A stretch of 53,223 nt of DNA, filler included, from Diploschistes diacapsis (GCA_023645945.1; 3 parts of 3 records of this genome joined end to end with filler, not necessarily neighbours in it); one strand, 5' to 3'. Counted from the first letter of the whole stretch, positions 1-53,223 are shown. The notes: a model not told the origin generated them from the sequence alone. Program-made: numbers and translations.

Positions 1-8
1 CCCCTCAC

Positions 9-2036
9 CTAGAAGTCAAACCTCTCCTTCCCCCTCCGAACAAACCGAACGGGAATATACGTCCCACCCCTCAACTGGATCGTAATAACCACCCCCATCC
101 TCTCCCTCATCTTCTCATTCGCCTTCTCACACGCCTTGTCCCAAATCTCCCTCCTCTCCCCCTCACCCATCCTTTCAACTTCCGCATCACTCGCCCACTC
201 GTCCACGGCCAGCTCCACGCTCCACTGGCTCATGATGAGCGCCAAGACCGCCAGGATCTCCACCTGCGCGAACCGCCGCCCGATGCACGACCGGAAGCCC
301 TCAGAGAAGGGAATGTAGGAGCCCTTTTCGGGCTTGAAGAGCGAGGCCGCCATGTCGGCCGCCGTGTTGACGCCTAGGCCCTCCGTCTCCGTGGAGCGTG
401 CGAGGGCGTTGGGGGCGAGGCTGTTGGGGGCGAGGCTGGTGCCTTTTGCCTGCTGCGTAGGAGAGGTTTTGGCCGGGTCGTCGAGGAGCCAGCGTTCCGG
501 GCGGAATTCTTCGAGGTCGTTGTCGGTGTTGGAGGTTGGGTGGACGCGGCGCGTGGGGTGCGTCGGCGGACCGGCGGGCCAGTAGCGCGGGTTGCGGTGG
601 ACGCAGACGGCGGAGAGGTTGACGAGGGTCTTTGCAGGGACGGTGTACTCGCGGCCATCAATGGTGAGGGTTTGCGGCGCGGTGGGCATCTTCGGGATGT
701 GGATGGCCGGTGGGATCAGGCGCAGGGCTTCGTTCATGACGGCGCCGGTCATGCCGCCGAAGAGGTGCGGGAGGTCCTGCTCGTAGTCCCATTCCTCCGG
801 CTTGCGGCCTTGAAAGATGTTGTCCAGGTCGGCCTGCAGGCGGCGCTGCGAGGCCGTGCACATGGCGAGGTATGTGAGGCAGAAGTGGATGGTGTTTGCG
901 GTCGTTTCGTGGCCGGCGAGGATGAAGACGAAGGCGTTGCCCATGATTTCGTCGTCGCTTAAGGTCTCGGCTTCTCCTTTCTCGAGAGAGTTGTCGGCGC
1001 CGTAGCCTGCGGATTTGACCAGAGCGCCCATTAGATCCATGCCGCCTTCGTCGCTGAGTCCGGACGCCAGTTCGATTTTCTTCTCCTGCACCATTTCTTT
1101 CATGTATTTACCCCACTCGACGTATGATTGCCAGGCCAATTGGGCATTTTTGAATGGGAGACGTTCTGGATAATCTTAGCGTATCTTTTTGAGATCGAAG
1201 GTACCATACTTACTCAGCAGCCAGTGAGGCAGCGCAACCACGAAAGTAACGTTGTGCAAGAGGTTTTCGAGAGCCTGCGTGTAAGTCATGCTGTGTCCTG
1301 CACCGAGCTTGGTGGAGTCCATCTCGCTGGCTTCCGCTAACTTTTCACCTCCCGCGGTAGTCTGGATCCCAGGCCACAGCAGCCTAACACCAAAACCGGC
1401 ACGGCTGATAACGTGGAGAGTAAGGCGCATACAGTCGTGGGCCACGCTATCAATTGTGCGATTCTCGTTTCCGTCGTTGCCAGTCCAGCTTCTGATCATA
1501 TAGGAGCCTTGCGCCAAGCTCTCCGACCACACCAGATGATTGTTCTTCTCGGTAAAAGGCGGACTTGTAATCTTTCTATGCCTTCTCCACAGATGGCCTT
1601 CCACGCTCACCAAGTTCCGGCCATAGATGTTGAGCGCATGATACATATGGCCAGGCTTAGGAAAGTCAATCCGTCTCGTTGTCATCTGACTGATGGCCTC
1701 TGCGTTTGCACACCACAACATGCAACCACCAGGAGACACAGTCAAATATGTTGCTGCATCGTTACCATCGTAATTTGAAAACAGATTGTCCCAAGAGTGC
1801 ATCGAGCTTATTCTCGAGGACCAAAGCGGCCTGTATTTCTCGGGCAGCATCTTGAAGAGGCGGACCACAGGCTGATTGAGGACAAGCCATAGTCGCCCAA
1901 AGACGAAGACAGGTACCACGATGTAAGGTAAGCCGGATGCTTTGGCCGCATCAATGTTCTTCTTCCATTGCCATAACAGGTTCAAGGCCCAGTAGGCGCA
2001 CAAAGCACCTCCTGCGAGGAGCACGACTGGATACAT
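9..2036 (-). CDS. Cytochrome P450 monooxygenase (~659 aa; 2 exons, intron 1166-1213)
   Basis: N-terminal membrane anchor, AGHETT I-helix, EALR (ExxR), PERW and FSEGFRSCIG heme motif. A 48-nt GTAAGT...CTAAG...CAG intron joins ORFs 1176-2036 and 9-1139 in frame (823+1157 nt = 660 codons). Confidence 0.95.
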
Positions 2037-3448
2037 TGTGCTGTCTCCAATACTAGAGCTTGGCTTTTTGCTTCAGGATGATCTAATGTGTTGAACAGTC
2101 AGGAACAAGGCTGACTATGCTAATGGTGGAGTCTCTGCTAACAAGGTTACTATGAATAATTGTAGTGGCGCGGTAAGAAAACCTCGGAAACCAAGTCAGG
2201 AGGCGCAGCACCTATGGGTTCTGACATGTGCAAGGGCGGGGATAGAAATCGGAGTAGGTGAAGGGTTGATGAAAGGGTTGAAGGAGCAAGACGTGTGTTA
2301 AGAAGATTGAATATGTCGCTTTGTCTTCATTCTGCAGGGACGATGATTTCTCAAGTGGCCCAGTGGCCAGTGCATCATTCGATGTATCCATGGCAGCACC
2401 CATCGGCCTTCGTAGGAAGGCGGGATGGTTCCCATACGAGGAAACGGCTTGCATGCGATAGTACTTTGGGTTAGCTCAGTCACGATGCATTGTTGCTGTA
2501 GTATTGGTCGTAAAGTAAGATCGCACTTGATTTCTTGGTGGGAGTTTTTCATGATCGATCATGATGCCTCCCTCGGCTTTGATCGTAAACCATACCCAAA
2601 CAAGCCATATGCTTTTCATGCCTTCAAGCCTGCATGCCGCTAAAATCCGAAGATCCTACAGTCATCCCCAGCGTAGTATTTTACAGTATTACGCCTACTG
2701 TCCATTCGTTCTCAGATGACTTGAGTAGATGAGGCATAATGATAGCGAGCTCGGTCTGTTGGATCACATCTGCCCAATCAAGGTTCCCTCGGAAGACTCG
2801 CTTCCGCTTGACGCAAAAGTTCGTACCGCACGCAAAGTCTCAACCACCAACGAAGTAAATCCTGTCCGTCAGAATACCAGAATAGTTTACCAATATGAAT
2901 TCGCCAGCTAGCATCCTGAGGCCGTCTATGATTCGATGTCATTGTTGATCTCTCGAAGCTTTTGCTCGGTACATAAACTAGGTATCCAATCCATGCCAGC
3001 GCTTCAAACGAAGGACAAGCTTAGGTAATCGGTGAAATGCGGTGGATGTTGTCTCAGCCCTGTAGCATGCGACCTATTTTCTCTCATCATAACTGTGCTG
3101 TAATGGTAATGGCCATTCTCTGCTCGTTGAATTACTCTGTCGCTTGGGTCTCGACACTCCAATGAACCTCCAGAAGCAGTCTCTGCTTCCATATAGTGTA
3201 ATTCAGCTAATCTTTCCTGCCACACTCTCGACGATGACCATGTGTCCATGCCCAGTCTGCTACCTTTGGAAGTGTTGCTCGTTGATGGACACAAATGCTG
3301 TGAACACCCTTACGATTCTAGTTATGCTCCGAAGGAAGTGGTCTTCTTATGCTTGTGTAGTCGGGTTGTTTTTCTGTGATGCTCGAGAATCATCAGCATA
3401 GCTGGTCGCTGCCACAAGGAGAATGGCCGTTCTCAATACTCTCCCTCA

Positions 3449-3488
3449 TATACCTCGTTATCCCCTATACCTCGTTATCCCTTATACC
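3449..3488. repeat. 17-bp tandem repeat (TATACCTCGTTATCCCY x2.3)
   Basis: Units read directly at 3449-3465 and 3466-3482, plus a partial unit at 3483-3488. Confidence 0.85.
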
Positions 3489-4844
3489 AGGCCACTGATC
3501 GACTTTACCTTTTACGTTCAGAGATGGATATGTATCTGGATGTAACCGCTTGAGGCTGAATTGGAAGGTAGTTCTCCGCATGTTGACCCGCTTACCATCA
3601 TGGCTGCAAATTCTTTGCCTGAAATACCTTTCTGAGTTGCTTGCTCACCGGTGCTGCACTGCACTAAAATGCTCGACCCGGTCTTTTATCATTTTACAGC
3701 TTCTGCTCTTTGTCGCTATGGACTCAATTTAGTTGTATGGGTGGATTTGCTGGCCTAGGGATATTCAGGGACAACCTTCATGGGAAACACAGAAAAGCGT
3801 TCAAAAACTCCAATGGTGATACCAGAGTTCTTTTCTCTCCACCATTCTCAGTAGGACTCTGGTTCAATCCCGGCTGCATTCACAAATCTTATCCAAATCT
3901 AAAGGCATACATGCGCCACTATTGAAGGCCAAAGGAAGGCCAAAGGAAAGCAAAGAAAAAATAAGAAATACAAAACATGACCCTTCAGATGAGGATTATT
4001 GGGTGTCCCCTAGCCTCATTGAAGAATTTTCAGTCCCATGCTCCCAGCTTGAAGCTGGTCACTAGGCCAGCCCCTTTCGTTGCCATCGCAGTCACTCGGA
4101 AAGAAGGTTAGCTCGCTAGTGTTTTGACCATAGCAGAGGCGTCCCACTGCACTATACCACCAGGTGGTTGGATATTATCAACGTATTCTACATTATAAAC
4201 ACTTCGCCTTTCAAGCTTACTGATCTCCTTCTCGCTTTTCACCTCTTTTCCAAGTAATTCGCAACTCTGATTTTATACTCTAGTACTGGGATATTCATTT
4301 CAACCAAGCTTTTCTTTAAGCCCATATCTACACTTCCTTGTACATCCGGGGCTTGTGCAATGAATGTATCACCCGCCTAATGCTCAAGCAGAGATACTTT
4401 CTCTTTGTAGCAGAAAGAGATTACATTAATAAACTGATTTCTAGTTTCAATCCCAGAATACTGCTCTTTTGAGCTACAGTATCTGAGATCCCTAGAATCC
4501 TCCGTCTTCTCTTCCTATCCCGTACATATTATTTCGAGCTTTGCATTTGGTGCCAGCGCGGCCCTTGGCGGCACCTTGAAATATCTCCAGGATCTAAGAG
4601 TTTTTTCCGTCCATCAACTCTTCGGACATAGCAGTCTCTTCGAAGCAGGTACTAGCTTCACAGTCGATTACGCAGGAGATTGAACCATTTCCTCATCGAA
4701 GATTAGCTGCTTACTATACTTATCTGTATAATGCTTATTCGATATGTTCTCTATTCCTCAGCTCCTCTCACACAACGATAGCTCCACCAACAATTCAGCC
4801 GCGGCAAAGAATATGCAAAGAACCAAACCAAAACCCTTTGCACC

Positions 4845-5303
4845 TCACTGCACCACACAATCACCATCCATCGACATCTCTACGTCCCCGTCTTCCGCAA
4901 CATCCAACATCTCCACATCATCGTCGGCGTAGTCTCCAGAATCAACAGCATCGGACATGTCCGCATCGCAATCCATCTCTATCTCCACGTCCGACGTATA
5001 TGGGGGGTGGTCATAGGAATCGGGTTCAATGTCCCGCATCTCAACATCGTATGCCGCCTGGCCCAGCCGAGCAACAACAGCAGCAGCTTCAAGAGCTGTG
5101 GAGAGTAGGAGGTGATAGGTCTCGGAGAGGAGGTAGTAGGTCTCGCAGTCCACTATGAGCTCCATCGTGGATCGGGGATTCTGAGGCTCCCCAGTATGCC
5201 GTGGTGGTGGATGTGGGTGGAGCGAGTGGGCTTCTGAAGCACCTCGACGTCCTGTGGTGGCGTTGTAGGTGGTCAAGTGGGTATGGGGACAGTGAGCATA
5301 CAT
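4845..5303 (-). CDS. Possible small acidic hypothetical protein (start may be ATG at ~5164)
   Basis: 152-aa ORF with a D/E-rich C-terminus containing recurring DVEM-like motifs. No family recognised. Confidence 0.3.
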   Translation of the reverse strand: MYAHCPHTHLTTYNATTGRRGASEAHSLHPHPPPRHTGEPQNPRSTMELIVDCETYYLLSETYHLLLSTALEAAAVVARLGQAAYDVEMRDIEPDSYDHPPYTSDVEIEMDCDADMSDAVDSGDYADDDVEMLDVAEDGDVEMSMDGDCVVQ

Positions 5304-5682
5304 AGGAGAAGAGAAGGATTGTGGGATCAGTGTGACGCTGTGCTTGGACTACCGTGATATGCTTCAAGTCGTCGTAAATGGTGGACAATGCTTTTTTTCG
5401 ATCGCTGCTGCTGGTTGTAATGCTGCTTATGCTTAATCTTAGGGATGCTTCGGATGCACAGTCGATGAATTGAACTTATTGAAGGGTTTTGGAATGATGG
5501 GCACTTCATCATGGGCACTCAGGAAGTTATAAAGGGGTTTCTGGACGCTTTGGGCAAGTCCTATTTCGAAGAGGACTGGATGTCAGGAGCGGGACTGAGA
5601 CTGGCCTTGGCACGGCGACGCTTTGATCAGATATTAAGCAAGATCAGTAAAGCCTTGATCCTCATAAGATCTTCGAGACTAT

Positions 5683-7295
5683 CTACTCGCTCTCGCTGGC
5701 CTCCTCGTCAGACTCGGCGGCCTTCTTCTTCTTCCCTCTCCCCTTTCCCTTTCCCTTCTTCTCGTCCTTCTCCGCTTTCCTGTCTACCTGGTCCTGAATT
5801 TTCTTCCTCTCCTCTTCTCCCTTGGCCGCCAGCTCCTTCTCCAACTTCCTAAACTCCTCGCTCTCGGCATCCATCCCAATCAACCCCTCCAACAACTTAA
5901 TCTCGCTCGCCCACACCCCCTTATCCTCAACCGGCTTTCCATTAGCATCCTTACGATCAATCGGCGTCTCCAACACCATCGGCAAGCCCTCAAACCTCTT
6001 CTCATTCATCACACAATGAAACGCCCTAAGCCCCAAAAAACCCATACCAATATTCTGATGCAGATCCCTGTGCGACCCGAACGGCGCCTTGGAATCGTTC
6101 AAATGCAGCGCCTTCAGATACTTGATCCCCACCACCCTATCGAACGCGTCGAGCGTCGCCCTGAACGTCTCCGCCGTCCGCACATCGTACCCCGCCGCAA
6201 AGACGTGGCACGTATCCATGCACACGCCCACACGCGCCTTGTCCTCCACGCCCGCAATGCAGTCCCGCAGGTCCTCGAACGTAGACCCGATCGCGTTCCC
6301 GCCGCCGGCCATCGTCTCGAGCACCGGCACGACCGTCCGGGTCGCCTTGTGCGCCCTATTCAACGCTGCCGCGATCCTCGAGATGGCCTCCGCCCGGGGA
6401 TGCGCGCCCGTGTTGCCCGGGTGGAAGTTGTAGAGTCGGATGCCCAGGCTCTCGCAGCGGTGCAGGTCGTCGATGAAGGAGGCGTAGGCCTGCGAGGCCT
6501 TGTCCGGCTCGGCCTGCGCGAGGTTCACGAGGTAGGAGCCGTGCGGCAGGACGTGCTCGGATGCGGAGTAGGTGTGGGTTTTGCAGTGGGCGTGGAACTG
6601 GTCACGGTGGCTGTCTTGCAGGGCCGGGTTGTCCCATTTGCGCTGCGACTTGAGGAAGAGGGCGAAGGCGTTGCCGCCTATGTGCAGGCAGTTGGGGATG
6701 CTGTTGTGGACGCCTTGGGGGAGGAGTCAGTGGTTTGGGAAAAGGTGGTAAGGGAGTGGAGGCGAGGGCGGAACGAACCTCCAGCACCGCTGACGTGCGC
6801 GCCTACGAACATCTTGATGCCCTGCGTGCGGGCAGCGAGGGGGAGCATTTCGGCGGCTTTCTCTTCTTTGGTTTTGCGCTTTTGCTTTGGCGGTTTTTTG
6901 ACGTCGGCCTCGGACTCTTGTTCATTCTCCTCCTTGACAGCCTCCTTGACCGTCTTTGCTTTTTTCTGCCCTTTGCCTGAGGGCTTCGTTGTATTGACTT
7001 TGACTTCTTCTATTTCTTCAACAATGGCAGGCTCATGCGCCTTCTTTGTCTCCTTCACCTTCCGCGTAGATTTGACCTCGGTCCGAGACTTCTTTGGTGC
7101 AGCAATTTCGACTTTCTCGATGTGCGCTTCAACAAGCGTATATGCTGCAGAATCTTCGTACTTGACTTCCGCTTTGGTCCTTGTTGATCTTCTGGGTGTG
7201 GCGGATGTCGCTTTCGTCCCTGCTTCGTCTGCGATTCGAGTTTTCTTCGAGGATCTTGGTGATTCTGGCGTTTGCGCTGCTTTTCGCTTGGGCAT
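5683..7295 (-). CDS. APN1: Apurinic/apyrimidinic endonuclease, endonuclease IV family (intron 6714-6778; alternative ATG at 7304)
   Basis: GAHVSGAGG|VHNS across a GTTCGT...AAG intron; LPHGSYLVNL, YNFHPG, LETMAG, CMDTCH, HLNDSK, DLHQNIG, VLETP. K/E-rich N- and C-terminal extensions. Confidence 0.95.
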
Positions 7296-7769
7296 TGCGG
7301 GCATTACAGTAGCTGCAGAATCAAATGTGCCTTTCACTCGATGAAAAGCTATGGCGTGGTAAAGGCTTGATGGTCTAATAGCAAACGAGAGCTCGATGCC
7401 GACGTCCAATTTCCAATCCTTATCTTTACGAAGTCACAAGAAGGGATGATGCCACTAGCTGTTCATCGATGGGGAGAATACGCGTTTGGTATCTACGCGT
7501 TCCTATGCTGAAGGATTGCATGGACCGTGGAATCTGGTAAATCCTACCAAAACCACACCGGGTTCAAACGAGCTTGTTCATCTACAGCGTTAGTTTGGGT
7601 GAACGTTGAGCAGTGGGAATCATTTATTCTAGACGCGGCTAGGAATGTAACGTCAATCCTCGACAACTCCGAGAGAAACTCCTAGCGTCTACTCACCCAC
7701 GGCTCCCATCAGCTTTACCCCTGCTCTTGAATACAAAAGCCTCGTGGAGTTCTTAGTGTCTCAACAGCC

Positions 7770-8939
7770 ATGCGCTTAAAGTCCGTATTGACTCTCGCTA
7801 TACTCCATGGCAGCCAAAGGGCGCTCTCCATCTCCTGTGGCTCTGGCCCCGTCTACTCCAATGACTCGCCAACAGCTTCCATTCCTTTCTCTAAATGGCC
7901 AGACTACTCATTTCCCGAAAACAATGCCATTCTCAACTTCTCGATCCAGACCAATCTCTCTTCCTCGGCTCATTACTTCGAGGCAGCAATGGACACGGGC
8001 TCAACAGGGCTGGCCATATCTGCGCTGGACCTAGGTCTCAAAGGAGCCGACTTCAGTCTCTATCCAAAAGGCACCGAGTATCTGAGCAGCAGTCGACGAT
8101 TATGGCAGGGCTACTGGGTGCCTTCGAACATCACATTCCCAGCTGATGTAGGCAACGTAACGGCACAGGTACCTATCTTACTTGTCGTTCGCAATGGAAC
8201 TTGCTACAATTTCACAAACGGTGACTGTACCGATCTGAGACGGGCGGTCGAGTGGCCGACTGGCATCAAGTACATGGGCGTTGGATTCGGTCGTGGTAGC
8301 GATGAGCAGCCTCAGGCCTTGCCTGATAAAGTACTGTTCATTAATGTTGTATCTATAAACTGTACCAAGGTTGATATGCATGCCGGTTATATCATCACCC
8401 AGCAAGGCGTTCAAGTCGGCTTGACTGCAACAAACACGGCGGGTTTCAACGTTACAAAGCTGGATCTTAGTCCGCAGTCGCTTTCTCTATTGGACTGGAA
8501 AATGGTGAACATGTCAATTGGAATAGATAATTCTACCTGGAATCATGGTCAAGCTTTGTTCGATACTGGCATATCGCAGTCTTATATAAGAGTCGACCAA
8601 GCAACGTATGATCGTACACAAACGGAATTCTTTAACGGCCACAACGTTTTGAAGCCCGGCAGCAGGGTCAGCGTGATCGTTGGAGATGTGTCGAGCCCGA
8701 TCGCGTATTACAATGTCGTCGCAAACGATACTGAAAATCCACTAAACCCCGCCCTGGGCCAGTACGTGCTCGAGAAGCCGTCGGCCACAAAGGCACCTTT
8801 CATCAACACTGGGCGGTCCTTCTACAAAGGCTTCGATGCGATGCTTGATGCAGAATGTGGCTGGTTTGGCCTCCGATCGAACAGCGCGCCTCAGCTTGAA
8901 TCTTGGGTCGATGTTACGCAGCAAAAGCTAGAGTTGTGA
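7770..8939 (+). CDS. Secreted aspartic-protease-like protein (pepsin-like bilobed fold), intronless, 389 aa
   Basis: Signal peptide-like N-terminus; two catalytic-type motifs MDTGSTG (D75) and FDTGIS (D265), each followed by a hydrophobic-Gly motif (YMGVG; FINTG); many N-glycosylation sequons. Confidence 0.8.
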   Translation: MRLKSVLTLAILHGSQRALSISCGSGPVYSNDSPTASIPFSKWPDYSFPENNAILNFSIQTNLSSSAHYFEAAMDTGSTGLAISALDLGLKGADFSLYPKGTEYLSSSRRLWQGYWVPSNITFPADVGNVTAQVPILLVVRNGTCYNFTNGDCTDLRRAVEWPTGIKYMGVGFGRGSDEQPQALPDKVLFINVVSINCTKVDMHAGYIITQQGVQVGLTATNTAGFNVTKLDLSPQSLSLLDWKMVNMSIGIDNSTWNHGQALFDTGISQSYIRVDQATYDRTQTEFFNGHNVLKPGSRVSVIVGDVSSPIAYYNVVANDTENPLNPALGQYVLEKPSATKAPFINTGRSFYKGFDAMLDAECGWFGLRSNSAPQLESWVDVTQQKLEL

Positions 8940-9789
8940 AGGTCAAGCTCGGAAAAACTTCATATGATATAAATTGATGATTTCTGAACGCAAGTGTCAT
9001 GTTGTTGACGAATCACAACTCTCTACGGCTAGCTCCTTGTCGAAGTTCAAAAGGCCGTCGTTGTTTGTTCTTTATGTCATTGGAGTGACTTTCCATAGTT
9101 CAGGTAAAGGGTTCGTACGTAGCTGCACTGCTGGCAAGGCTTCCACGTCAGTTCAACAGCAAAGCGGTCTGACTAGCTATTCCAGCGAAATGCATCAATC
9201 GTTGCAACCAGGGATGAGGGAAACCGACAGCCGGATACAACGCAATCCAACGGTGTGTTCAGAGAACCTGCAATGTCGACGTTTAGGTACACCCAAAAGC
9301 TCAGACCCACACCACGCCTTTAGATGCAAATATGAAAGAAACTTGGGGTAATATATCTCTGTCCTTGATTTTCTACCTGCATCTTTCAACTTCGAAATTC
9401 TTTCGGCAACCTTCTAATACTTTGTTACACAGGTGCGAATTTGCAGCGATCATTGGGTTTCCCATTTATACGGTCATATAAACCACAGCCTTGAAGCAGC
9501 TCACAATATCTTCTCAAGTTTGTTGCATAAGTTAAGTTGTAGCGGAGGATTAAAGGTTGTTCCAATAATACTATTGATGCTTAGTTATCCACCTAAAACA
9601 AGGTATGGAGTGGAATTTATCCATGAAAGCATACCTCTTGGGTCGTGACTTTCTATTGATACCGGCTAGTAGGCTCGGGGCACTAGTCCAATGCAAGCAT
9701 GCGTAAAGGGGACCAACGCAACCAGTTATCCAACAACTCTGATCACTCTTCTGTGGAAAACCCCCCGAACGATACATCCAGGAACATCA

Positions 9790-10248
9790 TCAGGGTGGAA
9801 GGGGCCAAACTCGCCGCAAAAGTCGACCGACTCGCTTGAACTTCGAAGGGTCGATCCCGTGACGCGAAGCCACCAGCTCAAGCTTGTGGTCTCTGCTGGG
9901 ATTCACCACCTCCCGAACGGACCTATAATGCGGGGCTTTGCAGAGCTTAGCGGCCGTGGTGTAGAACATCCGGCGCGAAGTGAACTTGGCCACCATGTAT
10001 GCATATACGAAGGCGTTCCGAGCAGTGAAAGGCGGCAGACTGTCGATGGGAAAGCCACCGTGCCGCGCTCGGCTGATGGTGAAGAACACGTCGGACCTCT
10101 CGCTGAGCTTCTCCAGAGACGTCCTTGCGGCTCGACATTCCTCCAGCTCCTCACGCAGTCGCTCTTCGTGCCATGCAGATGGTGTTTGGCTTGGCAGGCC
10201 CAGGAAGTTGTGCCAATGCCTCAATAACGTTTCCAATTTGGAGCTCAT
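9790..10248 (-). CDS. Small all-alpha protein with a MazG-like NTP pyrophosphohydrolase motif (152 aa)
   Basis: ATG-initiated intronless ORF. REELEEC...LSERSDVFF gives E34xxE37-x12-E50xxD53, and a later KFTSRR segment supplies basic residues. Function is inferred from the motif only. Confidence 0.65.
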   Translation of the reverse strand: MSSKLETLLRHWHNFLGLPSQTPSAWHEERLREELEECRAARTSLEKLSERSDVFFTISRARHGGFPIDSLPPFTARNAFVYAYMVAKFTSRRMFYTTAAKLCKAPHYRSVREVVNPSRDHKLELVASRHGIDPSKFKRVGRLLRRVWPLPP

Positions 10249-11212
10249 CTTCGTGAGAATATAGGTACAACAGCTTGGTAGGTGTAGTAGGTAAGAAAAC
10301 AGGTAAAATAGCTTAGTAGGTATAGCTTGTATGATTTATCTTGCAAGCTTTGGGATTAGTTGGCAGGATGGGTTAGACTTTAAATATATGTGAAAAGCCG
10401 CATTTTCGCTCGAAAACGGGATAGGACCGCACAGTGTAGTCCAGGCAGGAAAGCTGTAGGAAAGCATTTGTGGTTTAACGAGCCTGTATGGGGTGAATTA
10501 CAGGCATGCAATGTCTAATCCTTGACAAAGGCAGTAACAACAGGAGTCATACATTGTAGAAGCCAGTTTTTCAATTCGATCGAGCCCACCACCAGTGCGT
10601 CGTCGGTAAAAAGTCAATAACGGCTCCATTGAATGACCCGCCAATCAGTAAATCTGAATATACAGACATCAAGTATTTTTATAGAAAATATATAACCAAG
10701 TTCTGTGTGCTAGTCCACATAATCGCAATTGTGACATTATGCATATCTTTAGATACCATACTTATATATAGTAGCCTGCCTTCGTGCACCAGCAGGGTAC
10801 TTGATACGTTTGCATGCGGAAACATTGCAGCTATGTCAAAGGCAACCAGACCGCTTAGATGATTTGCTAGCGATTGTGAACATCAGAACGTGGAAAACCA
10901 AGGCAGATCTGAGACTCTAATGGGGCAGAGGCATGGGCAAATATGAACCGACTGCAGGCCGTAGAGCTTAGCAGCCGCAGCGTCAAATACTCATGCAGGC
11001 AAAGTAGCCGAAGGGGCAAACATCCCCAACGTTATCCACGATCGGCTTGAGCAAGCTGTATGAGGTAATCAAGGATAGGGGATGGGGTTATATCTTTCTA
11101 TCTCCTCTCCTCTTTAGCATGTCTCGATACTCATAATCTTATCATCACTAAGCAGCGTCTCAGCACCCGTTTCCTATCTACCATTTTTACCCGTATTCAA
11201 GTGTTAGCGGTC

Positions 11213-13323
11213 ATGGCGTCTACCAGCATGGACGCACCAAGCAACAGGTCAAACCTTATAGCAAACCGGCGGCTAAGTCAGCAAATCTCCCCCGAGGATC
11301 AACATGAATCTAGCAAAGCGGTAGTTGTGGGCCTGTACGGCATTCCAGGCGCCGGCAAGACCACTTTGCTCAAACAGCTGAAAGCGCAACTCGCGCACGA
11401 GCCGTTTGCATTCTTTGAGGGTTCTGAGGAGATTTCCAAGCTCCTTGAAGGTGGCCTCGCTGCGTTCCAAACCCTGGACGAGGAGAGTAAAAGAGGCTTC
11501 CGGCAGACCGCAATCGACAACATTGGAAAACAATGTTCTGACAAGAACCGGGTTGGAATCGTCACTGGACATTTCATGTTTTGGTCTGGTATTGGAACCC
11601 CGAAGAAGCTGGAAAGACCGTTTACACGCAGAAGGATCTGGACACGTTCACACACATTCTTTACTTGAACATTCCAGCCGATACAATCGCGAAATACCGT
11701 CGTCAGGACGCTGGCACGAGAGATCGGCCGTCCCTTTCTGTTTCGGACCTGAATCAATGGCAGGAAGCTGAAAAGAAACAGCTAAGCCAGTTATGCCGCA
11801 AACACAGGATCTTGTTTTCAGTTGTCTCTCCTAGACCAACAATCCTGCATAGAGTCTCCGATTTACTGCATCATTTTCAGACTCAATCTGAGGAGCAGAG
11901 CCTATCACTCGCACGGATGAAGTTGGACGACGCCCTCGCCACTTATCGAGGCAAGCTGAAGACAGTAGTGGTTTTGGACGGCGATAGGACGCTGGCTGCT
12001 GAGGATACTGGTAAACTATTCTGGAAGATAGTCTCCAAATCTGAACAGTTGAGGAGCAAAGAAGATCCATTGAAGGAGTTATTCAACAGCTCCATGCAGT
12101 ACTCATACACCGCCTTTTGTCAGGCCACGCTGCTATATGAAGACGCGGTTGATGACCAAGAATTCGAATGTGTCTGCCATGACGTAGCATTAGCAGTACA
12201 GATGCACTCAGACTTTGTGTCTCTGCTGCAAGAGGTTGCAAGGCATGAGCATGTCCAAGCGGTGGTCATCACTTGTGGACTGCGCCGTGTCTGGGAAAAG
12301 GTACTTGAGATACAAGGGCTTTCCAAGACAGTAAAGGTTATTGGTGGGGGACGTATTTCGGATGGCCTTGTCGTCACAGCTGCTGTGAAAACCGCCTTGG
12401 TTACACGTCTGAAAGAAGTTTACCGTGTGTACGTTTGGGTGTTCGGAGACAGTCTGCTAGACCTAGGTATGATGGGTAAAGCGGATCGAGCCATTGTGGT
12501 CGTTGGAGATCAGAGAGCCAGAAGCCATCGTATGGATGCAGAGCTGTCGAACGCACTCGATAAGCATGGTCTCCGGGCATGCCAAGTCGTACTCCCTGCC
12601 AATGCACCACCGCGGTTGGATACAACCATTCTTCCTCTAATCCAGCTTGGGCAGCAAGAACTCCATGCCATCATGCGCCATGACAGTCACCATGTTGGGG
12701 TCGAAGTTATCGACGCAACGAACAGGAATGCGACCAAACTGCTCACAACACCAACGCGCGATGCAAAAGTCACCGGCCCAGCCTTAAGGAAGGCCCATCG
12801 GCGTATCGGAAGGTATTTGGTGACCGAATTCTTAACTGAAATGATCGGACTCGAGGAGTATCAGATTACGCATGTTCTGGGAATTCCCACCAGCGGCTTC
12901 CAACTTCTCCATGAGAAGCAAACAACAATTGTGGCGCTGATGCGCGGTGGAGAGCCCATGGCCTCTGGTGTGAGCGAAGCCCTGCCACTCGCTGTGTTCG
13001 TCCATGCCAGCCGCCCTGAGGATCTCAAAGCTCACCATATAGACGGGCAACTGACCGTGTTACTAGTCGATTCAGTTGTCAATACCGGAAATTCAGTAAT
13101 AGAGTTCGTGCAACGAGTTCTCAATCTATCCCCAACTATCCGTGTTGTAATCATTGCGAGCGTCGTTCAATCTCAATCAGTCTCGGAAAATAGCCAGATT
13201 CAGGCACTCAGGCACCGCACGAACATCAGCCTCGTGGCACTTCGCCTATCTGACACCAAATACACTGGAAGCCGTGAGACCGATACCGGTAATCGTCTTT
13301 TTAACACGACGCATTTACCTTAA
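11213..13323 (+). CDS. Tri-domain protein: P-loop nucleoside/nucleotide kinase-like + HAD phosphatase + uracil-phosphoribosyltransferase-like; frameshift at ~11579-11595
   Basis: GLYGIPGAGKTT Walker A; HAD motifs VVLDGDRTL, ITCG, conserved K and FGDSLLD; PRTase motifs LMRGG and VLLVDSVVNTG. ORF 11201-11668 and ORF 11581-13323 overlap in different frames with no plausible intron at the junction. Confidence 0.85.
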
Positions 13324-14900
13324 AAGTAATTATAGCGTCAATCATGCCTGTTGAACGACTATCGCCAAGTCTGGTCATAGGGATGGATGGCCGAAGACAC
13401 ATGTTCGACTCCGCTGTGAGATAGGACTTGGGCTTTGCAAGAACTTCCGGTGGTAGCGAGATATAGTGTATATATTCGTATACTCTAGCTGGACCAAGCC
13501 AAATCCAGGACTATGAATCATTAGGGGAGTGCTTCAGCCAGTTCATGTTCGAATCCATTATGAAGCTGTAATTGCCAGCATGAGCGGAAGTAACGCTCAT
13601 GTTTCAGACCGGTTGAAACCCCTAACGGCTCGCCGTATATGGGATGTTGCTGCTTTGATGCTTTCCTTTCCCTGTTCTTCATCATTTGCATGCACTGATC
13701 CGAGAAAGAACGGGTCTTATGGCCCTATAATCTAGCTTTTCTCGGGAGCGCCAAACTATTCGGCGCCCGTTGCTGTTCCGAGTTATTGAAACGTGTACTT
13801 GTTCCGTCATGTGTGTCTGTGAACGAGTGGTGCCCCCCGATCACGCTGAGGACGAATATCATACTCAGTTTTGAGGGTAGTGTTACCTGTGATGGTATCA
13901 AGAGACTCAAGAGCGCATTACTCATGGCTCTCGTTGTACTTCTTGGGCTCCGCATAACCAGCGACGTGGTTGAAAGAGTCTAAAGGCTCTTCTGGCAGCG
14001 AATACTTGATGAAGTGGCAGCTTCAGGTGTGTTTCGGTGAGCTGCGGATAGAAAGAGATGGCCGCCTCATCTTACTCTGTGGGCTAAGTCGAAGCCATAT
14101 TGTATGGACGCCTTCACTTCGGCATTTATATGCCATCTAGTTCTGGTCTGGAAGCCTCAAATTTGATCGTTGTAGTTACGAGCGTAGATAGTTTCAATGA
14201 TCCCGGTTTCACCACCGGGGACTGCATGCAGTTGGTCGGGCAGTGACACGAATAAGTTGATGGATCACTCCAATGACGACTTGTAAGGCTAGTAGTGCCC
14301 CATGAAGACATCTGATGGAGCTGAGCTTAACGATAACTGGAGATATTCTTCATCAGAAGCTGGCCAAGCTTCGAAGGGTTGCGCTTGGAGTGTCAGCACG
14401 GCACTCTCCGGTTGTCTCAGGAGCACTCTCCACATATAGTGTGCCTGCCAAGTTTAGCTTATATCTAGTTCCCATAAGTAATGTGTATGCATTACATATA
14501 CGAGCCACAGCTGATAATGTTGCAAGAAGGGTTATCCAGATATCGATGATCTAAGCTCTCTAAGTGAGATTCAGATTAGGTAATACATTATTGTCACATG
14601 ATACGAGCGTATGAATAATTATCAGCCCTATAGTATTTGAGCGGAACAGGTAGTTGCTCTGAGTCAAACGGGATTTGCTCGCTTGATCGCCAGATACTCT
14701 ATGGGAAGTTCCTGGCGCTGTTTGTGAAGTAAGGAAAGCACAAAAGACTTTAGTGATCCAAGCTATCAGTGGTCTAGCACTTGTTCAAGGATTCAGAATA
14801 CAACACACACGAGGGGTCAATATCAAAAGCCCCACAGTCGTGTCGTGAAGCATTGGAACAGGTACGATTGCCCGCGTTGTCGCCACTCAGGGCTGCCAAT

Positions 14901-16937
14901 ATGCCGCCAAAGGCTACGACTCAAGTTGCTTTGGGTAGTCAAGGTGGCCTCGCTGAGAAGGATGCAATATTCAAGGGTGGCTTTCTCGCCAGCGTCTACC
15001 AAGAGAGGCCCAAGGGGTCGCCCGGAATCGAGAAGGTCACCACTCGTTTTCCACCCGAGCCCAATGGTTTCCTCCACTTGGGTCATAGCAAAGCCATCAC
15101 AATCAACTTCGGGTTTGCAAGGTACCATGGCGGTGACTGCTACTTACGGTTTGACGATACCAACCCCGGAGCTGAAGAAGGCAGGTTTTTTGATGCCATT
15201 GAAGAGATGATCGCCTGGCTAGGTTTTAAGCCGATTAAAGTTACCTATTCTAGCGATAACTTTGACAAACTGTATGAGCTCGCTGAGCAACTAATTCAAG
15301 ACGACGGGGCTTATGTCTGCCATTGCACCCAGGAGCAAGTCAAGGCTTCAAGAGGCGTAGGTGAAGACGGTAAAGGAGGCGGGAAAAGGGCTGCCTGCGC
15401 CCATCGAGATCGGCCAATCAGCGAGTCGCTGAAGGAGTTCAGAGCGATGAAAGACGGTAAATATGCCGCCGGAGAAGCCGTACTACGGATGAAGCAAGAT
15501 CTTTCTGACGGGAATCCTCAAATGTGGGATCTTGCTGCTTATCGAATACCCAAAGAAAGCCGACCCCATCATCGGACTGGAAGGACCTGGAAGATTTATC
15601 CCACGTATGACTACACACATTGTCTTTGCGATAGCTTTGAGGGAATCACCCACTCGCTCTGTACTACTGAGTTCGAATTATCGAGACAGTCATATGAATG
15701 GCTTTGCCACCGGGTTAAAGTATACACGCCCATGCAGAGGGAGTTTGGTAGGCTGAGCCTTGAAGGAGTGGTTTTGTCGAAGCGAAAACTCACGGCTCTC
15801 GTCCAGAAAGGCTATGTCCATGGCTGGGATGATCCAAGGCTTTACACCTTAATTGCTCTCCGTCGCCGTGGAGTACCTCCAGGAGCCATTCTATCGTTCG
15901 TCAATGACCTTGGTGTCACAAAGGCTAACGCATTCATTGAGGTTACAAGGTTCGAGCAGTATCTTCGGAAATACCTGGAGACTACTGTCCCACGCCTGAA
16001 TGTGATTCTAGATCCTATACCTGTGGTAATCGAGAACCTCCCGGATGAATACCTTGAGATGGTCGAGCTGCCTTTTTCCAAGGACCCCGCATTTGGAAAT
16101 CACTCCATACCCTTCACCAAGACTGTTTACATTGAGCACGGCGATTTTCGCGAAGAGGACTCGAAGGACTACTTCCGGTTAGCGCCTGGAAAGGCGGTTG
16201 GTCTACTCAAGGTGCCGTACCCCATTATAGCTACAGGTTTCGAGAAGGGCAGCGATGGCCGTGTATCAAAAGTACAGGCTACATATGTAGAGCCAGACGC
16301 GGATGGGAAATTCAAAAAGCCAAAGGCATATATCCAATGGGTCGGACACTCTCCCTCGCACCATAGTCCGTTAAAAGCGCGCGTAAGGTACATGCACAGC
16401 CTATTCGACCGAAAAGATCCGGATACGCATCCCGATGGCTGGGAGGCGAGTGTCAACCATAGCTCTGAGGAGTGGTTCAACGACGCACTCATTGAGCCCG
16501 GCTTCCTCGAGATTAAGCGCAGAGCGCCCTGGCCGGAGGAAGCTGGGGAGAAGGGCCTAGGGGAAGGCCAAGCCAAACCCGAGACTGTGCGCTTCCAGGG
16601 ACAGCGGACAGCGTACTTTTGCGAAGACAAGGATAGTGCGCCGGACAATATCGTCTTGAACAGGATTGTTAGCTTAAAAGAGGACACGGGTAAGCAGGAC
16701 GATACGGGAAAAAAGGAGGGCGCCGAAAAGGTCGGGGATTTAGCGAAGAGTGAGAACAAGAAAAGGAAAGAGGATAAGAAAAAGAAGAAAGGTATTGAGA
16801 AGAAGGCTACGGAAAATAAAGACGCCGAGAAAAAGGACAAGGAGACAGAAGACGCGGAGAAGAACAACAAGGAGGAGGAGGGTACGGAGAAGACGACGCA
16901 AGATCTACCACTACGACAGAAGGATACAGAGAAGTAA
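14901..16937 (+). CDS. GLN4: Glutaminyl-tRNA synthetase (intronless, 678 aa from ATG 14901)
   Basis: TRFPPEPNGFLHLGH (HIGH motif), LRFDDTNP, YPTYDYTHCLCDS, ITHSLCTTEF, VLSKRK, GWDDPRL; anticodon-binding region; K/E-rich C-terminal tail. Confidence 0.95.
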   Translation: MPPKATTQVALGSQGGLAEKDAIFKGGFLASVYQERPKGSPGIEKVTTRFPPEPNGFLHLGHSKAITINFGFARYHGGDCYLRFDDTNPGAEEGRFFDAIEEMIAWLGFKPIKVTYSSDNFDKLYELAEQLIQDDGAYVCHCTQEQVKASRGVGEDGKGGGKRAACAHRDRPISESLKEFRAMKDGKYAAGEAVLRMKQDLSDGNPQMWDLAAYRIPKESRPHHRTGRTWKIYPTYDYTHCLCDSFEGITHSLCTTEFELSRQSYEWLCHRVKVYTPMQREFGRLSLEGVVLSKRKLTALVQKGYVHGWDDPRLYTLIALRRRGVPPGAILSFVNDLGVTKANAFIEVTRFEQYLRKYLETTVPRLNVILDPIPVVIENLPDEYLEMVELPFSKDPAFGNHSIPFTKTVYIEHGDFREEDSKDYFRLAPGKAVGLLKVPYPIIATGFEKGSDGRVSKVQATYVEPDADGKFKKPKAYIQWVGHSPSHHSPLKARVRYMHSLFDRKDPDTHPDGWEASVNHSSEEWFNDALIEPGFLEIKRRAPWPEEAGEKGLGEGQAKPETVRFQGQRTAYFCEDKDSAPDNIVLNRIVSLKEDTGKQDDTGKKEGAEKVGDLAKSENKKRKEDKKKKKGIEKKATENKDAEKKDKETEDAEKNNKEEEGTEKTTQDLPLRQKDTEK

Positions 16938-17702
16938 AGGCTGGATCGAATGGCTCAACTTCCCCAAAAACTGGCAGGCGAGCCAACTTTCGGCTCGGTT
17001 TCCAGATGGCGACCTCGACACGATGAGGGACACCAGTCCTCATCTGCCCCTGCGGGAAGTAGAACCTGCTCCAGGTAGCGTCGAGGCGATGCTTGCGCCG
17101 AACATCATCTGGCGTACGGACCATACGCTATCGGGAACTCTTGCTCATTTGTCACTCGAAGTAGTTCGTATATTACCTGAGAAGCTTCTGGGAAATTAGG
17201 GGAAAGCCTAACTGGGTCAGGTGCAGAGGTATCAACACGGTCCTGCTTATGGCTGGGTATCGTAGAGGCAGTAATAGGCGATACATGGGATGAACCGGTC
17301 AAGTCTCGAAAACAGAATACATCGATTTCGCCCAAAGTGGTGATACACTTTGCCTCCATGAACGGATCTTCTAGGAATTTGTGCCGGTGCTTTTACGGTC
17401 CCAAATAGCACGGACGCAGTTCAGACCATGGATGGGCCTTCGCATTAGATCTCGCTCACCAATATCATACTCCCCTTCACGCTATATAGTCCCCAGAACT
17501 TATTGTATAGAACTATCCCAACCAGCCCAACTTCCACCTCCCAAACCACCCTTCATCCCAGAGCCCGAAGCCACGTCATTTCATAAATGCTAACCACAAA
17601 CCTAATCCCCTCCGACTCCCTCCTCGGCAGCGGCAAAAACACCGCATGCCTAACCTCGACATCGCTCCAATCCATCCCCCCACAGCCCTTGTCCTCCTCA
17701 GC

Positions 17703-17802
17703 NNNNNNNNNNNNNNNNNNNNNNNNNNNNNNNNNNNNNNNNNNNNTTAATTAATTAANNNNNNNNNNNNNNNNNNNNNNNNNNNNNNNNNNNNNNNNNN
17801 NN
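17703..17802. other. Artificial contig linker N44-TTAATTAATTAA-N44
   Basis: Exactly 100 nt; the central 12-mer gives stops in all six frames; an identical copy lies at 35488-35587. Confidence 0.98.
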
Positions 17803-18519
17803 CAATCGGCCCCACCGCCGCACCAGCCGTGCTTGCACTACTCGCACTCGACCCGGACCCCGTGGTAGCGGCCGAGCCGGTCGCGCTCACGCTAGACGTA
17901 CCACTCAAGCTGCTGCCAGTCGTCGCCACAGTGCCGCTAGGCCCAGCCGCACCCGAGCTTCCCGTCATCGTGCTGGCGCCAGCGCTCGCCGCGGTCGTGG
18001 CGGGAGCCGAAGACGCGGGGCTGGAGGTTGAGGCGGCGGTCGCGGCGCAGGTGGCGGCTGTTTCGGTAATTTGGACACCGTCGCTGAGATATAAGGGTCA
18101 GCGGGGAGAGGGCTGGGGAATGGCGGGTGGGTTTGGAGGAGGGATGGAGAGGGGGAGGAGTGGCGGATTGGATTGAATGGGATATGATGGGATAGTGTGG
18201 GGTGTCTTACGCCTGGCAGAATTGTTGCGCAAACTTCAGCGTGGCCTGCTGGTCACTGGTGGAGCACTTTTTGGAGACGCAGCAGGAGATGTTCGTGATG
18301 AAGGAGGAGTCGGAGCAGATACATTTGATGTCTTGCGCTTGGCAGGAGGAGGGGATTTGGACACAGGATTCCTAGGACAGGACGTGGATTAGCGGATTGT
18401 ACGGTATGAAAGGGTGGAGGGTGAGTATGAGATGGACCTACGGCACAAGCAGGCAAGGAACCCTGCGCGGCGGCGAGGGCAAGGAGCGAGGAGACGATGG
18501 CCAAGGTTGAGGGCTGCAT
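17803..18519 (-). CDS. CFEM-domain, probably GPI-anchored cell-surface protein (3' end truncated by the gap; introns 18372-18441 and 18084-18210)
   Basis: Signal peptide MQPSTLAIVSSLLALAAAQ. Spliced product PACA|ESCVQIPSSCQAQDIKCICSDSSFITNISCCVSKKCSTSDQQATLKFAQQFC shows the CFEM cysteine pattern with the Asp before CxC, followed by an S/T/A/G-rich stalk. Confidence 0.9.
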
Positions 18520-19093
18520 CTTCGCGTGCTATAGGGTCTTGACAGTTTTTGTAGTCGCTGATGTTGGGTCGCAGGGGAAGACAGAGCGCTGTGAATCGAG
18601 AAATCGGGACAAAGACAAGATCAAGGCTGAAAAAGGACAGGTGCAAAGGGTGGGAGTCGCCGCCATTTAAACGCCTTCAAGAGGGTTTGGAGAGGCTTTA
18701 GCTCCAGCCAACCAGGGTCGTTCCCATCACTACAGTGAGTAGCGTGCCTAACTGGGTTGGAGCAGGACCCGGATTGGTGAGTAGGAAGAGCGACTAGCGT
18801 CTGGATGTTTAAGCTCTTTGGGACGGCCTTGGGCAGGATGCCGAGGCTGATGATGATGCGGACACACATTGGTAACAGAAATTATTGCAAGATCAAAAAC
18901 TCGAACTTGTGACAGTACAAGAACGTTAAAGCAACGCATATTGTGCTATATCAAAACGAAACGCCAGAGATAATCAAAGGACACTTGGGTTTTGTACATG
19001 CAGTTCATACGGATGTATACAGTATGCAGTGTGAAAATCGTGAGCTCTATACGCCTCGAATCAAGACGTTCGCCATCATGACGATGATAACAT

Positions 19094-19528
19094 CTACAGC
19101 TTCGATTTCCTCTGCGAACTTCCCTTCTGCCCTTCCGGCCCGTTGTCATGATCAACCGGATCGTCCTTGCGGTCCGTCGTTTCCGCCTTCAAGCTTGTCG
19201 GGTCCCCTAGCATCGTCCTGTTCTTTCCGCCCTTCTCTGCCTGCTCGATCTTGTCCTTCATCATTCCCTTCAGCGTTCGGCCATCCTTCATGGTATTGCC
19301 GTACGGTTTGCCGGACGAGTCTGAGGCATCCCTGAGGTTTTGCTGCTCCTGAGACCCGGGCTGATCGCCCTCGGTGGGTGCTGGGGCTTGCGTGCCTTCT
19401 TCCTTCCCTGTCCCAGTCCCAGCTTGATTGGCCTCGCTAGGTGTTGGGGCTTTCGTGATTTCGTCTTTCTGCGATCGAGGCTGGTCGCCTTCGGTAGGTG
19501 TTGGAGTTTCAGAAGGTGGGGGAGCCAT
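19094..19528 (-). CDS. Small hydrophilic hypothetical protein (144 aa)
   Basis: ATG ORF, highly charged, with an internal duplication of PTEGDQP and a C-terminal LGDPTSLKAET segment that resembles a motif in small fungal hypothetical proteins. Confidence 0.65.
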   Translation of the reverse strand: MAPPPSETPTPTEGDQPRSQKDEITKAPTPSEANQAGTGTGKEEGTQAPAPTEGDQPGSQEQQNLRDASDSSGKPYGNTMKDGRTLKGMMKDKIEQAEKGGKNRTMLGDPTSLKAETTDRKDDPVDHDNGPEGQKGSSQRKSKL

Positions 19529-20127
19529 TGGAGCAAATTGTTATGTGTAAAAGGGATGCAGGATTGATTGTGTTAATTTCGAAAAGTGAAGTATAGTAGA
19601 AGCTGTACGCAGGAGATAAGAACAGCTGTTTTAGTGATGTATTTCAACGTCTTCCAACATACTCTCCCCGAGGTAAGAGCGGTCATGACGTTGTGATACT
19701 AAAAGACCGAGCAGGCACACGTGAAAGCGCACGTTCAGATCAGTGACACTTACAAAGACGTCCTTCCCATTGATACCGTTTGCTCAGCCGTAGGCAGCAA
19801 TAGCTACAGGGTAATTAGTAGTATTGATCAGCTTCTTTAATTATAACCGTTAAAATGCATATTTTCTCCAGTTAGGGCATTGTTTTGAGATCGGAACCTG
19901 CGCTTCTGCAACTGCCGATCAAGGCTTTCTTGGCACGGCTTTAACGTGCACCCGAAGCAACCCTGATCGAACACTTCAGCACGCTCTAACTCTGCATGCG
20001 AGAAGCGTGCACAGGCGTTCTGTCGCACGAGCATACAAGCCGACGATGCTTTCTGTGTGACTGGGGCACTTGATGCCAAAAGGAAACCCGGGCGCCCTCA
20101 CAGGATTCATCATCAACAGAAGTCACG

Positions 20128-22034
20128 ATGGGTCTCGGAGTTCTCAACATACGGGAGCAGAACGTACCCGGTGAGCTGACGTACTTGCAGTAAATGAATT
20201 TCAGAGTCGCTAATAAGAGTTGCCAGGTACGGTGAACGTGTTTGAACAGGAAGGACAAACAAAAGAGGCTGGACATCTAAAGAAACATGGCGACATCATC
20301 CTCGTTCCGCAACCCAGCGATGACCCCAATGATCCATTAGTATGGATAGGTACCGCATCAATGGCTCAGGGACCAATGCTGAAAATTGCAGAACTGGCCG
20401 CTATGGAAGCGCGATCTGATCCTGTTCATCCTCTGCCTCATCTCCCTCATCGCATCTACCTTGTCGCCTCTGCTTGCCGCGAACACCATCACCCTCTCGC
20501 TCTGGTTCGAGCTACCGTTCACCGAAGTCGCACTTTTGACCGGATATCATCTGCTTGGCGTTGGGGTTGCAGGCTTCATCTTCGTCGCGTCAGCGAGGGT
20601 ATGGGGGAAGAGGCACCTATATCTTCTTGGGACTCTCATCATTATTATAAGTAGTGCATGGGGCGGAGGCAGCGGGACAAATTACTCAAGCATATTATGG
20701 GCGAGGATATTTCAGGGGGTCGGACTTGCGCCGTTCGAAGCCCTCGTCAATGCCAGCGTGGGAGATTTGTACTTTGTCCATGTACGTTCTTTGATTGCCT
20801 CTAATTTGAGCCCTTACTAATGGCTCCAGGAACGAGGCTTGCGCATGGCCGCATCAAACATGTCCTTGTTCGGCGGTGCCTTCTTCACGCCTATTCTAGT
20901 AGGCAAGATAACAGCTACGTTAGGTTGGCAGTGGACATTCAACCTCATCGCCATCTTCGCTGGAGCCCTTTTCCCCTTCATCTTCTTTTTCGTACCCGAA
21001 ACCGCTTATCGTCGAGCTGACCATCTCAACACTGACATGCAACGACTGGACAGTGTTGGGCACGACAGCACGGGGCAGAGACATTCAGGGAGTACCAATG
21101 GCAATTTAGCGAACAACGACAACATTGAAGTTGCACAAAGGGGACACCACGAGCCGAACGGCAGCATGAGCCCTCCGGCCAAGATGAGCTACGCTCAGAG
21201 CCTCTCACCTTTCAATGGTCGCAAGACAGACGAAAACTTCTTCAAGCTACTCCTGCGACCCTTTCCTCTTTTCTTCCACCCTGCTATTTTCTGGGGCTGT
21301 CTCATACAAGGCGCACTTATCGGCTGGACCGTTATGATTGGCGTCGTCCTGGCTGCCATCTTCCTTGGCCCGCCTCTATGGTTCGATCAAGTGGTCACTG
21401 GCTACATGTACACTGGTCCTTTCATAGGAGCGGTTCTCGGCTTCCTGCTTGCCGGTCTGCTGTCAGATTGGAGCACGAAGCTTATGATTCGAAGGAACAA
21501 TGGCGTCTTTGAGCCAGAGTTCCGCATCGTGCTTGTTATTCCACAGATGGTTTTCGGATGTGTGGGTTTGTATGGCTTTGGGTGGGCAGCGGTTAACGTC
21601 CAACCTGGAGGATACTTTTTGCCGGACTTTTTCTTTGCTCTGGAAGTTATGGGAATGGTTGTCGGCGCTGTTGCAAGCGGTTTGTATATTGTTGATGCGC
21701 ATCGTAAGCTTCCCATTCAGCCCAAAGCTTATCTTGTTAATTGTTCCTAGGCGAGATCGCAGTAGAAGCCTTTACCTGTCTCCTCATTTTCAAGAACATT
21801 TTCAGTTTCGGCCTCACCTGGAGCGCATATGACTGGCTGATCCAAGCTGGAATCGGGCCGATTTTCATCGCTATGGGGTCTGTACAGATTGGCATATGTC
21901 TTTTGAGTATTCCTATGTGTAAGTGCTTCGCTCATCATTCATGCGTTATCTAACCTTTGTCAGATGTATTTGGGAAGTGGAACAGGCATTTGACGAGAAA
22001 ATACGATGTTCTCAAGATTCTGCATCTCTCCTAG
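20128..22034 (+). CDS. MFS transporter (HOL1-like), 6 exons
   Basis: MGLGVL start, PQPSDDPNDPL|NWP, WGKRHLY, ARIFQG, GWQW, VPET, FEPEFR. Frame-consistent GT-AG introns at 20171-20226, 20340-20391, 20782-20829, 21704-21750 and 21919-21963. Confidence 0.93.
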
Positions 22035-22689
22035 TCATTAGCGTCAGATTTTCGAGTTCTATACCAATATTATTTATGTATGCCTGACCGCCTTGGCTGC
22101 TTGTAACTTGCTCAAAAATTTCACTTGGGCATGCTTGTTAAATTTTTAACCAGTGGTCGCAAAAAGAGCACCTCGACACTGCCGATCGCGCCCACAGAGC
22201 AACTTTCTGAGCAGCATCGTTCTTTTTTCTTTTGCTCTATTTGCACGTTGAAAATATTTCAATCATGCTAATAGTAGCATGGCATAGAAACGTGGCCAGC
22301 CCACGAGCGGGCAATTTCGCTTCGCCAAGCCCCAGCCCGTGTCCGCGTTGCTACTCCATCAAACTCAACTTCTTCAACTTCCAGCTTAATCTTCGCTTCC
22401 TTCCGCTCTTCGCTCGTACTAATGAGGATTCTTTAAATCTGTCAGCCGCTTCCGCCGGGCCTAGGCTAAAGCCTCGCATTATTCAGAAGACCTTGGAGCG
22501 AGAACAGAATCTGTTCATTGTACTTACTCCCTGTCGCTGTCGTTGTAAGCGGCTCGGCTCGGCCTTTTCACTAGTCTTTGTCCTGTCTCGCCAACCGAGA
22601 GCTTGTCCTGGCCCAAGCCCAAATAGCCCCTATATGGTAGCGTTCCATAGCACTTCCTTTAAGGTATATAGGTCGAGAATTGAGACAGA

Positions 22690-22696
22690 TATAAAA
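22690..22696 (+). promoter_or_regulatory. Putative TATA box
   Basis: TATAAAA about 140 nt upstream of ATG 22834, followed by a pyrimidine-rich leader. Confidence 0.4.
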
Positions 22697-22833
22697 GCGG
22701 TAGGTCTTGCCCGCGTTTTAGGGCAGTATCCAATTCTTTTATCTCCCGATATCTGCCCTTGCAACACCACGCTCGTTTTTGTTCTGAAGAAATTCCTTCG
22801 CCACATTCCTTTCACACCAAAAACACCGTCACA

Positions 22834-23458
22834 ATGCAGTTCAAGCTCATCGCCCTCGCCTCCGTCTTGAGCCTTGTCTCAGCCGAGTGAGTCCTCTCCC
22901 TCTTGTCTCAGCGCATACTCATCATTTCCCCACAAACTAACCTCTCCCAACAGTCTTTCCCAATACATCGTCGACTTAGAATCCTACGCCCACTCCATTG
23001 CGGCGGACCCTAGCGCTATCGCCCTTTTCAGCCAAATGGCCACCCTCCCCAACGTGCAGCAATCTCTGCTGGCAGCCGTGGAAGAAGCCGCCGCCACCGC
23101 GACCGCGATCGACTACTTCAACACGCCACCGCCAGAGTTCTCCGCCTTCCCCAGCCCCTATAACAGCTTCCTCCTCAGCGTGTGGAGCGCCGAGTGCGCC
23201 ATCGCGGTCAAGGACGGCGTCATCACGGGGGGCAGCGGAAGCGCGCCGAGTGCGCCTGCGAGTGCGGGCACGGGCATGATCACCAGCGCTGCGAGCATGG
23301 CGTCGGCGGCGGCTTCGGGCTCCACCCCTTCGGGATCGTCATCGAGTGCTTCGGGCGCCTCGAGCGCTTCATCGAAGGGAGGTGCGGCGGCGCCGACCGG
23401 GGTGGTGGTGATGGGTGCGCTGGCCGGAATTGTGGGCATGGGTGCCGTTTTGCTGTAG
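22834..23458 (+). CDS. Small secreted, probably GPI-anchored S/A/G-rich cell-wall protein (intron 22887-22953)
   Basis: Signal peptide MQFKLIALASVLSLVSA; GTGAGT...CTAAC...CAG intron splices in frame to ORF 22874-23458; Ser/Ala-rich stalk and hydrophobic C-terminus (GGAAAPTGVVVMGALAGIVGMGAVLL). Confidence 0.88.
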
Positions 23459-24094
23459 ATGCGGTAAAGGGAACCTTGATGGTGGCGGCTCATGACATAC
23501 CTGTGTATGATGATGATGTTTTTCGAAGCACACTTGCGTGCTCATGATTGCATTAGAGCCTTTTATCTGTAAGATTACTTACTATACTCGTCAAGAATGT
23601 TAGTTTCAAAACAGACCTAATAGGACCTACCGATCCCCTCAAGCCTATCCTCTTGAACCCACTTCTTAGAACGAGACAGAGATTATTACTTGGTTAAGAT
23701 TAGAATTTCCAAGTCATGTATGGCACGCAAGGCCTCCCGAGCTTGTCCTCGGTCATGTAGTTGCAAGGGAGGAAAAGGGGCTTCCGAAGATTTCTGGTGA
23801 TTCAGCAGCGCGGTAAAGGGGCCGGGCGGTACATATGCCTCGGGGTTATTGTACAGTCACGAGCGCGCGAGAAATAGCAGGGCAGGCTCACAAGTCCGTC
23901 CCTGCAAAAGGAGACGCTAGTACAACAGAGACACGAATTTATTATAAGATATATTTTGTTGTTGGGCCCAAAAAAAGCCACGAACAACAACTCTCTCGCA
24001 ACAAAGCCGGGATCCCCCACGTCGGAACAAAGAATGTCGAGGTATCTTCTATTCGATCCAGCTCACAAGATAAAAAAAAACCAGAAGAAAAAAG

Positions 24095-24121
24095 AACAAC
24101 AACAACAACAACAACAACAAC
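24095..24121. repeat. (CAA)n microsatellite
   Basis: About 8-9 consecutive AAC/CAA units just beyond the stop codon of the 24131-24925 gene. Confidence 0.9.
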
Positions 24122-24130
24122 TGCTGGCCC

Positions 24131-24925
24131 TCACAAGTAGCCGTTCACGCGCCGCCATTGCCCTTCGTCGCCACCGTTGCCCGGAATCCGAAAGAACTTG
24201 CCGTCGGGGTATTCCCAGTGGTGCTTGACCATGGCCTCGTTGTCGCCGTAGTAGATGTACCTGCCCTGGAAAGGATCCTCGTTCCAGCTGCGGTTTTCCC
24301 AGTGCGGGATCAGGCCGACCCAGCAGGCCGAGTTTCGGTACTGGCGGCCGCAGCGCGCGGCCTCGGCGCCGTACTCGTGCATGGCGTCGAAGCAGGTCTC
24401 GCACCCGGCGCGGCAGTCCTCGGCGTCGCTCCACATGTTCCGCCACATGTACCACTTGTACTCGCTGCCGTGGGCGCGGGTCACGTTGGCGTCGTGCAGC
24501 CAGCAGCCCATGTCGTTGTACTCGTCCTCCTGGAAGGTGCTGAGGTGCTTGTGCAGAGGCTTGTGCAGCTTGTCGACGCACGCCTTGCCGAAGTAGGTTT
24601 CGGGATCCGCCTGCGGCGGGAACCGGCCCGGGTTGATGTGCGTGCAGTATGCGTGGTCGATGCCGTAGCCGCCCCAGTACTGGTGGTTCCTTCGGCCTGG
24701 CCGCGCGTCGTGTTCCTTGGCCCAGGGGTACTCGAGCGGAAACACCTTGCCGGTCGAAGCGTCCCTGTACTGGATGACGCGAGTAAGGCCGTTGTTGTCC
24801 AGGTGTATGTCTCCGCCCTTGTTCTGGGGTACGGTCCAGTTCTCTTTGGGCCGATCATCGGCAACCGCCAGGACAAGGAGACATGCGAGGATGAGGCAGA
24901 AGAGAAGCTTGAAGCGCGGGGACAT
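24131..24925 (-). CDS. Secreted Cys/Trp/Tyr-rich hypothetical protein (264 aa from ATG 24925; upstream in-frame ATG at 24946)
   Basis: Clear signal peptide MSPRFKLLFCLILACLLVLAVA; 8 Cys in the mature region; strong GC bias at third codon positions; intronless. Confidence 0.8.
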   Translation of the reverse strand: MSPRFKLLFCLILACLLVLAVADDRPKENWTVPQNKGGDIHLDNNGLTRVIQYRDASTGKVFPLEYPWAKEHDARPGRRNHQYWGGYGIDHAYCTHINPGRFPPQADPETYFGKACVDKLHKPLHKHLSTFQEDEYNDMGCWLHDANVTRAHGSEYKWYMWRNMWSDAEDCRAGCETCFDAMHEYGAEAARCGRQYRNSACWVGLIPHWENRSWNEDPFQGRYIYYGDNEAMVKHHWEYPDGKFFRIPGNGGDEGQWRRVNGYL

Positions 24926-26289
24926 GGAAAAAGACCGAGACATCCTGGCCTCCTTTGCGCGTCTGACAAGCCCTGTCAGAGTGTCAGCCAGAGCTGCCAA
25001 CGATCGATCGACATGGAGAGTATACCTGTGTATCGGATAGGTTGTTTGAGGAGTTGTCTAGCAGTTCAGTAGGTGCTGGGTGTATTGATCCCTCAAGTTT
25101 TTGGTGAGAAAAAGAAGTGGAGAAGAGGAAGTGGAGAAGAAGGAGACAGTGAAGCAGAAGATATACATATAATATCACAGACAGACCAGATGAAAAACAC
25201 CTGGCCACCATGCAAGTATAACTTGTCAAGGCGCTTGGCCCAAGCACAAAATCTCTGCACAGGAATCACCCTAGAGGCCAGTCCGAAGTCAAACTCATGG
25301 CCATTTTCTGTTCGAGTGTTATATTCATAATGCATATGGCCCAGTGTGCGCCTTGCAAGGTCCGCGGACGAAGGTAACATACATATCTATTCCCAAGAAA
25401 ATGATGCTTAGCGATGCTTGATGCGGCGCGTGGAGCAAGGTTCAGCATCCCTGTAACTACCAGATTCGTCACAATTCTTGCAGCGGGCGCACAGTGTCCA
25501 AGGTAGAATAGGGAAGTAGAAGTAGTACCTTCAAAGGTAAGTACCTAGTAGGGTCGAGTGGAGCAAACTCCTGCCAAAGAAATGTAGCATGTTTGCCCAT
25601 CCTGCTAGAACACCAAATTGAATGTTGAAAGTGTGTTTGCGTACCTGTGGATTTTATGCCTTGATTGCATGCGACTAGCAAAGCACTTTACTTGCAGCCC
25701 AAACTCTGGAATGTCATTAGATGTACGGCAATCCATGGGACCGAATCTGAGGACTTGACGCCGGGTGGATCAGAGCTCATGGCCCGAGCGATCGGAAGAG
25801 ACACGTGACTTGGTAAGGTTTTCTAAACCCCGTCGCAGAAAATTTTGCAGCTGGTCACGCTTCTTACAATAACGCGGAGTGCTTCAAGCATTCATCATTT
25901 CCCATAAAGATACTTGAGGAGCGCTCTACAGGTTTATCCTAGATCAGTTAACTTAAGCTCGTCGTGCACTAACTAGAACGAGAAAGAGTTTGATGACCGA
26001 GGCCGAAGCTGAAGAGTACCTAAGATGCAGCAAAAGAGCCTTCTCAAACCGAGGGACTGAAGAATGCAAATAAATTCATACTTTCGTGGCGATGACATTA
26101 ATACCAAGTGTTGAAAGAAACGAATGGAAAAGCCATCCCAACGCACACCATGAGGTATCTGGAATCCATTAGATCATATCCATCTGCCTGCTCTTGCCCT
26201 GTTCGCCGGTATTAGATGCAAGAAGATTGCCAATGATTCCGCCGTGTAAAGGGCTCCAGTAAGCGAATCGATTCATCAGCCAGGTCGAC

Positions 26290-28158
26290 TTAGTCTTCTA
26301 GCTCTTCAAACCTTCCCTCCTGATATGCCTTTGTAACCGGGTTCTCCACGTCAACGACGCCTGTTGCTCGTAATCTGCACTCGATCAGCGGAAGCACGGG
26401 TAGGAGAACCTGACGCCTGCGCACCTCTCAAACAACACAAAAAGCCTCTCTGCCTCCCTCTCCTTCTCCGCATTCGACATTGGCGGCCCCGTATCCTCCA
26501 TGTTTTCCATATCTAACCTCTGCCCGGTAATCGGGTTAATCCTATAACCCACTTTCGGCTTCGGGGTGGACTCTCCCCCAATGTTGGCGCCACCCTGATC
26601 GCTAATGCTCGTCCTCCCAGAGCGACTGCTCGCCGCGATCGATGCCGTGTCCGTATCGTACTCCCCTGTGCTCCATGCTTCCATTGCGCTCGCTGGGACA
26701 GAGATCTTGTGTGACATTAGAAATCCGGCCGCAAAGCCGTAGCCAACGTTACGAACAAAGTTGGTCGCATCCTGGTCCGAAAGTTCGAAGAGCATGTGCT
26801 GAATCGACTCTCTGATGCTTGGCGCACCCGCAGCTGTGGAGAGGCGGAGGAGGTAGGATGAAAACGACTCCGATCGGCCCAGAGGCTTCAGGCGGTCTTC
26901 GTTCGAGGGTAGCATGAGGCTACGCATGTGTTCCCGGACCTTGGGTGGGGCGAACGAATAAATGTTTCTGATCAGGGTAATTAGGGGACATGCAAGCTGC
27001 TCGAGTTCCTCTTCATTGTAGCGCCGGATAGATTGGTCGAGGACGGAATACAGTCGATTCACGTTGCATCTCGGGTCGAACTTGGGAAAGAGAGGGTTCG
27101 TGGCGAATATGTGGGATCTCTTGAGCTCGAGATCGAGGTTGAGGAGCGAGTTGATGATATAGGTAATCGGCGGCTGTAGCGGTGGAGACGGAAGACGGAC
27201 GTTCGTTAGTATCTTGCAAATGTGGAGGAGGGACTTGGTTAGCGCCGGTATTTGGTCTGGGTAGAATTGAGTCAGGTTGAAGAACAGCTTTAGTGACTCG
27301 GACAGGGCGAGGACGTTAATGGAGCCTGGCTGGTTCTTGCCGAGTTTTGCGAAGTATTTTGCCTGTCGCGCCAGGTTCTGATACTGCTTAGCAGAAAACA
27401 ACGGGCGAACAAGACGAACTCACAGTGTCTATGCTGTCCGCAAGGTTGTTGTTATTGAAGAGGTCGGTAAAGTCGAGCTGCGTATCGTAGGTGCAAAGAA
27501 ACAGCAGCCTCGAGCCAAGGAACTCGTCGTCACGGTTATCATGCTAATGCCTGTGAGAACCCAGAGCTCAGTTTCTTCCACTTCATGTACCTTGAGGAGC
27601 TCCGCTGCCTTTGGGGCATAGCCCAAATCGACAAATATTTGCCTTGTCGAAGCCTTCAAAAGCATCACGTTGGCCAGACACTTGAGCGCCTCCCGACCTG
27701 TCGTGAGGGAATTGCCATCGAAGCTATGCTTGCAGAGCACGAGCATGCCCTGATGTAGTCAGCTCGGGCATTGTGAGGGTCCAATCCAATGGCAAAAGTG
27801 TGTACCTCTTCCGTGAACAAAGGGTCGGCATCTTCGGCATCTCTGGTGAATAGCTTCAATCTCTCAAGCGTCGCGTTCCTTTCTGCAGAATACTCTTAGG
27901 TGTTGTTCTGTATACTTCGGGTCTCATTAATACAAACGCGGCGGTAGGAGATTCTTCTCATGAAAGTCGGCCTTCAGCAACCTCACTAGGAGAGTGACTT
28001 CATCAAGCTTTTCTAGTTGCAGGCTTAGCAGCTATCCTGCATGGGAGAAGCTCCGTGTAGAGCATCGCATGTCTCTACAGCAGCGGACACATACCGGAGC
28101 TTCGACGATGGTCAAGCGCAGGCCGTACGGGGGAGGTGGGGCCGCAGCTGGAGGTCAT
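26290..28158 (-). CDS. RIC8: RIC8/synembryn G-alpha guanine nucleotide exchange factor (multi-exon)
   Basis: EALKCLAN, E.LKLFFN, LFELSD..A..FVRNVGYGFAAGFL, INPITGQ, and EKEREAERLFVLFER|LRATGVVDVENP across intron 26375-26424. Start inferred at ATG 28158 through short 5' exons. Confidence 0.92.
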
Positions 28159-28843
28159 GCTAGAGAGATATAATTATGTAGCTAGTCTATCCTGTGGATC
28201 AATGTGCGCAGACATATCATGTGATGTTTTTCGTACTGTACTTGGATTGTACACAGAGAAGGTGGTTAGGTGCGAGGCTGCGAATGGTCAGCCAGCCGTC
28301 TTAAAACCCTACGGAGTATATATAGTCTAACTTGATCCTGCACCGCCCATTTCCTCACCGACCCTTTTTTAAATCATACAGCCCCCTCCCTCCTCCTCCC
28401 TTTGGGATGGATGCCGCCCATGCGAGCAGTGTGGTTTTGGCTGTGGAGATAAGCCATTAAACCCGAAGGCTTGGCAGTTAGAGACTTTTATTTTATTTTT
28501 ACGCGTCAACTTCATGTTACAATAAAAGATAAAAAACCCACGATCAATACATATATTACATACATTACTCCCAATGCGATTGGCTGAGAATATCTAAGTA
28601 TAAGCAATCTTTGACTTCCACCTACCCAACTGTACATCACATCATCCTCTACAACTTCTTCCATTTCAGATTTGATATATCTTTGCCTCAGACCTTTCCT
28701 TGACCTGGCTTGCAACAAATGAGTCAACTAATCTTGGCATGAGAGTCAATCTCGAAACTTTGCAAACGTCGTCCAGTCTTCCTGTGGCAGCTGTCCAATA
28801 CTCGATACTCCCGCCAGCCTATAGTTGGGGAGAAGTCCAAAAG

Positions 28844-30888
28844 ATGGCGGTGTGGAAAATTAGCGATGCAATAAACGGTCCTTGTCCATTATGCTTAAAT
28901 CTGTTCCAAGCGGGAGAGCTAGTCTACGCCGGTATGTAAATCAGAAGATCTTGAATGAGCTGACATTTTGCAGTTGTTGGCTACCCTACTGGCGAGTTCC
29001 TAGGATTCACGGATATTTTTGCTTTTGCTCGCCGCTCAGATGTCACTATTTCCTTCACAGACGCCCAAAAGGCGTTGGTACGTGTGCGAGTCTGCCCATT
29101 CCCTCTTTGTACCTGTAGAGCACATCCACTTATCGCTGTTGTGCTCCATAACCATTGCTATAACTTTCTCTGCGCATACTCAAACTCCATAGCAAGCTCG
29201 ATCTCTTGGATAGACGTTTGGAAACTGGGCATATCTCAATTGTGGATCTCAGTACCGGATCGGCCAATGCAAAACCGATCACGTCGGATCTCATTGATAG
29301 TATCAAGCATCCATACCGATTCACTACTTCAACGATTGGAGACTTCGAGCCACAGTAGCGACTCTCGCGATGAATTCTTGAGCTTGTATAAACACTTGAT
29401 CAGCTTACCGGTGGAACTGCTCCGTATGATTTTGGATTTCTCTTGGTCTTCCTACTTTTTCTCGCCTGCAGTGGTTCTCTATCAGAGCAGATATTTGAAG
29501 TACGTTGGCTTCGAATATCCCGCTTCTGTTGAAGTGTGCTCTTCGGTACCAATTTTCTTGGGAATGATAGATTACAGCCATGCCAATTATGTTTCGTACG
29601 TCAGCAACAAACGACACTCGGCTCTCGACATCGAGGTTCGCCTGCCAAACGAAATATACGAGATCAAATTGGTGTTGGACAAAACTGGCATTCGACACCT
29701 CTTTTTTCTCGGTCGCGAGAACAAGCGGACTCAATGGATGAATTCCAACAAAACCTGGACCTTCAGAACTCTACGCAAAACACCCTTGAAGCCAATCGAT
29801 CGCATTTACCTTAACAGAGATGTATGTCCGAAAGCTTCCCATGTTCTGTACGCTCCTGACGTAGCCACAGTTTTTATTTTTACGACATGTCACGCTCGAC
29901 TCCCTTACACCCAAACCAGCATTCGATAGATCCTACGATTGGGATATCCCTGATGTACCTGCTATTGATCCACAGAACTGCTTCTCTCTGCCGGATCCAC
30001 CTTCAATACCTTCCAAGTATAGTTTTGTTGGATTGGAGAATGAAGTGAAAGGTCTTATCGGTTATTATGACAATTCTGGCCCTCTCTGCTTATTCGCTTG
30101 GCATGGAGAGAACGATAAGGATTGGATTCTCAAAACCCGATCTGCTGAGTATCGGGGGGCAATTTCACTCTTCTTTCCCCTTGCTACAACGGAGCTCATT
30201 GCAAATATTACAGTCACGCATCAATTAAAAATGAGGCCTCTGTCTCTAATGGTATGGAAACTGACACTTTCCAAGTTTTGGCTAATGTTTCCAGGTTCAG
30301 TCCACGTTCGGCAGGTCAATCACAATAGGGCCGCGTTTGATTGGAACTGGACCTTTTGAAAGGGTAAAGCTCAATCAAGATGATCAAAGCGTTGTTACTG
30401 GTGTCTTTTTCAACGTGCCGCAGCAGAGTCACTGGCGGATGTTCCACATTGGTGTTACATGCAGATCACACTACTATGCTGCACGTCCAATTGCCCCAGC
30501 CGTTCCGTATAAGCCCCCGCCAACAGCAAGACTGGGAGACCACATGTGGTACTTATCACTTGCGCCCTTGGCTAACATTGCGCAAGCTCGACTGTGCAGA
30601 GATGCGGACCGCACCTATTGTCCTTGTATAGGTATGCTACTCGACTACCACGATGGTTCTCAAGAAGTTCTTGGCCAGTGGCGCTGGGATTTCCCCATCG
30701 AGACCATCTCAACTGATGAAAAGTCGCAATTCGTATGCTACACCATGCATGAAAGTTATGTCACAGCACTTGGATTTGAAACCGAAGCCAAGAATATCAG
30801 CGACGAGGCCTGGAACTATGCGAACATACGTGGCACACTAATATGGTGGTTTAATCAGTACTCACATGCTTGTTTAGAATTTCACTGA
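28844..30888 (+). CDS. Multi-exon hypothetical protein: N-terminal Cys/His cluster, F-box-like segment, C-terminal beta-rich repeats
   Basis: ATG 28844 with GTATGT/GTATGG introns near 28932, 29822 and 30252 linking ORFs 29075-29929, 30033-30359 and 30337-30888. CPLC...CPFPLC...HNHC; LISLPVELLRMILDF; C-terminal CIGMLLDYHDGSQEVLGQWR. Confidence 0.7.
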
Positions 30889-31222
30889 ATATTTGCTCAA
30901 TAGACTGATAATGCAATATCTATTCTTGCGTTTTGGAAAGAGCTGACACAAGTTCCTGCCCTTTTGTTAAACTCCTGGGTTTCCTCTTATGCCCCTGATA
31001 GAGACCCAATCCTTCATAAAGCTCTGATCGGCGACACTGTCTAACCCATTTGTAGCAAGACCTTCGTAACGTAGCTTTCTACTCGCACTGAGTCAGTGGC
31101 GGTTTGCTTGACGATCCAACCGATCCTGACAATCCCACCATCATTGAATGACCTGGCTAAAGCTTTCGTGCTCAGGCTGGGAACTGCTGTTGACTCTGCT
31201 AACTTGACAATTGTTTCGGTGC

Positions 31223-31753
31223 TCAAGTTGGTGGCTTTACTGACTTGCATTTGTTCAGGTGGTCCAAGAGGGTAGTTGCTTCGGGCGAATGCGCCTCAAT
31301 ATAGGCGGACGCGTCCGAGAGACCACGCCCGCCATGCAGTGGTGTCAAATAGTCCCCATTCGTTTCGTATTCCCACATCCTGGCCTTGGTCCCGATTGTT
31401 GTCATTGCTTTGACGCTTCGCAGGTTGTGAGCTACCACGTAAGCTACACATGCGGTAAAGGCTTGGTGCTCCACCTGGTCAAAGTCGCTGGGACCAGCAT
31501 TCTTCTTCTTCGACTCGATAAAGAGGAGAACGCAGGGATTGGGAAGATCAAGGTTTTTAACGATAATGTCCACTCGCCGTCTTGAGTCTAGGTAAGATGG
31601 TGGCGCCTCTGCTGTGACCAGAAATCTTTTCTCGAGAAAGATATATTTACTGAGTAAATGTAGCCAGAAGGTCCGGGAAACGCACTCGTCATCCGGGCTT
31701 TGTTGTGCTTCTTCCCACAAACGGAGGAGGAAATTGTCAACAACTAAAGACAT
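31223..31753 (-). CDS. Small PD-(D/E)xK restriction-endonuclease-fold protein (176 aa)
   Basis: E(APP)...RRVDIIV...LLFIESKK...HQA...AMTTIGTKARMWEY shows the D...ExK pattern on predicted beta strands. Confidence 0.65.
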   Translation of the reverse strand: MSLVVDNFLLRLWEEAQQSPDDECVSRTFWLHLLSKYIFLEKRFLVTAEAPPSYLDSRRRVDIIVKNLDLPNPCVLLFIESKKKNAGPSDFDQVEHQAFTACVAYVVAHNLRSVKAMTTIGTKARMWEYETNGDYLTPLHGGRGLSDASAYIEAHSPEATTLLDHLNKCKSVKPPT

Positions 31754-32038
31754 GTTGTATAGGTTTCGATCAACAAAGGCTTTCTATACCGGTTTGAAGC
31801 TAGAGGTTTATTTTTGGTAACGATTATTCATGGACAAGCGACGGTTGCTCTAATAAGCATTAAGCAAGTTTAGAGATGGTGTGAAGAAGTGATCGATTTT
31901 GATTTGTGGGCTTGAGTTTTTATCTAGGCACTGACGTCATAGACAGCGAAGTCGGCAGATACTGCCATGTTAGTCACATGACATCGATACCATAGCAACA
32001 CCCAATTATTTGTATTCTGATTTTGATATTTCTTAACA

Positions 32039-33454
32039 CTATCGAGGCTGCTTCTGCTCTTCCTTGTAGTGTCCAGCTACTAGAAAGGCAAGCTCCAGCG
32101 CCTGCTTCTCGTTGAGCCGGGGATCGCAGTAGCTTGTATAGTTCAGGCTCAGATCGTCATCTGTTAATCCTTCGCTGCCGCCTACACACTCCGTAACAGC
32201 CTCCCCAGTCAGTTCAAGATGGACCCCACCCAGGAACGAGTCGTGCTGCTTGTGAATCTTCAGCGCGCTCGACACTTCGCTGAGAATCGACGAAAACTGC
32301 CGAGTCTTGACGCCGGTTGGCGTACTGCGGGTGTTGCCGTGCATTGGATCGCATTGCCATACCACAACATGTCCGCTCTGCTTGACGGCTTCGATATGGT
32401 CTCCGAGGAGCCCTTCAATCTTGCTTTCGCCGTAGCGAGTAATCAACGTGACCTTGCCAACCTCTTTCTTCGGGTTAACGATGTCCAGGAGCCTCACCAG
32501 CTCTTCGGACTTTATCGTCGGGCCCACCTTGATTCCGATCGGGTTCTCGATACCACGGAAGTACTCCACATGCGCTCCATCGGGCTGACGTGTTCGGTCA
32601 CCTATCCAGATGAAGTGAGCGGAAGTGTTGTACCATCCCTCCTTTTCCGTCTCACCGTCTCCAACAAGCTGGGCTCTTGCTGGGGGATGCCGGAGCCGCC
32701 TTGTCAAACTCTGTTCGTACTCCAACAACAATCCTTCATGACTGGTGTATAGATCGATCGTTTCCAAGACGCTGCTGTCTGCACCGACCGTTCTCATGAA
32801 GTCCAAGCTGTCAACTATGCTGCGGATGATAAATTGGTATTTCTGCTTTATACTCTTGTCCCGGACATGACCCAAGCCCCAGTCCAGAGGCGAATGTAAG
32901 TCCGCAATGCCAGAGGCAATCGACCCTCGAATGTAGTTCAAGGTCGCGGAAGAGTACTGATATGCAGACACTAATCGGGAAGGATCGATCTTGCGATCTG
33001 CCGGATCGTAGCCATTCAAGATATCGCCGCGAAACGAGGGTATCTGAATTCCATTGTGCATTTCCATCGGGCTTGAGCGCGGCTTGGCGTATTGGCCAGC
33101 CATTCTCGCAACCCGCACCACAGGCTTGTTGGCTCCCCAGATGAGCACCATGGACATCTGCAGGAGGAGCTTGATCTTTGATTCAATGGCATTTTGTTCG
33201 CAATACTCGAAAAGCTCGGCGCAATCGCCGCCTTGTAGTAGAAAAGCCTTTCCCAATGCCACATCTCGTAAGCTTCTTCTTAGCTTGATAATCTCAGTGG
33301 GTGTGACGATCGGCGGTAGTCGACTGAGTTGGCTCGTGGCTTTCTTGACAGCGTTCTGGTCATCGTAGATGATCTCTTGCTTGGCAGGCTTTGACCTCCA
33401 GGATGCAGGTGTCCATTCCTTGGAATGTCCATTTACCAGCCTGCCTTCCGTCAT
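32039..33454 (-). CDS. Class II DAHP synthase (phospho-2-dehydro-3-deoxyheptonate aldolase), intronless
   Basis: LLQGGDCAE, RMAGQYAKPRS, SHEGLLLEYE, AHFIWIGDRTRQ, NPIGIKVGP, CDPMHGNT, GGVHLELTG, CDPRLN. Confidence 0.96.
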   Translation of the reverse strand: MTEGRLVNGHSKEWTPASWRSKPAKQEIIYDDQNAVKKATSQLSRLPPIVTPTEIIKLRRSLRDVALGKAFLLQGGDCAELFEYCEQNAIESKIKLLLQMSMVLIWGANKPVVRVARMAGQYAKPRSSPMEMHNGIQIPSFRGDILNGYDPADRKIDPSRLVSAYQYSSATLNYIRGSIASGIADLHSPLDWGLGHVRDKSIKQKYQFIIRSIVDSLDFMRTVGADSSVLETIDLYTSHEGLLLEYEQSLTRRLRHPPARAQLVGDGETEKEGWYNTSAHFIWIGDRTRQPDGAHVEYFRGIENPIGIKVGPTIKSEELVRLLDIVNPKKEVGKVTLITRYGESKIEGLLGDHIEAVKQSGHVVVWQCDPMHGNTRSTPTGVKTRQFSSILSEVSSALKIHKQHDSFLGGVHLELTGEAVTECVGGSEGLTDDDLSLNYTSYCDPRLNEKQALELAFLVAGHYKEEQKQPR

Positions 33455-34253
33455 GGCTTCTCTTATACGACGGAAATGGAAATTTGAAGAATGCAGTGAC
33501 TAAGTCCAAGGCTGGTACAATCTGCTGTCTTAATATTCCAAAAACACAAGCAAGGGCGATACACAGGAAAGGGCAAAATTCTTTCTGTACAGGTCCGTGA
33601 CTCCAACCGGCTTATAGAATTCAATATGAATTTTTAGAACGGGTCAACGGGGATCAAAATACTCTCTGAAGAAATTGTTTAGGCTAGTTGTATATACCAG
33701 AAACCGATTATCCCTCCGGCACCATTATGAAGATGAAATAGCCCTCAGTGATCATTGCACTTGTCGTTCATTGTGCTGATATCTAGGTCTAACGGAAATA
33801 TTGTTTCTCCGCCTCCGCTACTGGGCCAAGGAAAAGGTCCGTGCGCGAACGTCCTTTTGAGCCACGAATAAGTTTCTCAAACCTTAATTGTGTACCTGAC
33901 ATTAGCTAAATGTCCAAGATCATGTACTAAATATGGGGCTATCTGACTGCCCATTAGACATTTAGAACATGGTTCGGGCGTGGTAGTAAGAACGTCTCTT
34001 TGATCTGCAGACCTGCGGCTATTGGCTACTGGGAACAGGATAGCGATTATAATTGACTGTCCAGGTGAAGATTCCAATGCTCAGTTAGCACAAAGTCATT
34101 CGGAATGCCTGCAAGTTTCGCGACAACATGAGGCCATCGGATTTCTCATCTCCGACCAAAAGGTAGGATATAGCGCTCCAGCCGGCATGGTAAGTCATCA
34201 GTACTCTTTAGTCCGCGGCTCATTCTAGTCTTGTCATAACAACAAAAACTACA

Positions 34254-35140
34254 ATGTCTCCTCACCTCTTCTATGTTTTCCCCTGGATCCCCTTCCCTCG
34301 GCATTTGATTATTTACCTCCGCGAACGCCGCATCCCGAACTCTCATGTTCGCGTAATCGCTGTATCGGACCCTCAACAGGGTCAGAAGGTCCCTCAGGGC
34401 TTTCCGCCTCCTCCAGCAGGGAGTTCACCAATTCTCGCCATTCCCCCTGCAGCTGCTAGCGATCCCAGTATTCCGACAACCCTGGAGGGCTGGAAACTCC
34501 TTCGCCAATCTCTTCACATTATGCATTTCCTGGAGTCCCGGTTCTCAACACTGGATGGCTGGAAGAAGCCTCCCTACTGTATGCAGGCCGAGCGCCCAAG
34601 CAATCCTTATATGTTGTCGAACAATACTGGCTATCAGTCTTCTGTGGAGATGGCGCTAGCTTGCTGGAACCCTCTCCGACTCTTCGGCTCTGGTGCTGGA
34701 CCCGTCTCGATTCCCGAAGCAGCGAAGGAGAGCCTTAAATGGGCTCGTCGCGAGCTGGCCGTGATCGAGACTTACCTCAACCCTTCATTGGAAATTGACG
34801 TAGATTACGGAGGCTACGCGGAGCGACTTGCGCCAGTATCCAAAGGTGTTCCAACCTTTGGCGACATTATGCTCTTCTCGTATCTGGAGATGGTTGCTGA
34901 TGTCTATGGTTATTTTGATGAGTTGACGCTGGGTCAACGGGCCAAAGCCGAGGGTGGGAAAAGATGGGAATAGATGCTTACGGTCGGGAGGTAAAGGATC
35001 TTGGGTATTATTCGTATATCCAGGAGTTCTTTGAGTTGTTTCGTGCAAGGACAAGTGCGGAGCGAGTTATTGATTTGGGAGAGGGTGTACCGGATAAGGT
35101 GAGGAAGAATGCCAATCATTGGGTAGAGGGTGTCTTTTGA
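34254..35140 (+). CDS. Glutathione S-transferase-like protein with a frameshift near 34959-34962
   Basis: N-terminal WIPFPRHLIIYLRE, P.LAIP and LRQSLHIMHFLE; C-terminal PTFGDIMLFSYLE. The ORF stops at 34973, but an alternate frame continues IDAYGREV...IQEFFELFRARTSA...NHWVEGVF to a stop at 35140. Confidence 0.7.
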
Positions 35141-35487
35141 AGGATTTACCGAAATGTATAGTAAATCCTACCATACCATTTAAATCTAGGCGCGGCTAAA
35201 GATGATCAATCCGTGTTTCCGTAGATGCCCAGTGACGCGCTCTCTGTCGTAAGGATTACTATTTCAAACCAGATATGATTAATTAACTATTATAGAGTCG
35301 GAGCTTTAGCCTAGCGTACGCTTGAGCTCAGACTAAATATCGTAACGAGACCACCATCATCACACAAACGAACCGCACCCAACTCCGCAGCTCCACAATT
35401 CCATACTGCACATATCACCCCACGCTCTTCCAAACAACCAACAGCCTCTCCAATTTCCGCACGCTTCCTACCCAAACCAAACCAAGC

Positions 35488-35587
35488 NNNNNNNNNNNNN
35501 NNNNNNNNNNNNNNNNNNNNNNNNNNNNNNNTTAATTAATTAANNNNNNNNNNNNNNNNNNNNNNNNNNNNNNNNNNNNNNNNNNNN
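35488..35587. other. Artificial contig linker N44-TTAATTAATTAA-N44
   Basis: Identical to the linker at 17703-17802. Confidence 0.98.
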
Positions 35588-36319
35588 GGGAGGGAGAGGG
35601 TAGGAAAGAGGCGCTTGTTTGTGCTACAGGAAAGGAAAGGGAGGGGAAAGGAATGAGAGACATACGTTTCAGAAAAGGGTTTCCACGTGGGACTAAGGAG
35701 ACGTCAGGGGGGCTGGAGGCACGGAGCTTCAGAGACTAGGGGTATGGAGGCGTTGGACATTTGATTAAGGGGTGGAAGGTGGGGGGAAATCTGTAGTTGG
35801 TTGGAGGGAGTTGTGCCCCGTTGGAGGAGAGGGAGGAGGTTTTATGAGGAATGTGGGAAAACAAGCAACGAGAACGATGAATATGGTCTTAAGCTCAGCT
35901 ACAGAAAAGCGGTAACAGGTGGAATATTTTGACGTTCCATTGGTACAGGGAGGTCGTTCGAGGCTTGGATTTTCGTAAAGGGTGCCATGAGCCCAGAGAG
36001 CTGATTGACAGCAAGGCGCTCTACAAAATACAGCAGCGTCCTAGTCCCTGGCCAATGTATCCGATACGTGTACGGAATCAGTATGCTGTGCAAGGAGATT
36101 TGACGTGAATCACTTCTTTCCCAATCTTCGAACGGGTTTGCGGGCGACACTTCTTCCGTGAGTTCCGCCAAAACCCCTTTCACTCGCTGCCCCAAATCGT
36201 TCTCACTTCAACATGCCCGGTGCTGATTCCGTCGCAAGATTGAACGTTCCTCTTCCCAACAATACGGGCCGTGAGTAGTAAAATCATGTCTTTCCTCCCT
36301 CCTTACTTTCTTTCGTTGT

Positions 36320-37755
36320 TCAGAAACTCGCCCGCCCATCTCTACCCGCAGCCCATCCCTCTGCCTCTGCTTCAGCTTCTGCCTCAGCCTCAGCCTCTTC
36401 CTCTTCCTCCCTCTTCCTCTCCTCATCTGCCTCCCTCCACCCCGGTCCCCCAACCGCCAGAACCCTTATCCAGCCGTGCCTCCTCCCCTTTTCATTCTCC
36501 ACCTCCTCAACTCCAATTTCCTCCAGCTCACTCAATGTCAAATAATCCTCCTCGTCACCCTCTTCCCCATTCCCACCGCTGATCTGCCAGTTTTCTTCCT
36601 CTTCCCTATCACCTCCTTCAACCACCGCCTCCTCCCAGTTAGCGCTCCACACCCTCCATCGCCCTTGCACCCCGTCGTAGAGGAGAGAGTGCGCTGAATC
36701 CCGATTCCGCAGGCGCTCGGCCTGACGCATGGCTTGGGCGCGGCTGGAGCCGCCGTCCAGAGGGGGAACGGTATAGAAGGTGGAGAAGGGGAGACCGTAG
36801 CCAGGGGCCTGGGCGGAGACGGGGTCCCGGTGTTTGCGGGAGAGGGTGCTTAGGGAGAGTTCCTGGAAGGATGGGTGTCAGTGTAGTTTGCGAAGGTGTT
36901 GTGCCGGGCTGCTGGAGAGCGAATGGAGATGTGGTGGTAACGGGAGGGGAATGCGGTGGGGAAGGGATTGGACAGTGAGTTGGGCGGTATGTGGAGGAGA
37001 CTTACTCTGTGACCTCTGAGTTCCAGAGCCCTGATGTAGGCTTGTGCGCGTCTTTCTTCTCCTCTGGGGTTGTCGATGGCGAAGAGAGGTTTTTCGACAG
37101 CTTTGGGGTTTGTGATGGTTCTAGTATTCGGCTTGCGTGGGGTTTGTTGTTCGCTATTCTTGATTCGGTAGACAAGAGATCCGTCGATAGGGCTTATCGT
37201 GGTAGAGCGAGTGTGCTCGGCGGAACGGCCAGAGTTTCGATCCATGATAAGATGTTTCGGATTGATCTTGGGTTTCAGAATGTCAGATGCTGCAGCGACA
37301 GATGCGGAGGTCCTTAGGATAGGTGCTCCAGGCCGTGACCTTGGCGAGAGGGCTCGAGCTCGAGGGTAGCTAGGAGCCGCAGGAGGTATACCTCGTGTGT
37401 AATAAGGGGTCCAAGTACCAATACGACGGGTAGTTGAATTCGAAAAGTTGATAGACTGAGCAGCGAGTGTGGAGGCAGTATTTGAGGATTCGGCCTTGGA
37501 ACCAGTTTGGTTGCGGATCGGAGGAAGATGCTTTCGAGGAGATAATGAAGTCGGAGAAGGCACACTTCTCTTGCGTATCTTTGAGTGTTGTTGTTCCTCG
37601 ATGGGTCCTTCTTGAAGGAAGTTGCTGCTGTCATCTGAGCTGCGGTGACGCTTTTTTGTAGATGTGCTGCATGACTCAGGCATAATAGTCTGGACTGAAG
37701 GGGGAGGTTGGTGCGGTGGTGTATCCCTGGGAGTCAGTGCGTTCCGACGAGACAT
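36320..37755 (-). CDS. Low-complexity hypothetical protein (~430 aa; intron 36863-37005)
   Basis: A GTAAGT...CTGAC...CAG intron joins 250 codons of ORF 36850-37755 in frame to ORF 36320-36730. S/P/R-rich N-terminus, acidic EA-repeat C-terminus. Confidence 0.6.
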
Positions 37756-38527
37756 TTTGGTCTTGCTGAAGCTTTCCTTGGAACCTAGTAGTTTGACTCT
37801 TTTTGTAGGACGCTTGCAATAAAGCTTTGGCTGTGGAGAGTGGTGGTGCCAAGGTAGAAGGTTGAAGATGCAAAGCAGAATATTGGTGGGGATACAAGTC
37901 GACAGAAAGAGATGCTCATGTTGATGGGCTCGATAAGAGATTCAATGTAGAGTCACCATGGTGCTAATAGTGAATCACAGGCCCTCAACACACGGTGCTC
38001 TCGTTAGTTATGTGTAGTCGAGGTTTACCCGTTTGTTGTTAGTGGAACGCTGCCTGATTCGGAAGGAACAACTTGACACATACTAGGGACACATTGAGTA
38101 TGCAACGTTTGGCAAGGGGTACCTGTTATGGAGACAACGAAATGAGCCTACCTTGAATCTCGGATATTTGGACAGCATCCTCTTAGTTAAGAGGAGCATT
38201 GGAGTAAAGAGGGTTACGGAGATCAATATTTGACTGGATTTAACACGGTTGAAGGCAGTGGATGAAGTGTAATGTTGGTGCCAAACGAGGCGTCGGTGGT
38301 GCATTCGAAGCAGTGATATCACCAAATGAGAGTTGTAGACAGCCAGAAGAGGAGGGATTGAGGCTGATATATTCAGGATACCATTTAGTAGAGCCTCACA
38401 AACAGACAAAACTGCAATCTTGGCCTCTGTTGGATCCCACAAAGCATTCCGAGACGCCTGAGTCCAACCGTCCACGCAGCCCTCATCAAAGCCCATTTCT
38501 TCAGCTGATGCATATGGTTCACATCGT

Positions 38528-38955
38528 TCATCCAAACTTGACATCCCTAATCGTGCCATCCTTGTCCGTGTGGACGTTCAGTCTGTTCGGATTGGCGTCC
38601 ATAGTCGTCATGCTATCTGGGCCCACAATGCGGTGCTCTTTGGGAAGATCTTGGCGGGCGAAGTTCTAGGGTCTTGTTAGCCGATTGCAAAGAATGAGAT
38701 CCGTCTACTAGTAAAGCCCTGGCACAAGAAATGGACCAAAGGACGCACGAGGAATACCCATGTAGTGCGAGCCGCAGAAGGCTAATAGGAAACGTATAGA
38801 GGGCGACAAGGAGTCGAGACATCGAGAAATTCACTTACCACTTCATCATGCGAGTCCCCGATCTTTTTCCCCGCGAGCTTAGAGAGCCATTCTTCTTTCG
38901 AGCCGGAGCCCAAGGCATTGGAGTTGCCGGTGATGCCAGGGACGAGAAGAGGCAT
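38528..38955 (-). CDS. Small peptidase inhibitor I78-like protein (84 aa; intron 38666-38838)
   Basis: Spliced product MPLLVPG...EEWLSKLAGKKIGDSHDEV|NFARQDLPKEHRIVGPDSMTTMDANPNRLNVHTDKDGTIRDVKFG. The TMD..PNRLNV motif is typical of the I78/potato-inhibitor-I fold; canonical GTAAGT/CTAAC/TAG intron. Confidence 0.85.
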
Positions 38956-39321
38956 GGCTGCGGCTCCCTGGAAATATGGTGTAGAGTTTGGGCTCTTGTT
39001 CGTCTTCGCGTGCTTTGTTTGGAGAACTTTCAGGTCGATATATCTCGATCTTTCCAAAATGGATATCGAGTCTGTTATAGGTTGCAGCTGCAGCCCACGT
39101 CTACAGCGTCGTCATCCGCTAGAATCGGAATCAGAGGTCGAGCTAATGTACGTCATCTGTCCACGCGAGCCATGCACTGGGGAAAGTAGAGGAAAGTACG
39201 ACGGCGGCGCAAGGGCCCGCTTAATCACGGCATAGCAAATGAGCAGTCACAAGTCGATGATTTGATGCCTGTATTCGAGCAACTAAACCAGGTATTATGT
39301 AACAAGCTTACTCCCCATATA

Positions 39322-40400
39322 TTACTTGGTAATGTGTAGTAGAGGGCATCCGGTATTGGCATAGACGGGGTTCAGCTTGCTTGCTGCCCATTCAACCACC
39401 TCCCCCTGGCAACTCCAGCACTCCCGAGAGGGGACTTGGCACATTCTCGGTCGCAAACTGATACAGCAAGCATGTAATATCAGTGGCGGGTGTCGAATTT
39501 GGCAGCTGCCCGTTCTGGATGTAACTAAAGCTACCCAGTCCATCAAAGTTGTTCACGCCCACGTCCCACCAAACAGAACCGGGTATTCGAGATACTGCGC
39601 CAGGATCTCATTTCCGACGTCCATCAGCGTGTACGGCGCAACACGGTTGAACCGGTGCGCGGGAATTTGCTCGAGTACATGATTCCAGTCGCCTGCACCG
39701 TCTGAGACTGCACCAAAGAATGCCGAGATGGTGGGCAGATTCGCCGGCCGGTACGACGCGAATAGCTCGTATAAAAAGACTTGCCGCACCGTACAGCAGC
39801 AGGGACTTTGGTCCGTAGTAGAAATTCGGGTTCGTGGCCTCCGACTGGCCGTAACGCTGGAAGCGGTATTTGGCTATATGGTCACGATCGAACAGATTGT
39901 TGCAAGTGCTGAGCATGTTTTCGAAGAGCGTGCCGTTGAAATCGTAGTTATCGCCATCGCCTAGGAAGTAGTGGTCACGCGTCAGAGAGGTGTCACTTTC
40001 GAACTTGTTGTGGCCATCGAGGCCAAGCTCCTCGCCCAACAGGTCGCCGGTGGCAGAGGTGCGGGAGGTAGCGTCACATCCGATGGCGAGCTTCTCAGTA
40101 ATGACATCGCCGTCCAGAGAGGAAATTATCCGCAGATTGGTCATCGATACTGATGACGGTACGGGAACACGCTAGAAGACTCACGATTCACCGCGGCGTT
40201 CAAGCCAGGATATGGGCCTCTGATATCATCTGCGTCAGAGGAGTATATTGGTGTGCAGTATCGCCGGGTGGAGGGACTTGAATGCCGCCAACACTAGTGC
40301 CTGGCAAACCGTTCTGTCCGCCAGCGTATGGATATTCAGCGCTATACGGAGCAGCCCCCGTGTGATTCAAGTTGAAGGGGCAAGTAGTTGCTCGTTTCAA
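39322..40400 (-). pseudogene. Heme-thiolate peroxidase / unspecific peroxygenase (chloroperoxidase family) pseudogene
   Basis: Fragments in several frames: PPPGDTAHQY, DIRGPYPGLNAA (PCP motif altered), GLDGHNKFESDTSLTRD, SEATNPNFYYGP, FLYELF, EQIPAH, CLLYQ. At least 3 frameshifts; the 5' boundary is uncertain. Confidence 0.85.
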
Positions 40401-41380
40401 GGGACCTGAGTCATTACGCAGTAGCGTGCTATCAACGCCCGGCGTATTTTAGGTGTCGGGCTTACTGAGGGGCTGTTTGAGGTCCAGAAGACTTGAACAT
40501 CAGTCTGAGTGGGTTGAAGGCCCGCTGAAACCCGCATGAAATCCATCCCTTCAAAGGCGGGCACCAAACCTTCACCAACTTTCCAGAGATCAATCCAGTT
40601 GAGACACAATGGAGCATTTCTTCGGCCTCGGCCCATGAAGCATAGGAAGAACGACGCGGCAAATGAATTGCCTTGCTTACCCCCTGAAAACATTTGCGAC
40701 TTGCTCTGAAGAGAACGGCAACTAGGTATATGGGACAATTGACCATTGAGTGGTGCCCCTGGCGCAAAGATAGGGGGAGAAAAACCAATGAAACCCTGCG
40801 AGTAGTGATCAAAAGCTGAGGCCCACGTGTCGACCCAAACCGGAACAAATGGTGGATTGGGAAGTTGGCTCATCCCCTGTTAATCCTTTCCCCGCGTCGA
40901 TCCTGTACACATGCCTCGGTTAGGGTAAAAACCCCAGCACCATTGCCGGAAAAAGTTCAAAGGTCTGGATGGACCCCTGCATGCATTCAAGGATTCTTTA
41001 CAGAACTCCCATGCTCGATATGATGCTATTGATGGAAATGCAATCTGAACATAACCCGAGGCAGGAGTTCACGGAAACAAAAGTCCCATACTCAAAGGCG
41101 CATGCAAAAGAGCATTGCCCGATATAGAGAACAAGTACGAAAATAGGTGCTGCGAATAATTCCCTATGGACCTCTATACCATACCCACAAACCGTGAGCA
41201 TGGATGAAAGGACTCGCACCGGCCCTCCAAAACAAGGAGAACACTTGAATGCGCACTCTTCGATTCGTAGTTCTGTAGACTGCACGTTATCCATACATGG
41301 GAATACGCATAGGTTGTGGCTTGCAGTTCAAGCACGCTCGAGCCCCAATCGTGGCACAGCGCATTGTTTCGACTCAGCGT

Positions 41381-42957
41381 CTATCCTTTAGCGGCACCGG
41401 CTTTAATCAGTAGAATGTCGCCATCCTCAACCACGTAGTCCTTCCCTTTCGTCATTATCTTGCCGTTCGATTTGACCGCCGCTTCGTCTCCAAGCTCCTT
41501 GAGAGTCTCGTAGTTGAACACTATGGCTTGGATGAAGGTCTTTTCGAAATCTGCGATCAATCTTGTTAGCAGTACGTCCTCTCTGTATGCCCAAATAGTC
41601 AAGGTCCAAGACGGAGCGGAGCTTACCAGTGTGGATCACGCCGGCCGCTTGTGGCGCCTTAGTGCCCTTACGGATAGTCCACTGTCTGACTTCGTCTGCA
41701 CCTGTGGTAAAGAAACTTCCGAGCTGGAGCGCTTGACGCATGGTTGTGACGACCTTTGGTAACGCGGACTTGGTCCCTAACTTCTTGCATTCCTCTTCTA
41801 CCGCGGCATCGTCGCCAAGGTGGGTCAGACGTTCTTCAAAGCAGATTGAGAGTGGTATGATCGGATCGCCTGCTGAATTCTCTTTGACCCACTCCGCGAT
41901 CTTGGGCAGATGCTTGTTCTTCTGCCTGATGTAGTCTTTTTCGCTTAGGTTCACTAGGTATACTACAGGTTTCGCTGTGAGAAGGAACAATGGGTTGATA
42001 ACTTCAATCTAGACACACTGACGTTAGCAGAAGCCCTCAAAAATTAGTCCGAGAAAGCCAGAAATTTGAAAATTTTCGTTCAGAGTTGGATTTTCTCTCA
42101 GTACAGCCTCGACGTGAGTTTTGAGTGAGACTGTTCGAAGAGCTGGGATTATTCGAGCTTGTAGCTCTTGTTCATCTCGAAAATAGGTGCGGAAGGAAAG
42201 GCTCGATCATATGTACCTCTTTGGGGCCCCAGTGCTCCTTGCGTACATCCTTGCCGGCCTGCAGCCATGCTAAAATCTTCTCGACGGTTGCCTCCTCTTC
42301 CTTTAACTTCTTCATCTCTAGACTTTGGCCACCTCTTCTGGTCTGCTTCTTTAAATTCTCTAGCGCCTTTTCCACGAATTCGATGTCTTTTATCCGCAGT
42401 TCCTCGCTGATGATATTAAGGTCTCGAATCGGATCCACGTCTCCTTCAACGTGAATAATTTCGGCATCGTCGAAGCATCTGACGACTTGAAAGATGGCAT
42501 CGACGGCTCTAATGTGTGATAAGAAAGCATTGCCTAGGCCTGCACCTGTCGAGGCGCCTCGGGTAAGTCCAGCAATATCGTACACCGTCAAATTCGCGGG
42601 TACTTCTGACTTGGGCTTGTAATGCTGACATAGCCAGTCGTAGCGAGCATCTGGTACTATGACTCTTGCCTCCTCTGGTTCGATGGTCGCGTATGGAAAA
42701 TTCTATAGATACTTGAGCGACTATTGCAAAGAACATGGAAAGACGATCTCACAGCCGGATTGCCTAACGTGCATTTTGTGATAGCTTGGAAGAGCGTTGA
42801 TTTTCCAACATTAGCAAGGCCGACCTAGTGGTGTCAGTGCCAGGTCTATGCTGTATGGATCGCCACAGGCTGCCGCACTCACGATCCCGCTTTTAAGATT
42901 GTTTCCAGGCCTGCCTAGAGGTACCTTCTTCTCTTCTTCTTTCTTTTTGGGCGCCAT
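41381..42957 (-). CDS. OLA1: Obg-like ATPase OLA1/YchF (multi-exon)
   Basis: [99 protein letters not shown]. Confidence 0.96.
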
Positions 42958-43614
42958 CCTGCGTTTATTACCGTGTTGTCGCGTTTGGCTTGATGTGAAG
43001 GTTGGGGAGAGAAAATTTGGTATTTTCAGGAATGAAGTTCCGATCGCAGTTCTTGCTGCAAACCGTTGAAAAGGTGGGTTCAGAGAAGCGAATATCAATC
43101 CACAGATTGGAGAATTCGTCGTTATTATCGTTGTCGCTGCGTAGTGAGGGAAAATCCCCTCGCCAGGTTTGTGTGGTGGTCAATTTTTCAAACTGCGGCT
43201 GCACTCGGTGCAGCTGCCCACTGCAGCAAGGAGTTGAAGTTTTGGGTTCCAGCGAACCGCCTTTCGACCTCCACTAAAATCCAGTGCTTGGCGGTCTGTT
43301 CTTGTCCTACCCCGTAAACTAGTTACATGTAGTCTAGATACATAGACACACCTATTGCCGATGTCATTCTTCCTCACCTTCATTCCATATTGCTATGTAT
43401 CTTTCTCTTTGAATATAATCTCTATAACTACTCACCACGAATTCCCGGAATTATCTGGCAAATCTGGAAGCTTATAGTATGTCGTCATAGAGGCCTGCTG
43501 CCTCAAGTTGAAACGACCGCAAATCCGAGCTTTAGAGATCTGTCACAGCAGTCATACCACACGAACCGCTGTGCATATTGAATACTTGGAGCAGTTCATT
43601 TCTTTTCATTCAAC

Positions 43615-44334
43615 ATGCCTTCCCAGCGCCCAAACAGGCCTCCGCGTTCCTCATCATCCATCGTACGACCGAAACGACCTTCACGTTCGCTTTCTATGCA
43701 GCACAAGACCGAAATCATCATCAATGTCTACGACTTACTGCCCCAGAGTACCTTCTCCTCCATCTTGTGGGCATGTGGGGTATCGCTCCTACATACCGGC
43801 ATCGTTATCAACAATCGAGAATACTCGTATGGGGCCGTCCCACATCCCACAGAACCCTCAAGTACGGGCGTCTTTTGGACACGACCCCGACTCGAGCCGC
43901 CGGGCGGTACGTTCCGCCAATCTATCCTCCAGGGCTTTACATATCTAAGTCCCGCCGAAATTGAGCAACTTGTTCGAGACGTGAGCGCAAGGTTTCCTGG
44001 GAAAGAATACAATCTACTGACTAACAACTGCAACCACTTCACATCGTATCTCTGCCGAATATTGACTCACCGGGAGGCACCGGCATTCCTCAATAGAGCT
44101 GCAAAATTGGGGAAAGTCATGCCTTGTTTGGTGCCTGGGCGGTGGCTCGAGCCCCCAACAATGGATGACATGGTGGACGATGGGGACGCGAACAACATGG
44201 ATGATGACGAGCGGCCCATGCTTTGGAGAGATAGGAACCTCTCGAGGATGTCGCTGGAAGAATTAGATGTTCGGGATGTGGAAGGGAGAAGGCTGCCGCC
44301 GAGCGAAAGGGCACCTCCAGAGAGACTGATTTGA
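43615..44334 (+). CDS. PPPDE/DeSI family peptidase (desumoylating isopeptidase-like)
   Basis: IIINVYDL, LLHTG (catalytic His), EYSYG, YNLLTNNCNHF (catalytic Cys), P.FLNRAA. The start could instead be the ATG at ~43696. Confidence 0.92.
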   Translation: MPSQRPNRPPRSSSSIVRPKRPSRSLSMQHKTEIIINVYDLLPQSTFSSILWACGVSLLHTGIVINNREYSYGAVPHPTEPSSTGVFWTRPRLEPPGGTFRQSILQGFTYLSPAEIEQLVRDVSARFPGKEYNLLTNNCNHFTSYLCRILTHREAPAFLNRAAKLGKVMPCLVPGRWLEPPTMDDMVDDGDANNMDDDERPMLWRDRNLSRMSLEELDVRDVEGRRLPPSERAPPERLI

Positions 44335-47300
44335 GCTTGGGTATACCATTTTCCTATTTCATACGGTATGGCTCAAGGCGCATAGCGAAGTCGGCACTTT
44401 TTGATTTAGGAAGCGATTTTGGAGCGTATTGACTATCTCAATTGAAATTCTGCTTCTTGGGCTTGGCATGCAAGGGTTATTTCCCTCTCAATGGCCAACC
44501 AGCCTCCAACTTATGCTATCTGGTCCTCAACCCCCAATGCTTTTCTCTCGTTCCTGTCCTGTGCTAGACCTTTTACATCTTGTGAGAGGGGGATGTTAGG
44601 TGGACTAGACGCAATAAACTTCTCTCACCAGGGCTTTACCTACTAGGCCCATCTAATCTCCCTTGTCCGTGACAGTACACCCACTTTTCAGGTCGTCCTG
44701 GTAGAGTAACAAATGCGGATAGCGGCACAATGAGTGAAGTATTACTTTTGAAAGGAGGCTTGTCGATGATAAAAGCATTGCATGTCGTTCACAGAGGGGG
44801 CTCTCAGAATCAAGTCACACTCAAGGATATGTGCATGAAAAGCACTACGGCCGTGAGCATCTGGATACACAAAGTTATCGGGAGATACGCCGCCGTCGTA
44901 GCAAGCGTTCTGATCTACGTAACACAGTCGTGGCCCATGCAGGGGGGTCTTTTCGATGCCTCAAACCAGGGTCGTATTGCCTCTGTGTCACCTTTTTTGT
45001 AATAGAAGGGATTGAATGCTTGCTATTAAGGATGGCAGGAGCTCATGACGTCCAAGTCGGATGATGGCTCCTCACCGTACCGTCGTCGAAGCCATTCAAC
45101 AAGATCACTATGCGGTTTTTGGATTTGTACGTCAACAACAGGACTTGGTCGTTGGGAACAATGAAGGTTAACAGCTTCAAGAAACATGGACAGCATCGAG
45201 CCCTGGTCGAACCATACATAACGCCTTGTGGGGAGGATGCAAAGCTTCTCTCATTTCCGGGACAGGTTGTGTTGATTCGACTTAGCAAGTTACAAAAGAG
45301 GGAAAGGCCAATCTTCCCAATATCAAAGGCTAGATTTCCAGAGCTAGTTTTGGGAAGAGATGGTGACAGACGACTAAAGTAAGTGATGTTATCCGTGAGC
45401 TGTTCTTCACCCGAGGCTCCCACTACTGGTCCTCTTCGAATGTTGGTCGCACAAGATTGTATTTCTTAAGATGTTGCAAGAGCTGTTGATGTAAAATAAT
45501 CCAGATCAGGACGAAGCTTAAAGTCGATAGGTAGGGAATGTGTAGCTGCACGTAACACGCTTAGGACGAGGCTTCTATGTTCTTTGAGTTAATTGATAAC
45601 GTTTAGAAAGATCTAATGGGGTTCGACAGCAGCTAACGAGTGTAATAGAGAGGTTGAAGGTCTTTTTACTAGGTAAAGTTGGAAGAATAGGACCTCTCGA
45701 CAGTGAAACACAATAATCTTCCACAAATGCCCATGATGTACCACATTTAATTCTTGCTTTCCTAATCTCTTCTCTTCTGTTGAGTAGCCATTTCAGAGGT
45801 TTGTGTAAACCAAAAAGTCTAAGCCTGTAGCATTGTTTGCAGGCAAGCTGCCCCTGGCGGTTCTATAGGGATATGAGCTCGGACTCTATATCTATGCATC
45901 GATGATGCCTTTGGGTGGAGAGACTGGACTAAGGTAAGTAAAGCCACTGATACACTATGAGATGATTTGCTTGAAATGATATATCTTGGAGATAATCACA
46001 TGTCCGACATCTAGCTTTCATCTCCTTCCTTTGCTCTTCTTTGGACATGCATTGGATAAGAATTGGTATTTTTTATTATTCCAAGAAGAATCGGTAATAT
46101 CATCCTAACGAATGAAATGATAACATACAATACACTTAGCCTGAAGCTCTCCGAATCCCGATCTGAAGATACTGAATATAGAAGCAATCAAGTGATGAAG
46201 GGAATTGAACAAGCAACATTTTACAAATGGTCTTATGGTATACTGGTTTTAGTGCTTGCTTTATGGACTTTCTTCTTAAGGTGTTAAGACGCTGGTGATT
46301 TTTAGGACCCGAACTCTTGCAAATACCCCAACTACCCCATGTCCTGTTAACGTTGCTTATAGGTTCAGGCCAAGGAGAGAAGGGGATAGCCTGCAGCGTT
46401 GTTTGCAGGTTGACCTTTAGGGCTGTAGGGAAGTAACTTAGACCCTCCCAGGGCATCCTTCCTACAGTGCCATGGGACCAAACATTTTTCGGAAGCCAAT
46501 CAACAGGTTAAAATACTAGAGTTTCCTTTCATTTTTTTGCTTCTTCTAGCAAACCATGGTTTTGGTTGTGGTAATTTTACACCATCAAGTGTGCCATCAC
46601 TTATATATGATCCGGATGAAGCTCGGTCTTTGTTTCTTTTTTCCCCCATCTCATTAATGGGAGATAAACTAGGCTTAAGTGATTACATTATAGCCTGTTA
46701 ATGTTACTAGAGAGCCTCCAGCTTTTTGAAATACCTTCAAGGTTAGTAACTTGGACCCAGCCTGCTCAAGGGAAGTTATTAATAAACATCAATGTTCGGT
46801 TGATATAGGAATTGACAACCAATATCTCATATGGTCTCATGGTGTACTAGTTTAGAGACAAGATCATTTCCTTCTAAACCTTCATGGGTGTATCCTGCGA
46901 TCGTCACTGGACGTTATGACATTGTTTTCTACCAAATCGATGGGTGGACAATTGATGCTGTACCTCTAAGCTTGCCATCAAGTGTAAGCTAAGGCCATTT
47001 CTTTGCGTCCATGCCACGATCCTATGCGAGATGAAAGCTCTGCCAAAAACCTGAAAGATAACCACACAATAATAGAGATTCGACTTAGAAGCATATGCCA
47101 GCCATTGGTGTGGTCCAAAGTACCACTGAGGATTACCTCGTAAATAAGGACCATACCAATTGAATTGCTTAAACTCTATAATAAGAAGTTCTCAGACTTG
47201 AGACCTTTTCAAATATTGAGCGCCGTTGCCCAGAACAGACGTTGACTCCTGAGATACACTTAGTAAAGGTGTCATATTAGTATAATGAAGGGAAGAGCAC

Positions 47301-47909
47301 GCCGATCGTATGGAGCTTTTCCAAAGATACTCTTAAGCCTTGTTTCATGCCAGTGTCATCAGCAAGGCTTACGATAACGAGGCACGAGTCAATGTAAAAT
47401 GGGGTATCTAGAACAGATGGTGCGCGTGAAGCAAAAGCCAGCAGCTATCGACAGTTGCACAGCCACAACCTACCACAGCCTACAAGCCACACACTGGTCC
47501 AACGCCAAGCCACATACAAGTTGAGGAATGATGACTCAAAATCGTATATATTTGTGGGTAGGTAATTTTGCAGTTGTGATGGTCTGAGCCAGTCGTTGGG
47601 CGATTGGATGACGGGGGCAAGGAAAGTCCTGGGTCACAGAAGAGGAGTCACTAGCTAATTGCTATTGTTTCGATGAGAGGAAGGAAGGATAGTATATCAG
47701 TGTGCAAGACCTCCGGAAGAGTCCAACTACTCTTCCGAATTGACGTTATCAAATCCTGCCATTTCCTTTTTCGACAACTATTTGTCCTCTCCTGAATTGT
47801 TTGGATGCAGCTGAATCCCTTTATGAACTTTCTTCTAACTCGATTTCCCCTCCAAAAGTTCACTCAAGAATTTCGAACCAGGAAAAGTGTGATCAAGCTT
47901 CTCACGACT

Positions 47910-50324
47910 ATGGCATATCAAGACAAATCTCCATTTGCTCCTCAAATACCAAAAGATATAGCGTCGCTCATACACGCCCTTGATGAAGGCACAGGTAGAC
48001 GCAACAAAAAGAAAGCTGGCGGTTTCTCGTGCAGAAAGTCCACGTTCAAAGTCGAGCATACCACTGACAAGTATGTTAATTCGTACAAATTCAACGATTG
48101 GGACTACAAACGTGACGACCTGCCCACGAATGCACGGGGCCTGTTCACTTATAAGCGGCGCGATGGCACGCCAGAGATTGCAGTCAGAGGCTACGACAAG
48201 TTCTTCAACGTGAACGAAGTGAACGACACACAGTGGCGGAATGTGGAGCAGTTCACCAGGGGACCCTACGAGCTAAGTGTGAAGGAGAACGGATGCATCA
48301 TCTTCATTGCGGGCATGGAGGACGATACGCTTCTGGTGTGCAGCAAGCACTCCACGGGAGCCCGTCAGGACAGCGACCTGAGCCACGCAATAGCTGGGGA
48401 GAGGTGGATCGACATTCATCTCTCTTCTGTCGGTAAAGGTCGAGAAGACCTGGCTCGTGAATTAAGAAACAGGAACGTTACTGCCGTAGCCGAGCTATGC
48501 GACGATTCTTTCGAGGAGCACGTTCTTGAGTATGGCAAGGAAACGGCTGGGCTCTATCTTCACGGAATGAACCTGAACCTTCCTGAGTTTGCAACGTACT
48601 CTGGATCGATGGTACACAAGTTTGCAGATGAGTGGGGCTTCAAGAAAGCACAGTATGTCGTCAAGGACGATCTCGATACAGTCAAGACATTCCTAGAAAA
48701 GTGCGCTGAGACTGGTTCTTGGGCCGGCAGAGACACAGAAGGCTTCGTCATCAGGTGCCAGAAGAAGGTCGGTGGTGAATACGTGGATTGGTTCTTTAAA
48801 TACAAATTCGATGAGCCTTACCTCATGTACCGCCAATGGCGTGAAGCAACAAAAGCGATGATCAGCGGGAAGGCTCCCAGGTACAAAAAACATGCCAAGA
48901 TCACCGGAGAGTACCTGGACTTCGCAAGGAAGCGACTCGCCCAGAACCAAGGTCTAGCAAAGGCCTACAATGCAAATCATGGCATCATCAAGATGCGGGA
49001 CGACTTCCTCAAAGAAAGGGGCCTGAAAGGATCAGAGATTATCCGTCAAGAAGAGGCAAGTGGAGAAGGGGAGGTCACCAAGAACATCGTACTTGTTCCA
49101 ATCGCTAGTATAGGATGTGGTAAGACTACGGTGGCGTTGGGGTTGGTCAAACTGTTCGGATGGGGCCACATCCAGAACGATAACATCACGGTCAAGAGAA
49201 ATAAACCCGCTCAATTTGCCAACCAGGTGTGCATGATGCTTGCCGACCATCCTGTCGTGATAGCAGATCGTAACAATCACCAACGCCGGGAACGGAAGCA
49301 GATGCTGGATGATGTCTCCCAAGCTGTCCCAGACGCGAAGTTTGTTGCGCTACACTATGTGCACGATCCCAAAGACCGTATGCTTAAAGGCATTAGACAG
49401 GTCACCCGAGAGAGGGTTCTCGAACGCGGAGACAACCACCAGACGATCCATGCAGGGAGCAAATCAGAGAAAGACATCGTGGACATCATGGAAGGGTTCC
49501 TCCACCGATTCGAGCCTTTGGATCGACACGATGAACCCGACAGCCTATTCGACGAGGTGATCGACCTAGACGTCGTCGAGGATTCGAGGCACAATCTGGA
49601 CATTGTGGTCAATGCTCTTCACAAGGCTTACCCCAAACTTATCCCCACGGTGCCTTCTTCCGACGAGCTCGACAAAGTGATCGAAGCAGCACTGAGCGAT
49701 TACAGCCCAGAAGTCAAGCACGAGATCAACTCGAAGAACAACAAGAAAGACAAGCGAAACGGTGACCTCCCCGTAATGCCCCCCAAGCAAGCCAAGGTCG
49801 AATACTTCTGCCTCCGCATTCCGACGCAGCAGATACTCTCCACCCTCGACACAACCTTCAGCACCCAAGACGCCTCAACCGCCAACTTCTTCCACCAGCT
49901 CCAGACGACGCGGCGCGTGCAAGCCGCCTTCCACGTCACCTTGATCCACCGCGCCTCAATCGCCCAAAACCAGGACCTCTGGGACGAGCTTGCGGACAAG
50001 TATGAGAAGGCAAAGCAAGACAAGACCGTCTCCGACCCCGTCTTCGACAAGTGCCGCGTCGAGCTCGAGCGCATCGTCTGGGACCGGAGAGTCATGTGCG
50101 TCGCCGTCAGGCTGCTCGACGAAGGGTGGCGGACCGCGAACGCATTGGCTCATGTTACGGTCGGCACTGCTTCGCCGAATATTAAGCCCAAGGAGAGCAA
50201 CGACCTGCTGCAGAAATGGGCGGCCGAGGGCGCGACGCCGGAGAATGGGATACGCGAGCTAAGGGTTAAAGGGCAGATCGAGGTTCTGGGGGATGCGAAG
50301 GCGGTGACGGCTGCGACAAGGTGA
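47910..50324 (+). CDS. TRL1: Fungal tRNA ligase (ligase - kinase - cyclic phosphodiesterase), intronless, 804 aa from ATG 47910
   Basis: RGYDKFFN, KENGC (adenylation motif I), CSKHS, AELCDD, EGFVIR, FFKYK; kinase P-loop IASIGCGKTT and DRNNH; two HVT motifs of the 2H phosphodiesterase. Confidence 0.96.
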   Translation: MAYQDKSPFAPQIPKDIASLIHALDEGTGRRNKKKAGGFSCRKSTFKVEHTTDKYVNSYKFNDWDYKRDDLPTNARGLFTYKRRDGTPEIAVRGYDKFFNVNEVNDTQWRNVEQFTRGPYELSVKENGCIIFIAGMEDDTLLVCSKHSTGARQDSDLSHAIAGERWIDIHLSSVGKGREDLARELRNRNVTAVAELCDDSFEEHVLEYGKETAGLYLHGMNLNLPEFATYSGSMVHKFADEWGFKKAQYVVKDDLDTVKTFLEKCAETGSWAGRDTEGFVIRCQKKVGGEYVDWFFKYKFDEPYLMYRQWREATKAMISGKAPRYKKHAKITGEYLDFARKRLAQNQGLAKAYNANHGIIKMRDDFLKERGLKGSEIIRQEEASGEGEVTKNIVLVPIASIGCGKTTVALGLVKLFGWGHIQNDNITVKRNKPAQFANQVCMMLADHPVVIADRNNHQRRERKQMLDDVSQAVPDAKFVALHYVHDPKDRMLKGIRQVTRERVLERGDNHQTIHAGSKSEKDIVDIMEGFLHRFEPLDRHDEPDSLFDEVIDLDVVEDSRHNLDIVVNALHKAYPKLIPTVPSSDELDKVIEAALSDYSPEVKHEINSKNNKKDKRNGDLPVMPPKQAKVEYFCLRIPTQQILSTLDTTFSTQDASTANFFHQLQTTRRVQAAFHVTLIHRASIAQNQDLWDELADKYEKAKQDKTVSDPVFDKCRVELERIVWDRRVMCVAVRLLDEGWRTANALAHVTVGTASPNIKPKESNDLLQKWAAEGATPENGIRELRVKGQIEVLGDAKAVTAATR

Positions 50325-50705
50325 GGGGAGGGGAGACAAGGCTCTTGGGTGCGGTTCTGCATTGCTCAGGGCTTATACATACGTGATTTGGTGAGAAAGG
50401 AGATGTACGATAGCTTTTGCATTTTGAGGCGAGCTTTGCTGGGGCATAGAAAAGTAGCACTCCGCTTCATCTTTTATCTTTGCTCACGTTATATCTGATT
50501 GGCACGGAGCAGCATACTCTGCCCTTGCAACGTCCATAGCCGGAAAGGGAACGTAACATCGAAACATACAAGTACCCGTGTGGGATACTGACAATACAGT
50601 AGTCGGCGTACTCTTGGTTCGTACAAGCCGTAGGAGAGAAGTATAACCCGACAATGTCTACACACTTTCGGACCCCGAAGAGCGCTCCCACAGCTCTCGA
50701 AGCTC

Positions 50706-50725
50706 ATTCGATTCGATTCGATTCG
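50706..50725. repeat. (ATTCG)4 microsatellite
   Basis: Read directly from the sequence. Confidence 0.8.
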
Positions 50726-51556
50726 ACTACACGTTCAATTATCGTTGTTGGGTAAGGAATCCAAGGATTAAAAGATGCCGGATCCTATTCCTAGCATGCT
50801 TGCCCCTGGATTCTCAATAATAAGACGATCGGGAATTCAGAAAGAATGGGAGCCGGAAAAGCGAGATCACCTTACAGCTGGATGGGGGGGGCTCCGGGGA
50901 TCTAAGTCGTCGCCGAGAATTGGGCCCATGAGGTTCGAAATGCAAATCCGTAGCTCCATGGGGCTTCTGGCTGTATACAACGTGAAGAGTGATTCCGTTT
51001 TAATTGAGGTCAAGTGTATCTGGATATGCTTTCCTTCCTTCCTGTGCTCGTCCCAAGCGAGGTCCCTAGGTTGTTAGTACCCCTTCCGATTGTGAAACTC
51101 GATAGTTCGTGAAGTACAACGATTGCAGGCAAAAAGAATTCATGCGCCTATGCGTTGAGGAGGGGTTTCATTCATATATTTATTTATCTTGAGGTTAGAA
51201 TGTTCGTCTAGGTCTAAGAGTTAGCTTGCACAGGCGAACGCTCTCTGTGTTTGCTTCCGCATCAGATCTGGCTTTTCAAGTTGCGATCCCTCTAACTTTC
51301 CCCTATAAATGATGGCTTGGTCTGGTAAATCGATAATTGTCTAGAGGCCCGGGATGGATGTACTGCCGCTCGAATCCAGCAAGCTACATGTGAAATGACC
51401 AAAACGGTGAGCTAATTGATTCTTACGATGGGTGTGCTGTTTTCGATAAAGTCGTGACTCGGTCGAGAGCTATGGAGCTGGCGAAGATTAAGGTAACAGA
51501 GATTACCATTTTAAAGTCCGCTGGGACTTGGCTGCAATCGCTCCCTCTTCACCCGA

Positions 51557-52516
51557 ATGTTCAAGATGCGTCCTGCTCTTTTTCTTCCACGGTGCTCTCG
51601 CCGGCCACCGCTGCCTCTGCCGGCGCCGCTGACCAGCAGGAAAGGCATCGCGTCGGCGGAGTCATTGCGCGCAGCCAGGAGAAGAAGCCTTGACCTTCCA
51701 AAGGTTGCAAAGCGCTAAGTTGCGGACGTCCGAAATTGTAACGACGAAGCCCAACGGTTACGCAGGACTTTTGAGCAGTCGCCTTGGCTGGCTTAGGTCT
51801 CTAGCCGCCAGAGGCATTAGACCACCATTCGGCTTGCTCCTCTTTCCTCAACAACCACAGCTACCATGACCCCACCGGTAACGACTCTGACGACAACCGA
51901 GGCCACTGCAGATGAGATAAGGATTTCTTTCGTGGCCGTCACTTCAGTAACCGGCACCACCAACGTCCAAGTCTACAATAAGCGGTAGGCATCTACCATC
52001 CACACAATTTCCACTTCCGCCTCCGCGGGCGCCATCATCGTCTCGCCTACCTATCTTCACGGATACGCCAACGCCGGCTCAGGCACGGCTGTGTCCAGCA
52101 GCGCATGCTCATGCTGAGGTATCAATCCCAAGACAAGCACGGCCCCCGCGTCAGTCGTGACAGTCACCACCACCGCGCCATCGCCGATCAACTTCGGGCC
52201 TGCAAAAGTCACGCAGACAGCCTTGGCGACTGCAACAACCATCGTGGGCAGCGACTACGTCGACCAGATCCCGTGCGGCAAAACAATCTCGGGTCCGAGG
52301 GACGGATTCTCGATTACCGTCTCATGCGAGGCGCAGGGAGCAAATGCGGAACAGACTCTGAGCTCGACGACGGTGGCCGACCAAGACAGTGCATGCACCA
52401 GCGTCGAGTTCGACATCGACACCGGCCAGTGTAGGCTGTATCACGATAGTGATAACTCCTATGCAACGGTCGCGGCTGCCAGCATGGTTTATGCATACTT
52501 CCCCCATCTTGATTAA
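51557..52516 (+). pseudogene. Degraded secreted Thr-rich protein gene (SSACSC motif, C-terminal Cys-containing PAN/Apple-like segment)
   Basis: In-frame stops TAG 51986 (after KR) and TGA 52115 (SSACSC*GI) lie in the frame of ORF 52157-52516. Upstream are Thr-rich and ACSSFL fragments with frameshifts. C-terminus DSACTSVEFDIDTGQCRLY. Confidence 0.7.
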
Positions 52517-53223
52517 AGCGTGGGCTTGACTTGACTTGACTTGGGACGTTGTTGGCAGTATCTTGTAGAAGAAAGAGGCTAGAGCGATGGGAATTGTAGA
52601 TATACCCCGAGAAGATTGCACAATTAGCTGTACAGCTTGGTGATATTGATTAATGATGTTCCTGACTGTCAACTGCTACTTAAGCATTTGCTTGTCTATC
52701 AACGAGAGATCAGCAGTCTAGTTCAAGATGAAACCCGGTAGGGACATTTGGAAGCAATTGAAAGTTTAAAACATAAGCATACTCAGTAACCTTTAAAGCG
52801 CAAGGTTGGCACGGCGAATGAACGTCATTGGGGAAGCTCATACATCTATCTTAGGCCAATCTGAAGTGTCCTAACAGCGAATAGCTGTCACCGAGGACAA
52901 GAAAACGATAATATGGGTATATACACAACAAGCATAGACAATTACCTTGTAGTAAAAGAATCTGGACGGAGTATGGAAACTATACCTCTACCAGTGCCCT
53001 TCCGTATCTTAGCGTGCAAGATATCTTTTCTAAGAATTATGCGAACAAAAAATTGATACACTAGTCTTCGGACATGGCTGGAAGAAAGCTGTCCATGACT
53101 TCAACTATTCCCCCACGGTCCGAGAATCTCCCAAAGCTCATATCAACCCTTTACGCCAATCCATGGGCATTAAACCGCACCCTCTCCACCCATCTCTTAC
53201 CCTCCCATCCATCTCCCCCTCCT

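Follow-up and report, generated by a model that had tools for sequence, protein, structure and literature searches.

Linked fungal genes for a MazG/HisE/dUTPase-like protein and a kinase-HAD-UPRT protein: a candidate nucleotide-handling module, decaying in Diploschistes diacapsis

We have identified a pair of genes in Diploschistes diacapsis (GCA_023645945.1) whose pairing is not a product of chance. The evidence tips slightly towards the two genes forming a conserved fungal module that handles a nucleotide, combining salvage with sanitation. The smaller gene specifies a protein that, from its conserved motif and predicted fold, is best read as an all-alpha NTP pyrophosphatase of the MazG/HisE/dimeric-dUTPase kind, with a putative activity to match. 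The larger, as judged from profile matches and modeling, combines three domains: an NMP kinase like archaeal adenylate kinases, a HAD phosphatase and a phosphoribosyltransferase (PRTase) resembling UPRT. The module is decaying in this genome: the large gene is broken by a 1-nt deletion in D. diacapsis and is intact in two related strains.

The window (the whole stretch of DNA that was analyzed, 53,223 nucleotides with filler) contains the pair in the following layout, with positions counted from its first letter.

9790–10248, minus strand: small gene, 152 aa; predicted member of the all-alpha NTP pyrophosphohydrolase superfamily, in a family without annotation; E33-E34-x-x-E37 ... E50-x-x-D53
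10249–11212, no strand: spacer, 964 bp; divergent layout not conserved elsewhere
11213–11596, plus strand: 5' part of the large gene (frame A); N-terminal NMP-kinase-like part with Walker A at 11339–11362 and AAA_17 positions 1–93; aligns with homologues up to GHFMFW
11596–11597, plus strand: site of the 1-nt deletion; AA here, AAA in relatives; frame shifted inside the kinase domain
11597–13323, plus strand: remainder of the large gene (frame B); end of the kinase, HAD-IB phosphatase (about 11968–12474), UPRT-like type I PRTase (about 12718–13308), then the stop codon

This layout agrees with the original prediction, which was made from the sequence alone and had placed two genes head to head at 9790–10248 (minus strand) and 11213–13323 (plus strand) across a spacer of about 965 bp; in D. 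diacapsis the divergent start codons lie 964 bp apart. No Rfam family reached its gathering score in the spacer region, and a repeat scan found nothing notable there. The small gene is a single ORF running from ATG to stop, while the large gene starts at 11213 and stops at 13323. All the motifs expected in the latter were recovered, namely Walker A (GIPGAGKT), HAD motif I (LDGDRT) and the LMRGG and VLLVDSVVNTG motifs of the PRTase. The neighbors in the stretch, a P450, GlnRS and an MFS gene, are unrelated to the pair.

The small protein has 238 homologues of about 153 aa and roughly 60% identity in Ascomycota and Basidiomycota, the named matches being limited to some fungal orders and a few Agaricales. 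The predicted numbering of the acidic residues E34, E37, E50 and D53 is exact, and E33 is an additional member that extends the first half of the motif to EExxE. All four residues, and the full motif EExxE-x12-ExxD, are invariant in the 26 aligned fungal sequences, which settles in favor of the prediction the question of whether the acidic residues are conserved in homologues. In a second alignment, of 20 sequences with 12 prokaryotic-type relatives among them, E37 never varies, while E34, E50 and D53 are each conserved in at least 90%; both acidic motifs are kept in almost all of the 12. The small protein carries the four metal-binding acidic residues of the superfamily, whose motif, EExx(E/D) ... 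ExxD, we take from PMC10014863. According to that paper, the same four-residue Mg2+ site is formed by E119, E122, E138 and D141 in M. tuberculosis MazG and by E46, E49, E74 and D77 in C. jejuni dUTPase. Conservation extends through the C-terminal half of the small protein (R112-E113-V114, N116-P117 and W148-P149-L150), which has no counterpart in MazG.

Sequence profiles do not attach this family to a known one. Neither Pfam nor NCBIfam returned any family at E ≤ 1 for the small protein, and none of the curated models for MazG, PRA-PH, dUTPase_2 or dATP-dGTP_PPHyd matched it. In PADLOC neither the small protein nor a Patescibacteria relative matched a family, the best PHROGs match among four proteins scanned reached only E 0.017, and a profile search of the PDB with the small family yielded chance rows only (an antibody Fab, M protein). 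When family profiles were compared with a Patescibacteria MazG alignment using hhalign, the only match was short (11–22 columns, E 0.012–0.013, probability about 3%); it places E50xxD53 on ELxDV of the MazG profile.

The AF2 model of the small protein is all-helical, with six helices, and of high confidence (pLDDT 93.1, pTM 0.86). The best VIA-align row among 48,161 chains is the dimeric dUTPase 5myd_A, with 94 residues aligned at an rmsd of 2.8, and 16 of the best 21 rows are MazG, HisE/HisIE, MazG-like or dimeric dUTPase; in a second structural comparison the top row is the C-terminal domain of E. coli MazG. The small protein therefore has a predicted all-helical fold like that of solved members of the superfamily, with Z values modest for a helical protein: scores of 8.4, as for 5myd_A, and of about 5–6, as for E. 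coli MazG (5.5), lie in the range where common helical arrangements can score, as the tool itself warns. The fold check proposed with the prediction did not refute it, with MazG, HisE and dUTPase structures heading the VIA-align rows, although Foldseek found nothing for the model at E ≤ 0.001 in either the PDB or BFVD. Among the first 25 weak BFVD rows, 8 are named dUTPase, NTP-PPase or PRA-PH, and the nearest named ESM Atlas clusters, which serve as leads only, are PF04447, PRA-PH and MazG (scores 0.81–0.84). Prediction of a two-copy complex gave a score of 0.31 and a mark of 0.32, and speaks neither for nor against such an assembly. We place the small protein in the superfamily because the motif is invariant in fungi, the model is confident and 16 of the best 21 structural matches belong there, and in this respect the predicted MazG-like character of the protein is upheld.

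Within the superfamily the small protein shares features with two groups. Like the MazG-type proteins (E. coli C-terminal domain, M. tuberculosis, S. solfataricus 1vmg, iMazG and DR2231) it is all-helical with EExxE ... ExxD on two neighboring helices, and its matches to them have Z 5.0–6.3 over residues 1–67. It differs from them in having no Pfam MazG match, in the separation of its motif halves by just 12 residues, in having a further C-terminal half, conserved and some 85 residues long, and in belonging to a family that, in the searches made, is confined to fungi and mostly Patescibacteria. The dimeric dUTPases (phage 5myd, Leishmania major 2yay and Campylobacter jejuni 1w2y; Pfam dUTPase_2) provide the best structural match and the only ones spanning the whole protein, two VIA-align rows being aligned across residues 1–152 (116 and 112 residues aligned). 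They have the same Mg2+ site, going by the paper cited above, whereas the small protein has no PF08761 match and fewer residues than the enzymes of trypanosomatids and Campylobacter.

The domain composition of the large protein is clear from Pfam, in which AAA_17 (43.9 bits), HAD PF12710 (72.2 bits) and UPRTase PF14681 (137 bits) all exceed the cut-off of 27 bits. No Pfam domain other than kinase, HAD and UPRT occurs in the pair. The model of the kinase domain (pLDDT 80) matches archaeal adenylate kinases first in Foldseek (6ln3, E 6.9e-10, TM 0.63/0.72), followed by dTMP and UMP/CMP kinases. The original prediction had offered a P-loop kinase acting on nucleosides or NMPs; these matches fit the second option, a P-loop kinase resembling NMP kinases, and not nucleoside kinases. 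Homologues of the large protein have both Walker A and an intact NMP-kinase fold, whereas in the D. diacapsis copy the domain is cut at 11596/97. The DxDxT nucleophile motif of the HAD domain reads LDGDRT here and MDADRT in homologues. The profile of the large family gives E 2.4e-6 with T. maritima UPRT 1o5o and E 0.0028 with an archaeal adenylate kinase; VLLVDSVVNTG, aligned with the FLLDPMLATG loop of the T. maritima enzyme, supplies the PRPP-binding loop that accompanies the high PF14681 score, and LMRGG aligns with ILRAG. The domain is not a true Upp/Fur1 orthologue, scoring 37.6 and 35.1 bits against NCBIfam upp cut-offs of 114 and 208, and the uracil-binding loop of true UPRTs, GDAGDR, is TDTGNR in the large-gene family. 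On account of this loop and the low upp score, the base used by the domain may not be uracil itself. Database names of the homologues go no further than 'phosphoribosyltransferase domain-containing' or 'hypothetical'. Yeast Urk1, plant UKL and human UCKL1 are uridine kinase-UPRT fusions of pyrimidine salvage and, like the large protein, join a kinase to a UPRT-family domain. The large protein differs in that its kinase is of the AAA_17/archaeal adenylate-kinase type and not a PRK-type uridine kinase, in the HAD domain between kinase and UPRT, and in the altered uracil-binding loop.

Frame A of the large gene (11213–11668) closes with a stop codon, and the rest of the protein lies in another frame that is open from stop to stop over 11542–13323. 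The AAA_17 profile is matched at positions 1–93 in frame A and 92–134 in frame B, and the change is therefore a –1 frame change with no room for an intron; an intron was indeed ruled out, as the profile is continuous over the junction and relatives differ by a single A. The prediction of two intronless genes thus holds for the small gene, which is one ORF, and for the absence of introns from the large gene, but not for the integrity of the latter, which is frameshifted and not one ORF, whereas its homologues are single ORFs of about 700 aa. Comparison of contigs from runs X1, X2 and X3 locates the change: the contig of X1, the run from which the sequence probably derives (depth 94.3), is identical to the D. 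diacapsis sequence, deletion included, while those of X2 (depth 101.8) and X3 (depth 5.7) have an extra A behind 11595 that brings both parts into one frame. The copy of the large gene at another locus, L102, is likewise frameshifted. In the small gene, 7 of the 10 differences from strain X2 alter the protein, including the otherwise invariant P152. Taking the frameshift and these protein-changing differences together, both genes look relaxed in this lineage.

Linkage of the two genes is widespread. Of the fungal metagenome loci compared, 40 in all, 22 have a complete large gene no more than 1.4 kb away from the small one; large-gene sequence of any kind is found at distances of 39–1341 bp in 30, being complete or reaching the contig end in 22 of these and fragmentary in 8. 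Reduction to 22 non-redundant groups leaves 11 with a complete neighbor, 2 with fragments only and 3 with no large gene although at least one flank offers space for it; the remaining 6 are too short to judge, so that linkage is 11/16 among groups with enough sequence. The pair also carries consecutive locus tags in Stereocaulon virgatum (N7G274_009719/009718) and Aplosporella prunicola (K452DRAFT_291345/291344), and for nine pairs of small and large homologues both members come from contigs of equal size. Homologues are linked in many fungi, and the chance adjacency that the prediction had named as its possible refutation therefore fails as an explanation. The predicted divergent, co-regulated organization does not generalize. 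Only 2 of the 11 linked groups are divergent, with 5 on the same strand and 4 convergent, and with each of the four possible relative orientations represented, a shared promoter is not what is conserved. No third gene family is common to the 15 fungal loci compared, D. diacapsis included. Four fusion proteins (P0258, P0313, P0277 and P0346) were considered as Rosetta-stone evidence and rejected, adjacency being all they show: in the two inspected, the small domain is truncated and joined through unrelated residues, and such proteins look like merged gene models of same-strand neighbors. Near-identical extra copies with truncated large genes also exist, one of which (L107) is followed by a DDE_Tnp_1_7 transposase. 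At a further locus, L097, the small gene has a polyketide synthase 2.6 kb away.

Distant relatives of the small protein are almost confined to Patescibacteria, all 80 loci being from MAGs and, going by record titles, mostly of that group. As with MazG-type proteins, these relatives lie among house-cleaning genes: NUDIX genes account for 12 of 145 adjacent ORFs, compared with 4 of 381 ORFs at least six genes away, and Ham1 is nearby in 2 loci. A kinase-HAD-UPRT gene was found at none of 142 neighboring ORFs, and when 5 Patescibacteria genomes with the small gene were searched with the fungal large protein, the sole match was a P-loop segment of 46 residues. Occurrences of dUTPase_2 in 2 of 201 Patescibacteria genomes were rejected as family members, both being ordinary small MazG-like proteins. 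A quick tree of 30 sequences, in which 14 of 27 inner branches are unresolved, puts a long branch between the fungal and Patescibacteria clades, with the fungal sequences forming one clade with short internal branches.

Going beyond the observed domain identities, motif conservation, fold likeness, linkage and frameshift, we infer catalytic activities, a shared substrate and a direction of flux for the proposed salvage-plus-sanitation module. By analogy with its superfamily, the small enzyme would bind Mg2+ through its four acidic residues, which lie on the adjacent helices 2 and 3, and would hydrolyze a nucleoside triphosphate, and possibly a diphosphate too, to the monophosphate. The UPRT-like domain would convert base and PRPP to NMP, the NMP-kinase-like domain NMP to NDP, and the HAD phosphatase domain NMP to nucleoside. 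The three activities of the large protein would then, like that of the small enzyme, center on the nucleoside 5'-monophosphate, and the pair may salvage an uncommon, probably pyrimidine-type, base or nucleoside whose triphosphate is kept out of the NTP pool.

Other arrangements of the same activities must be weighed. In histidine biosynthesis the HisG PRTase step is followed by HisE, a phosphoribosyl-ATP pyrophosphohydrolase, and a biosynthetic module on this logic is unlikely. In such a module a base or nucleotide would receive phosphoribose from the PRTase, the kinase would supply or extend the phosphorylated substrate, the small HisE-like enzyme would trim the product triphosphate, and the HAD domain would take the last phosphate, to yield a specialized nucleoside that serves as a secondary metabolite or as a signal. 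Here, too, a PRTase goes with a small all-alpha pyrophosphohydrolase, HisE/HisIE structures (3c90, 1yvw, 6j22 and 7bgm) are among the best structural matches of the small protein, and PRA-PH clusters are among its nearest named ESM clusters. The restriction of the named matches to some fungal orders and the decayed copies fit an accessory pathway, and the polyketide synthase at L097 points the same way. But the PRTase is a UPRT-like type I domain, not of HisG type, and forms one protein with a kinase and a HAD phosphatase; no transporter, tailoring enzyme or other pathway gene is conserved beside the pair; and the bacterial relatives adjoin NUDIX and Ham1 genes, which serve house-cleaning and not biosynthesis. 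Distinctly unlikely, in our estimation, is an accessory module that fungi can do without and may have exchanged, and that makes or guards against a non-canonical pyrimidine-type nucleotide. Its role would be antimetabolite self-resistance or nucleotide-based defense, with the three-domain enzyme activating a compound and the all-alpha pyrophosphatase policing its triphosphate.

It is improbable that the small protein is not, or no longer, a hydrolase and instead serves the three-domain enzyme as a binding or regulatory partner, much as phage dimeric dUTPases also have signaling roles. The study behind the best structural match, 5myd, concerns dUTPases in signaling, judging by its title, the adjacency is tight whatever the orientation, and the conserved C-terminal half lacks a MazG counterpart; yet the full metal-binding acidic set is invariant, as would not be expected of a purely structural partner, and the bacterial relatives lack a large partner of this kind. 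The prediction had also raised a toxin-antidote or defense role, and we regard as highly improbable a conflict system in which one gene depletes or poisons a nucleotide pool and the other protects. The restricted fungal orders (with a few Agaricales), the truncated extra copies with their one transposase, and the frameshifted copies in D. diacapsis and L102 would suit such a system. No sign of it was found, however: PADLOC returned nothing for two small-family proteins and only a marginal Csx3 row for the large homologue P0122 (E 0.0021, 15.7 bits), Pfam detects no domain beyond kinase, HAD and UPRT, and the fungal sequences form a single, shallow-branched clade. Chance adjacency, or a small ORF that is not a gene, we consider close to negligible; no family annotation covers the small gene, and 3 of the 22 groups have no large gene close by, but 238 homologues of similar length in two phyla, a confident structural model, and adjacency in 11 of 22 groups (11 of 16 that can be judged) in four arrangements all speak against it.

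No description of this pairing was found in the literature, in a search that covered few subscription journals. If the salvage-plus-sanitation reading is true, the small protein defines a new family, so far without annotation, in the MazG/HisE/dimeric-dUTPase superfamily, present in fungi and Patescibacteria, and the pairing provides the first functional handle on the three-domain kinase-HAD-UPRT protein. The enzyme pair may then reveal a fungal route for the salvage or sanitation of an unusual nucleotide, and would bear on how fungi handle base and nucleoside analogues.

The two genes lie head to head across a 964 bp spacer and, with their flanking genes, are arranged as follows.

9790-10248, minus strand: small gene, an ATG-to-stop ORF of 152 aa
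11213 (start) to 13323 (stop), plus strand: large gene, spread over two reading frames
11213-11668, plus strand: first part of the large gene (frame A), 151 aa, running into a stop
11542-13323, plus strand: remainder of the large gene in the other frame (frame B), stop to stop
9-1172, minus strand: flanking cytochrome P450 fragment
14778-16934, plus strand: flanking glutaminyl/glutamyl-tRNA synthetase
20821-21747, plus strand: flanking MFS transporter fragment

The small ORF and its residue numbering are as originally predicted, with an acidic motif comprising E34, E37, E50 and D53, the first half of which reads EExxE when E33 is included. The two-gene observation nevertheless holds only in part, since the large gene is interrupted in the window and is not one ORF. 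Three Pfam domains are recognizable in it. AAA_17 is divided between the frames, its profile positions 1-93 falling in frame A and 92-134 in frame B; the other two are HAD (PF12710, 72.2 bits) and UPRTase (PF14681, 137 bits). Elsewhere in the window, a C/D-box snoRNA at 42077-42182 (minus strand) matches the Rfam family Afu_304, an A. fumigatus snoRNA, at 71.4 bits (gathering score 35), consistent with a filamentous ascomycete genome.

The small protein has no family at E ≤ 1 in Pfam or NCBIfam, nothing better than E 0.017 in PHROGs, and no PADLOC family. Its homologs nevertheless number 238 at E ≤ 0.01. The 120 matches listed are mostly ~153 aa long, every one is named 'hypothetical' or 'uncharacterized' at source, and those with a named source come from ascomycetes (Xylariales, Leotiomycetes, Dothideomycetes, Lecanoromycetes, Pezizomycetes and Orbiliomycetes) and from a few Agaricales among the basidiomycetes. 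A 26-sequence alignment shows no variation at E34, E37, E50 or D53 and at least 90% conservation of E33, and a second conserved block occupies the C-terminal half (R112-E113-V114, N116-P117, K122 and W148-P149-L150).

The AlphaFold model of the small protein is confident (pLDDT 93.1, pTM 0.86) and has six helices, with the two halves of the motif on helices 2 and 3, which a three-residue turn connects. Foldseek returned no match to this model at E ≤ 0.001 in PDB or BFVD. The best VIA-align match among 48,161 representative chains is a dimeric dUTPase (5myd_A, Z 8.4, 94 aligned residues, rmsd 2.8), 16 of the best 21 rows are MazG, MazG-like, HisE/HisIE or dimeric dUTPase entries, and the alignments to the Leishmania and Campylobacter dUTPases cover residues 1-152. 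When Foldseek's own candidate list was re-examined, the C-terminal domain of E. coli MazG ranked first (Z 5.5). For Z values in this whole range, that of 5myd_A included, the tool itself warns that they can come from common helical arrangements. The nearest named ESM Atlas clusters are PF04447, PRA-PH and MazG (scores 0.81-0.84, to be read as leads only), and hhalign against a MazG alignment gave one local match placing E50xxD53 on ELxDV (E ~0.012, probability ~3%). An EEXX(E/D) motif and a four-residue Mg2+ site are described for M. tuberculosis MazG and C. jejuni dUTPase in PMC10014863. Taken together, these individually modest lines make it likely that the small protein belongs to the all-alpha NTP pyrophosphohydrolase superfamily, and the structural matches and invariant motif support the MazG-like fold originally proposed. 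The small protein would then represent a new family within a known enzyme superfamily; it is separate from the curated member families.

For the large protein, a model of residues 1-235 of an intact homolog (pLDDT 80) places the kinase domain closest to archaeal adenylate kinases (6ln3, E 6.9e-10, TM 0.63/0.72), followed by thymidylate and UMP/CMP kinases. The family profile matches archaeal adenylate kinase at E 0.0028 and, over the whole PRTase domain, T. maritima UPRT at E 2.4e-6. The HAD domain retains its DxDxT nucleophile motif. These matches therefore define one polypeptide in which an NMP-kinase-like domain is joined to a phosphatase domain and a UPRT-like PRTase. Compared with T. maritima UPRT, the family retains the PRPP loop but has TDTGNR in place of the uracil-binding loop GDAGDR, and the score against the NCBIfam upp equivalog falls far under the cut-off. 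Judged from these sequences, uracil itself may not be the base used.

The pairing recurs in other fungi. Of 40 fungal metagenome loci retrieved with the small-gene alignment, 30 have a local tblastn match to the window's large gene at a distance of 39-1341 bp from the small gene. In 22 of them the match is complete or extends to the end of the contig, and in 8 it is a fragment covering just the kinase part; in 7 of the 10 loci without a match the contig ends ≤750 bp from the small gene. Merging near-identical loci left 22 groups. A complete large gene adjoins the small gene in 11 of these, fragments only in 2, and no large gene is present in 3 although at least one flank is long enough to contain it, with contigs too short to judge in the remaining 6. 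The linkage on which the original prediction rested therefore holds. The 11 linked groups show four orientations (4 groups have the large gene downstream on the small gene's own strand and 1 has it upstream on that strand, while 4 are convergent and 2 divergent), and the divergent layout seen in the window is thus a minority arrangement that does not bear out the suggested shared promoter. Adjacency that outlasts rearrangement argues for functional coupling of the two genes rather than a common promoter. Annotated genomes are in agreement: the two genes carry consecutive locus tags in Stereocaulon virgatum and in Aplosporella prunicola, and for nine small/large pairs the contigs listed for the two members are equal in length. 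Apparent fusions of the two proteins look like merged gene models, and so are evidence of adjacency only. The window's P450, tRNA synthetase and MFS neighbors do not recur beside the pair in the other fungi compared, and no third gene family is common to the neighborhoods of 15 loci. At one metagenome locus (L097) the small-gene copy, whose large-gene neighbor is only a kinase fragment, has a polyketide synthase fragment (SAT, KS and AT domains; 3-3416, minus strand) ~2.6 kb upstream.

Large-gene homologs are single ORFs of ~700 aa, and in alignment they continue in frame at the point, directly after a conserved GHFMFW, where the window switches frame. An intron was ruled out as the cause because the AAA_17 profile is unbroken across the junction. 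Contigs from three sequencing runs were compared with the window: X1, a lichen metagenome and the probable source, overlaps it completely, whilst X2 (from a named organism) and X3 (a rock metagenome) share 0.46 and 0.30 of sampled words. The X2 (depth 101.8) and X3 (depth 5.7) contigs carry an additional A behind position 11595, changing AA to AAA and bringing both parts of the gene into a single frame; the contig from X1 (10,265 nt, depth 94.3) has exactly the window's sequence, without the extra A. The large gene has therefore been broken here by a 1-nt deletion and is intact in close relatives, which makes the frameshift a genuine but recent feature of this sample. The small gene too appears relaxed in this lineage, differing from X2 at 10 positions, 7 of them protein-changing and including the otherwise invariant P152. 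In the 26-sequence alignment the window copy also lacks the family residue at two nearly invariant positions, D64 and W93. Across window positions 9700-13400, G>A (24) and C>T (10) contribute heavily to the 61 listed substitutions relative to X2, an excess that may reflect strand-biased or RIP-like mutation. Decayed copies also occur outside the window, both at the fragment-only loci and at L102, where a large gene split over two reading frames (7251-9397; a 442-aa ORF, then a second frame) is a second independent decayed copy. At one of the fragment-only loci (L107, 6411-9581) a near-identical extra small-gene copy precedes a truncated kinase fragment, behind which lies a 643-aa transposase ORF (DDE_Tnp_1_7, IS4/PiggyBac-like), an arrangement suggesting that a mobile element duplicated or disrupted part of the pair in this fungus.

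The small-protein family as a whole is compact: no more than 223 proteins reached E ≤ 0.001 when its profile was searched against 1.84 billion representatives. Almost all of its divergent members (~142-150 aa) retain the two halves of the motif. A scan of one prokaryotic genome per species gave 80 loci, nearly all from Patescibacteria MAGs by record title (Nomurabacteria, Paceibacterota, Saccharibacteria and Uhrbacteria). At 36 of these loci, Pfam scanning of flanking ORFs (142 in total) identified 16 NUDIX hydrolases spread over 10 loci, 2 Ham1 proteins and no kinase-HAD-UPRT protein. Over all 80 loci a NUDIX HMM matched 12 of 145 immediate neighbors versus 4 of 381 ORFs at least six genes away, a comparison in which the HMM was trained on the neighbors themselves and many loci are mutually related. 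This NUDIX/Ham1 context fits a house-cleaning pyrophosphatase. At a further Patescibacteria locus (L127) an ordinary MazG-like gene occupies 1504-1872 and the next ORF, at 1881-2441, looks NUDIX-like by eye; Patescibacteria small MazG-type genes in general, like the small-gene family, seem to adjoin NUDIX genes.

How the pair might work can be approached from the nucleoside 5'-monophosphate, the common point of all four predicted activities. The PRTase domain would convert a base and PRPP to the NMP, which the kinase domain would phosphorylate to the NDP and the HAD domain would dephosphorylate to the nucleoside; the small protein would cleave the NTP to NMP and PPi. A HisG/HisE-like biosynthetic route to a specialized nucleoside is a possible but distinctly less favored use of such activities, and it is improbable that the small protein, with its invariant acidic motif, is a non-catalytic partner. 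A conflict system is slightly more doubtful again: PADLOC and Pfam give it no support. The original interpretation is thus partly supported, standing for fold and linkage but not for the shared promoter or the toxin-antidote idea. Given the recurrent adjacency, chance juxtaposition is very unlikely indeed.

The literature searched, which omits most subscription journals, yielded no description of the small-protein family or its association with the large gene; together with the uncharacterized three-domain enzyme this family forms a newly recognized conserved pairing. On balance we lean towards a salvage-plus-sanitation cycle acting on an uncommon base, probably of the pyrimidine type. Its activities, substrate and direction of flux are our inference; in it, the small enzyme would hold the triphosphate of the salvaged base out of the pool.
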